From NCBI GenBank assembly GCA_965204535.1, contig CBDBEV010000001.1, positions 1,824,001 to 1,888,000 of the forward strand: a DNA stretch of 64,000 nt, in the 5' to 3' direction. Shown in pieces: positions 1 to 64,000 of the stretch. The notes beneath the pieces were generated by a model. That model was not told the origin of the DNA. It made no database searches and saw nothing but the letters and a program-made list of their open reading frames with translations. The number at the start of each line of letters is the position of its first letter. The stretch's first letter is position 1. Both the position numbers and the translations under genes were made by a program. This stretch comes from a bacterium. Lineage in GTDB: Bacteria > UBA8248.

Positions 1-322
1 TGAGGTTCTGGCGCTCGACGTAGCTGTTGGAAATATGCTCCGGTTCCGGCCTACCGGATATCACTAATTCTTGTACCCCCAATTATTGACCTCCTGGGCC
101 ATATATCCTCCTCAGCACCGCGTAATCGATCTTCTTCTCGAAAGCATCATCCACCGCTTCGAGATATGGCCTATGGCCGTCCGTGGCCAACTGGACACGA
201 TGTGCAAGCCTTGAAGCCACATCCTCCATGAGCTCCTCCGCGTAGCCTCTATCTCGGCTCCCGACCAGATACGATATGATCAGCTTCGAGTCCGCATCCA
301 GTGCCGCCCACGTCCATAGGTT
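1..322 (-). pseudogene. IS1-like DDE transposase remnant (N-terminally truncated, in-frame stop, runs off the window start)
   Basis: Manual minus-strand translation: LWTWAALDADSKLIISYLVGSRD...RVQLATDGHRPYLEAVDDAF...IDYAVLRRIYG..*..HISNSYVERQNL. These are typical IS1-like transposase motifs. In-frame TAA at 83-85; no start codon. Confidence 0.75.
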
Positions 323-339
323 GTGCCGTCAAGGTTACG

Positions 340-497
340 AGATCGCCATAGGTGAAATTGCCGAATCTCAAACACCCAACCAGATAATCGCCCGAAAGGG
401 CGGTAAGGCGAGAGCCGATAATCTTTCGCCCAAATCTCGAAAAGAGATAGCAAAAAACAGCGCGGCGGCGCGCTGGAGAGTTGCCTCTGTAGAGTAG
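340..497 (+). pseudogene. C-terminal part of a small basic 'KGGxARA..LS..R..IA..AA.ARW' protein of the kind found beside IS1/IS1595-like transposases
   Basis: ORF 276..497 ends IAIGEI...ARKGGKARADNLSPKSRKEIAKNSAAARW. Its N-terminal part is just antisense of the transposase remnant, which suggests a deletion junction. Confidence 0.5.
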
Positions 498-767
498 TTC
501 TCAACTGCATTCAGTTCCCTCTCGCTTACAGCAAAACAAGAGAACCGCGATATGTGCGAGCCCGTAAGGGCAGGCGAGAAGGACCATGAAAAATTTCAAA
601 GTCAACCACCTCCAAATTTTGGCAGTGATTGACTTTTGTTATTTTTATGCCAGAATGATTGTTACGAGGTAAAGCTATCCGCAGTCGTTTAGACCCATGC
701 AAAAATTTCGAGTTATCTACGCAAGTGCTGCTTAACGCGCCTGGAATCAAAACAGGGATGGATTTTG

Positions 768-1208
768 ATGATGACTGTCCGCGCTGTTGACGTGGCCGCT
801 TACATCCTGCGAAAGCAGGGCAAGATGCCGACCATGAAACTCCAGAAGCTGGTTTATTACGCCCAGGCTTGGTCTCTGGTCTGGGACGACAAATCCCTCT
901 TCCGCGATCGCATCGAGGCATGGGCGAACGGTCCGGTCATTCGAAATCTCTACAAGGCGCACCGGGGACAATACCTCTTGTCAAATATTCCTGGCGGCGA
1001 CCCGGAAAAATTGGATGCCGTGCAGCGTGAAACCGTCGATGCCGTTCTCGAATTTTATGGAGACAAGACATCTCATTGGTTAAGTGCGCTAACCCATATG
1101 GAGGCCCCCTGGCGGGATGCCCGGGAAGAAGCAGGGCTTCTCAGCGGACAACGCGGAAAGGCGCGTATTTCAAACGCATCGATGGCTGAATACTACTCCA
1201 GCCTCTAA
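768..1208 (+). CDS. Panacea-domain (DUF4065/SocA/GepA-like) antitoxin
   Basis: Motifs MKLQKLVYYAQAW, IEAWANGPV, LSALTHMEAPW. Confidence 0.85.
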   Translation: MMTVRAVDVAAYILRKQGKMPTMKLQKLVYYAQAWSLVWDDKSLFRDRIEAWANGPVIRNLYKAHRGQYLLSNIPGGDPEKLDAVQRETVDAVLEFYGDKTSHWLSALTHMEAPWRDAREEAGLLSGQRGKARISNASMAEYYSSL

Positions 1209-1214
1209 ATTCCG

Positions 1215-1658
1215 TTGGCCAGGAAATCAAGTCAAAAGAAATCAAAACTCGCTCAAGAACCTCAACCAAAAAAACAGTCAAAAGCGCAGCAAACTACCGT
1301 CCACGGTGCTCCTCTCACCTGGAGATTCAGCGAAAGCGACCGTGGCGGCGATTGGGCGTGGACGAATCTGTCAGACCCAAACCTTTACAAGAACGTGATG
1401 GAAAAACTACAGGAATTCGAAAACAAAAACTGGAGCCAAATCATACAAAGCGGGAGTCACCCGATCCAGATTGCTAATATCGTGAAACCTGCGCGGGATC
1501 GCCTCGAAAAGATCCACAAAGATGATACCGATGAACTCATGTCCTTTCGGCTGACCGGCAAAAATCGAGTCTGGTGTGTACAGGAAGCGAACATCATGAA
1601 GATTCTATGGTGGGATCCGAATCATGAAATCTGCCCATCCACCCAAAGACACACCTAA
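1215..1658 (+). CDS. Putative toxin partner of the Panacea antitoxin (RelE-like / MAG6450-like mRNase candidate)
   Basis: Starts 6 nt after the antitoxin stop. C-terminal ELMSFRLTGKNRVWC...KILWWDPNHEI pattern and basic N-terminus. Confidence 0.6.
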   Translation: MARKSSQKKSKLAQEPQPKKQSKAQQTTVHGAPLTWRFSESDRGGDWAWTNLSDPNLYKNVMEKLQEFENKNWSQIIQSGSHPIQIANIVKPARDRLEKIHKDDTDELMSFRLTGKNRVWCVQEANIMKILWWDPNHEICPSTQRHT

Positions 1659-1732
1659 GAAACCGACTCTGGATTGAAAATGACCAAAATATGATTCCCC
1701 CCCATACGCTTTTTTACTTAAGCAAATCCCCC

Positions 1733-2416
1733 CTACCCCAGCTTCTCACCAAAAAACGCGAGCGTCTTCTCCCAGGAATCCTCGCTCTGCTCGGCGCGGA
1801 AGCGCTCGGGGTTGTCCTCCCACTGAAAGGCGTGGCCCGCGCCGTCGTAGCGGAGGAAGACGTATTCGGCGCCCGCGCTCTTGAGCGCCGCCTCGTAATC
1901 GTCCACGTCTTCGGGCGAGGGGTTCTGATCGTCATTCCCGAAAATTCCGATGACCGGACACGCGATGTCGCCGGTCAGCTCGATGGCGGGCGGGTTTCCC
2001 GCGCCGCGCACCTCCTTCACGCCGCCTCCGTAGAAGACCGCGCAGGCGGCGTAGCGCGAATCCGTGCATGCGCCCAGCCAGCTCACGCGCCCGCCCCAGC
2101 AGTGGCCGACGACCCCGATCCGGCCCGCGTCCACGCTATCGAGCGCCGTCTGCGCGTCGTTGAACTCATCGCGCTTTATCTGCATATCGTCTTCCTTCGA
2201 CCACCAGTGGTAGAGAAACGGAACCGAAACCGCGTAGCCGTTCTCCCGGTAACGCTCCGCTGCTTTGAGCGTGAAGGGATCGCCCTCGATTCCCCCGTGC
2301 CCCGGTATGTGCTGGCAGAGCACCAGCCCCGGATGGGGGCCTGCGCCTTCGGGTTCATACAGGAAAATCTCCATCTCGCTGCCCTGGACCTGCGTCGTCT
2401 CGATTCGGTACGTCAT
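1733..2416 (-). CDS. Dienelactone hydrolase family protein
   Basis: GHCWGG nucleophile motif, YDGAGHAF His motif, RBS AGAGG upstream of ATG at 2416. Confidence 0.85.
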   Translation of the reverse strand: MTYRIETTQVQGSEMEIFLYEPEGAGPHPGLVLCQHIPGHGGIEGDPFTLKAAERYRENGYAVSVPFLYHWWSKEDDMQIKRDEFNDAQTALDSVDAGRIGVVGHCWGGRVSWLGACTDSRYAACAVFYGGGVKEVRGAGNPPAIELTGDIACPVIGIFGNDDQNPSPEDVDDYEAALKSAGAEYVFLRYDGAGHAFQWEDNPERFRAEQSEDSWEKTLAFFGEKLG

Positions 2417-2568
2417 TTGTATTCCTCTTTTTGGATAAAGGAGTGAAGCCACGTGGCCCCCTCACGAAATACGACGAATTATGGGAATTATATACTTTAG
2501 TTGACGACTTCCTTTTGCCTGCCCGGGTTTTTCTCACGCCTCCCTTGATTGTTATTTCCGGTCGACAA

Positions 2569-2762
2569 GGGGCTGTTGAAAAACCCAGAAAGGGAAAATT
2601 TGTTTGTGTATGTCGGACATATATGTCCGACATACATGCGACCCACCCTGGTTTTTTTCGCTCACCGCAAGGGCCGCATATATGCGGCCCCTACACTCCC
2701 TTCGGCAAGGCGGTATCCCATTACCACCATTCCGACATTGCGGGGGCTTTTTCAACAGCCCC
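2569..2762. mobile_element. MITE-like element A with 15-bp TIRs and 5-bp target-site duplication
   Basis: GGGGCTGTTGAAAAA (2569-2583) and TTTTTCAACAGCCCC (2748-2762) are a perfect inverted pair, flanked by GACAA on both sides (2564-2568, 2763-2767). Inside are a perfect 30-bp palindrome (2607-2636) and a REP (2671-2694). Confidence 0.75.
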
Positions 2763-2783
2763 GACAAGCGAGGGAATACGCCC

Positions 2784-2868
2784 GTAGGGACAGGCCTCCG
2801 TGCCTGTCCGACACCTGAAAAGGGCAACCACGGAGGGCAGGACAACCCCGAGGAGGGGTTGTCCCTAC
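2784..2868. repeat. GTAG-type REP doublet (REPIN-like)
   Basis: GTAGGGACAGGCCTCCGTGCCTGTCC ... GGACAACCCCGAGGAGGGGTTGTCCCTAC. Confidence 0.7.
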
Positions 2869-2885
2869 TGATGAAAAACTGCGCC

Positions 2886-3848
2886 TCAAGCGTCCTCGAA
2901 TACGAGGTTCTCAGGGTTTCCCCGCAGATAAGCCTCCACGTTGTCCACCGCTATGCGCGCCTCGCGCTCCACGGCGCCTTCGGTGTGCGCGGCGACGTGG
3001 GGGGTGAGGATGACGTTGTCGAGCGAACGATAAGGCGAATCCCCCGGCAGGGGCTCTTCGGGCTCGAACACGTCGAGACCCGCGCCTGCGATCCTCTTTT
3101 CCCGTAGCGCTTCGAGCAGGGCGTCCATGTCCACGAGCGCCGCGCGCGAGGTGTTTATCAAAAACGCCGTGGGCTTCATCCCCGCGATGCGCTCGCGGGA
3201 GATGACCCCCCTCGTCTCGGGCGTCACGTGAAGGTGAATCGTCACGAAATCGCAGCGCATGCAATCATCGAGCGCCGCCGCGTGTGCTCCTTCTTTCGCG
3301 GCGCGCTCGGGCGTCATGTGCTTCGACCACGCGAGCACCTCCATCCCGAAGCCCCGCGCCATGGGGACAACCTTGCTCCCGATGTGCCCGAAGCCGATCA
3401 CGGAGAGCGTCTTGCCGAGAAGCTCCACGCCCCGGACGGGCTCCCACACCCCCGCCCGCATGGCGGGTCTTTGATAGGGGAGCTGCTTCGCCAGGGCCAG
3501 GACCATCATCATCGTGTGCTCGGCCACCGAGGGACTCCCGGCTCCCGGCGTCACGGAAACAGATACGCCCTGCTCCCGCGCGCGCTTCATGTCCACCGCA
3601 CGGGGGCGCGTGCCCCACACGGAAATGAAGCGCAGCTTAGGGGCGGCATCGAGCAATGCAGTGTTCTTGAAGTCCGTCTGGTAGCGCACGGTGAGGATGA
3701 CCTCCGCATCGGCGATGCGCTCCGCCATCTCCTCCTCACTCGCAGGCCGCTCGGTGAAATGGGCCACTTCTCCTAGGCCCTCTAAGCGCGGGAGATGGGA
3801 CGAATCCGTGAAGTTGCCCTCGTAGTCATCCGGAATCACGATTTTCAT
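2886..3848 (-). CDS. D-isomer-specific 2-hydroxyacid dehydrogenase family protein
   Basis: GFGHIG, LINTSRA, AGLDVFEPEEP and LTPHVA motifs; MKIVIPDDY start. Confidence 0.9.
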   Translation of the reverse strand: MKIVIPDDYEGNFTDSSHLPRLEGLGEVAHFTERPASEEEMAERIADAEVILTVRYQTDFKNTALLDAAPKLRFISVWGTRPRAVDMKRAREQGVSVSVTPGAGSPSVAEHTMMMVLALAKQLPYQRPAMRAGVWEPVRGVELLGKTLSVIGFGHIGSKVVPMARGFGMEVLAWSKHMTPERAAKEGAHAAALDDCMRCDFVTIHLHVTPETRGVISRERIAGMKPTAFLINTSRAALVDMDALLEALREKRIAGAGLDVFEPEEPLPGDSPYRSLDNVILTPHVAAHTEGAVEREARIAVDNVEAYLRGNPENLVFEDA

Positions 3849-4013
3849 GCGCACACGCTCCGCTCGCCTGAGTCCGCAAAGCCTCCTTACCGGGTTTCTC
3901 CCCTCACGGTATACCCCAATATGATTGACAGAACATATCGTCTCAAGTAGTCCTATGGGATCGGGCAAATCACTATCGACGTGTCTCGCTTCCAGAAGGA
4001 TGCCATCTCCGCC

Positions 4014-5192
4014 ATGATGCCGGACCTGACTTCTGAAGAATCAGAGATGGTGGGCCGCGCGCGCACGATCGCGCGTGAGGACATCCTCCCCATCGCCGCG
4101 GCGCGGGACAGGAACTACGCGCCGGGCGAGGCCTATCCCTGGCATATTGCCGATAAGCTCGACGCCGCAGGACTCAGAACGCTCACCGTGCCCGAGAAGT
4201 TCGGCGGCTTCGGCGCGCGCCATCTCGTGCAGGCCATGGTGGCCGAGGAGATCGCCTACGGCGATCTGGGCGTCGCCGTCTCGGTGGATCAGACCTACAA
4301 GTTCACCCAACTGCTCACGAACGAGACCACGCAGACCCAGCGCGATCTGTATCTCGAAGACTTCATGAACGACCCGAGAGCTTTGCTCGCCCTCGCCACC
4401 ACGGAACCCCAGAGCGGAACCGACACCTTCTTGATGCACGACGAACCGGGCGCCGGCCCGCGCATGACGGCGAAGCGGGAGGGCGATTTCTATATCTTAA
4501 ACGGCACCAAGCACTACATATCGAACGGCGGCCTGGCGAAGTATTACTTCATCTTCGCGCGCACCGCGCCGGACAAGAAGATGAGCGAGGGACTCACCTG
4601 TTTCCTCGTGCCGCGCGACACCGAGGGTTTCGAGATCGGAGAAGCCCACTCGAAGCTTGGCAGGCGTCTTCTTCAAAACGGCGAACTCGTCCTCAGAAAC
4701 TGCCGCGTGCCCGCGCACAACCTCTTCGGCGAATGGAACGGGGGCCTCTCTATCCTGAAACGCATGGTGAGCGGCGCGCTCATCCCGGTGATGGGCCCCT
4801 CGCGCCTGGCCTACGATCTCGCGCGGACGGCGGCGCAGGAAAACGGGGCGGTGAACGAGCAATGGGCGCAGATGGCGCTCACGGAAATGTATATGCTGAT
4901 TGAGGCGGCGCGAACCTACCTGTATTCTGCGGCGTGGCATGCGGAAAAGCCGACGGACGATTCGAAGCGTCGCCTGATGTCCAAAGTGTTCGCTTCTGAA
5001 GCCGGCATCAAGGTCTGCCGCACCGCGATGGAGATCTGGGGGAGGACGGGCGCGACCTATCACGACGACAGGCCGACGCCCGAGAAATGCTGGCGCGACG
5101 TGCTGAGCTACCTGCACGGCTTCGGCACCAACGAGGCGGTGAAGCTCAAGGCCGCGCCGCTGCTCGCTCCCGCCGGCGTGGATGAATGGTAA
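4014..5192 (+). CDS. Acyl-CoA dehydrogenase family flavoprotein
   Basis: ATTEPQSGTD, LNGTKHYISNGG, KLGRR, AMEIWG motifs. Confidence 0.85.
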   Translation: MMPDLTSEESEMVGRARTIAREDILPIAAARDRNYAPGEAYPWHIADKLDAAGLRTLTVPEKFGGFGARHLVQAMVAEEIAYGDLGVAVSVDQTYKFTQLLTNETTQTQRDLYLEDFMNDPRALLALATTEPQSGTDTFLMHDEPGAGPRMTAKREGDFYILNGTKHYISNGGLAKYYFIFARTAPDKKMSEGLTCFLVPRDTEGFEIGEAHSKLGRRLLQNGELVLRNCRVPAHNLFGEWNGGLSILKRMVSGALIPVMGPSRLAYDLARTAAQENGAVNEQWAQMALTEMYMLIEAARTYLYSAAWHAEKPTDDSKRRLMSKVFASEAGIKVCRTAMEIWGRTGATYHDDRPTPEKCWRDVLSYLHGFGTNEAVKLKAAPLLAPAGVDEW

Positions 5193-5244
5193 ACTGAAAC
5201 CTACGACATCTTTGTCTTCACCCGAGAAGGAAAAGGAGAATTCA

Positions 5245-6213
5245 ATGCCCGCATACAAGAAATCGGACGCACGCGCCTACTGCAAGGAGAACATGCAGGG
5301 AATCTGGGCCGCCATCCCCTACCCCTTCGATGAGAACGACAACATCGACGAGGCGGGCCTGCGCGCCGACATCCGCCACTACATCGACGACCTCGACATC
5401 AAGGGGTTTTTCGTCGGCGGACTGATCGGCGAGTTCTGGTGCCTCACCAAAGAAGAACGACTGAGGGGCCAGGCGATCGCCTGCGACGAGGCGGGAGACG
5501 TGCCCATCATCGCGCACACCGGCCACACCTCGGCGAAAGAAGCCATCGAGCTGACCAATGCGGCGATTGAGGCGGGCGCGACCTATGCGATTCTCGCGAA
5601 CCCCTACCTCGGCGCGCAGGGCATTCCCGAGCGCGTCCGCGCGTACTTCCGGGAGTTCTGCAGCAACGTGGAAATCGGCGTGTCCCTGTTCAACACGGCG
5701 GCGACGGGCTATTCCCTCACGCCGGCCCTCGTCCGCCAGATCGTCGACGACAACGAGAACATCTGCTGCATCAAGAACGCGCAGCCCAAACCGCATTGCG
5801 ACGGTGTGCGCGAAGCCGTGGGTGAGGACATCGTCGTGAGCGACCCGATGGAGACCCAGTGGTTCTTCAGCCGGGCCTATCACAAGCAGCAGACCTTCAT
5901 GAGCGGCCCCGACCCGTTCCTCATGCAGCGCACCGGCAACCTGGGCATGCAGAGATACACCGACCTGATCGACGAGGGGAACCTCGAGGAGGCCTGGACC
6001 GCGCGCGAGTCCATGAACCCGATGCGCCGCGTGGCCGACAAGTGGCTGTGGGAGCCCTGGACGCGGGGGGCGTTCCCCATCGCCGCGCTCAAGAACTGGA
6101 TGGACCTGATGGGCATGCACGGCGGCCCCACGCGCGCGCCGATGATCCCCCTGAGTACGGACGAGAAAGCGGAACTGACCTCGGACTTGAAAAGCGTGGG
6201 CCTCATCGACTAG
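5245..6213 (+). CDS. DHDPS/NAL-superfamily aldolase or hydratase-aldolase
   Basis: GLIGEFWCLTKEER, IIAHTG, Schiff-base Lys in CCIKN; RBS AAGGAG before ATG at 5245. Confidence 0.8.
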   Translation: MPAYKKSDARAYCKENMQGIWAAIPYPFDENDNIDEAGLRADIRHYIDDLDIKGFFVGGLIGEFWCLTKEERLRGQAIACDEAGDVPIIAHTGHTSAKEAIELTNAAIEAGATYAILANPYLGAQGIPERVRAYFREFCSNVEIGVSLFNTAATGYSLTPALVRQIVDDNENICCIKNAQPKPHCDGVREAVGEDIVVSDPMETQWFFSRAYHKQQTFMSGPDPFLMQRTGNLGMQRYTDLIDEGNLEEAWTARESMNPMRRVADKWLWEPWTRGAFPIAALKNWMDLMGMHGGPTRAPMIPLSTDEKAELTSDLKSVGLID

Positions 6214-6249
6214 CCGGGGCGCTTTCCCGCGTTCATAAGGGTTCGACGC

Positions 6250-7389
6250 ATGGATTTCGCTCCCGCAGAGGCCGCTCTCGCGCTTCAGGGTCTGGCGCGC
6301 GATTTCGCGCGGCAGGAGGTCGCTCCGCACACCGACGCGCTCGATGAGGAAAAAAACCCGGAAAACCGCTTTCCCGCGGACATTCTGGAAAAAGGCGCCG
6401 CCTTGGGTCTGCGCACCCTCCCCATACCGGAAGCCCGGGGCGGAGGAGGCGCGGACCTGTTGAGTCTCTGCTTCGTGGCGGAGGAGATCGGCTGGGGGGA
6501 TTTGGGCGTCGGCGTCATCTACGCGCAGGATTGGGCGCTCATAAACGCCGTATCCCGCCTGTGGGGCGAGGCGGGCTTCGCGGCGAATTTCACGCAAGAT
6601 CACCCGCTCCATCTGGCTCACCTGAAAATCGGTGAAACGGCTGCGACCGAGGATAAAAGCCCGTATCCGTCCGATGCGCGCCAGGGCGCATCCATCGAAA
6701 AAAACGGCGAGGACTTACGTCTTAACGGCGGTGCAGGGCATGTGCTGAACGGCGCGGCGGCCGGGCTGTATCTGCTGGAATCAAGTCCCGCGGATGAGAC
6801 TGGCAGGCAAGTTTGTCTCGTTAAAAACGACGAGACCGCAGGAATCACGGTCACCGGTTACCATGATTCGATGGGGATGCGCTCCTGCCAGGACGTCGAC
6901 CTGCGCTTCGAAGACGTGAAGCTCGGCCATCCGCTCGATTGCGCGGAAGGGAAGTGGAGGAACGCTACGCACGCCGTCCGCATCCTCCCGGCGGCGGCGG
7001 CGGTCGGAACGTCGAGAAAATCGCATGAGCACGCGCTCGACCACGCTCGCGAGCGCGTACAGGGGGGAAAACCCATCATCGAGCACCAGACGGTGGGCTA
7101 CATGCTTTGTGATAACCTGATGGAACTCGACGCCGCCAGAAGAAGCCTGCAGGCGGCGGCCTGGGCGGCGGAACGAGGCGGGGACGCGGAACCCTGGCGG
7201 AGTTTTCTCGCAAAAGCCTTCGCGGCGGAATCTTGCGAGCGCGTCGCGCGGCGTTCGATGGAGGTCTGGGGCGGCGCGGGCTACATGACCGAAGCGCCGA
7301 TGGAGCGTCTGACGCGCGACCTCGTGGCTTTCTCCCACGGGTTCGGCGTGGGCCACGCCGCGCGCTCCGCCGCGATGGGCCTGCTATAG
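6250..7389 (+). CDS. Acyl-CoA dehydrogenase family protein (divergent)
   Basis: EEIGWGD, RVQGGKPIIEHQ and EVWGGAGYMTEAPMERLTRD motifs; middle domain is degenerate. Confidence 0.8.
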   Translation: MDFAPAEAALALQGLARDFARQEVAPHTDALDEEKNPENRFPADILEKGAALGLRTLPIPEARGGGGADLLSLCFVAEEIGWGDLGVGVIYAQDWALINAVSRLWGEAGFAANFTQDHPLHLAHLKIGETAATEDKSPYPSDARQGASIEKNGEDLRLNGGAGHVLNGAAAGLYLLESSPADETGRQVCLVKNDETAGITVTGYHDSMGMRSCQDVDLRFEDVKLGHPLDCAEGKWRNATHAVRILPAAAAVGTSRKSHEHALDHARERVQGGKPIIEHQTVGYMLCDNLMELDAARRSLQAAAWAAERGGDAEPWRSFLAKAFAAESCERVARRSMEVWGGAGYMTEAPMERLTRDLVAFSHGFGVGHAARSAAMGLL

Positions 7390-7396
7390 ATGACTC

Positions 7397-8335
7397 GTGG
7401 ACAAAACGATGGAGGGTGTGGAATTGAGTGAGAGAATCGCATACGTCAAGGGCCGGTTCGTGCCGGAATCAGAAGCGACCGTGTCCATTCTGGACCGGGG
7501 CTTCCTCTACGGCGACGGCGTGTACGACGCATCGCGCACCTTCGGCGGCCAGCCCTGGCATCTGAGGGCGCACATCGACAGGCTCTATCTGTCTTGCCGC
7601 TACGCGCGGCTCGACCCCGGCATGAACACGGACGAGATGGAAGCCCTCACGATGGAGCTCATCGAGCGGAACCGGGGCGTATACGCCGAGGGGGAGGAGT
7701 TCCGCATCAACCACTGGGTGACGCGCGGCGGCGGCGTCAGTTCCGCCGCGACCCATACGCACGGGGCGCACACGGTGGTCATCTTCACCCTGCCGATGGA
7801 CTATACGCGCTACGCCCACGGCTACAGGGAGGGCGTGCCTTCGGTCGTCACCGGCGTGCGCCGCATTCCGCCCGAGTGCATCGAACCGCGCGCCAAGGTG
7901 GGCAACAAGATGAACCACGTGCAGGCCGATTTCCAGGCCGCCGAGGCGGGCGCGTGGCCCATCATGCTCGACACGAGCGGCTTCGTGGCCGAAGGGTCGA
8001 GCTACAACTGCTTTTTCGTGAGAGACGGCGAAATCCTGACGCCCACGGATTACAACTGCCTGGTCGGCGTTACGCGCACCCACGTCATCGACATGGCGAA
8101 AGAACTCGGCATCCCGGTCCGCGAAACCAACCTGACGCGCTACGACCTGCTGATCGCAGACGAGGCCTTCCACACCGGAAACAGCATCTGCATCCTCCCG
8201 GTATCTTCCATCGACGGAACCAAGATGACGCACGGCGCGCCCGGCCCCGTCACCAAGCGCCTCATGGACCTGTGGGCGAGCCAGGTGGGCTGCGACTGGG
8301 CGGCAAAATCCCTCGCCGCTATCGAAGGCTGTTGA
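7397..8335 (+). CDS. Class IV (BCAT / D-amino-acid type) PLP aminotransferase
   Basis: DRGFLYGDGVYD, HIDRLYLS, RAKVGN, EGSSYN, LVGVTR. The true start may be 7409 or 7424. Confidence 0.9.
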   Translation: MDKTMEGVELSERIAYVKGRFVPESEATVSILDRGFLYGDGVYDASRTFGGQPWHLRAHIDRLYLSCRYARLDPGMNTDEMEALTMELIERNRGVYAEGEEFRINHWVTRGGGVSSAATHTHGAHTVVIFTLPMDYTRYAHGYREGVPSVVTGVRRIPPECIEPRAKVGNKMNHVQADFQAAEAGAWPIMLDTSGFVAEGSSYNCFFVRDGEILTPTDYNCLVGVTRTHVIDMAKELGIPVRETNLTRYDLLIADEAFHTGNSICILPVSSIDGTKMTHGAPGPVTKRLMDLWASQVGCDWAAKSLAAIEGC

Positions 8336-8397
8336 AACACCCTGATTCGCGAGAATTTTACTCGTCCAGTGAAAGAGCGATTGCGGGTTTCGTTATC

Positions 8398-8503
8398 GTA
8401 GGGGCGGGCCCCCGTGCCCGCCCGATGCGATGTCTCCGCTTGAAATCGTGGTGATGGATTCGGTGATTGTCCAAGACGGACAGGCACGGGGGCCTGTCCC
8501 TAC
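8398..8503. repeat. GTAG-type REP doublet (REPIN-like)
   Basis: GTAGGGGCGGGCCCCCGTGCCCGCCC ... GGACAGGCACGGGGGCCTGTCCCTAC in inverted orientation. Confidence 0.7.
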
Positions 8504-8647
8504 GCATTCGGTGATTGCGTTTTTCGTTCGTCATTCCGGCCCCTTCCTATAGTCATTTGCCGACATTCCCGCTATATTGCTCACCATCAATCACAAATGT
8601 TCGCGTTTCCGCATCGCGTGCGGAGATTCTCCCGGGAGGAAACTCTC

Positions 8648-9682
8648 ATGAAGGCCATGGTGCTGAGGGAAAAAGGAGCGCCCTTTTCCTTTGAAGACGT
8701 GCCCGACCCCGCCCCCGGAGAGGGCGAAGCCGTAGCCCGCGTCATCGCCTGCGGCTCGGGCCTCACGATCCACCATGCGCGCGCGGGCCGCGCGGAGATC
8801 GACTACCCCATGATCATCGGCCACGAGGTGGTGGGCGAGATCGTCGAGACGGGCGCCGGGGTATCGAACGTGAAGGCGGGCGACATCGTCACTTTCCACT
8901 GCTATCTCACGTGCGGTCACTGCCGCTGGTGCCGGGTGAACAGGGAACCCATTTGCGACAACATGGCCGGCTTCATCGGCAGGCACCGAGACGGCGGCTA
9001 TGCCGAATACATCAACCTCCCCGCACAGAATTACGTCCACGTGCCGGAAAGTCTGGACTACAAGGCGCATCCCGCCGAGGTGGCCGTCATCTGCGACGCC
9101 ATCGTCACCCCTTATAAAGTGGTGCGCCACGCGCGGATCGAGCCGATGGAGACCGTCGCCGTCATCGGGGCGGGCGGGGGCGTGGGGATCCACATGGTGA
9201 TGCTCGCCCGCTGGGCGAACGCGCGCGTCATCGCCGTGGACATTTCCGAGCAAAAACTGGCCCAGTGCAAGGAACTCGGGGCGGAGGCCACCGTCGACGC
9301 CTCGAAGGACGACGTGACGGAGGCGCTGCTCGAACTCACGGGCGGCCTGGGCGTGAACGTGGCGATTGATTTCGTCTCCCAGGACACCACGCTCGAAGCC
9401 GCCGCCGAAGCGCTCGACAAGGGCGGCCGCCTGGTGACGCTGGGCGGCTTCACGCCCAAGCCGTTTCGCCTCTCCGCCGGGAGCCTCCTGAACGGGGAGC
9501 TGGAAGTCATGGGCAGCCGCTCGTTCACCAAGCAGGAGATCATCGAATCTCTCGAGCTTTGCGCGCGCGGAGAGGTCTGGCCCCTGGTCACGGAAACCTA
9601 CCGGCTCGAAGAGGCCGAAAAAGTGCACGAGCGCCTGGAGGCGGGCGCGATTACGGGCCGCGCGGCGATCGTGATGGACTGA
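8648..9682 (+). CDS. Zinc-binding (MDR) alcohol dehydrogenase family protein
   Basis: GHE motif, structural Zn site CGHCRWC-x7-C, GAGGGVG nucleotide-binding loop. Confidence 0.9.
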   Translation: MKAMVLREKGAPFSFEDVPDPAPGEGEAVARVIACGSGLTIHHARAGRAEIDYPMIIGHEVVGEIVETGAGVSNVKAGDIVTFHCYLTCGHCRWCRVNREPICDNMAGFIGRHRDGGYAEYINLPAQNYVHVPESLDYKAHPAEVAVICDAIVTPYKVVRHARIEPMETVAVIGAGGGVGIHMVMLARWANARVIAVDISEQKLAQCKELGAEATVDASKDDVTEALLELTGGLGVNVAIDFVSQDTTLEAAAEALDKGGRLVTLGGFTPKPFRLSAGSLLNGELEVMGSRSFTKQEIIESLELCARGEVWPLVTETYRLEEAEKVHERLEAGAITGRAAIVMD

Positions 9683-9712
9683 GCGAATTTTCTCCTAACC
9701 TAAAGGCGAGCG

Positions 9713-10888
9713 ATGGATTTCACCCTTACGGAAAGACAGCTTGAACTGCAGAAACTGGCGCACGACTACGCCAGAGATGAACTCAAGCCCCACGTACGCG
9801 AGCGCGAGCGGATCACCGACCCCGCCGAGCGGTTCCCCTGGGATGTTCTCGAGACCGGGAGCAGGCTGGGCTTGAGGACGCTTTCCATCCCCGAAGAGAT
9901 AGGCGGAGGAGGGGCCGATATACTCACGCTTTGCATCGTGGGCGAGGAGATCGGATGGGGGGATCTGGGCGTGGCCGTCACCTTCGATCAGACCTGGAAG
10001 ATCATTCATTTCCTCGACATCGTCTGGAACGAGGCGCAGCGCGCGAAATTCCTGCCCGCGTTTCTGGAGGATCACCGCTTCCACCTCGCCGTCGGCATGA
10101 CGGAGCCGGAGGTGGGTTCCGAGAACTTCATCCCCGAAGAAGGCCCCGAACTCGGCGTCCGCACGAGTGCGGTGCGGGACGGGGATGACTGGATCATCAA
10201 CGGCAAGAAGCACTACATCAGCAACGGCGGGGTCGCCAAGCTCTACGTGCTCGTCTGCCGCACCGACCCCACTGTCGGCGTCTCGCAGGGGGTCACCTAC
10301 TTCATGGTGACGCCGGACATGGCGGGGTTTTCCATCGGGAAGATCCACGAGAAGATGGGCCAGCAGCTCTCCCAGAACGCGGAACTCATTTTCGAGAACT
10401 GCCGCGTTTCCGATGAGTACCGCGTCACGGCGATAGGCGGGGGCGTGGCGGCCCGCTCGGGCCCGTTTTCGAGAGGCTCGGTCATCGAATCCGCCGCCAC
10501 GAACCTGGGCCCCGCCCGCGCCGCCTATGAGGACGCGCTCGAATTCGCCAAGACGAGAATCCAGGGCGGAAAACCCATCATCGAGCACCAGGGCGTGGGC
10601 TTCATGCTGGCGGACTGCTTCGTCGAGTACGAGGCGTCGCGGCAGATGCTCCACTACGCCGCCTGGCGGGCGATGCGCGAAAACTACGACCCCAAGCTCG
10701 GCTACATGGCCAAGGCGTACACTTCGGAAGCCGGCTTCCGGATCGCCACGCGCGCACTCGAGGTCTGGGGCGGGACGGGCTACATGACGGAAGCGCCGAT
10801 GGAGAAATACCTGCGCGACGTCATCAGCTTCCTCCACTCGGCGGGCACCAACCAGGCGCAGCGGATCCGCACCATGAAGTATCTATAA
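9713..10888 (+). CDS. Acyl-CoA dehydrogenase family flavoprotein
   Basis: MTEPEVGS, INGKKHYISNGG, RIQGGKPIIEHQ, EVWGGTGYMTEAPMEKYLRD. Confidence 0.9.
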   Translation: MDFTLTERQLELQKLAHDYARDELKPHVRERERITDPAERFPWDVLETGSRLGLRTLSIPEEIGGGGADILTLCIVGEEIGWGDLGVAVTFDQTWKIIHFLDIVWNEAQRAKFLPAFLEDHRFHLAVGMTEPEVGSENFIPEEGPELGVRTSAVRDGDDWIINGKKHYISNGGVAKLYVLVCRTDPTVGVSQGVTYFMVTPDMAGFSIGKIHEKMGQQLSQNAELIFENCRVSDEYRVTAIGGGVAARSGPFSRGSVIESAATNLGPARAAYEDALEFAKTRIQGGKPIIEHQGVGFMLADCFVEYEASRQMLHYAAWRAMRENYDPKLGYMAKAYTSEAGFRIATRALEVWGGTGYMTEAPMEKYLRDVISFLHSAGTNQAQRIRTMKYL

Positions 10889-10959
10889 CCGGGCAACGCA
10901 ATTTTGCATCGTCATTCCCATTCTCTTGGGGGCGGGAGCCCCGAAAGGCAAGGTGCAGC

Positions 10960-12003
10960 ATGAACAAGAAGATCGCCGTACTCGGCGCAGGCGCCATCGG
11001 CGGCAGCGTGTCCGCTGACCTGACCGACGCCGGCCTCGACGTCACCGTCATCGACCAATGGCCCGAGCACGTGGAGGTGATGCGCGAGAAGGGCCTCCAC
11101 GTCCAGATGCCGGACCTCGACCTCAAAACGCCGCCCTTGCGCGCGCACCACCTGTGCGAACTGGCCTCGCTCCGGACGACCTTCGACATCGTCCTCCTCA
11201 TCGTCAAATCCTACGACACGCGGTGGATGTGCGAACTCATCAAGCCTTATCTCAAGAGCGACGGCATATTCGTCGGGGCGCAGAACAGCATGAACAACGA
11301 GGTGATCGCGTCGGTCATCGGGCGCGAGCGCGTGGTGGGCTGCTGCGTGGAGCTCTCGGCGGAGATTTTCACGCCCGGCTTCATCCAGCGGAACACGCCG
11401 CGCAAGGGCACCTGGTTCGCCGTGGGGGAGCTGGACGGCTCGGTCACCCCGCGCGCGGAAGAGGTGCGCGACATCTTCTCCCACGTCGCCGTCACCGAAC
11501 TGAGCACGAACATCGAGGGCACCAAGTGGACGAAGCTCATCGCCAACTGCATGACCATGGGGCCCTTCGGCCTGCTGGGACTCAAGAACGCCGAGACGAA
11601 GGAGCTGCCGGGCGTCATCGACCTTTCTGTCGGACTCGGCAAAGAGGCGATGGTGGTGGGCGAAGCGCTGGGCTACGGGGTGGAGCCGGTGTTCGGCCTC
11701 TCGTCGGATGATTTCGCGGGTTCTGACGATCAGGTGCTCGTCACGGCCATGAAGACGCTGCTCGGCCACGTGGGCCCCCGTTCGCGCACCGCACCGATTC
11801 AGGATCACATCAAGGGCCGGAAGAGCGAGATGGAATACATCAACGGCCTCGTGTCGCGCAGGGCGAGAGAACTCGGCATCCCCACCCCGTTCAACGACGC
11901 GGTGACAGAGATCGCGCGGATGATCGACGACGGGGAAATCGAGATGGGACGCCCGAACTACGAGCTTCTCCAGGCGAGAATCGCAGAATCCGTCCAGGGC
12001 TGA
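10960..12003 (+). CDS. Ketopantoate reductase (ApbA/PanE) family oxidoreductase
   Basis: GAGAIGG, VKSYDT, WTKLIAN, QDHIKGRKSEMEYING. Confidence 0.85.
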   Translation: MNKKIAVLGAGAIGGSVSADLTDAGLDVTVIDQWPEHVEVMREKGLHVQMPDLDLKTPPLRAHHLCELASLRTTFDIVLLIVKSYDTRWMCELIKPYLKSDGIFVGAQNSMNNEVIASVIGRERVVGCCVELSAEIFTPGFIQRNTPRKGTWFAVGELDGSVTPRAEEVRDIFSHVAVTELSTNIEGTKWTKLIANCMTMGPFGLLGLKNAETKELPGVIDLSVGLGKEAMVVGEALGYGVEPVFGLSSDDFAGSDDQVLVTAMKTLLGHVGPRSRTAPIQDHIKGRKSEMEYINGLVSRRARELGIPTPFNDAVTEIARMIDDGEIEMGRPNYELLQARIAESVQG

Positions 12004-12027
12004 ACACCTGCCGCTGTAAGTAAGAGG

Positions 12028-12402
12028 ATGCCCGCCATGCCCTTCTACCGCTGGGACGACATGAAAAAGCGCAACGTCGTCTCCACCACGGATTCCGAGG
12101 GAAGCATGATCCTCGGCGCGTTCACCACCCTGACGCGCCAGGAGCAGCCGCCCGGCAAGGCGACCCGTCCGCACAGCCACGGCTGCGAGCAAATCATCCA
12201 CATTTTAGAGGGCGTCGGCCGGTTCCGCGTCGGAGAAGAAGAAAAGACCCTTGGACCTGGCGAGGTGGTTCACATCCTCCTGGGCGTGGAGCATGAACTC
12301 AAAAATCCGGGGCCGGACGTTCTCGTCTATCTTTCTTTCAAGAACCGATCCGGAGACTGGCCGCCGAAAGAAGCGCTCGCAAGCGAGGCGGTTGGAGAAT
12401 GA
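12028..12402 (+). CDS. Cupin domain protein
   Basis: HSHGCEQ...EH metal-binding cupin motif. Confidence 0.8.
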   Translation: MPAMPFYRWDDMKKRNVVSTTDSEGSMILGAFTTLTRQEQPPGKATRPHSHGCEQIIHILEGVGRFRVGEEEKTLGPGEVVHILLGVEHELKNPGPDVLVYLSFKNRSGDWPPKEALASEAVGE

Positions 12403-12448
12403 CCCGCAGAACCGGACTGAATAAAATTTTCAGGGGGAGAAAACAGCC

Positions 12449-13603
12449 ATGATCGATCCTTTCCGCATGTCCGCCGTGCCGCGCGTGCGCTTCGGCAGAG
12501 GCGAGGCCGCCTCAATCGGCGCCGAGGCGAAGCGTCTGGAAATGGCACGGCCCATGCTGCTCGCGGACCCGGGGCTTTCTGCGGCCGGCGTGCTCGACTC
12601 CGTTACGGAGGGCCTCGATAAGGCGGGCGTCCAATACCGCCTGTATGAAGACGTGGAGCCCAACCCCTCGGACCCGAGCATCACGCGCGCGCAGGCGTTT
12701 TATGAGGCGAACGAATGTTCCGGAATCATCGCCGTGGGCGGGGGAAGCGCCATCGACACCGCCAAGGCGATGGGGGCGCTCCTTGCGAACGGCGGGAAGA
12801 TAAGCGATTACTACGGCGCGGACACGGTGGAAAAATCCATTCCGCCCTTCATCACCGTCCCGACCACGGCGGGCACGGGCAGCGAGGTGACGCGCGCCTC
12901 CATCATCACCGACATCGAGCGCGGCACCAAATCGAGCATCCACTCAGACGCGCTCTACGCCGACGTGGCGGTGGTGGATTCCTCCCTCCTCGCCACGCTG
13001 CCCAAATTCTTCGCCGCGGGCGCGCTCATGGACGCCCTGACCCACGCAGTGGAATCGCTCGGCTCCCCGCGCGCGAACCCCTGGTCGCAGGCGCTCTGCT
13101 TCCAGGCAATCGGCTTGATCGGCCGGAACGCGCGGCGCTTCGTCGCCGACCCCGCAGACCCCGGCGCCGCCGACCCGCTTGCGCTGGCGGCATGTCTCGC
13201 GGGCGCTTCTTTCACCAATACCGGGCTGGGCATCGTGCACGGACTCACCCACCCGGTCTTCAACTTCTTCGGCGGCCACCACGGCACCACGAACGGAATA
13301 CTCCTCGCCCCCGTGATGCGCTTCAACCTGCCCGCCATGCGCGAGACCTACGCCCGGCTGGCCCCGCTTCTGGCGAACCCAGGCGAAGGAGCGGACGACA
13401 CGCTGGACCCGGAACTCGCCATTGCCCGCGTACGCGCCCTGGCGGACGACATCGACATCCCCGAATCGCTCGCGGCCATCGGCGCGAAAGCGGAGTATCT
13501 CGACCGCATGGCGCACGAGGCGGCCGCCAGCACCACGGTGGCGACGAACCCCGTGCCCGCCGACGCGGAAGACATGAAGCGGATTTATCTGGAGTTGATG
13601 TAG
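12449..13603 (+). CDS. Iron-containing alcohol dehydrogenase
   Basis: GGGSAIDTAK, PTTAGTGSE, DALTHAVES, HGLTH, HHG motifs. Confidence 0.9.
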   Translation: MIDPFRMSAVPRVRFGRGEAASIGAEAKRLEMARPMLLADPGLSAAGVLDSVTEGLDKAGVQYRLYEDVEPNPSDPSITRAQAFYEANECSGIIAVGGGSAIDTAKAMGALLANGGKISDYYGADTVEKSIPPFITVPTTAGTGSEVTRASIITDIERGTKSSIHSDALYADVAVVDSSLLATLPKFFAAGALMDALTHAVESLGSPRANPWSQALCFQAIGLIGRNARRFVADPADPGAADPLALAACLAGASFTNTGLGIVHGLTHPVFNFFGGHHGTTNGILLAPVMRFNLPAMRETYARLAPLLANPGEGADDTLDPELAIARVRALADDIDIPESLAAIGAKAEYLDRMAHEAAASTTVATNPVPADAEDMKRIYLELM

Positions 13604-13616
13604 GCTGCCCGGCGGA

Positions 13617-14237
13617 TCACGGAACCCACCTGCGCGCTTCTTCCCGGATCGCCCGCGCCTTTTCGGTTCCTTCCATCACCAGGTTCGCTGACGGGGGGCT
13701 GCCGCTGAATTTCTCGTTGCGCCAGCAGTGATAGCGCAGCGCCCTGGGATAGGGCGTCAGATCCATCTCCTGGAAGTAGGACGCCGGCACCTCGCCGGGC
13801 TTGTGGGGGTCCATCCTGTCTTTCTCGTAAATCATCGTGCGCTTGATGACGCGCCACCGCCCGTCCCTGCGCTCGAACAGATCCACCACGCTGCTCCACG
13901 TCGAGAAGTCGAAATCGTAACCGTCCATCGTCCGCCTCTGGTGGAGCGTGAGGTAATACTCGCAAACCCCGCGCTCCCCATCCACGCGGACGCGCACGTT
14001 GCCCGCAATGTGTTTCTGGGTGTCGTCGGGGTGATGGCCCTGCATCATGTCGCGCGATTCGGTGATGAACGCATGCGCGTTGCCCATGAACCAGGAGGTG
14101 GTGATGTCCGCATCCGGGTGAAAGCAATCCAGCAGACCCTCCCAGTCGCCCGAATCCCGGCAGTCGTGCGAGAACATGGAGACCTCCATCATCTCGAGCT
14201 TGTCCGCCGCCGCGCGCAGTCTCGCTTCATCACTCAT
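13617..14237 (-). CDS. NTF2/SnoaL-like family protein
   Basis: RDSGDWEGLLDCFHPDA, HIAGN, DLFERRDGRWRV. Confidence 0.75.
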   Translation of the reverse strand: MSDEARLRAAADKLEMMEVSMFSHDCRDSGDWEGLLDCFHPDADITTSWFMGNAHAFITESRDMMQGHHPDDTQKHIAGNVRVRVDGERGVCEYYLTLHQRRTMDGYDFDFSTWSSVVDLFERRDGRWRVIKRTMIYEKDRMDPHKPGEVPASYFQEMDLTPYPRALRYHCWRNEKFSGSPPSANLVMEGTEKARAIREEARRWVP

Positions 14238-14298
14238 TTCATCCGTCTCCTCTCGCGAGCCCACGCCCGCAGTTCGTTTTTCCGTCTATGTATCACGG

Positions 14299-16086
14299 TT
14301 ATAAAACGGTTCGCGAGCCGATCGCAGGCTCCCCGTGTCCCAGGCCGGGCAACTCCCAAGCGCCCGCGCCGCCGGGATTTTCCTCTCCCTGGATGTTCGC
14401 GTCGATCACGTAGGGACGCCCGGCCTTCACCGCCGCATCCACGGCCTCGCTCAAATCGGCCGCCCTGTCCACCCGCACGCCCGCGACGCCCGCCGATTCG
14501 GCCATGGCGGCGAAGTCGGGATTGTAGGGCCTGGCGGAGGCGTGCTCCTGGAAATCGGTGGCGAGTTCGCGGCCGCCCAGATAGCCGCGCTGAAGCCCCC
14601 GGATGGAAGCGAACGCGTAGTTGTTCCAGACGACCCAGACGGCGGGAATGTCGTATTCCACCGCCGTGGTGATGGCGCTCAGGTGCATGGCGAAAGCGCC
14701 GTCCCCGCACACCGAGACGCAGGGTCTCTCCGGCGCGGCCAGCTTGGCCCCCAGCACGCCCGCGACCCCAAACCCCATCGCGCCGAACCCCATCGAGCCG
14801 ATGAGCGATTGCGGCCCCTTGGGGCGGCAATACTGGATCAGCCAGTTGTGGTGGATGCCGACGTCGCTGACGATGACGGCGTCATCGGGCAGGGCCTTGT
14901 CGATCTCATAAGCCGCCCGCTGGGGGTGGATGGGCTCGGTGTCCTCGCGGTAGCCGGGCGCGGTGAACTCCTCCCACTCGTTCCGCCAGCCGTCGATCCG
15001 GCGGAGCCACGCCTCCCGCGCTTCCGGGATTTCCGCGTCCTCCTCCGCGCCGAGCGCCTCATTCACCTGATCGAGAAATACATCCACGTCCGCCATCAAT
15101 CCCAAGGCCACGGGGTAGTTCCGCGCGATCTCCTCGGGATCGATATCCACGTGAATCAGCTTCGTGGGCGGGATGTTGAACGAATAGCCGGGCAGCCAGC
15201 TGCTGGAGGTGCGATCGTCGAAGCGAACGCCGAGCGCGAGCAGAACGTCGGCCTGGCGCGCGGCGTGGTTCGCCGGGTAGGTCCCGTTTCTGGCGATGAG
15301 GCCCAGCGCCAGGGGATGCTGCGCGTCGATCGCCCCCATCCCGCTCGATGAGCACGCGACCGGGATTTTCAGCTTCTCGGCGAGCGCCACCATCTTCGCG
15401 GCCGCGCCCGCGTATTTCACGCCCTGGCCCACGAGAATCACGGGCCGTTCGGCGGAGGCGAGCATCCGGACAGCCCTTTTCACGCCCGCCAGGTCTGCCC
15501 CGCAGCGGCAGGAGATGTTCGCGTTCCACTCCGATGCCTGGGGCATTTCGACCTCGGCCTCTTCCTTGAAGATGTCGAAAGGCACGTCGAGCACGACGGG
15601 GCCGCGCCTGCCCGTCATCATCGTCTTCCACGCCTGGCGCGTGAACTGCGGCACCATCTCCGCCCGCGTGGGCTGGTACACCCGCTTGCAGTAAGCCTGC
15701 ACGGTGGAAGGGAAATCCGCCTGGTAGTGGCGGTAGGTTTCCTGGAACGCGCCCCGGTTGAACTGGTTGGTGGGTATGTTTCCCGTCACGGCCAGAAAGG
15801 GGACCGAATCGAAAAAAGCGTTGGCGAGAGAGATCGGCATGTTCGCCGAACCCGGCCCACAAGAGGTGAACGTCGCCACCGGCCTGCCCGCCACCCGGTA
15901 ATATACGTCGGCCATGAAGCCGGAGAGCGATTCGTGGCGCACCGAGAGCGTCTTGATCTCGTCGGCGCGCTCATGGAGCGCGTCCAGAAAGCTGATGTTC
16001 CCGTGGCCGCACAGGCCGAAGACGTAGGGAACCTCTTCCTGAATGAGGTAATCGACGATGATCTGGCCACCATTCATGCGGGTCAA
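14299..16086 (-). CDS. Thiamine-diphosphate-dependent enzyme (acetolactate synthase large-subunit-like)
   Basis: GLCGHGN, RHE, and ThDP motif GDGAF...NN. RBS AAGGAG precedes TTG at 16086 (alternative ATG at 16077). Confidence 0.9.
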   Translation of the reverse strand: MTRMNGGQIIVDYLIQEEVPYVFGLCGHGNISFLDALHERADEIKTLSVRHESLSGFMADVYYRVAGRPVATFTSCGPGSANMPISLANAFFDSVPFLAVTGNIPTNQFNRGAFQETYRHYQADFPSTVQAYCKRVYQPTRAEMVPQFTRQAWKTMMTGRRGPVVLDVPFDIFKEEAEVEMPQASEWNANISCRCGADLAGVKRAVRMLASAERPVILVGQGVKYAGAAAKMVALAEKLKIPVACSSSGMGAIDAQHPLALGLIARNGTYPANHAARQADVLLALGVRFDDRTSSSWLPGYSFNIPPTKLIHVDIDPEEIARNYPVALGLMADVDVFLDQVNEALGAEEDAEIPEAREAWLRRIDGWRNEWEEFTAPGYREDTEPIHPQRAAYEIDKALPDDAVIVSDVGIHHNWLIQYCRPKGPQSLIGSMGFGAMGFGVAGVLGAKLAAPERPCVSVCGDGAFAMHLSAITTAVEYDIPAVWVVWNNYAFASIRGLQRGYLGGRELATDFQEHASARPYNPDFAAMAESAGVAGVRVDRAADLSEAVDAAVKAGRPYVIDANIQGEENPGGAGAWELPGLGHGEPAIGSRTVL

Positions 16087-16200
16087 AACATGGCTCCTTG
16101 TAAATAGCAAGGGATATAATCAGCGGCGCATCAAGCAGAATCACCCAATGGCGATACAGGATAATACCAAGACATCGGACGAGAACAGGAACGCCCCGAG

Positions 16201-17103
16201 TTACCAGCCTGACGGCTCGCTCTCGAAAATCCCGAGCGATTCGAGTGTGTTTCTGGTATGGGCCTTGGCGTCATCGTCGAGGGACAGGATGGGTTTTCGC
16301 GTCTCGCCGACGGGACGACCCATGAGCTCCATCGCGTATTTCACGGTCGCCGGATAGTTCGTCTGCAGCAAGTGCAAGAGTATGTCCATCTTATATTGCA
16401 GGGCGCGTGCTTTGTCATAATCTCCCGAGACGCAGGCGTCATAAAGGGACAGAACCATCCTCGGAGCGACTTCCCCGCAATTGGAGAACGACCCCGAGCC
16501 GCCGACGGGGATCGACGTAAGGAGCCATTCGATCCCGGTAAACACGGAAAAATCTGATCGAGCGGCGGACGCGATGCGGCACGCGCCCGTGAAATAGTTC
16601 ATGTCGAAACTCGCGTCTTTCAAGGCGTAGAAGTTCGGGAGTTTTTCGAGCATCTCTTCCAGCATGTCGTGGGAGATGGTCACCTGGAGACTCGGGTTGT
16701 TGTAGGCGATCATCGTGATGCCCACGCACCCCCCCATCGTCAGGAAATAATCCAGATGGGCCTCATCCCCGGGCCTCCAATGATAGGGCGAGAGCACGAC
16801 GATTCCCGTCGCGCCTACAGCTTCGGCGTGCCTCGCCAATTCAGTGGAAATATCCGGTCCCGAAGCGGTCACGTTCACGAAGGCGGGAACGCGGCCAGCG
16901 GCCGTGTCCACCAGAAGACGCGCCAGCTCCTTGCGTTCGTATTCACTCAGATTGATGGACTCGCCGATGTGCATGGGATGGGCGATGAAGGGAAAGCCCT
17001 GTTCGATAAGAAAATCTACTTGCTTCGCGAAGGTGTCGTAATCAATGCCGCCATCGGGCTTGAACGCCGTCGTGGGCGCTCCCATGATCCCCTTGAGCTT
17101 CAC
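16201..17103 (-). CDS. DHDPS family aldolase
   Basis: IGESINLSEYER, YNNP, ALKDAS; the GTG start overlaps the upstream stop (GTGA). Confidence 0.85.
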   Translation of the reverse strand: MKLKGIMGAPTTAFKPDGGIDYDTFAKQVDFLIEQGFPFIAHPMHIGESINLSEYERKELARLLVDTAAGRVPAFVNVTASGPDISTELARHAEAVGATGIVVLSPYHWRPGDEAHLDYFLTMGGCVGITMIAYNNPSLQVTISHDMLEEMLEKLPNFYALKDASFDMNYFTGACRIASAARSDFSVFTGIEWLLTSIPVGGSGSFSNCGEVAPRMVLSLYDACVSGDYDKARALQYKMDILLHLLQTNYPATVKYAMELMGRPVGETRKPILSLDDDAKAHTRNTLESLGIFESEPSGW

Positions 17104-18770
17104 TCGGTCTCCCTCACCTCGGGTGCGGCCAGCCCCGAACCGCAAGGAACGGCTTCCTCGTCACGAATCAGATGAAACCCCTCGTATCCCGCCTCCACGA
17201 TCTCTGCGCATTTTTTCGAATAGACGTCGAATCCGGCGATGTAGGGCATGAACACGCGCGGCTTGCCCGGTATGTTCGCGCCCAGATACCAGGAGGTGCA
17301 CTTGTAGCGGATCGTCTTGGCGGTCTCCTCGTTGTTGTGCGCCACCCAGGCGTCCTCCGCCTCCACCGTGGCTTCGATGGATTTCTTCCCGTTTTCGCGC
17401 AAATACACGAGACACGCGCCTATCCACTCGACGTGATGGTCGATGGAAGTCTGCATGTTCGTGAGCACCGAGGGGCTTCCGGGACCGGTGATGGTGAACA
17501 TGTTCGGGAAACCCGCCGTCATGAGGCCGAGATAGGTGCGGGGGCCTTCTTTCCATTTATCCTGCAAGGTGCGTCCGCCGCGCCCACGGATGTCGATTCT
17601 GAGCAGGGTGCCCGTCATGGCGTCGAACCCCGTGGCCAGAATGAGGGTGTCGATGTCATACACTCGGCCCCCCGTCACCACTCCTTCCGGCGTTATCCTC
17701 TCGATGGGCGATTCGCTCACGTCGATCAGGTGTACGTTCGGGCGGTTATAGGCCTCGAAATACTCCGTTATCACACAAAGACGCTTGCAGCCGATGACGG
17801 TTGTGGGGCAAAGCAGTTCCGCTGTTTTCGGATCCTTCACGATTTCCCGAATCTTGTTGCGCACGAATTCGCCCGCCGTCTGGTTCGCCTCCTCGCTGTA
17901 GCGCAAATCCGTGAAGGCGGAGAGGAACGGCAGACCCCCGTGCGCCCAGCGTTTCTCGAATTCGCGCTCGCGTTCTTCTTCGCCGACCTTCAAAGCCTCC
18001 TTATCGCCAAAGGTCTGATCGAAACCCGTGGCCGACTTCTTGGCCCTCGCCCTGATTTCGGGGTAATCCGCCTTCACCTCGCGCACCCGCTCCTCGCTGA
18101 TGGGGCCGTTGTGCGCGGGCACGGCGTAGTGCGCCGTTCTCTGGAAAACGAAAACATCGTCCGCCTCGCGCGCGATGATGGGGATGGACTGCATCGCGGA
18201 TGAGCCCGTTCCGATCACGCCCACTCTCCTTCCCGAGAAACCCACCTTCTCATGCGGCCAGAGACCGGTGTGGTAAACGGGGCCGTTAAAATCGTCCAAG
18301 CCCTCGAAAGCGGGAATATTGGGCGAGGAGAGACATCCGGTGGCCATCACGCAAAACCTCGCCGTGATTCGCTCGCCGCCGTCGGTCTCGACGACCCAGC
18401 GGCTTGCTTCCTCATCGAAGACGGCGGAGACGATGCGCGTGTTGAACACGATGTCTCTTCTCAAATCGAAGCGGTCGGCCACGTGCTCGACATAGCGGAG
18501 AATCTCGGGCTGGCCGGCGTAGCGCTCCGTCCACTCCCAATCTTGTTGGAGTTCTTCAGAAAACTGATAGGAATACTGGACGCTCTCCGTGTCGCACCGC
18601 GCGCCCGGGTAGCGGTTCCAGTACCAGGTGCCCCCCACGTCGCCGCCCGCCTCGTATACGCGCGCCGTAAAGCCGCGCGAGCGCAACCGGTAAAGCATGA
18701 AAAGACCGGCGACGCCCGCGCCGACGATGAGGGCGTCGAGGTCCGTTTTCGCCTTGTTCTTCAACGTCAA
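17100..18770 (-). CDS. Baeyer-Villiger monooxygenase (cyclohexanone/phenylacetone monooxygenase type)
   Basis: GAGVAG, GGTWYWNRYPGARCD, BVMO fingerprint FNGPVYHTGLWP, GTGSSA, ATGFD. Confidence 0.92.
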   Translation of the reverse strand: MTLKNKAKTDLDALIVGAGVAGLFMLYRLRSRGFTARVYEAGGDVGGTWYWNRYPGARCDTESVQYSYQFSEELQQDWEWTERYAGQPEILRYVEHVADRFDLRRDIVFNTRIVSAVFDEEASRWVVETDGGERITARFCVMATGCLSSPNIPAFEGLDDFNGPVYHTGLWPHEKVGFSGRRVGVIGTGSSAMQSIPIIAREADDVFVFQRTAHYAVPAHNGPISEERVREVKADYPEIRARAKKSATGFDQTFGDKEALKVGEEEREREFEKRWAHGGLPFLSAFTDLRYSEEANQTAGEFVRNKIREIVKDPKTAELLCPTTVIGCKRLCVITEYFEAYNRPNVHLIDVSESPIERITPEGVVTGGRVYDIDTLILATGFDAMTGTLLRIDIRGRGGRTLQDKWKEGPRTYLGLMTAGFPNMFTITGPGSPSVLTNMQTSIDHHVEWIGACLVYLRENGKKSIEATVEAEDAWVAHNNEETAKTIRYKCTSWYLGANIPGKPRVFMPYIAGFDVYSKKCAEIVEAGYEGFHLIRDEEAVPCGSGLAAPEVRETE

Positions 18771-19300
18771 AACCCCTTACCTGTTTATATTTCAGTCATT
18801 TAAGCCGCAAAAAATTTTCAGTTATTTATCGAAAAACCTCGTGAATTTATCTGATTTTATCGAATTTTTCGGAAATTCCGAAAGCGCGTTCGCGCGCGGA
18901 GCCCATCCGGAAAGCCTCGTTCGACGCCCCCGCGCCTCATCGTCCGCTCCCGTCTCGATGCGCTCCCGCAAACGCCTCCTCTCGCAAGCCGGATGCCCGG
19001 CCCGGTGGAGAGCCTCGGGCGCCAGGGCAGCGAAACGCCCGGCTCGCGCGATACGCGCAAGTGCGGGTAAATATGGCGCGCGGCCGACATCGCCGACCTG
19101 CTCATCGATCAGGCACGGCGCCTCCCGGCGCATGGAGCCGTAATTCGACGTATCCATGAATAACATATGTTCCATGCCAATGATAGCAGTTGCGGCACAG
19201 ACCCGGTGGGGAGACCGGAGCGGTTCGTCCCGGCTTTTCCGCCTGCCGATTTCATTGTCGGTTTATCTTTTTTTGATTTTACACGGCGGCATCTCGGCAT

Positions 19301-19377
19301 GGATTCCGGCTTTCGCCGGAATTACGGTGTTGCGACCTCTCCGGAAGGGTGTCGTAGGGGCGCTTCGTGAAGCGCCC
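19301..19377. repeat. CGTC-type palindrome plus GTAG-type REP
   Basis: GGATTCCGGCTTTCGCCGGAATTACG (19301-19326) and GTAGGGGCGCTTCGTGAAGCGCCC (19354-19377). Confidence 0.6.
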
Positions 19378-19402
19378 GGTTCTCCGGCAAGGGCCGTTCC
19401 AC

Positions 19403-19434
19403 AAAAAAACGCCCCGCTCGGGAGGAGCGGGGCG
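19403..19434 (-). terminator. Rho-independent terminator of bcp
   Basis: 10-bp stem CGCCCCGCTC/GAGCGGGGCG with a 5-nt loop, followed by T7 on the minus strand. Confidence 0.8.
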
Positions 19435-19451
19435 AGGGGATGCAGGGTTTC

Positions 19452-19910
19452 CTAAAGCGCCTTCAGCACGTCCTTCGTATGGCCGGCCACCTTCACGTCC
19501 TTGAACACCTTCTCGATGACGCCCTTCTCATCGATGATGTAGGTGGTGCGGTAGATGCCGTTGAACTTCTCGCCGAACAGCGTCTTCTCCCCGTAGGCCC
19601 CGTATTTGGACGAGATGAGGCCGTCGGGGTCCGCCAGCAGGGTGAAGTCCAGCTCCAGTTGCTCGGAGAACTTCTTGTGGCTGACCTCGTTGTCCGGACT
19701 CACGCCGATTACGGTCGCGTTTTTCTTCTGAATCTTTCCCAGCTGCTTGTTGAAGTCCCGCGCCTCCGCCGTGCATCCGGGCGTGTTGTCCTTGGGATAG
19801 AAGTAGAGCACGACCTTCTGGCCCTTGTACTTCGAGAGCCGGTGCACCTTGCCGTTCTCATCTCTCAAGGCGAAGGCGGGGGCTTTCGCTCCTTCTTTTA
19901 ACGCTGCCAT
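19452..19910 (-). CDS. bcp: Thioredoxin-dependent peroxiredoxin Bcp/PrxQ (1-Cys type)
   Basis: YFYPKDNTPGCTAEA motif. Confidence 0.92.
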   Translation of the reverse strand: MAALKEGAKAPAFALRDENGKVHRLSKYKGQKVVLYFYPKDNTPGCTAEARDFNKQLGKIQKKNATVIGVSPDNEVSHKKFSEQLELDFTLLADPDGLISSKYGAYGEKTLFGEKFNGIYRTTYIIDEKGVIEKVFKDVKVAGHTKDVLKAL

Positions 19911-20048
19911 TTCGCCCCCCTGTCGTTGCAGTTCCAGAGTTCAAAAAAACCACGCGTCTTGAGCCGCATGTTTGAGATATTGCAGGAGTAATCGACGTTC
20001 GGATGATTATACTGCCACAGATCGGGAGAGACTTCAAGCGTGTCCGGG

Positions 20049-20240
20049 TTAGGGAGAGTTTTGCTTTGATGCAACGGGGAGTCCGAAGAACTTTTCGATT
20101 GGGGCAATATCGGTTTTCGGCTTAACATCATGAAACTTATCCGCTAATTCCTCCGCCTTGCGCAATGACACGCTTTTGCTTACATCATCGGTTTTTGCGT
20201 CTTTTACGATATCTTCGATTTTCTTCGCCAAGTTAGTCAT
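20049..20240 (-). CDS. Small (63 aa) hypothetical protein downstream of the protease gene
   Basis: Strong RBS GAGGAGGTG before ATG at 20240, immediately after the protease stop; same AT-richer composition. Confidence 0.6.
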   Translation of the reverse strand: MTNLAKKIEDIVKDAKTDDVSKSVSLRKAEELADKFHDVKPKTDIAPIEKFFGLPVASKQNSP

Positions 20241-20251
20241 GCTCACCTCCT

Positions 20252-21139
20252 CTACGGATCATATGGACCGACGCGATGGTTGTGCAAGAAAAATCCGAGA
20301 CCCATTCGGTCAATAAATCCAGTAAGACTATCATTATACTGACGAATAAGGTTTCTTAACTCTTCATCGTCGGAATAGTCATCGATTTCAATTCTTAGAT
20401 CTTTTAATTTTATCGTATCTAAATTGCGTCCATGAGACCGCCACCGCTTGTGGTCGGCGAGCGCGACCGCTATTTCTTCGGCGCGTTCTTGTTTTTCGTC
20501 GGGCGTTACCACGGCTCCGACGTTATTAGTCCGATGATGTGTCCAATTCTTAAACTTATATTTGACCAACCACTCCTTCAGTAAATCGCGAGAGAGATCG
20601 CGAGCCTGCTCAAACAATGCGAGCTTCGCCAAATCTAAACTTTTCAGCAACACCACATCCGCAGGAGCCAAATCCCCCTTTTCTGTTATTTCCTTCACTT
20701 TGTCCAAATAACCGAGCGCTGGAATATAATCGCCCGTGTCTGGGGCTGGTATTTGCGGATCTATCGGCCCTAAACTTGAAGCATAGTCCATGTATATCTT
20801 ATCGCCCGACATGCAGAGTATGGTGCCCGCAGACATGGCAAGATCAGGAACAACAAAGTAAACGCTACGATAGTGCTTTCGCAAAACGGCTACGATGCGT
20901 TCCGTTGTTTCCACCGAGCCCCCGCCAGTGCGCAAAAACATGGCAATGGCGTTTTCGTTTCTATCGCTACTGTCATTTACTTTTTCAATGAAGTCGCGAA
21001 ACGATCGAAAATGCCCGGGGTGAATTGAGCCGTGATAGAAAACGACATCGGCCTTAAAGACGTCCTCCAGCTTACGTGCGCAATTATTGACGATATCAAA
21101 AATCGATTTATCTAAAAGATCTGGAACCATTGGAAACAT
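20252..21139 (-). CDS. SDH-family ClpP-fold serine protease
   Basis: LRTGGGS, AMSAGT (catalytic Ser), SSLGPIDPQ, SHGR motifs; visibly more AT-rich than the flanking genes. Confidence 0.8.
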   Translation of the reverse strand: MFPMVPDLLDKSIFDIVNNCARKLEDVFKADVVFYHGSIHPGHFRSFRDFIEKVNDSSDRNENAIAMFLRTGGGSVETTERIVAVLRKHYRSVYFVVPDLAMSAGTILCMSGDKIYMDYASSLGPIDPQIPAPDTGDYIPALGYLDKVKEITEKGDLAPADVVLLKSLDLAKLALFEQARDLSRDLLKEWLVKYKFKNWTHHRTNNVGAVVTPDEKQERAEEIAVALADHKRWRSHGRNLDTIKLKDLRIEIDDYSDDEELRNLIRQYNDSLTGFIDRMGLGFFLHNHRVGPYDP

Positions 21140-21283
21140 TCATTTCGGCGGCTATATTTATGAGCTTCGAACTCTACCGTTTCGTCAGCAAAACCAATAG
21201 TGCTTCCGCCCCAGCTCGAGTTCCTGCGACGTATGTCAATACCATGATACAAGAATTTCCAGCGCAAACAATACACCCCGGCG

Positions 21284-22105
21284 TTACAGCCCCCAGTCGC
21301 GGGCGTAGCGGAAATCGCGGTCGATGGTGCGCTGGCTGAGCTTGGCGATGAGCGGCAGGCGTCTTTTGTACTGGCTGCGCTGCACGAGGCGCTGGATGCC
21401 GTCCACGAGCTCGGGCGGGAAGCCTTCGCCGAGCAGTTCCTCGCGCGTGTAGCGGCAGTCGATCATCCGGTACAGGACGGCGTCGGCCACCTCGTAGGTG
21501 TAGCCGAGTTCCTGCTCGTCGGTCTGGCCCACCCACAAGTCCGCGCTCGGGGCCTTCTCCACCACCTGCGCCGGCACGCCGACGTGGCGCGAGAGCTGGC
21601 GCACCTGCGTCTTGAACAGATCGCCGATGGGGTTCACCGCGCTCGCCATGTCGCCGAAGAGCGTCCCGTAGCCGAGCAGGAGTTCGGTCTTGTTGCTCGT
21701 GCCCACCACCAGCGCGCCGAGGAAGGCCGAATGATCGTATAAAATCGTCATCCGCTCGCGCGCCATCTTGTTGCCCCGGCGCAGGTTGTCCGCATCGGGA
21801 AAGCGCTCGTAATAGGCGTCCACCTGGGGGGAGATGTCCACCACCTCGATATGGATGTTGCTCTTCTCGGCCACCGCGCGCGCATCGGCCTCGCTCTGGG
21901 GGTTCGAGAGTCGGTAGGGCATGATGACGCCCGTCACGTTCTCGGGCCCCATGGCGCGTGCGGCCAGAAAGGCGGAGAGCGCGCTGTCGATCCCGCCCGA
22001 AAGGCCCAGGACGAGCTTCTTCACGCCCACTTTCGAAACCTCATCGCGAATGAAGCCCGCCAGCAGGCCGGTTGCCAGCTCGCCGTCGAGCTCCAGTTCC
22101 GTCAT
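21284..22105 (-). CDS. nadE: NAD+ synthetase (synthetase domain only)
   Basis: [40 protein letters not shown]. Confidence 0.93.
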
Positions 22106-22271
22106 CGCGTCTTCGATGATGCCTTCGTCGAGCAAAACGATTCTCCGCTGCGTGAAATCCTCTGATGCTGTTCCGCCCCTATCATGCCTCCCGCGCACGC
22201 GCTCCGCAACGGCCTTGCGCCATTGACGCCGCGCGAGACCCGGGGATGTCCTTCCCCCATCCACCGCTCAT

Positions 22272-22625
22272 GGGGCTGTTCAAAAACACCATCGAAGAGG
22301 AAGTGCCGCCTGGAAAACCAACCCCCCCTACCCCCCCTTGTCAGGGGGGTATGAAAAGGCGACGCCCGCCGCTGGTAGAGGAACTTTTGTTTTTTCTTGC
22401 CCCCTTGCCAGTGGGGCTTTCTTTTTTTACCCCCCTGACAAGGGGGGGTAGGGGGGGTTGCCTTTCCAGTCTAGAGGGCATCCTTCGATACGGCGCTTGC
22501 GCGCCTACTCAGGATGAGGTGGATAGAGCTTTTTCAACAGACCCCTCAAGGGGGGAGTGATTCTTCTCTCTCGCCGGTAGGTAATATACACTGAATCTCG
22601 AAAGAATGACTTTTTCAACAACCCC
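22272..22625. mobile_element. Composite MITE-like element B plus a second right end
   Basis: TIRs GGGGCTGTTCAAAAA (22272-22286) and TTTTTCAACAGACCC (22530-22544), with an internal inverted repeat CCCCTTGTCAGGGGGG/CCCCCTGACAAGGGGG. Followed by ~80 bp resembling the right end of element C, ending in TTTTTCAACAACCCC (22611-22625). Confidence 0.65.
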
Positions 22626-22641
22626 CTTATCTGGAGTCCTT

Positions 22642-23421
22642 ATGCCGTACGTGGGAAACATCGAAGACTTGAAATGGGTCTACGACCAGGCGGAGGCGAT
22701 GCGCAAAGGCTCGCCCATCCTCATCGACACGCCGAATCTGGAGGTGCGGGTCATCGTCCTTCCGCCGGGCGCTTATCCCCCCTATCACGCGCACCACGAG
22801 GAGATGGACGAGGGCTACCTCATCTATAACGGTCGCGGGCTCATCCTCAACAACGGGCAGACCTTCGAAGTCGCGAAGGGCGACGTTCTCCTGAACCCGC
22901 GCGGTTCGATGCACAACATGAAGAACATAAGCGGCGATGAGTTGATAGAGTTCAATTTCAGAGGCGGCCGGATGCCTTCCGGCTTCCTGCTGCCCGAAGG
23001 CGATCCGCCCCCCAATCCCGACCCCGAGTCGGTGGAAAACCCCCTGGCGCCTCCCGTTCCCTACATCAAGGGCGACGTCGCCGGGCTCACGGGGCCGTTC
23101 GATGCAGGCTCAGTGAAGGAAAAGGGCCTCGCGCGCGCCATCGCCACCGAATACCTCGAATGCCAGATCGTCTCGTTCCCTCCGGGCGGCAGGCCGCACA
23201 TCCACCGGCATCAAGAGACGATGGATGAGGCGACGCTCGTGCTGGAAGGACGCATGAACTTCATCATCGAAGACGAGACCATCGAGGCGGCGGGGGGCGA
23301 TCTCGTCCACACGCCGGGCGGGGCGTGGCACACGGTGCACAACGCGAGCAACGCTCCCGCCGTGCTGTTCAACTTCCGGGGCGGCGCGCTGCCCTCCAAG
23401 ACCGAATGGCGGGATGCGTAG
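22642..23421 (+). CDS. Bicupin (tandem cupin) protein
   Basis: Two repeats: HAHHEEMDE...H...FNFRGG and HRHQETMDE...H...FNFRGG; RBS GGAG. Confidence 0.8.
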   Translation: MPYVGNIEDLKWVYDQAEAMRKGSPILIDTPNLEVRVIVLPPGAYPPYHAHHEEMDEGYLIYNGRGLILNNGQTFEVAKGDVLLNPRGSMHNMKNISGDELIEFNFRGGRMPSGFLLPEGDPPPNPDPESVENPLAPPVPYIKGDVAGLTGPFDAGSVKEKGLARAIATEYLECQIVSFPPGGRPHIHRHQETMDEATLVLEGRMNFIIEDETIEAAGGDLVHTPGGAWHTVHNASNAPAVLFNFRGGALPSKTEWRDA

Positions 23422-23432
23422 GGGGTCAATCC

Positions 23433-23607
23433 GTAGGGGCGGACCGATGTGTCCGCCCATCTCGATTCGTAAGTCTCTTGTAGGGACAGGCCCCCGTGCC
23501 TGTCCTGGAGAGGGACAACCTCAGGGGCAGAGTTAATTGTAGGGGCCGCATACATGCGGCCCGAGGCTTAACGGCGAAAAGCAGGGCCGCATGTATGCGG
23601 CCCCTAC
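23433..23607. repeat. Cluster of GTAG-type REP palindromes
   Basis: GTAGGGGCGGACCGATGTGTCCGCCC; GTAGGGACAGGCCCCCGTGCCTGTCC; GTAGGGGCCGCATACATGCGGCCC...GGGCCGCATGTATGCGGCCCCTAC. Confidence 0.75.
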
Positions 23608-23668
23608 AATCTTGTTGCTCATCCAACGGCGCGCAAGTCTTTCGCAAAAACATGCGCATTTTCTTAAC

Positions 23669-24529
23669 TCACCCCGCCCGCGAGCGCTGGATGCGGCGGA
23701 GTTCGCGCAGCGTGAGGTGCAGGTCCTCATCCCGGAGCGTGGGGGATGCGATGCGCGCGCGGCGCACGTTCGCCGTGTCCACTTCGGATACGAGCAATTG
23801 TTCATTGGCGCGCTCGGCCTGGGCGAGCGGCTCCCCGCTGGGCGCGAGTATCTCGGACCCCCCCCAGAAGTTGATGCCGTCCTCATAGCCCACCCGGTTG
23901 CTGAAGACGACGTGCTGGTTGTAGGCCGCGGCGTAGGTTCTCGTGAGCGACTGCCAGACGCGCTGTATCGCGAGGCCGCCCTCGCCGTTCGCCTTGCTGA
24001 CGCCGCGCGCGGGACTCGCCGAGGGAACGATGAGCAGATCCGCGCCGTCGAGCGAGGCGACCCCCGCCAGGCTCGGGTGCCAAGCGTCCTCGCAGATGAG
24101 GATGGCCGCGCGCCCGAACCGCGTGTCGAAGGCGCGCACCTTGTCTCCCCGGCCCACGTAGCGGTTCTCATCGAACAATCCGTACGTCGGCAGATAGACC
24201 TTGCGGTGCACGTGGAGAAGCTCGCCGTTTTCGAAATAGGCGGCCGAATTGAAAAACCCGTGCCTGCGCGACTCCTCGACGAAGCCCACCACCAGGGAGA
24301 GGTTCTTGCTCAAGGCGGCGATTTCCTTCATCGGCGCGGTGTTGCGCTTGATGGCCACCTCGGGGACCATGTCCTTCAGGAAATAGCCGGTGAGCGAGAG
24401 TTCGGGAAAAATGAGGAGATCGACGTTTTCCGCCTCGGCCTTTCTCACTTCCTCCGCCAGCAATTCACGATTCGCTTCGAGGTTCCCGAGCCTCGGGCCA
24501 ATCTGGGCCGCCGCCGCCAGAAATTTCAT
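23669..24529 (-). CDS. Nitrilase-fold amidohydrolase; likely glutaminase subunit of a two-subunit NAD synthetase
   Basis: FPELSLTGY, HRKVYLPTYGLFDENRY, ICEDAW (E-K-C triad); same strand as and close to nadE. Confidence 0.8.
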   Translation of the reverse strand: MKFLAAAAQIGPRLGNLEANRELLAEEVRKAEAENVDLLIFPELSLTGYFLKDMVPEVAIKRNTAPMKEIAALSKNLSLVVGFVEESRRHGFFNSAAYFENGELLHVHRKVYLPTYGLFDENRYVGRGDKVRAFDTRFGRAAILICEDAWHPSLAGVASLDGADLLIVPSASPARGVSKANGEGGLAIQRVWQSLTRTYAAAYNQHVVFSNRVGYEDGINFWGGSEILAPSGEPLAQAERANEQLLVSEVDTANVRRARIASPTLRDEDLHLTLRELRRIQRSRAG

Positions 24530-24657
24530 GTCATTTTCCTGTCGAGATCGAATAAGAAACTCATAACGTCCTGCGCACCGCGGGGCGAAACGCCGCGCGC
24601 TCACCTTTGTCTAGCACATTATCAGGGATATAAGAAAACCGGCGCGGGAAAACCGGC

Positions 24658-25032
24658 TCAGATGAAGAGCTTGGTCTCCGCATCTTTCGTTTTCCGCATG
24701 AACTCAGGGAGGCTGATTACCTCGTCCACGACGTCGGCCACGTCTTCGGGCGCCAGGCCCAGGAGCTTGGGCTGCGCGGCGCAGGCGTAAAGCTTAAGCT
24801 TGCCGAGCCTTCTGGCGGACTCGATGAGTTCCTCCGCCGAGTGCGCACCGCGCGCGTTCTCTCCCGCCGGGGTCGCCGCATCGAGTTCGTCATCCACGAA
24901 CCGCCTGAGCGCATCGAAGAAGAGGATGACGTGCACCTCATCCCCGTTCGCGGCGGCACTCGCCGCGAGGGTGGCTATCTGGTGGATGCGTTCGGGCTCG
25001 CCGCTGTGGGCGTATATGACGAACTGGGACAT
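24658..25032 (-). CDS. DsrE/DsrF-like family protein
   Basis: VHVILFFDAL...KLYAC pattern; 124 aa. Confidence 0.65.
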   Translation of the reverse strand: MSQFVIYAHSGEPERIHQIATLAASAAANGDEVHVILFFDALRRFVDDELDAATPAGENARGAHSAEELIESARRLGKLKLYACAAQPKLLGLAPEDVADVVDEVISLPEFMRKTKDAETKLFI

Positions 25033-25099
25033 TTGGGCCTTAAATGTGGCGAAAGGAGGGCGTTGCTAGTCTGCGCGTTTTTATTGCTCCCCCATTGAG

Positions 25100-25463
25100 G
25101 GGTCTGTTGAAAAAGGCCTGACTTCGTGATTCGGCGTATAGGGACGACCGGGGAGGGGACTGTAGGGACAGGTCGCGACCTGTCCCTACAGAACCACCGC
25201 GCCAGTCCGTAATCACTCCCCCCTTGAGGGTCTGGCTTCCCGAGGGGAAAGCCAGACGAAGAGCTAAGGGCATAAGCCCGAAAGCGATTCGGTGGGGGGT
25301 ATAATTCGGAATAGCAGTAAAACGCATTTTACCCCCCACCGATTCAGCCTTCGCATAAATCGCTCGGCTTCATCGACTCCCCCTCAAGGGGGGAGTGATT
25401 TTTCTCTCTCGTCGGTCGGTTACATACGACAAATCCAGAGTTCCGGGCTTTTTCAACAACCCC
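25100..25463. mobile_element. MITE-like element C with nested palindromes
   Basis: TIRs GGGTCTGTTGAAAAA (25100-25114) and TTTTTCAACAACCCC (25449-25463). Contains the perfect 30-bp REP TGTAGGGACAGGTCGCGACCTGTCCCTACA (25161-25190) and a long inverted repeat AATCACTCCCCCCTTGAGGG...CCCTCAAGGGGGGAGTGATT (~25211-25400). Confidence 0.7.
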
Positions 25464-25549
25464 CTCAAGGGGGGCTTTCCTTCCGATGATCGAAGAATTC
25501 CTCAAATGCCCGATCCGCTTGTGCGAGGAAAAGTGAATCCCAAACCACA

Positions 25550-25819
25550 TCACTCAAAATCTTTCGGCTTCGCATCCTCGAAATCATAGTCGGGCAGATC
25601 CGAGCGGGGCGGCGGGTCGACGCCCTCATCCTGCATGTGGCGAGGCTTCGGGTTCGAGGCCAGGAGATGGGCGACCAAACGATAGACGCCGTACACCAAC
25701 CCGAAGGCCGCGACGAACCAGATCGCTCCCGTAAAATCGCGTTGATAGAAGTAGTAGGCGATGCCCAGCCAGAAAACAAACCCGGCGAATATGCCCAGAG
25801 CCGATCGATTATTCTCCAT
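25550..25819 (-). CDS. Small two-transmembrane hypothetical protein
   Basis: Two hydrophobic segments and an acidic tail; follows the bactofilin gene on the same strand. Confidence 0.6.
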   Translation of the reverse strand: MENNRSALGIFAGFVFWLGIAYYFYQRDFTGAIWFVAAFGLVYGVYRLVAHLLASNPKPRHMQDEGVDPPPRSDLPDYDFEDAKPKDFE

Positions 25820-25857
25820 AGCCGGCCGCCTTCTCCGAATCGTCCCGAAGCGCGCGC

Positions 25858-26298
25858 TCAGTCCGCCCCGGGAGCGGATGCCGTGGATTCGCTCTCCCCT
25901 GAATCCTCCTCGGCCTCAGGAGCCTCCTTCGCTTCCTCGGCGCTCGTTATCGAGCCCCTTCCGTCGCCCGTCATGTGGCAGGTCCCCTCGAACACAGCCC
26001 CTTCTTCGATGTATATGCTCGGCGTGAAAATCTCCCCGCTCACGCGGGAGCCGACCCTGATCTCGCACTTTTCCTTGGCCTCTATCTTGCCCTCCATCCG
26101 GCCCATCACGATGACGACGCCGGCCTTGACCTCGGCCTTCACGTTCGCCGCGGTACCGATGATGAAGGTGTCATCCGTGATGACCTCCCCTTCGAGGACG
26201 CCGTCCACGCGCACGGTTCCCTCGAAGGTAATGACGCCCTTGAACTCGGTGCCTTCTCCCAGGAAAGCGCGTATGCTTTTCTCGTAGTTTTTCGCCAT
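25858..26298 (-). CDS. Bactofilin (polymer-forming cytoskeletal protein)
   Basis: FLGEGTEFKGVI...VRVDGVLEGEV...IEEGAVFEGTCHM beta-helix repeats. Confidence 0.9.
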   Translation of the reverse strand: MAKNYEKSIRAFLGEGTEFKGVITFEGTVRVDGVLEGEVITDDTFIIGTAANVKAEVKAGVVIVMGRMEGKIEAKEKCEIRVGSRVSGEIFTPSIYIEEGAVFEGTCHMTGDGRGSITSAEEAKEAPEAEEDSGESESTASAPGAD

Positions 26299-26337
26299 TC
26301 ATCGATCCTCGCATGAATCCCGATAGAAAAGCCAGGG

Positions 26338-27264
26338 CTAACAAAGCCGCTGGAGCAACCCCTCAAGCGTATCCCTCGTATAATACTCTATTTCTATCTT
26401 TCCGCTCTCCTCGTCTCCCGAAATCGCGACTTTCGTTCCCAGCGCGCTTCTGAGCCGCTCGGCCGCCTCCCGGAGATAAAGCGCCTGCGGCCCCGAGGGC
26501 CCGTTCTGCGGAGCGGGTCGCGGCAGGGTTTCCCTCTTCTCTCTCCCGCCTTCGAGCACGCGCCTGACGCGCGTCTCCAGCTGGCGCACGGAGAGTCTCT
26601 TCTCGACGGCAGCGCTGGCGTGGCTCGCTATCTCCTCGTCCGTGCGCAGGGACAAGAGCGCCCTGGCGTGCCCCATGGTGAGGAGTCCTGCGGCGACGCT
26701 CTCCTGAACGGAGGCGGGCAGATTGAGCAGGCGGAGGTAGTTCGCGACGGTGGAGCGGTCCTTGCCCACGCGGGAGGCGGTCTCTTCCTGCGTGAGACCC
26801 AGGCGCTCCATCATGCTCGCATACGCGGCCGCCTCTTCCATGGGGTTCAGGTCCGCGCGCTGCACGTTCTCGACGATGGCGAGCTCGAGCGCCTCATCCC
26901 CGCCCGCGTCGACCAGGATGGCGGGAACCTCATCGACTTCCGCCAGGCGCGCGGCCCGCCAGCGCCGTTCCCCGGCCACGATCTCGTATCCCCCGCCCGG
27001 GGCGCGCCGGACAAGAAGGGGCTGGATCACCCCGTGGCGCTTCACGGATTCGGCCAGTTCGGCCAGGTCCTCCTCGTCGAAATCGACGCGCGGCTGGTGA
27101 ACGCCGGGAGCGAGGCGGGCAGGAGAAAGCCGCATCAGAATCCCGGCGTCTTCGGCGGCGCCTCCAGGAGGGTCCAGTACCGCCGGTGCGGGCTCTTGCG
27201 CATCATGGGAGGCCAGGAGCGCGTCCAGACCCCGTCCGAGCACTTTTTTTCTCACGGTCGTCAT
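26338..27264 (-). CDS. parB: Chromosome partitioning protein ParB
   Basis: LGRGLDAL, QPR, GVIQP, IVAGERRWRAA, ENVQRADLNPMEEA, HTH. Confidence 0.95.
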   Translation of the reverse strand: MTTVRKKVLGRGLDALLASHDAQEPAPAVLDPPGGAAEDAGILMRLSPARLAPGVHQPRVDFDEEDLAELAESVKRHGVIQPLLVRRAPGGGYEIVAGERRWRAARLAEVDEVPAILVDAGGDEALELAIVENVQRADLNPMEEAAAYASMMERLGLTQEETASRVGKDRSTVANYLRLLNLPASVQESVAAGLLTMGHARALLSLRTDEEIASHASAAVEKRLSVRQLETRVRRVLEGGREKRETLPRPAPQNGPSGPQALYLREAAERLRSALGTKVAISGDEESGKIEIEYYTRDTLEGLLQRLC

Positions 27265-28106
27265 GTCCGGTTTTTCATCCTTTCCTTCGAGCGCGTGATG
27301 AACTCGCCCGCCAGCGCGAGATACGCCTGCGCGCCCGGCGAGGAAATGTCGTAGGTGATCACCGGCTTCCCGTGGCTCGGCGCCTCGGCGAGGCGCACGT
27401 TCCTGGGAATCACGGCCCTGTAGGTCAACTCCGGCAGATGAGAGCGCAAATCCTCGTTCACCTGACGCGAGAGATTCGTCCTCGAGTCATACATGGTGAG
27501 CAGAATTCCGCCTATTCTGAGATCGGGATGAACGCTCCCCCGTATCCGCTCCACCGTTTTCATGAGCCGGGCCAGCCCCTCCAATGCGAAATACTCCGCC
27601 TGAATGGGGATGAGCACTTCGTCTGCCGCCCGCAGGCCGTTCAAGGTGAGAAAACCCAGAGAGGGCGGGCAGTCGATGAGGATATAACGGAACCGGCTCC
27701 GGAGCGGTTCGATGACGTTCCGCAAGCGGCTCTCTCTTTGCGGCAAATCCGCGATCTCCACTTCCGCACCCGCCAGGTCGATGGAGGAGGGCAAAACGCT
27801 TAAGCATTTAATTTCAGTGTCATACAGGGATTCATCGTCTATCGACTCGCCCAACACAAGCGCCCTGTAGAGTGAAGATGATGGCGAAAATAAACCGAAA
27901 TTACTCGTCGCGTTCGATTGCGGGTCCATGTCGACCAGCAGCGTCGGCTGATCCGCCACGGCGAGGCAGGCCGCCAGATTGACGGCCGTCGTCGTCTTGC
28001 CGACGCCGCCTTTCTGGTTCACGACGGCCACGATCGTGCACGGGCCTTCGCTCGCGCCTGCGTCGGGAACGCTCGGGGAGATGGTCGCTCCGGGTGTGAT
28101 ATCCAT
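27261..28106 (-). CDS. parA: Chromosome partitioning ATPase ParA/Soj
   Basis: NQKGGVGKTTT, DMDPQSN, IDCPPSLG, RLAEAPSHG. Confidence 0.95.
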   Translation of the reverse strand: MDITPGATISPSVPDAGASEGPCTIVAVVNQKGGVGKTTTAVNLAACLAVADQPTLLVDMDPQSNATSNFGLFSPSSSLYRALVLGESIDDESLYDTEIKCLSVLPSSIDLAGAEVEIADLPQRESRLRNVIEPLRSRFRYILIDCPPSLGFLTLNGLRAADEVLIPIQAEYFALEGLARLMKTVERIRGSVHPDLRIGGILLTMYDSRTNLSRQVNEDLRSHLPELTYRAVIPRNVRLAEAPSHGKPVITYDISSPGAQAYLALAGEFITRSKERMKNRT

Positions 28107-28181
28107 ATTGTTGTTTCAGGGCGGGTGAAAACAGGTTCAATAACGGAAGATTCTCACACCGCCCCGGAAAATACAACCGGA

Positions 28182-28197
28182 TGTTTCACGTGGAACA
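28182..28197. promoter_or_regulatory. parS centromere site
   Basis: TGTTTCACGTGGAACA matches the universal parS consensus. Confidence 0.92.
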
Positions 28198-28224
28198 AAA
28201 TTTCCGCCAAATCCGGGGAGAGAA

Positions 28225-28240
28225 TGTTCCACGTGGAACA
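28225..28240. promoter_or_regulatory. parS centromere site
   Basis: TGTTCCACGTGGAACA, a perfect palindrome. Confidence 0.92.
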
Positions 28241-28350
28241 ATGGGGGGTTAGGGATGGGAGGAATGCTCTTCGGTAGTGGGCCGTTCTTGTGAACGGACC
28301 AAGGTCGCGACCTGTCCCTACAGGCTTGTTTGAAAATACACCGGATTGTA

Positions 28351-28614
28351 GGGATTGTTGAAAAAGCCCCTGAGAGGGTAATGGCAACCCCTTGAATACG
28401 AAATCCCATAAAGCCAACCCTCCCTACCCCCCCTTGTCAGGGGGGCAAGAAAAAGCAAAATCCCCTCAGCCCGGTGAGGGCGCATCGCCTTTTTTACCCC
28501 CCTGACAAGGGGGGGTAGGGGGGGTTGCTTTCAAAGAGGGAGGTCGGGGGTTCGCGCGAAAGCGGCCTTCCCGCTATAGGTAATGTCCCTTGGCAGGGGG
28601 TTTTCAACAGACCC
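28351..28614. mobile_element. MITE-like element D
   Basis: TIRs GGGATTGTTGAAAAA (28351-28365) and GTTTTCAACAGACCC (28600-28614). Same internal CCCCTTGTCAGGGGGG/CCCCCTGACAAGGGGG inverted repeat as element B, with the spacer in the opposite orientation. Confidence 0.7.
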
Positions 28615-28677
28615 ATGCGAGCGGCCCGGAATTGCGCCATTGAAACGAAATTCCGGTTTGCCATAAAACCCAAAAAA

Positions 28678-28693
28678 TGTTCCACGTGGAACG
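28678..28693. promoter_or_regulatory. parS centromere site (one mismatch)
   Basis: TGTTCCACGTGGAACG. Confidence 0.85.
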
Positions 28694-28818
28694 ATGGGGG
28701 GGATTCGCGATAGGAGGGGTGCTCTTTGGTAGTGGGCCGTTCTTGTGAACGGACCAAGGTCGCGACCTGTCCCTACATAGCAATACCGACAGAAAAAGGG
28801 AGGCCCGCTCGAAAACCC

Positions 28819-30738
28819 TCACGAAACCGGCGGGGCGGCCTCCTCCCGCGAATTTCCGCTCTGTTTGCGGATGTAGACCTCCAGCACGGCGACGGCGGCG
28901 GGCGTCACGCCCGAGATGCGGCTCGCCTGCCCGAGGGTTTTGGGGCGTATCTGCTCGAGCCGCTGCCGGACTTCCGCCGTCAGGTGGCCCACACCCGAAT
29001 ACGAGATGCTCTCGGGTATCTTCACCCGGTCGGCCATCCTGAGATGATGGACCTGCTGGTATTCCCGCTCGAAATACTCCTTGTATTTCACCTCCGCCAG
29101 CACATAGCGCCGCGATTCGCGGTCCAGCGCCTCCCAAATCTCCCCAAAACGGCCTTTATCGATGGAATCGACCCGAATCGCCAGTTCCGGCCCTGCTTCG
29201 GGGCGTCTCAGGATGTCGGCAAGTGCGGACGGCTTCTTGAGCGGCCTGGAGCCCGCTGCCTCCATGGCGCCTCGCACGTCCGGCTTGGGGTTCATCGTCG
29301 TGGTTTCGAGATAGGTGATGGCCTCCTGCGCCCGTTTCGACTTCTTCTCGAAGGCGCCCCAGGTGGCCTCATCCAGCGAACCGACCCTGCGGCCGAGTTC
29401 CATCAGGCGGAAATCCGCGTTGTCGTGGCGGAGCAGGAGCCTGTGCTCGGCCCGGCTGGTGAACATCCGGTAGGGCTCGGCCGTTCCCTTGGTGATGAGA
29501 TCGTCTATCAGAACGCCGATATAGGCTTCTTCGCGGCTTAATACGACGGGTTCTTCGCCGCGAAGGTAGCGGGTGGCGTTGATCCCCGCCATGATCCCCT
29601 GGGCGGCGGCCTCCTCATAGCCGGTCGTCCCGTTGATCTGCCCGGCGTGGAAGAGGCCCGGCATCTTCTTCGTCATCAGGCTGGCGTCGAGTTCTGTCGG
29701 CTCCACGTGGTCGTACTCGACGGCGTAGCCCGGACGCATCATCTCGGCTCTTTCTAAACCTTTGATTGTTCTTAACATACGGATTTGCACGTCCACCGGC
29801 AGGCTGGTGGAAAGCCCGTTCACGTATATCTCGCAAGTCTCGCGTCCTTCGGGCTCCAGGAATATCTGGTGTTCCCGTTTGCCCTCGAAGCGCATTATTT
29901 TATCTTCGATGCTCGGGCAGTAGCGCACGCCGATCGCGTCGATCTGGCCGTTGTACATGGGCGCGCGCTCGATGTTCCGCCGGATGACCTCGTGCGTCTC
30001 AGGGTTCGTGTAGGTGATCCAGCAGGGCATCTGTTCCTGTTCGATGGCCTCCGTCCGGTATGAGAACGGAAGGGGCGGGTCGTCGCCGGATTGCACGTCA
30101 AGTATTTGAAAATCAATGGATTTCGCGTCCAAGCGCGGCGGCGTCCCCGTCTTCATGCGCCCGATGGCGAAGCCGAACGAGACGAGTTGCTGCGTGAGTT
30201 CGTTCGCCGAACCCTCGCCCGCGCGCCCGCCCTCGACCTTCCTGTCGCCGTAGTGCAGAAGACCGCGCGTAAAGGTGCCCGGCGTCAGAACGACCGCGCG
30301 CGCCTCCCAGGTTTCCCCAAAATGATCCTGAAGGCCCGCTATCGCCCCGTTCTCGACGAGAAGCCTTTGCACCATCCCCTGCTTGAGGTCGAGTCCCGCC
30401 TGGCTTTCGACGGCGTTTTTCATATACGCGCGATAGCGCTGCTTGTCCGCCTGGGCGCGCAGGGCCTGCACGGCGGGGCCTTTTTTCGTGTTCAGCATCC
30501 GGAACTGAATCCCCGTGGCGTCGATGGCGCGGGCCATCTCGCCGCCCAGGGCGTCCACCTCGCGCACCAGAACGCCCTTCGCCAGCCCGCCGATGGCCGG
30601 GTTGCACGACATGAGGCCCACGGTGTCGAGGTTCATCGTGAGCATCATGGTGCGCGCGCCCATGCGCGCCGCGGCGAGCGCCGCCTCGCAGCCTGCGTGT
30701 CCGCCGCCCACGACGATGACGTCATACGAAACAGCCAA
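28819..30738 (-). CDS. mnmG: tRNA uridine-5-carboxymethylaminomethyl modification enzyme MnmG (GidA)
   Basis: [51 protein letters not shown]. Confidence 0.97.
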
Positions 30739-30828
30739 CGGAAAACCTCCAGAAATTCACAAAAAAGCGTTAAATTGCCTTATATTTATCTAAATTTATC
30801 ACCTAATTCTGCCGAAATTATATTATTT

Positions 30829-32253
30829 TCATTTTCCGATGCAAAAAGTGGAAAAAATCCTGTCCAAAAGCGCTTCTCCGTAGTCCCGGCCCAGGAGTTC
30901 GGCGAGCGCCGTCTGCGCTTCGTTCAAATGAACCGCCACCAGTTCGGGGGAAAGCTCTCCCTCGGCTCCCGCCTTAGCACTTCGCACGGCTTCGAGGCAT
31001 TTTGCGATCTGGCCGTGGTGGCGCTCCCGCGTGAGAACGGATTCCGCGCCCGAAAGCCCATCCTCGTCCATCAAAACACGCGCCACCTCCTCGCGCAACT
31101 CGAACAAACCCTCGCCCGTCAGCGCCGAGATGAAGAGCGGCTCTCCGGCACCCGGCGCCGACTCGTTCAAAAGCGCGAGGGCGCGCGCCCTCATATCACG
31201 GGCAGCCTTGTCCATCTTATTGAAAATAAACAGGTTTTCGCAATCAAGCGTTCTCGCCTCCCGCGCCGCCCACCTGATTTCGTCATCCCCTGCCGTCAAA
31301 TCCATCACCATCAGGCCGATATCCGCCTCTCCCGCCGCCTTGCGGGCGCGCTCGGTTCCTTCGAGTTCCACCGGATCCCCCGTATCGCGCAGGCCCGCCG
31401 TGTCGATGAGCCGCACCGGCGCGCCCCCGAAATCGCAGACCTCCTCCACCGTGTCGCGCGTGGTGCCCGGAACCTCGCTCGTGATGGCGCGATCCGCCCC
31501 CAAGAGCGCATTCAGAAGCGTGGATTTCCCCGCGTTGGGCCTGCCGAGGATGGCGGCGCGCGCGCCTTCTCTCAGGATCCTGCCGGAGCGGTAGCTCTCG
31601 ACGAGCCGCTCGAGTGCGGTTTCCGTCTTCGCGAAAAGGCCTGCGAGCTCAGCACTTCCCATCGGAGCGCCGGAAACCGTGGGGCCTGCGCCCGGCTCGA
31701 ACTCGTCGGGAAAGTCAATCGCCGCCTCGATGTGCGCGCCCGCCTCCACGATTTTCTCCCACACGTCTTCCAAAGCCTGCGAGAGGCGTCCTTCCAGGTG
31801 ATGGAGCGCCGCGCGCGCCGCCTTTTCGGTCTGCGCGGCCACGAGGTCCGCCACGGCTTCGGCCTGGACCAGATCGATCTTTCCCTCCAGGAAGGCGCGC
31901 CGGGTGAATTCGCCCTCTACGGCCGGCCTGGCGCCCATCTCCCGGGCGAGGCGCAGGATGGTCCCCACGATGGCCGGGCCGCCGTGGCAGTGCATCTCGA
32001 CAACGTCCTCTCCCGTGACGGAATCCGGCCCCGGATGATAGAGCGCGAGGCCCTCATCGAAGGCCTGGGGCCCATCCACGAAGCGCCCGAGCACGGGCCG
32101 CCCTCTGGGAAAGGCGCTTCTCTCCTTTCGGGGTGCGAAGAGCCCTTCGAGAATAGAGAGCGACTTCGCTCCGCTCAGGCGGACGATAGCGATGGCTCCG
32201 CGCCCGGGGGCCGTCGAGAGCGCGACGATGGTCTCCCTCGCAAAACCGCTCAT
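30829..32253 (-). CDS. mnmE: tRNA modification GTPase MnmE (TrmE)
   Basis: ETIVALST, GRPNAGKS, GTTRD, DTAG, NKMD, C-terminal FCIGK. Confidence 0.96.
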   Translation of the reverse strand: MSGFARETIVALSTAPGRGAIAIVRLSGAKSLSILEGLFAPRKERSAFPRGRPVLGRFVDGPQAFDEGLALYHPGPDSVTGEDVVEMHCHGGPAIVGTILRLAREMGARPAVEGEFTRRAFLEGKIDLVQAEAVADLVAAQTEKAARAALHHLEGRLSQALEDVWEKIVEAGAHIEAAIDFPDEFEPGAGPTVSGAPMGSAELAGLFAKTETALERLVESYRSGRILREGARAAILGRPNAGKSTLLNALLGADRAITSEVPGTTRDTVEEVCDFGGAPVRLIDTAGLRDTGDPVELEGTERARKAAGEADIGLMVMDLTAGDDEIRWAAREARTLDCENLFIFNKMDKAARDMRARALALLNESAPGAGEPLFISALTGEGLFELREEVARVLMDEDGLSGAESVLTRERHHGQIAKCLEAVRSAKAGAEGELSPELVAVHLNEAQTALAELLGRDYGEALLDRIFSTFCIGK

Positions 32254-32372
32254 CAACTTCACCGTTTCTGTCTCTTCAGGATGCGCGCGTCCAATCGCGC
32301 GCCGCGTTCGCCCGTAATGAAGCGGATTTGGGATGTTATTGCAAGGCCTGGTGGGCATTGGCACATGGGGGT

Positions 32373-32564
32373 GGGTCGCATATATGCGACCCCAGGGGGT
32401 GATTCCGGCAGTCAGGAAGAGGCTGTAGGGACAGGTCGCGACCTGTCCCTACCAAAACGCCTACCCGGTTGAAGATGTGTCTGGCGAATCGCCAACACAG
32501 GAACCGCATGGGCCTTCGCGAACGGCCTATGCGAAAAAAGGGGCGCTTCACGAAGCGCCCCTAC
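32373..32564. repeat. Cluster of REP-like palindromes
   Basis: GGGTCGCATATATGCGACCC (32373-32392), GTAGGGACAGGTCGCGACCTGTCCCTAC (32425-32452), GGGCGCTTCACGAAGCGCCCCTAC (32541-32564). Confidence 0.75.
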
Positions 32565-32627
32565 GATACGCGGCTTCGCCGCTATTCAGGGTGAGGCGGA
32601 GCGCCGAGTGGAGGCGCGGGCCTTCCT

Positions 32628-33656
32628 CTACCTCTTCCCGGAATGATCCACCAGGCCGCGCAGGAGGGTTTTGCGGGAGACGGCGCCGACGACGGCGCCC
32701 GCATCGTCCACCACCCGCAGGGGCGCATCGCTCTCGATGCACCCGGGCAGCATGTCCTGCAGCACGGTGTCGCGCGAGACGACAGGTCCTGTGGTCTCGC
32801 TGCACGGCGGCGTCATGATGGAGCCCGCCGTCACCACGCGGCCCCGCTTCACGTCGCGCACGAACTCGCGCACGTAGTCGGTGGCCGGGTTGAGCAGAAT
32901 CTCCTCCGGTCGGCCAATCTGGTCGATCACGCCGTCCTTCAGGATGGCGACGTGATCGCCCAGCTTGAGCGCCTCGTCTAGATCGTGGGTGATGAAAACG
33001 ATGGTTTTTTTGAGGTCGCGCTGAAGGGTGATGAGATGCTCCTGCATCTGTTTGCGGATCAGCGGGTCCAGCGCGCTGAAGGGCTCGTCCATGAGCAGAA
33101 TTTCGGGGTCCGTGCACAGGGCGCGCGCCAGGCCCACGCGCTGCTGCATGCCGCCCGAGAGTTGTGCCGGATAGGCGTTCTCATAACCGGTGAGGCCCAC
33201 GTCCTCAATCCACCGCATCGCGCGCCTGCGCTGCTCGGCGTGTTCGGTCCCCTGGACCTCGAGGCCGTAGCCCACGTTCTCCAGTACCGTCATGTGCGGA
33301 AAGAGCGCGAAGCGCTGAAAAACCATGCTCGCGGCGCCCCGGCGGAACGCGAGCAACTCCTCGGGCGAGAATTCGAGAACGTCGCGCCCGTCGACGAAAA
33401 TCCGGCCCGTCGTCGGGTCGATCAGCCGGTTGATGTGGCGGATCAGGGTCGATTTTCCCGAACCCGAAAGGCCCATGACCACGAATATCTCACCGCGCTC
33501 GACGGAGAGGCTCACGTCCTTGAGTCCCAGCGTACAGCCGGTCTCGACCAGCACGTCGTTCTTCTCGACGCCCGTCTGGGCCAGGTCGAGCGCCGCCTCG
33601 AGCGCGCGTCCCGTTCCGAATATCTTGTAGACGTTTCGCACCTCGATCAGCGCCAT
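32628..33656 (-). CDS. proV: Glycine betaine/proline-type ABC transporter ATP-binding protein
   Basis: GLSGSGKS, LSGGMQQRVGLARAL, DEPFSALDPLIR. Confidence 0.88.
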   Translation of the reverse strand: MALIEVRNVYKIFGTGRALEAALDLAQTGVEKNDVLVETGCTLGLKDVSLSVERGEIFVVMGLSGSGKSTLIRHINRLIDPTTGRIFVDGRDVLEFSPEELLAFRRGAASMVFQRFALFPHMTVLENVGYGLEVQGTEHAEQRRRAMRWIEDVGLTGYENAYPAQLSGGMQQRVGLARALCTDPEILLMDEPFSALDPLIRKQMQEHLITLQRDLKKTIVFITHDLDEALKLGDHVAILKDGVIDQIGRPEEILLNPATDYVREFVRDVKRGRVVTAGSIMTPPCSETTGPVVSRDTVLQDMLPGCIESDAPLRVVDDAGAVVGAVSRKTLLRGLVDHSGKR

Positions 33657-33660
33657 CGGA

Positions 33661-34569
33661 TCAGACCCTCCCGCTCGTGCGGATGAAGCGCCCGCCGTAG
33701 GCCTGGGTGACGCGGTCCATCACGATGGCGAGCAGCACAATGGCCACGCCGGCTTCGAGCGCACGGCCGACGTTGAGCTGCTGGAGGCCGATGAGCACCT
33801 CGGTGCCGAGCCCCCGGGTTCCGATCATCGAGGCGATCACCACCATCGCGAGCGCCATCATCGTGGTCTGGTTGACTCCCTGCATGATGTTGGGCAGCGC
33901 CATCGGTATCTGCACGCGAAGGAGCTTCTGCCTCCGGCTCGCGCCCATGGCGTCGGAAGCTTCGACGATATCCTTGTCCACCAGACGGATGCCCAAGTCG
34001 GTCAGGCGGACCACCGGCGGGATGGCGTAGATCACCGTGGCGAAGACGGCGGGCACCGCGCCGAGGCCGAAGAGCATGATCGCCGGAATGAGATATACGA
34101 AGCTCGGCATGGTCTGCATCAGGTCGAGTGCGGGCAGCACCATGTCGCGCATCCGGTCGTTTCTCGATATCGCGATGCCGATCGGAACGCCCAGACCGAT
34201 GCAGATGAGGGTGGAGACCAGCATCACCGAAAGGGTCATCATCGACAAATCCCACAGCCTGGGATCGGTGAGGCCGATGAAGAACGTACAGGCGGCCACC
34301 AGCGCGGTCAGGCCCCATTTACGCCCGCTGGAGAAGAAAGTGAGCGCGCCCACGCCCAGGAATACGACGAGCCAGGGGAGGTCGCGCAGGAAGCGTTCGA
34401 GGCCGACCAGCAGAACGAGAATGGCGTCCGATGCGGTCTCGAAGACGATCCCGTACTCGGAGACCAGCCATTCGACGAAATCGTTGGTCCACTTGTTGAG
34501 CGGCAGGTTCAGGCCCTTGGGCCATTCGACCGCCCAGTCGGGGAACAGTCCGCGGAAAAACTTCATCAT
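33661..34569 (-). CDS. proW: Glycine betaine/proline-type ABC transporter permease
   Basis: LDLMQTMPSFVYLIP, RLTDLGIR, GVNQTTMMALAMVVIASMIG. Confidence 0.88.
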   Translation of the reverse strand: MMKFFRGLFPDWAVEWPKGLNLPLNKWTNDFVEWLVSEYGIVFETASDAILVLLVGLERFLRDLPWLVVFLGVGALTFFSSGRKWGLTALVAACTFFIGLTDPRLWDLSMMTLSVMLVSTLICIGLGVPIGIAISRNDRMRDMVLPALDLMQTMPSFVYLIPAIMLFGLGAVPAVFATVIYAIPPVVRLTDLGIRLVDKDIVEASDAMGASRRQKLLRVQIPMALPNIMQGVNQTTMMALAMVVIASMIGTRGLGTEVLIGLQQLNVGRALEAGVAIVLLAIVMDRVTQAYGGRFIRTSGRV

Positions 34570-34630
34570 CGGCGGACCTCCCCGGGACCAAGCGCTGCTT
34601 CACGAGAAAAAAGCATCGCGCGGGCGCGAA

Positions 34631-35668
34631 TCAAGCCGATTTGAGCGCCTCCTCGACCTTTTTCGCGACGTCGGCCGGAACCCACTTCTTCCAGACCTTG
34701 TTGGTCTTCAGGAAATGGATCGCGGTGGCCTTGGCGTCGCCGCCGGCTTTGCTCTCGAGATAGGCCAGCATCTTCGAGACTTCTTTGGATGGTAGCGTGT
34801 ACTTCTCGATGAATGCGACTATCTTCGGGTGCTTGGCCGCGAACTTCGTGGTGACCGACTTCGGCAGCTCCGCCGTCCGGTAGGCAGTCGCCTTCTTGGG
34901 GTTCCCCAAGGCTTCCATTCCGCCCTTCTTGAGCGCGTCCATGTGCTTCACCACCACGTTCCAGTCGGCCTCGTTCCACGCCGGCTCTTCGAGCTGGACG
35001 AGATCGAGCTGTCCCAGGAGCGGCGTGGGCGCCCAGTAATAGGCGAGCACGGGTTTTTTCTTGAGATACGCGCCCTTGATGGCCGCCGCGAGCGCGCCGC
35101 CCGAGCCGGGCCGGAAATTCGTGAAGTGTTTTTCCAGCCCGTAGGCGCGCAGCTTCACCGTGTTGATGACCTCGCACGACCAGCCGGGGATGCAGTTCAC
35201 GAACCGGCCCTTGGAGGGCTCTTCGGGGTCCTTGAAGAGGTGTTTGTACTTCGGCAGATCGAAGACCGACTTGAGGCCCGGATTCGCCTCCTGGACGAAG
35301 CGCGGGATGAACCAGCCCTGTATGCTATCGGGCGTGTTGATACCCACCTGCTTGACCTTGCCGCTCTTCATGACGGGGTCGTACTGCGCCTTTACGTTGT
35401 CGTACCAGAGCTCCATGATAATGTCGTTCTTGCCCTCATAATGGGCCGTCATAATCGGCAGCGTGCCGCCGTAGATGAGCCGCACCCGGCAGCCGTAGCC
35501 GTGCTCCAGGATGAAGGCGGCCACCTGATCGTGAAAGTTCGCGCTGTCCCAGTTCAGGTCGCCGATGCGCACGCTGCAGGCGGCATCCGCCCGGCTCGGG
35601 AGGGATACGAGCGCCGCAGCTCCTATGGCGATGGTCAAAACGAAGATAAGAAAAACTCTGGATTTCAT
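34631..35668 (-). CDS. proX: Glycine betaine/proline-type ABC transporter substrate-binding protein
   Basis: Signal peptide, DLNWDS, NCIPGWSC, YYWAPT. Confidence 0.82.
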   Translation of the reverse strand: MKSRVFLIFVLTIAIGAAALVSLPSRADAACSVRIGDLNWDSANFHDQVAAFILEHGYGCRVRLIYGGTLPIMTAHYEGKNDIIMELWYDNVKAQYDPVMKSGKVKQVGINTPDSIQGWFIPRFVQEANPGLKSVFDLPKYKHLFKDPEEPSKGRFVNCIPGWSCEVINTVKLRAYGLEKHFTNFRPGSGGALAAAIKGAYLKKKPVLAYYWAPTPLLGQLDLVQLEEPAWNEADWNVVVKHMDALKKGGMEALGNPKKATAYRTAELPKSVTTKFAAKHPKIVAFIEKYTLPSKEVSKMLAYLESKAGGDAKATAIHFLKTNKVWKKWVPADVAKKVEEALKSA

Positions 35669-35708
35669 GGTTGGCCCCCTGTTCTCGTTGTGTGTGCCGG
35701 TCGATTCG

Positions 35709-35820
35709 AAGAAAAGAGCGGGGCTCTCGCGCAAGAGAGAGTCCACCCCTCTCCCTAAGCCCCTGCGGGTTCGTTTTCAGGCTGTATCTTCGGCGCTACC
35801 AAAGCCGCCGGTTCAGGTTT
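35709..35820 (-). promoter_or_regulatory. Structured 5' leader with terminator-like hairpin upstream of the proX-like gene (candidate riboswitch or attenuator)
   Basis: Minus-strand GAGAGGGGUGGACUCUC-loop-GAGAGCCCCGCUCUUUUCUU lies ~40 nt before the ATG, preceded by a potential three-way junction. Confidence 0.35.
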
Positions 35821-36047
35821 TGTATCATTCAAAAGTTTATGCGGGCCGGCTCGAAAACGCAAACCGCCGCCAATCCGGGGCATGTGTGAACCCGCCCTTC
35901 ACCAACAAGAGAAACGCACAGGGCTAAAACCAAACCATACCGGTCGGATTTTCGTCTTTTTTGTGCCAACGCCTCTTTCTTACTTTCAATAATTATTTAT
36001 CATGCTACATTGTTTAAGCGTTTATATCCACAAAAAACGAGGCGCTC

Positions 36048-37106
36048 ATGCCCGAGTCGAGATACGACCCGCATCGCGGGGAATGGACGCTCATCGCGCC
36101 CGACAGGCGCGCGCGACCCCATCCCGCGCATTACGCGAAGGCCACCCCCGCAGAAGAAGACCCGGCTTGTCCTTTCTGCCCGGGCAACGAAAGCGCGACG
36201 CCGCCCGAGGTCGGAGCCATCAGGGACGAGGGCGAGGAGAACGCGCCCGGCTGGCGCGCGCGCTGCGTGGCGAACAAATACCCTGCCGTCGGTAGCGGAG
36301 AGCCCGCGCGTGCGAGCGAGGGCGTCTTTTCGTCACTCCTCGGCGGAGGACGCCACGAGGTGCTCATCGATTCTCCCCGTCACACGAAGGGCTTGGCTGA
36401 TTTGGGCGAAGCGCACGCGGGTGACGTTCTGGCCCTGCTGCAGGAAAGAGCGCGTGCGCTCGCCGACGCCCCGGGCGTTCGCTTCGTCTGCGCCTTCAAG
36501 AATCACGGCGCGCAGGCGGGCGCATCCATTCTCCATTCGCACTTTCAGATACTCGGCCTCCCGGTCCACACCGGAACCTTCGAGAAAAAGCTGGACATAG
36601 AAACCGCATTCTATCAGGAACGAAATGCCGCGCTTTTGGATCACATGCTGGAAGCTGAACGCGAAGGCGGAGAGCGGATGGTGGAAACAGGCGAAGAGGG
36701 CGCCGCCGTCTTCTGCCCGTGGGCGTCGCGCTTTCCCTATCTCGCCCATATCACCCCCTGGCCGACCGAAAGCTGCTTCACCCGAAGCGCACCCGAGACC
36801 CTCGTCGCCGTCGGGGCCGCGGTGGCGCGAAGTTTAAGGCGTTACAAGGAGCTTCTCCACGACCCGCCCGTCAACCTCTCTTTTCTGCTCGCGGCGAATG
36901 AAGTGGAGGAAAACCTTGCGGCGCATCGCTGGCACATCGAGCTTTTCCCGCGCCTCACGCCGCAGGCTGCCCTGGAGACGGGTTTGGGCGCGCACATCAA
37001 CGAAGTGGCTCCAGAGCACGCCGCCGAGAAACTAAGAAGCGTTGCCCCCAAGGCGCACGCCGCATCATCTTCTGCCTGTTTTCACAGAGGACCCGACCAT
37101 GAATGA
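36048..37106 (+). CDS. galT: Galactose-1-phosphate uridylyltransferase (GalT)-like HIT protein
   Basis: CPFCPGNE, NKYPA, HEVLID, NHGAQAGASILHSHFQ (HxHxQ). Confidence 0.8.
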   Translation: MPESRYDPHRGEWTLIAPDRRARPHPAHYAKATPAEEDPACPFCPGNESATPPEVGAIRDEGEENAPGWRARCVANKYPAVGSGEPARASEGVFSSLLGGGRHEVLIDSPRHTKGLADLGEAHAGDVLALLQERARALADAPGVRFVCAFKNHGAQAGASILHSHFQILGLPVHTGTFEKKLDIETAFYQERNAALLDHMLEAEREGGERMVETGEEGAAVFCPWASRFPYLAHITPWPTESCFTRSAPETLVAVGAAVARSLRRYKELLHDPPVNLSFLLAANEVEENLAAHRWHIELFPRLTPQAALETGLGAHINEVAPEHAAEKLRSVAPKAHAASSSACFHRGPDHE

Positions 37107-38154
37107 AAAGAATCCCCACTCCACCGTTTCGTTTCTCACGGGCGGCGACATCGCGCCCGACAGGGCTTCCGCCAAGGGCATGTTCGGCCAACTGGGAAAA
37201 CTGTTCCGCGGCGCCGATTTTTCTTTCGCGAATCTCGAGAACGCGCTATCGACGCGCGGCGAACTCATGAAGGGGAAGGCGACCAAGCACCGGGGACACC
37301 CCTCTCTGGTGGCGGGACTCGTGGATGCCGGCTTCGACGCGGTGGGAATCGCGAACAACCACCTGCTCGATTTCGGGGTTCCCTCTCTCGAAGAGACCAT
37401 GGTGACGCTGCGCCGCGCGAGGATCCCTTTCACGGGCGCGGGAATGGACCTGGAAGACGCGGGAGCCCCCGTCGTGCTCGATCGCGGCGGGCTGAAGGTT
37501 GGCCTGCTCGCCTATTCGTCCGTGCTGCCGCAGGGCCACGCGGCCGGCGCGGACGAGCCCGGCGTGAACCCCCTGCGCGTCAAGACGTCCTACACGCCGC
37601 TCAGAAACCTGGACGAATACCCGGCCTCCGAACCCGTCATCCACTCCTGGGCGGTGGCGGAAGACCTCGCGCGGATGAAAGAAGAGGTCGCTCGGCTCAA
37701 GACCGAGGTCGACCTCGTCTTCGTCTACCAGCACTGGGGGGCAAGCATGCGCCACGAGGTGCACGAGCATCAAAGGGAGATCGGGCAAGCGGCGATCGAC
37801 GCGGGCGCGTGCGCCGTCTTCGGCGGACACCAGCACGTGCTCTCCGCCATCGAGTTCTACAACCGCCGGCCCATCATCCACTGCAGCGGGAATCTGATTT
37901 TCGACGAAGTCGAACCTTTCTTCACGGATGCGACGCTTCAGTCGTTTCTGCTGGGCGGACGCATGGACAAAGAAGGGCTGAGCGACCTTCACCTCATCCC
38001 CTGCCGCTGCGGCGTGGGCGGCGCGCCGAAACCCCTCTCGCCGAGGCGCGGTGAGGGCCGCGAGATCGTGGATATGATGCAAAGATTCTCCGCGCCTTAC
38101 GGAACGGAAGTCGCCGTAAGGGACGGAGAGGTGGCCGTATCGCCGCTCGGATAA
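37099..38154 (+). CDS. CapA (PGA_cap) family metallophosphoesterase-like protein
   Basis: GGDI, FANLE, IANNHLLDFG, HWG, GGHQH, SGNLIF. Confidence 0.85.
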   Translation: MNEKNPHSTVSFLTGGDIAPDRASAKGMFGQLGKLFRGADFSFANLENALSTRGELMKGKATKHRGHPSLVAGLVDAGFDAVGIANNHLLDFGVPSLEETMVTLRRARIPFTGAGMDLEDAGAPVVLDRGGLKVGLLAYSSVLPQGHAAGADEPGVNPLRVKTSYTPLRNLDEYPASEPVIHSWAVAEDLARMKEEVARLKTEVDLVFVYQHWGASMRHEVHEHQREIGQAAIDAGACAVFGGHQHVLSAIEFYNRRPIIHCSGNLIFDEVEPFFTDATLQSFLLGGRMDKEGLSDLHLIPCRCGVGGAPKPLSPRRGEGREIVDMMQRFSAPYGTEVAVRDGEVAVSPLG

Positions 38155-38206
38155 GAATGAGAAAGGCCCGCGGAAGCCAAACCCTCGTTCGCCGGTTTCG
38201 TTCGTT

Positions 38207-38611
38207 CTACAGCGCGCGCGCCATGAGGCTCCGGATGCTCGCAACATCCACGTCGCCCGTCGAGCGGCCCTTTTCCTGTGCGCCCTTGAAGACGATGATC
38301 GTCGATTGCCAGCGAACGCTGTGTTCTTTCAGGAAATCGCGCTGGGTGTCGTAGTCCACCGCGAACGCGGCGGCGTTTTCGAACTTCTTCTCTTTAATCA
38401 GGGACTGAAGCAGCGGCACCTGCTGCCTGCACGTCCCTCACCACTCGGTGTGGACGACTACGAAAATCGTCTTTCCGTCCTTTTGGGCCTGGGCGAACGC
38501 CTTGGTCTCATAGGGCTTCCACCCTTCCAGGGCGAGCGCGGCCTGCGGCAAAACCAGGACGGCGGCGAGCAAGGCCAAACCAAACATAAGCAGGAGAGAT
38601 CGCATTTGCAT
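38207..38611 (-). CDS. Exported thioredoxin-family selenoprotein (W-U-G-T-C), 134 aa
   Basis: RBS GAGGAG, ATG at 38611, signal peptide. In-frame TGA at 38440-38438 sits at the first Cys position of WCxxC (HTEW*GTCRQQ). The frame continues into a thioredoxin C-terminal half (VDYD...VRWQSTIIVFKG). A SECIS-like hairpin follows the TGA. Confidence 0.85.
38401..38437 (-). promoter_or_regulatory. Putative bacterial SECIS element
   Basis: GGGAC-GUGC-AGGCAGC-[AGGUGCC]-GCUGCUU-CA-GUCCC directly 3' of UGA; the G-containing apical loop begins 16 nt after the codon. Confidence 0.7.
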
Positions 38612-38721
38612 GGCTCCTCTGGTGTTTAGACGGCTTGGAACTCTCGTGATTTGAGATGATACCACGAATCCGCCTGTCTCGGTGGTCTCGGCGCGCTTCG
38701 GGCCGAAATCGTTCAAGGCAG

Positions 38722-39480
38722 CTAGTTCACATACTGGCCGCCGTTCACGTCGATGGTCGCGCCCGTGACGTAGCCCGAACCGGGGGTGGAGAAATACCAG
38801 ATCGCATCGGCGATGTCCTCGGGCTCTCCGCCGAAGCCCACGGGCAGGTTCGCCACTATCTGCGGCACGCGCTCCTGGTGCACCAGGCGAAAGCGCTTGG
38901 TGAGCGTCACGCCCGGGGCTACGGCGTTCACCGTGACGCCGTGGGGAGCGAGTTCCACCGCGAGTCTCCTCGTGAAGCCCTGCATGGCGGATTTCGCGGC
39001 GCTGTAGACCAGGGATACGTTCGCCAGGGCGTCGCGCGCGGAGATGGACGAGACGTTCACGATGCGGCCATAGCCTCTCTCTTTCATCGGAGCCGCCGCC
39101 GCCCGGGTGGCGAGATAACAACTCGTGAGGTTCCATTCGACGATCTTTTCCCACTCCGCCTCATCGAGGTCCTCGATATCGGACACCTCCACGAAACCGC
39201 CCGCGCAGTTCACCAGAATGTCGAGGCGCTCCCACGTTCCGAGCGTGCGGGCGAAGAGAAGGTCGACGTCTTCTTTCCGGGCGGCGTCGCCCTGGACGAA
39301 TATGGCGTCGCCGTGCGCGCTCACCGTGGCCAGGGCCGCCGAGCCGCGGTCCGGGTCGCGCCCCGTAATCACCACCTTCGCGCCCTCATCTGCGAAGCGC
39401 ACCGCCGTCGCCAGGCCGATGCCGTCGGTCGCGCCGGTGACGATGGCGACGTGATCTTTTATCGAGGATCGCTCATGCAC
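38722..39480 (-). CDS. Short-chain dehydrogenase/reductase
   Basis: TGATDGIG, VNCAG, YSAAK, VNGG. Confidence 0.9.
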   Translation of the reverse strand: MHERSSIKDHVAIVTGATDGIGLATAVRFADEGAKVVITGRDPDRGSAALATVSAHGDAIFVQGDAARKEDVDLLFARTLGTWERLDILVNCAGGFVEVSDIEDLDEAEWEKIVEWNLTSCYLATRAAAAPMKERGYGRIVNVSSISARDALANVSLVYSAAKSAMQGFTRRLAVELAPHGVTVNAVAPGVTLTKRFRLVHQERVPQIVANLPVGFGGEPEDIADAIWYFSTPGSGYVTGATIDVNGGQYVN

Positions 39481-39493
39481 GCGATTGTCCTTT

Positions 39494-40255
39494 CTAGTGA
39501 ACGTACCTGCCGCCGTTGACGTCGAGCGTCACGCCCGTGACGTAGCGCGCCTCGGGTCTGGCGAGATACCACACGGCGTCGGCGATGTCCGCGGCGTCCG
39601 CCACGCGGCCCGCCGGTATTTTCGCGATTATCTCGGACAGTCTGTCCTTATGGACCACGGCCGTCCTCGGGGTGAGCACCACGCCCGGGGCGACCGTGTT
39701 CACCGTGACGCCGTGGGGAGCGACTTCCACCGCCAGCCGCCTGCCAAAGCCGAAAAGGCCCGCCTTGGCGGCGCTGTAGGCCAAGCCCGTCTCGATGACG
39801 GAATCGCGGCCCGACTGGGAGGAGATGTTCACGATGCGGCCATAGCGTCTTTTCTTCATGACGGGCATCACCTCGCGCGCGCACAGGTAGGCGCTCTTCA
39901 AGTTCAAGTCCACGGCCCTGCGCCACTGCGCCTCATCCAAATCTTCGATGAGCGGATTCTCCACGAAGCCGCCTGCGCAGTTCACCAGAATGTCGATGCG
40001 CGCCCACTCGTGAAGCGCCTCGGCCACGGCCGCTTTGACCTCGCTCGCCGAGGTGGCGTCGGTGTTGACGAAGCGGGCCTCGCCGCCCGCCTCGCGTATC
40101 CGCTGCGCGGTCGCCTCGCCCTGCGTCTGGTCGAGATCCAACAACACGACGCGCGCGCCCTCATGCGCGAGGCGCCCGGCGATTGCCTCGCCGATGCCCA
40201 CCGCGCCCGCCGTCACGAGCGCCACGTGTCCTTGAATCGAGGATTTGCCTTCCAT
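39494..40255 (-). CDS. Short-chain dehydrogenase/reductase (paralog of the neighbouring gene)
   Basis: TAGAVGIG, VNCAG, YSAAK, VNGG. Confidence 0.9.
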   Translation of the reverse strand: MEGKSSIQGHVALVTAGAVGIGEAIAGRLAHEGARVVLLDLDQTQGEATAQRIREAGGEARFVNTDATSASEVKAAVAEALHEWARIDILVNCAGGFVENPLIEDLDEAQWRRAVDLNLKSAYLCAREVMPVMKKRRYGRIVNISSQSGRDSVIETGLAYSAAKAGLFGFGRRLAVEVAPHGVTVNTVAPGVVLTPRTAVVHKDRLSEIIAKIPAGRVADAADIADAVWYLARPEARYVTGVTLDVNGGRYVH

Positions 40256-40314
40256 CTTGCTCGCCGCCTCCATGAGTGCCGGATTATAGCGCAACGCCTC
40301 CACCTTGACAGCCG

Positions 40315-40890
40315 TCAGGGTGCTTGTGCGGAGACGAAATAGGTGTTGCCGTCGAAATCCCACCACCGGGCTTTGCGAAAGCCCGCATCGCGCAATTCGT
40401 TCACGAGCTCTTCGGGTTCGAAGCGCGCCTCAAGGGGCGGCCCCATGTCCATGGGCTTCTTGTGCCAGTCGATGAGCGTGATGGCGGCGCCCTTCCTCAT
40501 CGCGCGCCTTGAGTCGGCGAGCATGGGCTGGACGTCGGACACTCCATGGAGCACGAACGCGATGAGGACGAAGTCCGCGCACGCATCCGGAAAAGGAATT
40601 CGCGAACCCTGGTTTCGCTTCGCCGTAAGATTCGCGTAGCCGCGCTCTTCGGCTGACGATTTGAGTTCCCTGATCATCACCGGGGAGATGTCGCAGGCGA
40701 ACACGCGACCGTTCTTTCCCACCACCCTGCAGGCGGGAACCGAGAAATAACCGGGTCCGCAGCCGATGTCCAGGAAACTCATGCCGCGCTCAAGGCCCAG
40801 GTCCCGCAGCGTCTTGACGGGCGGCATGGCCCGGCGCCTTCCCCTCGTGAGCAGGAGATGGCGGTTTCGGACGGGAAGCGTCCACTCCAC
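40315..40890 (-). CDS. Class I SAM-dependent methyltransferase
   Basis: FLDIGCGPG motif I, DISP, IDWHK...GPP; start uncertain (GTG at 40890). Confidence 0.8.
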   Translation of the reverse strand: MEWTLPVRNRHLLLTRGRRRAMPPVKTLRDLGLERGMSFLDIGCGPGYFSVPACRVVGKNGRVFACDISPVMIRELKSSAEERGYANLTAKRNQGSRIPFPDACADFVLIAFVLHGVSDVQPMLADSRRAMRKGAAITLIDWHKKPMDMGPPLEARFEPEELVNELRDAGFRKARWWDFDGNTYFVSAQAP

Positions 40891-40907
40891 ACGAGAGGAT
40901 CCCTTGC

Positions 40908-41999
40908 TCAAGCCTCGTCCTCGATATAGCCGCCGAGCGCCTCTCGTATGAAATCCAGAGGATGCCCCTCTCTGATGAGCATGAAGCCCTCCGCCAAGCA
41001 TTCGAGCTTCCTGCGCTCCCTGTCGAGGCGCGTCTGCCCCTTTCGGCTGAGGAGCCTCTCGACGTCTTCTATCGTGGCGCCCTCGAGCGCCCACTTGAGC
41101 CCCGTCTTGAGGAGCGGTTCCTGAATCCATTCGAGGCGCTCCGCAATCGCGCCGCCCTCATCGCGCGACGCCAGGCCCGCGAGCTCCACGCACAGGCTGA
41201 TGATGTCGACCGACGCCTGGGCCGAGGGAGAAAACCGGACGCCCGGCAGGCGCTCGTAATCCGCCTCGCCCTCGGGCAGAAAGGCAACGAGTCTCGCGCG
41301 CGCACGATCCTCGCTCACGCCTTCGAGTATCGCCACCGCGCCCTCGATGGCGATCTCCTTGTTCCTTTCCGTCGCTGCGAGGGAGGACTCGATTTGCCGG
41401 GCGAGAATCATCTCGGCCTCATCCCAGGGCGCCTGATCCACCAGCATCCGAAGGCCGGTGGAGAAAATACCGTCCGGGCTCCGCTCGAGAGCCGGCTCCA
41501 GCGAGAGCAGCCCGTGCTGTTCCGCCCGCGCGGCCAGAACGACGATGAGCGACACGGCGTGCTCGGCCTTGGCTTCAGAGGAGTGAAACGCGGCGAGCCC
41601 CTCTTCGAGCGTCCGGTCCAGCGGGGGGATGGAGTCGTCGGCAGGCCCGTCGAACGTAATGTCGCCGTGGTTCTTCATGGCGTAGGCGGTCTGCATCAAC
41701 ATCTGGCGCGCTTCGACGCTTCGCTCGATTTCCATGGAGCCTGAGCGCTCGATTTCCTCGCGCATGTGGACCGCGTTCTTCGAAGATACGTTCCTGAGCA
41801 CACGCTCGACCACCCGCGAATCGGCATCGCGAAGCGCCAGAACGAGGATTTCGGGATCCATGCGCTCGATGACGCGCCTGAGCGCGCGGCCCGACATCTC
41901 CGCGAAGGGGGTCAGGTCCGGATTCTCGCCGGGAGGAAAATGATGAAAGCCGGGGCCTCCCATGCCGCCGTCGCCCCAGCCGTCGCCGCTGAAATTCAT
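40908..41999 (-). CDS. Soluble fusion protein: FliG C-terminal domain plus two MotA-like cytoplasmic domains
   Basis: LVLALRDAD...VLRNVSSKNAVHMREEI...EARQML (FliG_C-like). AEQHGLLSLE...FSTGLRMLVD...IAIEGAVAILEG and a second repeat (LLKTGLKWALEG...LAEGFMLIREG) are MotA-like. No transmembrane segments. Confidence 0.7.
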   Translation of the reverse strand: MNFSGDGWGDGGMGGPGFHHFPPGENPDLTPFAEMSGRALRRVIERMDPEILVLALRDADSRVVERVLRNVSSKNAVHMREEIERSGSMEIERSVEARQMLMQTAYAMKNHGDITFDGPADDSIPPLDRTLEEGLAAFHSSEAKAEHAVSLIVVLAARAEQHGLLSLEPALERSPDGIFSTGLRMLVDQAPWDEAEMILARQIESSLAATERNKEIAIEGAVAILEGVSEDRARARLVAFLPEGEADYERLPGVRFSPSAQASVDIISLCVELAGLASRDEGGAIAERLEWIQEPLLKTGLKWALEGATIEDVERLLSRKGQTRLDRERRKLECLAEGFMLIREGHPLDFIREALGGYIEDEA

Positions 42000-42006
42000 T
42001 TTCGCG

Positions 42007-43650
42007 TCAGTTCTCCTCGGCCAGCTTGGGCGGCTGAACGGAACGGTTCACGTAGAATTGCTGGGCGATGGAGAGCAGGTTGTTCACCAACCAGTAGATC
42101 ACCAGCCCCACGGGCACGGGATAGAAGATGAACATGCCCGTGAAGACGACGGGCATGAGCATCATCATCTTCGCCTGGGTGGGGTCGCCCGCGGTGGGCG
42201 TCATCTTCTGCTGCAGGAACATCGAAGCGCCCATGAGTATCGTATACACGTGATAGGGGTCCTGCACCGAGAGGTCCTGCACCCAGCCGAAAAAGGGCGC
42301 GTTGCGCAACTCTATCGACACCAGGAGGGCTTCGTACAGCCCGAAGAAGACGGGTATCTGTATCAGCATGGGCAGACAGCCCATCATCGGGTTGACCTTG
42401 TGCTCCTTATACAGGGCCATGGTCTGCTCGTTCAGCCTGTTTTTGTCGTCTTTATATATCTCGCGGAGCTGCGTGATGCGCGGCTGGAGCTTTTGCATCT
42501 CCTTCATGTTGCGCATGCTGACGTGGGTGAGCGGGTAGAAGATGATCTTCACCACGATGGTCAGCAGGATGATGGCCACGCCCCAGTTGCCCACGAACCC
42601 GTGGAAAAAACGCAGGATCGACATGAGCGGCTTGGCGATGAAGGAGAACATCCCGTAGTCCAGGGAGTCCTCGAGGTTGACCTTGAGTTTTTCGAGGTGG
42701 TCCAACGCCTTCGGCCCCACGTAGACATCGAAGGCCGCATCGACGTCCTTTCCCTGCGCGAAAGGAACGATGGCGGCGTATTCGCTTAAGTCGTCCGTCT
42801 GGGATAGAAGGCGTATCTCCGCTCCGCCCGCTCCGCCTCGGGGGATGAGCGCCGCGATGAAGTGCTTCGACTGGAGCGATGTCCACTTGAGGCTCTCGCC
42901 GTGGGTGACGGGTTTTGCCTCCTCGGGATAGTCGTATTCGAGTTCTTCGCCCACAAAGCTCATGGGACCCTCGATGACGCCGCCGTAGGTGTTGCCGTCG
43001 CTCCCGCCGACACGCGGCCCCCAGACGACGCCCATCGCCTCGGCCCCGGAGGGACGGGTGACGCGAATCCTCGTGCGGATGTTGAATTCGTTGTGGCGGA
43101 AGGTGAGCGCCTTCTCCGCCGAGAGGCCGTCGGCGCCGCGGTAGACGAAGCGAACCGTCCCTTCCGGGTTCGTCTTCGAGAGCGAGAGGTCGCCGCCCTC
43201 GACCTCGTAGGAAGCCTCGTTGAGCCGCTGCGCCGTCTTTCCGCCCCAGAAGAAAAGGGGCCGCACGTCCGGGCGGCCCGGAGGCACGAGCTGGACGGAA
43301 TTCTTTTCGCCCTGTTTGTATTTCAGAAGACGCGCGGACAAGAACCCCGCGCCCCGGTTGGTCAACTCATACACCGCGTCGCCCACGTCCACGCGAACAC
43401 GCCGGCCGGGAGCGGCTTCCGTCGGCGCGGACGGAGCGGCGGGCGTGGACGGTTGGCCGGCGACGGAAGCGGGCGACCTGAGCGGCGTGCTCGCGGCGCT
43501 CCCCCGTTCCCTGTTCTGGGCCGCCGCGCGCTCCTTGGCCACCTTCTGCTTCTGGGCCTGCTCGTCTTCCATGGGCTTCACGACGAGGTATTGCCAGCCG
43601 ATCAGTATCGCCATCGACAAGACGGCGGCGAGAATCGCGTTTCTTTCCAT
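42007..43650 (-). CDS. yidC: Membrane protein insertase YidC
   Basis: MERNAILAAVLS, DYGMF, GNWGVAIILLT, GCLPMLIQIPVF, IYWLVNN. Confidence 0.96.
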   Translation of the reverse strand: MERNAILAAVLSMAILIGWQYLVVKPMEDEQAQKQKVAKERAAAQNRERGSAASTPLRSPASVAGQPSTPAAPSAPTEAAPGRRVRVDVGDAVYELTNRGAGFLSARLLKYKQGEKNSVQLVPPGRPDVRPLFFWGGKTAQRLNEASYEVEGGDLSLSKTNPEGTVRFVYRGADGLSAEKALTFRHNEFNIRTRIRVTRPSGAEAMGVVWGPRVGGSDGNTYGGVIEGPMSFVGEELEYDYPEEAKPVTHGESLKWTSLQSKHFIAALIPRGGAGGAEIRLLSQTDDLSEYAAIVPFAQGKDVDAAFDVYVGPKALDHLEKLKVNLEDSLDYGMFSFIAKPLMSILRFFHGFVGNWGVAIILLTIVVKIIFYPLTHVSMRNMKEMQKLQPRITQLREIYKDDKNRLNEQTMALYKEHKVNPMMGCLPMLIQIPVFFGLYEALLVSIELRNAPFFGWVQDLSVQDPYHVYTILMGASMFLQQKMTPTAGDPTQAKMMMLMPVVFTGMFIFYPVPVGLVIYWLVNNLLSIAQQFYVNRSVQPPKLAEEN

Positions 43651-43676
43651 GATGTAAGGCGCCTCCGCCGGACCCC

Positions 43677-43964
43677 TCAGGGAACCGGATCGTTTCCCCC
43701 GGGGTGAAATGGATGGCAGCGCCCGATGCGGCGCACGGTGAGCCAAAAGGCCCGAGCGGGCGCGTGGCGCCTGAACGCCTCGAGCGCATAACAAGAACAA
43801 GAGGGTGAAAAGCGGCAATTGCCCGGCATCAGTGGAGACAAGACGAGCTGATACCCCCGAACCAGAACTATCGCCAGAGCACGGATCGCCCAAGAGACGG
43901 GGCCGAGCTCTTTTTCAGGAATTCGTTTTCCCGTGGAAAGCGTTGCGGAACGCCCTTTCAACAT
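43677..43964 (-). CDS. yidD: Membrane protein insertion efficiency factor YidD
   Basis: YQLVLSP...CRFSPSCSCY...RIGRCHPFHPGGNDPVP; start uncertain. Confidence 0.9.
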   Translation of the reverse strand: MLKGRSATLSTGKRIPEKELGPVSWAIRALAIVLVRGYQLVLSPLMPGNCRFSPSCSCYALEAFRRHAPARAFWLTVRRIGRCHPFHPGGNDPVP

Positions 43965-44262
43965 CCTCTAACCTCGCCTTGGCGATCGAGCCCCTCGCCA
44001 CGGCCACAAGGTCCACTCCTGGGGGGAGCCGTGAGCCGTGACGCCGAAACACCTCGCGGAGGAGCCGTTTGGCGCGATTCCTCTGGACGGCGCCGCCCAC
44101 CCGGCGCGACGCGATGATGCCGAGGCGCGCGCAATCCCGCGAAGGAGTCGGCAGGATATGCAGCGTGAAATACGGACACCTGCGCTTGCGTCCTTTTCTG
44201 AGAACGGCAGCGAAGTCGCTCCCCTTGCGGATTCGCCGCTCCGGCGGGAAGCCCTCGTCCAT
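43915..44262 (-). CDS. rnpA: Ribonuclease P protein component
   Basis: RLGIIASRRVGGAVQRNRAKRLLRE (RNR motif). Confidence 0.93.
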   Translation of the reverse strand: MDEGFPPERRIRKGSDFAAVLRKGRKRRCPYFTLHILPTPSRDCARLGIIASRRVGGAVQRNRAKRLLREVFRRHGSRLPPGVDLVAVARGSIAKARLEDVERAFRNAFHGKTNS

Positions 44263-44306
44263 GCCCGCGCCCTCCCGGTCGAGGGTCGGCAAGCCCGGCG
44301 CACCGT

Positions 44307-44447
44307 CTAGGCGGAAACGCCGAGCCGCTTGCGGCCCTTGGCCCGCCGACGCCTGATGATTGCGCGTCCGCCGGTGGTCTTCATCCGGCGGCGAAACCCG
44401 TGCGTCTTCGTTCGTTTTCTTCTGTTCGGCTGGTAAGTTCGTTTCAC
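44307..44447 (-). CDS. rpmH: 50S ribosomal protein L34
   Basis: Manual translation: [46 protein letters not shown] (GTG start; below the ORF-track length cutoff). Confidence 0.96.
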
Positions 44448-44684
44448 CAACTACTCCGTCTGCCGGCCCAAAAGCCGAGCGTTAAACCCGACATATAACG
44501 CTTGAGAGAGGCTTCCCCAAGAAGCCGAGCGTAAAGTAGCCACCAAAATCCCGATTGTCAAGAACCTCCTGCGGGGGTGCTCGAACTTACCGGCCCCGAA
44601 TGGACGGGAAGCCGGCTGCGCGTACCGTTCGTTGCTCCTTCGAAGAAGAAAAATCCTCGTTTGCCGGAGAAATGCCATATTTTT

Positions 44685-44763
44685 TGTGGAAAACCCTTGC
44701 CTTTCGAGGCGCTTTGTGGAAAAGTGCTCCCTCGGGTCAAGTTTTGTCCCGCCCTGTGGAAAA
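44685..44763. promoter_or_regulatory. Three DnaA boxes upstream of dnaA
   Basis: TGTGGAAAA at 44685, 44715 and 44755, each one mismatch from TGTGGATAA. Confidence 0.75.
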
Positions 44764-44827
44764 ACCCGTTCCTGCGCGGCGCAAAAAGCCCTCGTCGCGC
44801 CCTGAATGCTACGAATTGGTTCTCCGT

Positions 44828-46159
44828 ATGACGACTCTTTGGCAACGCTGCGCGGAAAAAATCGAGCAAGAGGTCTCCCCCCAGACGTTCTCCCGCTGGT
44901 TTGCCGGCATCGAAGAGTTGAATTCGAGCGAGAACACGCTGGCGATTCAGGCCCCTGATCCGTTCACGGCGGGGACCCTGCGCTCGCGCTACTGGGGAAT
45001 CATCCAGGACGTCCTCGAACAAGAGGCCGGGCCGAACGTGATGATTGCCCTCTCGGCGAGCGACGCTCCGACAAACGGAACGATCGTCTCAGACGCGCCG
45101 GTCCCGGCCGAGAAGGAAACGGAGCCCCCGGAGAAACCGGCCTTTCTCAATCCCAGGTATCGTTTCGACAACTTCGTGGTGGGAGGATCGAACCAATTCG
45201 CCCATGCCTGCAGCCTCCGCCTGGCGGACGGCCTGGGAGCCTCCCTCTTCCCGCTTTTCATCTACGGCGGGGTGGGGCTCGGAAAAACCCATCTGATGCA
45301 CGCCATCGCCCACCACATTCTCGATCGACAGCCGAGGACGCGCATCTTCTATACTTCTTCGGAAAGCTTCATCAACGACCTCATCGCCTCGATTCGACAA
45401 AACCAGATGGCCGCCTTCAGGAGCAAATACCGACAAGTAGACGTCCTGATGATAGACGACATACAGTTCATCGCCGGAAAGGAACGCACCCAGGAGGAGT
45501 TCTTCTTCACTTTCGATTCATTGCAACGAGAAAGGAAACAGGTCGTCATCACGAGCGATAAAACGCCCGGAGACACGCCGGGGCTGGAGAATCGCCTCAG
45601 GTCGCGCTTCAGCTCAGGCATGATGGCGGATATCGGCGCACCGGACTTCGAGACCAAAGTGGCCATCCTGCAGAAAAAAGCGAGCGAACAAGATCTCGTC
45701 CTCCACAGGGAAGTCGCCCACTATATCGCCGACAGGGTTCGCTCCAACGTCCGCGAACTCGAGGGCTGCCTCATCAGACTCAACATCTACGCTTCTTTGC
45801 ACGACATCGAGATCGACCTTCCCATCGCGCAGGAGATACTGCAGGGCATCATCCGCGACCCCGCCCGCAATTCCTCGGTAGACAACATCCAGAAAATCGT
45901 CGCCGAGCACTTCCAGGTCCGGGTCGCCGACCTGAAATCGAAAAACCGCTCGCGCTCTTTCGCCGTTCCCCGGCAGATCGCCATGTTCCTCGCGAGGAAA
46001 CTAACGCGCGCCTCGACCACGGAAATCGGCCGCCGCTTCGGCGGGAAGGACCACTCCACGGTGATTCACTCCACCAAGAAAATCGAGGGCCTGATCAAAA
46101 CAGACCCGTCTCTCTCCGCCACCATCCAAACACTCGAGCAAAAGATAGATATCTCTTGA
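44828..46159 (+). CDS. dnaA: Chromosomal replication initiator DnaA
   Basis: LNPRYRFDNFVVG, GGVGLGKTHL, IDDIQF, RLRSRF, NVRELEG, RQIAMFL, GGKDHSTVIH. Confidence 0.98.
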   Translation: MTTLWQRCAEKIEQEVSPQTFSRWFAGIEELNSSENTLAIQAPDPFTAGTLRSRYWGIIQDVLEQEAGPNVMIALSASDAPTNGTIVSDAPVPAEKETEPPEKPAFLNPRYRFDNFVVGGSNQFAHACSLRLADGLGASLFPLFIYGGVGLGKTHLMHAIAHHILDRQPRTRIFYTSSESFINDLIASIRQNQMAAFRSKYRQVDVLMIDDIQFIAGKERTQEEFFFTFDSLQRERKQVVITSDKTPGDTPGLENRLRSRFSSGMMADIGAPDFETKVAILQKKASEQDLVLHREVAHYIADRVRSNVRELEGCLIRLNIYASLHDIEIDLPIAQEILQGIIRDPARNSSVDNIQKIVAEHFQVRVADLKSKNRSRSFAVPRQIAMFLARKLTRASTTEIGRRFGGKDHSTVIHSTKKIEGLIKTDPSLSATIQTLEQKIDIS

Positions 46160-46392
46160 AACACCCGTGGAAAGAATTGTGGATAACCACGTTATTTACC
46201 CTGCATTCCTTGCGCCCAAAGAAGAAACACCCAACCACCCGCATCGAATCACAAATAATTCCACACCCCTCAGGCCGGGAAAGCACTCTTTTTTGAACAT
46301 CTTGCGAGGTTATCCACAATATCACCGCTCCCGCTACTACTGCTATTTAAGTATTATATAGTTCTAAAAGAATTAGTATCTGAGGATATCCT
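46160..46392. other. Replication origin oriC (unwinding region)
   Basis: Perfect DnaA boxes TGTGGATAA (46178-46186) and TTATCCACA (46310-46318), then a GC spacer, DnaA-trio-like CTACTACTGCTA (46334-46345) and an AT-rich tract to ~46379. Core gene orientation diverges around dnaA. Confidence 0.85.
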
Positions 46393-47508
46393 TTGCGCCT
46401 CATCGAACTCACGCTCAAAAACTTCAGAAACTATCCAAGGCTCGAATTCGGACCGCACCCCGGGTTTAACTATATTTTCGGCAACAACGGATCGGGCAAG
46501 ACGAACCTGCTGGAAGCCATTTACTATCTCTCGCATCTGCGTTCTTTTCGACGGGCATCCAGGGAGAAGATGGTGCTTCACGGCGTAGGGGGAATGTATG
46601 CGTCCGGCGTGTTCTCCGGGGACGGAGGCGGCGCGGAAACGAGGCTTGAGGCCGCTGTAAGCGGACGTGAGAGAAAATACAAGAAGGATGGGCAGGAGTT
46701 GCGGGGCTTGATGCCCTATCTCGACAGCTCCCACGTCATCGTCTTTTTTCCCGAGACGACCCAGATAGTCAAGGAGGGCCCCGGAGCGAGGAGACGTTTT
46801 TTCGATCAGGCGATCGCAGCCGTCGAACCGGCCCATCTCGAAGATTCCAGGGCCTATGCGAAACTGCTCTCGGAGAGGAATCATCTTTTGAGAAACGAGT
46901 CTGAATCTGCTATGATTCAGGTGTGGCAGGAGCGATTGATCGAGGTGGCCGCCCGCATTATCGTCCGCAGGAAAAGATACATAAATTCACTAAAAAACCG
47001 GCTGAATCACCTGGAGAGTTTGTTTGGGGAAACGCAGGGGTCCAGGGTTTCGGTGGCATATGAAGCCAATGGTCTTCCGGGAGGAGACGAGAAAGCGGAA
47101 GGGGATATACGAGAGGGCCTGCAGGCGACGGCCGGGAGGCTCGCGAGAGAGGAAGCAAGGAGAAAAACGACGCTTTGGGGTCCCCGGTTCGATGATTTCC
47201 ACCTGTTTTGGGAGGGACGCCGGGCGAAGGATGTTGCTTCCCAGGGCGAACAGCGGCTCACTACGATATTGCTGGTGTCGGCGAACGCCGAGGAATACAA
47301 GGAGAGGAGAAAGGAGACCCCCGTCGTTTTACTCGACGATCTGGGTTCCGAGCTCGACGTGGACAGGAAAAAGAGGATGCTGTTGTTTCTCGGCTCCCTG
47401 GGAGCGCAAACGTTCATCACGTCGACCGAAGAACCCGGCATGAGCGCAAACGAGATTGACGGAAGAACTTTTCTGGTTCGAGACGCAACGGTTGAAAGGA
47501 TAGATTGA
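46393..47508 (+). CDS. recF: DNA replication and repair protein RecF
   Basis: NFRNY, GNNGSGKTNLLEAI, RRRFFD, SQGEQR, LLDDLGSELD. Confidence 0.93.
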   Translation: MRLIELTLKNFRNYPRLEFGPHPGFNYIFGNNGSGKTNLLEAIYYLSHLRSFRRASREKMVLHGVGGMYASGVFSGDGGGAETRLEAAVSGRERKYKKDGQELRGLMPYLDSSHVIVFFPETTQIVKEGPGARRRFFDQAIAAVEPAHLEDSRAYAKLLSERNHLLRNESESAMIQVWQERLIEVAARIIVRRKRYINSLKNRLNHLESLFGETQGSRVSVAYEANGLPGGDEKAEGDIREGLQATAGRLAREEARRKTTLWGPRFDDFHLFWEGRRAKDVASQGEQRLTTILLVSANAEEYKERRKETPVVLLDDLGSELDVDRKKRMLLFLGSLGAQTFITSTEEPGMSANEIDGRTFLVRDATVERID

Positions 47509-50013
<2,505 letters not shown>

Positions 50014-50049
50014 CGCGCAAGCCCTACCCCGCCCGGAATTTCCCCGGAG

Positions 50050-50508
50050 CTAGAAACGCGCTTCCTCGTGACAGCGCACACACGCGCCGTGTACCTCGAA
50101 CAACGCCTTGGCGGTCGCGGCGATATCTTTGCTCTTCGCCGCCCTGGCAAGCGCAGTGGCCGCGCCCTCGAGCTGGCGCGAGAAAGTGAGCATCGAGTTG
50201 TCTCCCTGGAATTCCTCAACGGAGGGCAGGACTTTCGCCGTGGTGACCATTGATTCCGCGTGTTTTGCGATGGTTGCGTAAGGAGTGTCGTTCACGAGTT
50301 CCTGAACGGAGGTGATGAGGGCGGCTTTCACAAGCGCGCCGAAGTCCGCGTCGAGCTTCTCCATCAAGTCTGCCACTTCGTATGAATGGGCCTCGCCGCT
50401 CCCGGCTTTATGGCTCTCAGCCATGATAGAAGCGGCGAGGATCGACGCAAGGAAAACGACGGCCGCCAACAGATAGATACGGCAATGCGCCGGGAGTGCG
50501 AGTCGCAT
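50050..50508 (-). CDS. Class II cytochrome c (cytochrome c'-like four-helix bundle)
   Basis: Signal peptide, helical body, C-terminal CVRCH; RBS GAGGAG. Confidence 0.75.
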   Translation of the reverse strand: MRLALPAHCRIYLLAAVVFLASILAASIMAESHKAGSGEAHSYEVADLMEKLDADFGALVKAALITSVQELVNDTPYATIAKHAESMVTTAKVLPSVEEFQGDNSMLTFSRQLEGAATALARAAKSKDIAATAKALFEVHGACVRCHEEARF

Positions 50509-50818
50509 GATTCTCCTCACCCAAGAACAGGTCGGGATCTGAATTTTACCATCGTTTCCGAACCGCCTTATTGTCCATGAATGAAAGCGTCTGGGCAATC
50601 GCTGGAAATAAAGAGGGCCGAAGCTCATAACTTTTTGAAAAAACGCCGCTTACGTCCCATATAAAATTTGCGCACGTGGTTGTCCTGGTTTGCCGACACA
50701 CCCTTTTTGTGGTAAAAAGCAGTGTTTGTGTTTCGCCCGCCCAGGTTCGCCCCTCTCCGGTTTCAGGAGCTTTTGGGACGGCCCCAGATAACGCCGTCTG
50801 CAGGAGATTTTCGAGAGC

Positions 50819-53248
50819 ATGGACAACCTGAATGAAGTCAGCATCGAGCAGGAGATGAGCGCGTCCTTCATGGACTATGCGATGAGCGTCATCATCGCGC
50901 GCGCGCTTCCTGACGTGCGCGACGGGCTCAAGCCTGTGCAAAGGCGCATCCTCACCACGCTGAACGATCTGGGCCTCGCGCACAACAGGCCGTTTCGCAA
51001 GTGCGCGAAGATAGCCGGGGACGTGAGCGGAAACTACCACCCCCACGGCGAGGCGGTGGTCTACCCGGCGCTGGCGCGAATGGCGCAGGATTTCTCCCTG
51101 CGCGGCCTCCTGGTGGACGGGCAGGGCAACTTCGGCTCCGTGGACGGCGATCCGCCGGCGGCCATGCGCTACACCGAAGCGCGGATGACGCTGCTCGCCG
51201 AGAGCATGCTCGCCGACATCGAAAAAGACACCGTCGATTTCATTCCCAACTACGACAACACGCGAACGGAGCCCTCCGTACTCCCCGCCCGCGTACCCAA
51301 CCTGTTGCTGAACGGCTCCACGGGCATCGCCGTCGGCATGGCCACGAACATCCCGCCCCACAACCTGGGCGAGCTTTGCGAAGCGCTCGTTCATGTGCTT
51401 GAGAAAGAAGGCGCCGCGCTCGAGGGGATTCTCGAGAGAATGCCGGGGCCGGATTTTCCCACCGCGGGCATCATCTACGGGCGTTCGGGGATCAGGAGCT
51501 ACTACGAGACGGGCCGCGGTTCGCTGCAGTTGCGCGCCAAGGCGATTGTGGAAGTCAACGGGCGCACGAACCGCCAGTCCATCGTGGTGACCGAGATTCC
51601 CTACGCGCTCAACAAGGCGAGGCTGATAGAGAAGATTGCGGACCTGGTGCGCGAGCAGAAAATCAAAGACATCTCCGACATCCGGGACGAGAGCGACAGG
51701 AGCGGCATGCGCATCGTCATCGACCTCAAAAGAGACGCCGTAGGCGGGGCGGTCCTGAACCAGCTCTACAAGCACACCCAGATGCAGACGACCTTCGGCG
51801 TCATCCTGCTGGCCCTCGTGAACAACCAGCCCCGCGTGATGGGCGTGAAGGAGATGCTCTCCCACTTCCTGCGCTATCGCCGCGAGGTCATCCTCAGGCG
51901 CAGCCGCTTCGAGCTCAAAAAGGCCGAGAACAGGGCGCACATACTCGAGGGCTACCGCATCGCGCTCGACAACATCGAGGAAGTCATCGCTCTCATTCGG
52001 GGGAGCGAGACGCCCGAGGAGGCGCGCGCGGGCCTCATGCGGAATTTCGGGCTCACCCAGCCCCAGGCCCAGGCCATCCTGGAGATGAGGCTCCAGCGCC
52101 TCACGGGCCTTGAGCGCGACAAGATAGAAGCGGAATACAAGGAACTCCAGAAGACCATCGCCCATCTCCGCAAAGTGCTCGTGAATGAAAAGCTCCAGAC
52201 CTCCATCATCAAGGAAGAGCTTCTGGAAATCCGGGAGAAATTCGCGGACGGGCGTCGCACGGAGATTGTGGATGAGACGAGCGAGATATCGATCGAGGAC
52301 ATGATCGTCGAGGAAGACATGGCGGTCACCATCTCGAATTCGGGCTACATCAAGCGAAACGCCATCACCCTGTATCGCTCCCAGCGCCGCGGCGGCAAGG
52401 GCGTGATGGGCATGGGGACGAAACAAGAGGATTTCGTCGAACAACTCTTCATCGCCTCCACGCACGATTACATGATGTTCTTCACCTCGCGCGGGCGCTG
52501 CCATTGGCTCAAGGTGCACGAGATTCCCCAGGGAGGCCGGGCGGCGCGCGGCAAGGCCATCGTGAACGTGCTTCAGTTGGCGGCGGGCGAGTTCGTCTCC
52601 GCCGTCATGCCCGTGCGCAAGTTCGAGCCCGATCGCTACATCCTCATGGCGACCAAGCAAGGAGTGCTCAAGAAGACGCAACTCACGGCGTTCAGCAATC
52701 CGAGGGTGGGCGGAATCATCGCGCTCAATCTCGACGAAGGGGACGAACTCATCGGCGTCGGCCAGACCGACGGCAGCCTCGACGTGTTTCTCGGAACGAA
52801 AGGCGGCAAGGCCATCCGCTTCCCGGAGGGCAAGGTTCGCGCCATGGGCAGGAGCGCGCGCGGCGTGCGCGGAATCGATCTGGCGGCGGGCGATTGCGTG
52901 ATCGGAATGGAAGTCGTCTCGCCGGGAAACATCATTCTCACCGCCACTGAGTTCGGCTACGGCAAGCGCAGCCGCGTGGATGACTACCGGCTGACGAACC
53001 GGGGCGGCAAGGGCGTGATCAACATCAAGGTGACCGAGAAAAACGGGCCGGTCGTCGGCATCCGCCGCGTGACCGAGGACGATGAATTTATGCTTATCAC
53101 CACCGGGGGACAACTCATTCGCTCCCGGGTTCAGGATGTTTCCATCATCGGACGCGCCACGCAGGGCGTTCGCCTCATCGGGGTCAAGGAGGGAGACCGC
53201 GTCGCGGCCCTGGCCCGCATCGAGGAGAATGGAAACGGTTCTCCGTAA
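50819..53248 (+). CDS. gyrA: DNA gyrase subunit A
   Basis: [28 protein letters not shown], GyrA-box QRRGGKG, C-terminal pinwheel repeats. Confidence 0.97.
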
Positions 53249-53262
53249 ACACTGGGTTGGTG

Positions 53263-54870
53263 ATGCGAGAAAAAAATGAAGGGGCGATGCTCCCGCCTTT
53301 GCTCTCGGCGTGTTTCCTCGCGCTGGCATTCCTGGGTTTTGGCTGCGACGGCGTAGAGTTGTCCGCCCGGGAGTCGATTGCGCCTGAGCAGGGAACGCCT
53401 CGAGACGCCCCTCTCCCCGTCCAAGCCCTCAAGCGAACGCTTTCTGTGACCCCCGCGCCTCCGCCGGAGCGCAAACCGTCCTTTCCGGAGGAGGTTGCGG
53501 CCCCGCCGGAGCCCGAGCCTTCTCCGCCGAGCCGCGCCGAGGCTTTGAGCGCAACGGGAGAATCGGCCTATCGGCAAGAGGATTACAAATTCGCCGAGAA
53601 AAACTTTCGCGAGGCGCTCGTTCATGACCCCGAACGTCTCCATGCCCTCACGGGGCTCGGCTGGACCCTGTACGACTCGAATCGCCCCGATGAGGCCTTT
53701 TTCTTTTTCCGGCGGGCGAACGCGCGCTACCCCGAGAGCGGCAGCGCGCGGCGCGGCCTCGCCTATCTGCTGTATCGCTACGGGCGGCTGAAAGAGGCGA
53801 AGGCGCTGCTCGGCTCGCTCGACAAGACGAGATGGCCCGAACTCGCCAACATCGAACATGAACTCAAGGCGCGCGCCATCAAGGGCCTGCCCCCTCCCCG
53901 GCTCCCGACGGAAAAAAAGGAGGAAGCAAAAGCCGGGGAACCCTCGCCCGAAACCGAAGTGGTCCCGGAAGCATCATCAGCGCCTGAACCCGGGTTGACG
54001 CCGGAAGCGGAGTCAAAACCTGAGCCCGAAGCGCAGCGAAAGCCCGAACCGGAAACCGAAACCGCAAAACTCGCGCCCCCCGAAACAGCCCCCGGGGCGT
54101 TGAAGCCATTGCCGCAGCCGACGAAAGACGCCGCGCCGCCTCCGGTCCGCAAGCCCTCTCTCGAGGGGATGGTGCCGATTCCCGGCGGACGCTTCATGAT
54201 GGGCGTCGAGTTCACCTCCCCGAAACGCTCACGCAGAGGGCGCCGCCGCAGACGCGCGTTCGTCAGGGCGGCCGGCGGCAGGCCCGTCGAAGTCGGACCT
54301 TTCCGTCTGGACAAGTTCGAGGTGACGAACGCGCTTTACGCGGATTTCGTGCGGGCGACAAAGGCCCCCGAGCCTCCGTTTTGGCGCAAGGTCCATTTCA
54401 CGGGCCCCCATCTGCCCGTGGTCGGGATTACCTGGGAGGAGGCGCGCGCCTACTGCGTCTGGGCCGGGAAGCGGCTGCCCACGGAGGCCGAATGGGAATA
54501 CGCCGCCCAGGGCGCGGGCAAGGGCAGGCGGTATCCGTGGGGGAATACGCAACGCGACAGGAACGCCGTTTTCGGCCTGAGCCCGGACGCCGGAGGGCCC
54601 AAGGCCGTGGGAAGGCGACCCGAAGGCGCCAGCGTTCACGGGGTGGAGGATTTGGCCGGAAATGTCTGGGAGTGGGTGGAGGATGAGTTCAGGAACGCGC
54701 CCGATGGCGCCCGGCCGATCACGCAGAACGGCCGCGTGTTCCGGACGCTCAAGGGGGGATCCTGGGTGAACGGGTGGTGGGCGCTCGTCTCATCGCACAG
54801 AACGGGCGACGTTCCCGGGCGCCGATTGCCGGCGTATGGGTTTCGGTGCGCTGCGGATGCGGCGAAATGA
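53263..54870 (+). CDS. Putative lipoprotein: TPR repeats, Pro/Glu-rich linker and FGE-sulfatase (SUMF1) fold domain
   Basis: FLGFGC lipobox-like, TPR helices, MVPIPGGRFMMG, EVTN, RLPTEAEWEYAA, GNVWEW, GFRC. Confidence 0.8.
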   Translation: MREKNEGAMLPPLLSACFLALAFLGFGCDGVELSARESIAPEQGTPRDAPLPVQALKRTLSVTPAPPPERKPSFPEEVAAPPEPEPSPPSRAEALSATGESAYRQEDYKFAEKNFREALVHDPERLHALTGLGWTLYDSNRPDEAFFFFRRANARYPESGSARRGLAYLLYRYGRLKEAKALLGSLDKTRWPELANIEHELKARAIKGLPPPRLPTEKKEEAKAGEPSPETEVVPEASSAPEPGLTPEAESKPEPEAQRKPEPETETAKLAPPETAPGALKPLPQPTKDAAPPPVRKPSLEGMVPIPGGRFMMGVEFTSPKRSRRGRRRRRAFVRAAGGRPVEVGPFRLDKFEVTNALYADFVRATKAPEPPFWRKVHFTGPHLPVVGITWEEARAYCVWAGKRLPTEAEWEYAAQGAGKGRRYPWGNTQRDRNAVFGLSPDAGGPKAVGRRPEGASVHGVEDLAGNVWEWVEDEFRNAPDGARPITQNGRVFRTLKGGSWVNGWWALVSSHRTGDVPGRRLPAYGFRCAADAAK

Positions 54871-54933
54871 GGTATAATACGCGCACATCATTCGAACACA
54901 TACAAAGCGCGACTCCCTGAAAAAGGAGAGACC

Positions 54934-55476
54934 ATGTTTTTAATCAAGACAAGGTTCCCGAAGTTGTTGTTCGCCGTGCTCGGGGTGATTCTTTTGGCGG
55001 CGGGCGCCCAGGCGCAGAGCCTGACGCCGCCGCCGCTGACGCCGCCCGAGGCGCAGCCCGCTTCGCCCGGAGTTGTTCCCGGCCAGCCCCAAGCGGCCCC
55101 GGCCCTGTCGCCGCCCGCGCCCGCGATGCCGCAGCAAGCTCCTCTCACGCCCGCGGAGCCGCAGCGCTCCCTGGATCTCATCGTCACCATCACGCTGGCG
55201 ACGGGGAAATCCGAAACCTTCGCCCGCGAGATCGACCGGCTCGAGCTCATCACTCGCTCTGGCGGAGCGATCGAGATGATCCACCTGCTCCTGGTCACCG
55301 GCGGAGAGCGCAACACGCACGTCTGGTACAACTACGGCCAGGTCGCCAAGCTGAGCTACCGTTTCGTCACCCCCGAGGGGAAGGCGAAGGTGTACGTGCG
55401 TCCGCTACAGGCATCGCCCACGACGAGAGAGCTCACGGACCAGCTTGAACCGTTAAGCCCCCGCGAGTTCCGGTAA
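54934..55476 (+). CDS. Exported proline-rich hypothetical protein
   Basis: RBS AAGGAG, signal peptide (AQA), Pro-rich linker, small beta-rich domain. Confidence 0.65.
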   Translation: MFLIKTRFPKLLFAVLGVILLAAGAQAQSLTPPPLTPPEAQPASPGVVPGQPQAAPALSPPAPAMPQQAPLTPAEPQRSLDLIVTITLATGKSETFAREIDRLELITRSGGAIEMIHLLLVTGGERNTHVWYNYGQVAKLSYRFVTPEGKAKVYVRPLQASPTTRELTDQLEPLSPREFR

Positions 55477-55487
55477 GGAGCTTTCCG

Positions 55488-56387
55488 GTGAGCGAGAAGG
55501 GCTACGCGAACCCGGGCCTCGCCCTCACGCCCGCGCAACTCGCGGAACGCATCGGCGAACGAAAAGGCGACGACCTCGTCATCATCGATACCCGTCAGGC
55601 GCCGGAGTTTTGCGCGGGCCACATCGAGGGCGCCGCGCACCTGGACCTGTACGGAATCTCGCTCAACGACACCCGACCCCAGGCGCTGGCCGCCTTCACC
55701 TGGATGCTCGCCTATCTCATGGAGATACGGGGCGTCGACTACGACAAGACGGTGGTCTTCTATCAGGAGAACACGGGTTTCCGCTCGGCGCGCGGGTTCT
55801 GGTTCCTTGAATATCTCGGCCACGAGGACGCGCACGTCCTGGACGGCGGCATCGACGCCTGGAAGGCCGCAGGGTTGCCCCTCACGCGCGACGCATGGCC
55901 GATGGCGGGAGGCCCCTACGAGGCGGGAGTCCAGGGCCACAAGCGCATTTTAAGAACCGCGTTCGCGAGCCGTTTGAAGCCTTATGAAGAAGGGCGCATC
56001 GCCACAGCGGATTACATACTGGATCATCTGGGCGATCCGGGCGTTGCGATTCATGATACGCGCTCGGAGGGCGAGTATTTCGCCGAGAACGTCCGGGCCG
56101 CGCGCGGCGGCGCGGTTCCGGGTTCGGTCCACCTCGAATGGAGCGAGGCCATCGCGGCGGACGGATCGCTCAAGCCCGCCTCCGAACTCAAGGGGTTGCT
56201 CGAGCCGAGGGGCCTGACGCCCGACAAGGAAATGGTGCCGCTCTGCCAGGGCGGCTACCGCTCGGCGCACGCCTACCTCGTCTATCGCTTGCTGGGCTAC
56301 CCGAGGATCAGGAACTATCTCGGCTCCTGGAAGGAATGGGGCGACAGGGAAGATTTACCCATCGAAGTCCCCCGAAGAAGCGCCTAG
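55488..56387 (+). CDS. Two-domain rhodanese / sulfurtransferase
   Basis: GHIEGA, LDGGIDAW, active-site CQGGYR, YLGSWKEW. Confidence 0.9.
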   Translation: MSEKGYANPGLALTPAQLAERIGERKGDDLVIIDTRQAPEFCAGHIEGAAHLDLYGISLNDTRPQALAAFTWMLAYLMEIRGVDYDKTVVFYQENTGFRSARGFWFLEYLGHEDAHVLDGGIDAWKAAGLPLTRDAWPMAGGPYEAGVQGHKRILRTAFASRLKPYEEGRIATADYILDHLGDPGVAIHDTRSEGEYFAENVRAARGGAVPGSVHLEWSEAIAADGSLKPASELKGLLEPRGLTPDKEMVPLCQGGYRSAHAYLVYRLLGYPRIRNYLGSWKEWGDREDLPIEVPRRSA

Positions 56388-56902
56388 CCGCCTTTCAGGA
56401 CGCGCACGAGCGTTTGAGCGACGACGCCCGCCACGGGCGGAATCCAGAACACGGCCATTACGCGGAACATGAAGAACTCCGATCCGAGGATGGGGATTTC
56501 ATACGCGAACGCGCGCACCGGGCCGATCAGGGCCGCTGAGGTGAGCATCGTTATCATCGGCCCGAAGCCCGCACCCCCCTGCAGAAGCCCGGCCACGAGC
56601 GGATAGAGGACGAAGGGCGCGCCCATGGGGAACATGAACCCCGCCAGCCATCCGACGAAGATGCCGCGCCAGCCGGAGCGATCGGAGAGCCAGTTCTGCA
56701 GAATCTCCTTCGGCAGGACGTCGGCCACGAGCGCGCCGATGAACATGCCGATTATGAGCTTGGGAAGAATGTTCACGATGAGGCTTCCCGCGCGGCCCGC
56801 GGGAGCCCAGGGCAGCTCGCCGGATTTCTGATACGCCAGAAACGCCAGGAGCAGCGCAATGCTCGCGAGAAAAAGAGAAGTCTTGTCGAAAATGCCGGAC
56901 AT
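56384..56902 (-). CDS. Small predicted permease (DUF318/ArsP-like half unit)
   Basis: Multiple hydrophobic helices; LPKEILQNWL, PMGAPFVLYP, EIPILG. Confidence 0.6.
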   Translation of the reverse strand: MSGIFDKTSLFLASIALLLAFLAYQKSGELPWAPAGRAGSLIVNILPKLIIGMFIGALVADVLPKEILQNWLSDRSGWRGIFVGWLAGFMFPMGAPFVLYPLVAGLLQGGAGFGPMITMLTSAALIGPVRAFAYEIPILGSEFFMFRVMAVFWIPPVAGVVAQTLVRVLKGG

Positions 56903-57031
56903 GTTCGTTCCTCATAGAAAGCGGGTTGCAACAAGAAGCCGGGAGGAGCCCCTCGGCAGGAACCGCGAGTATAGCCCCAAGGGCGCGCGGAGTGAACCTT
57001 CTCGGCGAGGAATCGGAGGCCCCTGTTTTCC

Positions 57032-58351
57032 ATGATTTCAAGGGAGGGAAAATTGGCGGGAGCGTATCTCACCGGTTCCGTGCCCGGCACAGGCGGGCGT
57101 CTGCGCGCGAGGCCGGAGGATTTTCGCGTGGAGGAGATTCCGCTCGCGCCACCGAGCGGCGACGGGGAACATCTGCACTTGTGGGTGGAGAAGCGTGGTG
57201 TCTCGACCATAGAGGCGCTGCGCGCCTTGCGCCGCGCGCTGGGCGTATCCGGGACGGAAGCAGGCTATGCGGGACTCAAAGACGCCAATGCGGTGACGAG
57301 GCAGTGGTTTTCCTTCAGGACGGAAACGCGAGGGATTCCGGGCGCCGCATCGAAACTTGAACAAAGAGGCATCCGGGTTCTTCAGGCGGCGCGCTCCCGG
57401 AGCCGCATCAGGCGGGGGGCGCTCTCGGGCAATCGCTTCGAGATATTCGTTCGGGACGTCGCGCCGGATGCGGAGGAAAGGGCGCGAGAGATTCTGGATC
57501 ATCTCGTTGCGCGGGGATTGCCCAACGCGTTCGGCGATCAGAGGTTCGGGGTTCACGGCCATACGGCGCGAGTCGGCTTCGCGCTCGCGAGGGAAGACTG
57601 GCGAGGCGTTCTCGATGCGCTCCTGGGCAGCGCGAGATTTGCATCCATGCGAAACGATGCGGACGAGCGCTTGCTGGAAGCCGCCCGCAGGTATGAGGCG
57701 GGTGAGTTCCAGAGGGCGAGAGAGCTCTACCCTCCCTCGTGGGAGGCGGAGAGGCGCGCGCTCGCCCGCCTGGAAAAAGGGGCTTCGCCACGGCAGGTGA
57801 CGGCTTCGATTCCCGCCAGAGAGCGGGTCTTGTATGGCGGCGCGTTCCAGGCTTGCGTGTTCAACTCGTGTCTCGCGAGAAGACTCGAAGCGCGCGTGCA
57901 CGATCGTCTCTGGGCGGGCGACGTGGTTTTTCACCACGAAACGGGCAAGACCAGGAGGGTGGGCGCGCCCGAGGCGGAGGAGCGCTCGCTGGCGCGATTC
58001 GAGGTGAGCCCGGCGGGACCGCTGATTGGCCGGAAACTCGTCGAAGCCCGGGGGGAGGCGGGAAAACTCGAGCGAAGCGTGCTAGACTCCCTCGGCGTCG
58101 GAGGCCCGGGTACGCTCGACGGGCTTGAGAAGCTGAAACTTCATGGCTCCAGGCGCCCGTATCGTGTACAAATAAAGGAACTGAGCCTGAGGCCGGAAAA
58201 GGAGGGCTTGCGCCTCAAGTTCACCTTGCCGCCGGGGTCCTATGCGAGCGAGGTATTGCGGGAGTTGACGAAGAACGAACCTCCGGTGGGCGCCGTCACG
58301 CGCATCGGAGGCGATCGCCGAGCGGAACCATCCGCTTCGTGGGGGAGGTAG
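57032..58351 (+). CDS. truD: tRNA pseudouridine(13) synthase TruD
   Basis: PEDFRVEE, YAGLKDANAVTRQW, GNRF, PNAFGDQRFG, FTLPPGSYA. Confidence 0.93.
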   Translation: MISREGKLAGAYLTGSVPGTGGRLRARPEDFRVEEIPLAPPSGDGEHLHLWVEKRGVSTIEALRALRRALGVSGTEAGYAGLKDANAVTRQWFSFRTETRGIPGAASKLEQRGIRVLQAARSRSRIRRGALSGNRFEIFVRDVAPDAEERAREILDHLVARGLPNAFGDQRFGVHGHTARVGFALAREDWRGVLDALLGSARFASMRNDADERLLEAARRYEAGEFQRARELYPPSWEAERRALARLEKGASPRQVTASIPARERVLYGGAFQACVFNSCLARRLEARVHDRLWAGDVVFHHETGKTRRVGAPEAEERSLARFEVSPAGPLIGRKLVEARGEAGKLERSVLDSLGVGGPGTLDGLEKLKLHGSRRPYRVQIKELSLRPEKEGLRLKFTLPPGSYASEVLRELTKNEPPVGAVTRIGGDRRAEPSASWGR

Positions 58352-58357
58352 TGAATC

Positions 58358-59260
58358 ATGAAGGTTTTTTTGACGGGCGGAACTGGATATGTCGGCGGCA
58401 CGCTTCTTTCGCTTCTCTCTTTGGCGGGCCATGAGACGAGGGTGCTCTCTCGCGACCCCGAACCGGCGAGGCAGCGCCTCACCTCGATGAGCGGGGCCTT
58501 TCCCGTGCGCGGCGACATCACGGAGTATTCGGTCGACCAACTCGCCGAGTTGATGAAGAAACAAGACGCCGTGATTCACCTGGTGGGCATCATCATCGAG
58601 AAGGGAACACCCGGCTTCGAGGCGGTTCATACCGAGGGAACGCGCCGCATGGTCGCCGCCGCCGAGCAGGCGGGGGTGAAGCGTTTCGTGCACATGAGCG
58701 CCCTGGGCACGCGGGAGAACGCCGTCGCCCGGTACCATAAATCCAAATATGCCGCCGAGCAGTTCGTTCGCGAGAGCGATCTGGACTGGACGATATTCAG
58801 ACCCTCCATCATCTTCGGTGAGAACGACGAGTTCCTGAACACCTTCGCCGGCATCGCGCGTATGGCGCCCGCCCTTCCCCTCATCGGCGGAGGAAACGGC
58901 AAGCTCCAGCCCATCTGGGTGGAGGACGTGTGCCGTTGTTTCGCGCAATGCCTCACCATGCCCGAGACCATCGGACAGACTTACGACATGGGCGGAGACA
59001 CCGCGTACCCGGTCAGGGAGATTCTCTCCATGCTGGTGAAGGCGATGGGCAAGAAGAGGCTGCTCGCGCCCCTGCCCGTCTCCATCGCGCGCTTGCAGGC
59101 CAAACTGTTCAACCTGCTCCCGATGAAGCCCCCCTTCACCGAGGATCAGATAACGATGCTGGGCGAGGACAACGTGTGCGACCCGGCGCCCATGAAAGAA
59201 GCCTTCGGCCTCACGCCCAGAACGCTCGAGAATTATCTGGGGGATCACTTCGGCAGGTAG
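58358..59260 (+). CDS. NAD(P)-dependent epimerase/dehydratase (NDUFA9-like)
   Basis: TGGTGYVG, HMSALG, YHKSK, FRPSIIFG, QPIWVEDV. Confidence 0.85.
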   Translation: MKVFLTGGTGYVGGTLLSLLSLAGHETRVLSRDPEPARQRLTSMSGAFPVRGDITEYSVDQLAELMKKQDAVIHLVGIIIEKGTPGFEAVHTEGTRRMVAAAEQAGVKRFVHMSALGTRENAVARYHKSKYAAEQFVRESDLDWTIFRPSIIFGENDEFLNTFAGIARMAPALPLIGGGNGKLQPIWVEDVCRCFAQCLTMPETIGQTYDMGGDTAYPVREILSMLVKAMGKKRLLAPLPVSIARLQAKLFNLLPMKPPFTEDQITMLGEDNVCDPAPMKEAFGLTPRTLENYLGDHFGR

Positions 59261-59303
59261 GCTTCAGGGAACAGATCCATCAAGCGGGCGGCGCCCCCGG
59301 GCC

Positions 59304-60455
59304 TCAGCCCTCGCCTTGTTTTCCCTCTAAATTGCGGAGCGCGCTTTCAGCCGCGCGCCATGCGGCGCGCTGGGCGGTGGAGACGGCCAGCGCGCGAAAA
59401 TCCTCCCCGGACGCCCAGAGCCGTCCGTCTTGGTTTGCTTGCGGCGCGCCCTTCTCGAAATTTTCCGCCAGGTGTACGACGAACAGAATCTTTCTGTGGG
59501 TGAGCGTTCGGGTGGTTCTGGCGAGTTCGCGTCCCGGCCGCCAGCCCGTCCCGAGAAGTTCGGCGCACTGCGTTCTCAGGCGGCGGGGGGCAATCTTCTC
59601 GTGGTGGCCCTCCACCATGAAGCCGGGCAGCTCCCACATACCTCCGAAAAGGCCGGTTTTCTCCCTTTGGGCCAGAAGAACCAATCCGTCCCGCTCCGCC
59701 CGGAACTGAAAAAAAGTATATGGCGCGGGCGGTTTTTTGGCGGCTTTCACCGGCAGGGCGTTCTGGGTTCCGGCATTGTGGCCTGCGCAGTGAGCGCGGA
59801 CGGGGCATCGCGCGCAACCAGGGGTTTTGGGAAGGCAGATTCGGGCGCCCAAATCCATCAGCGCCTGGTTGAAGTCGCCGGGCCTTGCGCGCGGAACCAG
59901 CGCCTGCGTTTCCTCGTGGATGGTTTTTTGTGCAGGGGGCATGTCGATAGGTGTCGAGATGTTGAGAATCCGGCTCATGATTCTCAAGACGTTTCCGTCG
60001 ATGGCCGCGCAACGCTCCCCGAAGGCGATGCTGGCGATGGCCCCCGCCATGTAGGGGCCGACCCCCGGCAGGGCCAAAAGCGCATCGCGCGTCTCGGGCA
60101 TCGCGCCCCCGCCTTGGCCCATCACCTCCTGTGCGGCGCGGTGCAGGTTCCTCACACGGCTGTAATAACCGAGCCCCTGCCATTCGGCCAATACGGCGTC
60201 CAGGGGCGCGTCGGCCATGGCGGCGAGGGTGGGAAACCGCTCGATGAAGGCGGGATAACGCAGCCGGACGGTCTCCGCCCGGGTCTGCTGGAGCATGGCC
60301 TCCGACACCCATATCCGGTAGGGGTCTTTCTCCCCGCGCCAGGGGAGTTCTCTTTTCTCCCGCTCGTACCACCCCAGGATGCGCTTTCTGAACTTTCTGC
60401 GCTCCGGGGGAGTGAAACGCAGGCTCTCGGGCATGTTTTTCGTTTTGTTTGACAT
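59304..60455 (-). CDS. mutY: A/G-specific adenine glycosylase MutY
   Basis: WVSEAMLQQT, WQGLGYYSR, LPGVGPY, DGNV, CLPKTPGCARCPVRAHC Fe-S motif, NUDIX-like C-terminal domain. Confidence 0.93.
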   Translation of the reverse strand: MSNKTKNMPESLRFTPPERRKFRKRILGWYEREKRELPWRGEKDPYRIWVSEAMLQQTRAETVRLRYPAFIERFPTLAAMADAPLDAVLAEWQGLGYYSRVRNLHRAAQEVMGQGGGAMPETRDALLALPGVGPYMAGAIASIAFGERCAAIDGNVLRIMSRILNISTPIDMPPAQKTIHEETQALVPRARPGDFNQALMDLGARICLPKTPGCARCPVRAHCAGHNAGTQNALPVKAAKKPPAPYTFFQFRAERDGLVLLAQREKTGLFGGMWELPGFMVEGHHEKIAPRRLRTQCAELLGTGWRPGRELARTTRTLTHRKILFVVHLAENFEKGAPQANQDGRLWASGEDFRALAVSTAQRAAWRAAESALRNLEGKQGEG

Positions 60456-60530
60456 GCGTCGGACCAGCCGTTATCAAGCGTATTAGGGTTTCCAAAGACG
60501 GCGCTCGAAGTTTCGGGGTAATGATAGAAC

Positions 60531-61700
60531 ATGAGCGTGGCGATCAAAAACGGATGGCGCATCAGGTGGATGGCGACGCTGGCAGCCTTTTTTTGCGTCT
60601 GCGGGTGGGCCGGGGATGCGGCCCCGGCCGACAGGATCGTCGTCGGCCTCGCGCTCGATCTCTCGGGCCCGGGTGCTTCCGGGGGGCGCGAGGCCCGAAA
60701 CGCGCTTTTGCTTGAGATGGCGCGAATCAACCGCCGGGGCGTCGCCGGCGGACGCATTTTTCTCCTCACTCTCGACACCAGGGGAAGCCCCGAGGGGGCG
60801 GCCGCCGCAGTTCGCGAACTTGCCCGAAAGCATGAAGCCGTCGCCGTGATCGGGCCCGTCGAGCATTACGCCGCCATCGCCGCCGCCGAAGCGGCGCAAG
60901 AAGAACGGGTGCCGCTTTTCACGTTGTCCGCGCCCGAGGAGATTCTCGTCCCGGTCCGTCAGTGGGTTTTCTCCACCGCAAGGCCCGCGTCGCTGCCCGT
61001 TCGCTTGATACTGGGACACTTGAAAAGCAGAGGAATCAAGCGCGCGGCGATGCTGGGTTCCTCCGTGGGATACGGCACGGAGGGACGGGAGCAGATCACC
61101 GCGCTCGCGCCCGATTTCGGCGTATCCATCCTCCTGAACGAATCCTTCAAGCCGGGCGAGCATAATTTTCTGCCCTTCTTGAAGCGCGCCTCCCTGCGCG
61201 GCGTCGGGGCCTTCGTGCACTGGGCCAGGGGAAGATATCGTGTGGACCTGGTGCGCGCCCGCATGGCGCTCGATCTCGATATGCCGCTCTATCTCTCTCA
61301 GGCGTCGCCCGGAATGTTCGGCCCCAAAGGCGGGGGACGGGCCGCCGAGGGCGTAGTGTTCCCGGCCTCGTGGATCACGGCGGCCCATCTTCTGGAGGAA
61401 TCCCATCCCGCCAAGAAAGACCTCGCCGCGTTTCGCGATGAGTTCCTGAAGGCCTACAGGAGCGCGCCGGGAGAGACGGCGGCCGCCGCCGTCGATGCGC
61501 TGCGCATTCTGGCGTGGTCCGCCCGGGGCGTGGGCGCCAACCGGGCGAGAATCCCCGCAGGCGTCGAAGGGGCGCGCTATTTTATGGGGCTGAACGGAAC
61601 TTACGGCTTTTCCAAAAACGACCACAACGGCCAGGATACCGACTCCCTCGCCTTGGTGCGCATCGTGAAAGGCAAGTGGGAATTGGTGAAGGGGAGGTAG
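60531..61700 (+). CDS. Branched-chain-amino-acid-type ABC substrate-binding protein (orphan)
   Basis: Signal peptide, DLSGPGA, INRRGVAG, VIGP, GLNGTYGFSKNDHNG. Confidence 0.8.
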   Translation: MSVAIKNGWRIRWMATLAAFFCVCGWAGDAAPADRIVVGLALDLSGPGASGGREARNALLLEMARINRRGVAGGRIFLLTLDTRGSPEGAAAAVRELARKHEAVAVIGPVEHYAAIAAAEAAQEERVPLFTLSAPEEILVPVRQWVFSTARPASLPVRLILGHLKSRGIKRAAMLGSSVGYGTEGREQITALAPDFGVSILLNESFKPGEHNFLPFLKRASLRGVGAFVHWARGRYRVDLVRARMALDLDMPLYLSQASPGMFGPKGGGRAAEGVVFPASWITAAHLLEESHPAKKDLAAFRDEFLKAYRSAPGETAAAAVDALRILAWSARGVGANRARIPAGVEGARYFMGLNGTYGFSKNDHNGQDTDSLALVRIVKGKWELVKGR

Positions 61701-61783
61701 GGAGCGGCGCCTTTGGCGGGAAAGCACATAGCTGACGACGATTGCCCATCCCCTCTTAATCGTTGATTTCACGTTCGAAACCC

Positions 61784-61846
61784 TTGACAGAAACCCGTTT
61801 GGGGCGTATATATGCGACTGGATGGGTCGGCGACCATTTGGGTCGC
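61784..61846 (+). promoter_or_regulatory. Sigma70 promoter of the isc operon with tandem IscR type-1-like operators
   Basis: TTGACA (61784)-17 bp-TATATA (61807), followed by two CGAC-N7-GTCG palindromes (61815-61829, 61831-61845). Confidence 0.7.
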
Positions 61847-61927
61847 ATTTAGTGGGGAAAGACGCCGTCAGCTTCCAAATGGTCGGATTTGACCGATAAT
61901 CCTGTATAATTCAAGGCGGTATGCGGA

Positions 61928-62353
61928 ATGTTCACGATTGCGAAGCGCACGGATTACGGCTTGATGGCTCTTTGCTACCTCGCGGAGTGCGAGGAGGAAG
62001 GATCCATCACCTCGCGCGCCATCGCGGAGCGGTTCCGCATTCCCGCCGAGTTGCTCGCGAAGACGATGCAGCTTCTGGCCAAAAACGACCTCGTGGAGTC
62101 GAGAAACGGCCCCAAGGGCGGCTACGTTCTCTCGCGCAGGCCCGAGACCATCTCGGTGGCCGAGGTCATCCGGGCGATTGAGGGGCCCATTGCGATGGCG
62201 ACGTGTCAGATCGGCGACGCCACAGGCTGTGAACAATACGAGAAATGCACCATTTTTTATCCCATGGAAAGGATCCAGAAAAAGGTGACCGACGTGCTTG
62301 AAGGAATGACCCTTCAGGACATGGTGGGTACGCCGGCAGGAGAGATCAGATGA
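61928..62353 (+). CDS. iscR: Rrf2-family Fe-S regulator, IscR-like
   Basis: [16 protein letters not shown], three C-terminal Cys; first gene of the iscS-iscU operon. Confidence 0.8.
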
Positions 62354-63570
62354 GCTTGAAGTTCCCCATCTATATGGACTACCAGGCGACGACGCCCATG
62401 GACCCGCGCGTCCTCGAGGAGATGAATCCCTACTTCGACGACAAGTTCGGAAACGCCGCGAGCCGCAACCACAGCTTCGGCTGGGAGGCGGAGAAGGCCG
62501 TGGACGACGCCCGGGAGAAGCTCGCCGCCGTCATCGGCGCGGACCCGCGCGAGATCATCTTCACGAGCGGGGCCACGGAATCGGACAACATGGCGCTCAA
62601 GGGCGTCGCCGAGATGTACAAGAAAAAAGGCAACCACATCGTCACCTCGGCGATCGAGCACAAGGCCATCATCGACTCCGCCAAGCGCCTGGAGACGTGG
62701 GGTTTCGACGTCACCTACATCGAGCCTCCCGAGGACGGCATCACGACGGCGGAGATGGTCGAGAACGCCCTGCGCGACGACACCATACTCGTCTCCATCA
62801 TGGCGGCGAACAACGAGGTCGGCGTGCTGAACCCCATCGCCGAGATCGGCGCGCTGTGCCGGGGCCGCGGCATCCTCTTCCACACCGACGCCACGCAGGG
62901 CTACGGCAAGATTCCCATCGACGTGGACGAGATGAACATCGACCTCCTCTCGGCCACCGCCCACAAGGTATACGGGCCCAAGGGCGTGGGGTTGATTTAC
63001 GTGCGCAGGCGCAGGCCGCGCGTGAGGCTATCGGCCATCATCGACGGCGGCGGCCATGAGCGTGGAATGCGCTCGGGCACGCTGAACGTCTCGGGCATCG
63101 TCGGCTTCGGCAAGGCGGCCGAGTTGTGCATGGAGGAGATGGAAGAAGAGAACATCCGCCTGACGAACCTGCGCGACAAGTTCAAGGCCACCATGTTCGA
63201 GAGCCTGGAAGAAGTGTACGTGAACGGCCATGAGACCGAGCGCCTCTCGGGCAACCTGAACCTGAGCTTCCCCTACGTGGAGGGTGAATCGCTCATCATG
63301 GGACTGAGCGACGTGGCCGTATCCTCGGGTTCGGCCTGCACCTCGGCGAGCCTGGAACCGAGCTATGTGCTCAAGTCCATGGGCCGGGGCGACGAGTTGG
63401 CGCATTCGTCGATTCGCTACGGCTTCGGCCGCTTCACCACCGAGGAGGAGATAGACTACGTGGCCGAGAAGACGACGGACATCGTGAACCGGCTTCGCGA
63501 GATGAGCCCGCTTTATGAGATGGTGAAAGAGGGCGTGGACCTCTCCAAGGTGGAATGGCAGTCGCATTAA
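62350..63570 (+). CDS. iscS: Cysteine desulfurase IscS
   Basis: [29 protein letters not shown]-terminal VEWQSH. Confidence 0.96.
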
Positions 63571-63654
63571 AGGAGCGTTGAGCTTATTTTGATATAGAGC
63601 CTGCGGCTCACAGAAATCCGGAATCGCAGCAACTGGAAAGAGGAGAACGGGAAA

Positions 63655-64000
63655 ATGGCTTACAGCGACAAGGTTGTCGATCACTACAACAACCCGCGCA
63701 ACGTCGGCTCGCTCGACAAGAGCGACCAGACGGTGGGCACGGGCATCGTCGGCGCGCCCGAATGCGGCGACGTGATGAAGCTGCAGATCAAGGTGGACGA
63801 TGGCGGCCTCATCGAGGATGCGAAGTTCAAGACCTTCGGCTGCGGAAGCGCCATCGCATCGAGCTCCCTGGCCACGGAGTGGCTCAAGGGCAAGACGGTG
63901 GACGAGGCCGAGGAGATCAAGAACACGCAGATCGTCGAGGAGTTGAACCTCCCGCCGGTGAAGATCCACTGTTCCGTGCTGGCCGAAGACGCCATCAAGA
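63655..64000 (+). CDS. iscU: Fe-S scaffold IscU (runs off the window end)
   Basis: Manual translation: MAYSDKVVDHYNNPRNVG...GAPECGDVMKLQI...FGCGSAIASSS...LPPVKIHCSVLAEDAIK. Confidence 0.96.
   Translation, partial: MAYSDKVVDHYNNPRNVGSLDKSDQTVGTGIVGAPECGDVMKLQIKVDDGGLIEDAKFKTFGCGSAIASSSLATEWLKGKTVDEAEEIKNTQIVEELNLPPVKIHCSVLAEDAIK

Follow-up and report, generated by a model that had tools for sequence, protein, structure and literature searches.

A very likely selenocysteine-containing thioredoxin gene with a predicted export signal, recorded as two open reading frames in a UBA8248 bacterium

The window, a stretch of 64,000 nucleotides from contig CBDBEV010000001.1 of a UBA8248 bacterium, carries on its minus strand a reading frame (38611-38207) that runs from a leader through KTIFVVVHTEW, a single internal TGA (38440-38438) and GTCRQQVP to a terminal ARAL, with 76 codons up to the TAG stop (38209-38207). 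The original prediction, made from the letters alone, took this frame to be an exported thioredoxin split in two by ORF calling. Frame and motif are as it described them, on the minus strand, and the protein collection does list the two halves separately, an N-terminal one of 55 residues (from 38605) and a C-terminal one of 70 residues (from a GTG). Read through the TGA, the frame encodes a protein of 132 residues (38207-38605, minus strand) to which its sequence, its match to PF00085 and its AlphaFold2 model assign a thioredoxin fold. The two ORFs of the databases are thus very likely one selenocysteine (Sec)-containing thioredoxin gene. Two in-frame ATG codons, at 38611 and 38605, could open it. 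From the sequence, the second is the more likely start, since the GGAG of a Shine-Dalgarno-like AGAGGAG (38614-38620; similar in orthologs) lies 8 nt from 38605 but 2 nt from 38611, since two orthologs carry a stop between both ATGs, and since the 55-residue form of the N-terminal half is the only one on record. Residues encoded at 38531-38605 form a predicted signal peptide by hydropathy, similar to the leaders of full-length Sec forms; its basic start, hydrophobic core and ALA cleavage site make export to the periplasm highly probable.

A promoter scan found no sigma-70 site at the gene. A terminator-like hairpin (38162-38186) lies between it and the convergent PGA_cap gene, a weak call given that three such sites were found and 0.9 were expected. 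On its plus strand, the surrounding segment (36048-40366) contains genes of GalT-like and PGA_cap/CapA-like type; two SDRs lie upstream on the minus strand, and this gene order is conserved in the genus alone. Also upstream, on the minus strand (40908-41999), is a protein of 363 residues with a FliG C-terminal domain and MotA-like segments, below the NCBIfam cut-offs and conserved in the genus. Several ORFs at 28.8-46.2 kb of the window read like what we take to be mnmG, mnmE, yidC, rnpA and dnaA.

The assignment to the thioredoxin fold is based on a PF00085 score of 40.6 bits (cut-off 23.5) and on an AlphaFold2 model with a pLDDT of 88 overall and about 97 over the mature domain. The first Foldseek match to this model was Trxlp of Edwardsiella (PDB 5ZF2, rmsd 0.8 Å), which was also the best whole-domain sequence hit (E 2e-15). 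The in-frame TGA (38438-38440), read as Sec56 (U56), aligns with the first Cys of the family's WCxxC motif, and the second active-site residue, Cys59 (38429-38431), falls in an invariant alignment column. The protein shares with Trxlp (5ZF2, 5ZPV) the motif at the WCxxC position, the Gln at +6 and QST in the cis-Pro loop (38300-38308); it differs in that identity is 32% and in that Trxlp has Cys where the source protein has Sec. Canonical TrxA traits are absent: the loop carries QST instead of Pro, an N-terminal leader is present, and the score against the TIGR01068 (TrxA) equivalog model is 44.2 bits, with a cut-off of 96.8. Among NCBIfam thioredoxin-like selenoprotein families, 12 matched at E<=0.01 and none exceeded its cut-off. 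The protein does carry the features of a Trxlp-like exported thioredoxin family that was defined in this analysis and is not curated: W-[CU]-x-x-C-x-x-Q, QST..FKG, a leader and a length of about 130 residues. QST in place of xPT, which had been singled out as unusual, turned out to be the norm of this subfamily, being present in 98 of 111 representatives with Pro in none (13 could not be assigned). The active site reads UGTC/USTC, as against the usual CP[TV]C of the family.

We then considered how the TGA is distributed. A strong match to the gene was present in 21 of 41 genomes searched, the source genome included, and all 21 close homologs (50-99% identity) carry TGA at the same codon with both flanks intact. 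A family profile matched in 32 of 51 genomes of the phylum, with a TGA within 32 of the 33 matches; at the 30 phylum loci that were parsed, the Sec codon is TGA in 29 and TGT in one. More distant homologs have Cys at this position (19 aligned, of 23 hits), and CxxC was present in all 124 representatives of at most 175 residues among the best 150 family matches. This is the pattern that the original prediction expected of an alignment, Cys in homologs and conservation on either side of the TGA. A degenerate pattern run over the species collection returned 32 hits, 31 of which are family members with UGA. Twenty-seven of these come from records titled Nitrospinota, Tectomicrobia or just bacterium, and four from Rokubacteria/Methylomirabilota, whose genomes contain selA; the remaining hit, L085, was rejected as a chance match. 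Of all the loci collected, L277 and L278 did not parse and were left out. The Sec machinery whose presence elsewhere in the genome had been anticipated was found, with selA, selB, selD (itself with a TGA) and tRNA-Sec all above cut-off.

Directly 3' of the TGA lies a hairpin (38401-38437, minus strand) that folds as originally described: a GGGAC/GUCCC base, an AGGCAGC/GCUGCUU upper stem (38428-38422 paired with 38414-38408) and a 7-nt apical loop, AGGUGCC (38421-38415), with 16 nt between UGA and loop. A 46-nt piece containing it has a minimum free energy (MFE) of -22.3 kcal/mol (z -2.8; none of 200 shuffles was equally stable), and three longer pieces gave weaker z values (-2.2, -1.4 and -1.7). 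Pairing probability in the upper stem is 0.99 in the source gene; among 500 Cys contexts, about 0.8% reach the same folding stability. Published criteria for bacterial SECIS elements (PMC13188914, Fig. 2 legend) ask for a loop of 3-9 nt, an upper stem of 4-16 bp, a spacing of 16-37 nt, an MFE of at most -7.5 and a G within the first two loop positions. Checked by hand, the hairpin agrees with all of them (loop 7, stem 7, AGG, 16 nt, -22.3). The Rfam SECIS covariance models gave no match to it up to E 10.

For a comparison within the genome we used a home-made rule, one of four tried, in which the loop consists of an optional N followed by GG or GU and the stem score is at least 14. As an internal control, 60 read-through candidates had been picked by coding score, motif and paralogy, with RNA structure not used; 53 were retained for fitting their family and the other 7 were dropped. 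The 60 do not include 10 SDR C-terminal artefacts or two further weak seeds. The rule recognised the source gene and 43 of the 53 other Sec candidates; among 1346 TGA stops it picked out 157, and among 3000 Cys codons 541. Applied unchanged within the family, it recognised 33 of 35 Sec forms versus 3 of 71 Cys forms, which are related sequences and not independent observations (lineage Sec, 28/30; Rokubacteria Sec, 5/5; metagenome Cys, 3/64; Rokubacteria Cys, 0/7). An AGGU loop stands at the same +20 position in three deiodinase-like genes of the genome.

The upper hairpin, with a loop starting AG at +20, is conserved, but the long lower stem is without covariation among 25 distinct homologs, and covariation of the full 14-pair hairpin did not exceed that of shuffles in the same set. 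RNAalifold missed the source hairpin and returned a different stem of 3 pairs, and a synonymous-site test gave no clear extra conservation in the hairpin codons, where synonymous diversity (0.236) is hardly below that in the rest of the gene (0.254 and 0.262). A short register of 6 pairs beat all 500 shuffles; its +3 slide, which is the register of the source gene, scored equally, so that the family uses both. One register has a 4-nt loop, with a synonymous double change from C-G to A-U in the upper stem of 3 of the 25 sequences; the other, dominant in the source gene, has the 7-nt loop. These two registers, with their common 5' arm and loop start, appear to be the reason for the weak conservation, covariation and RNAalifold results.

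Could the TGA instead have arisen by nonsense mutation or sequencing error, or be a codon reassigned to Trp, leaving a broken gene or one that encodes no selenoprotein? The two separate ORFs in the databases and the missing Rfam match would fit such a reading, which the original prediction had tied to a genome without Sec machinery or to relatives with TGC or TGT and no conserved hairpin. We found instead a complete set of machinery genes, a TGA kept down to about 50% protein identity between conserved flanks, and a hairpin that tracks UGA across the family. Moreover, the TGA aligns with Cys and not Trp, and TGA is the commonest stop in the gene set of this genome (1634 of 3435). We therefore consider a broken or reassigned codon extremely unlikely; the UGA is, on these sequence comparisons, almost certainly decoded as selenocysteine.

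The same genome (G000) yielded about 55 selenoprotein candidates, collected by eye and not exhaustively: the 53 retained above, the selenothioredoxin and a CoA-transferase. According to PMC13326102, UBA8248 genomes are among the BSepDB top ten for selenoproteins, and 48-54 are listed for three of them, a number comparable to ours. The candidates include UGSC, AhpD/CMD-like, DsbA-like, OsmC-like, deiodinase-like, PrdB/GrdA/GrdB and Prx-like proteins and, further, Grx, rhodanese, MGMT, DsrE, DUF3179 and TlpA. A cluster of the glycine/sarcosine/betaine-reductase type (G000:C2:69894-74757, minus strand) contains Sec GrdA and GrdB-like genes. The CoA-transferase alpha subunit (PF01144; L109, G000:C2:146859-147605, plus strand) lies outside the window and has an in-frame TGA at C2:147084 that aligns with a Cys of its paralog (EHAC). 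Of 42 family genomes, 34 contain a TGA-bearing match, and each of the 10 loci examined has a strong SECIS-type hairpin whose GGC loop lies at +27. Table 1 of PMC13188914, with its 119 families, does not list this protein, and we found no report of it in the literature searched; it may represent a new selenoprotein family, one of greater novelty than the selenothioredoxin. Two sulfur transferase proteins of the TIGR01244/Blh type (L092, G000:C1:709102-709563, plus strand; L126, G000:C2:1923732-1924181, minus strand) carry TGA in V-H-U-K, which we take to be the catalytic Cys position of the motif. Both pass the home-made SECIS rule, and every match to this type, in 35 of 42 family genomes, contains TGA. 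This type is likewise not in Table 1 of PMC13188914, and no paper on it was found in the literature searched; it too, like the CoA-transferase, may be newer than the selenothioredoxin.

In a tree of the selenothioredoxin family, Sec forms fall into two supported groups: one is the source lineage (96/91), the other a clade of Rokubacteria (100/100) in which Cys forms occur as well. The SECIS loop is at +20 in the former and at about +31 in the latter, and the Rokubacteria type of SECIS is absent from 7 Cys relatives there. Five Sec forms of Rokubacteria/Methylomirabilota (L063, L069, L072, L083 and L270) have a stem of 9-10 bp with a GUG loop at +30 to +31. The two groups and their differing loop positions suggest two gains of Sec; AU tests did not reject a single Sec clade (p 0.30 and 0.098). 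The TGT form L257 (G059) is nested in the Sec clade, with 100/91 support for its grouping with a Sec sister, and keeps the hairpin, in a genome that retains selA; it is likely a recent Sec-to-Cys reversion. We rejected the idea that losing selA explains the Cys forms or the missing gene, as all 10 genomes checked have selA, including nine that carry a Cys form or no copy. Of 22 congeners with selA, 3 gave no match to the gene, which is thus dispensable. Another genome has a tandem duplicate (L261, G060:C25) with TGA in both copies. Contigs of related strains from two RNA libraries cover the gene, and one bridges the TGA; they carry neither strand nor level and may derive from DNA.

The Cys forms of the family are tied to ccdA. 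This gene lies directly downstream in all 69 evaluable metagenome Cys loci (of 77 in total, drawn from the best 80 of 571 matches; the other 8 were too short), in all 4 plasmid loci opened of 84 records, and, among the 12 Rokubacteria loci parsed (from 14 matching genomes of 201), at all 7 with Cys and at 4 of the 5 with Sec. The exported 'thioredoxin family protein' of these pairs in Proteobacteria and Rokubacteria has 33-49% identity to the source protein and shares its length, leader and QSTLIVFKG, and the partner-type CcdA proteins of Rokubacteria and plasmids are 41-47% identical. As PMC3322552 describes, CcdA-type proteins take electrons from thioredoxin in the cytoplasm and deliver them to thioredoxin-like proteins of the periplasm. 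Because of this electron transfer and of the linkage of the Cys forms, the ancestral job of the family was likely that of an envelope reductant fed by CcdA. The source protein departs from these pairs in having Sec for Cys and in that ccdA is not adjacent: it adjoins the gene at none of the 30 loci of the phylum, and a search of 51 phylum genomes did not reveal the partner type, its best hits having 23-35% identity. Neighbours of the gene are kept only within the genus and none is a redox gene; near the Sec forms of the phylum, no partner gene is conserved outside the genus. The source genome does encode one stand-alone generic CcdA with both Cys motifs, at C2:2708010. With the cognate partner missing, electron donor and target in this lineage are what we infer below.

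A pair of this general type has been described in Bradyrhizobium. In PMC3420878, Bll1026/Bll1027 are a periplasmic thioredoxin and a DsbD-beta protein, induced by H2O2 together with Msr genes, and their feeding of a periplasmic MsrA is the authors' speculation; we liken them to the Trx/CcdA-type pair by description, not by sequence. The operon is written there as bll1027-26, suggesting a gene order opposite to that of the Trx-ccdA loci. An ECF sigma and DUF1109 pair flanks 2 of the 4 opened plasmid loci of the Cys family, a point of likeness to the Bradyrhizobium system. Near the metagenome Cys loci, however, ECF sigma was found at 2 of 77 and NrsF, MsrA and MsrP at none (26 loci span at least 3.5 kb), and NrsF, in which the source genome differs from the Bradyrhizobium system, was not found in that genome (95.7% complete). 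A link to methionine repair is thus weak. The source genome has a cytoplasmic-type msrA directly after selD (G000:C2:846411-847958) and a second msrA with a signal-like leader (G000:C2:1310151-1310759).

As a whole, these results are probably best explained by an exported selenothioredoxin that likely works in a CcdA-fed reducing relay in the cell envelope. SelB and Sec-tRNA would, with near certainty, bind the hairpin 16 nt downstream of the UGA and insert Sec56. The signal peptide would very probably be cleaved after ALA, freeing a domain of roughly 107 residues into the periplasm. There, it is reasonably probable that the selenolate would attack a target disulfide or other oxidised sulfur, with Cys59 resolving the adduct, and that a membrane protein of the CcdA type would re-reduce the Se-S bond with electrons from the cytoplasm. 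As a cognate ccdA was not found in the lineage, the single generic CcdA of the genome would have to serve. More speculatively, targets may be the MsrA bearing a signal peptide or exported Prx/TlpA-like selenoproteins.

The lack of a cognate CcdA in the phylum genomes and of a ccdA neighbour at the phylum loci would also suit a genuine exported selenoprotein with altered wiring, its cognate CcdA lost and its recycling taken over by small thiols, another selenoprotein or another membrane protein; such a protein may act as an isomerase, an oxidase or a direct oxidant scavenger and not as a CcdA-fed reductant. The UGTC/USTC active site in place of the family's CP[TV]C, the lack of cis-Pro and the poor insulin reductase activity of the Cys relative Trxlp (PMC6636751) lean the same way. 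On the other hand, a generic CcdA is present in the genome, most Rokubacteria Sec forms keep the ccdA pairing, which means that Sec is compatible with the old wiring, and the Cys revertant is otherwise the same in sequence. We regard rewiring as possible, if somewhat unlikely. Unlikely, too, and rather more doubtful, is the fuller proposition of an undescribed subfamily that gained Sec twice and whose lineage here shed its CcdA partner for a different, CcdA-independent envelope redox route.

Near-identical DNA of the gene occurs in sponge metagenomes, and the closest solved structure, Trxlp, is described as a virulence effector of a fish pathogen and reported to bind host ASK1 (PMC6636751). 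Both would fit a secreted, host-facing redox protein in sponge-associated members. Yet we saw no sign of such a role for the source protein: identity to Trxlp is low, Sec forms also come from genomes whose record titles name groundwater or deep water, Cys members are found widely and go together with a membrane electron carrier, and the leader resembles an ordinary signal for the periplasm. A host-facing function is thus quite improbable, and we favor the envelope relay.

UxxC thioredoxins (Trx, PF00085) are a verified family in the prokaryotic selenoprotein inventory of 119 families (PMC13188914, Table 1). The source protein agrees with that entry in exceeding the PF00085 cut-off, in UxxC at the nucleophilic position and in its in-ORF SECIS, and differs in its signal peptide, in QST for cis-Pro and in falling far below the TIGR01068 cut-off. 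Judged by entry names, Table 1 has no entry for the exported QST subfamily. No Sec form of this subfamily turned up in the literature searched, and thioredoxin is not mentioned in the part of PMC4436054 available; members may already be filed as thioredoxin in BSepDB. With UxxC selenothioredoxins and the selenium-rich lineage already known, novelty is moderate, and nothing in print about UxxC thioredoxins or selenium-rich UBA8248 genomes is overturned. The finding puts right an annotation error shared by an entire bacterial family, and it gives a Sec form to an envelope thioredoxin subfamily whose Cys structure is solved. The family also offers natural comparisons, namely near-identical Sec and Cys versions (the revertant with its hairpin), two SECIS designs, and members with and without ccdA, which allow a direct test of what selenium contributes to a thioredoxin in the oxidising periplasm.
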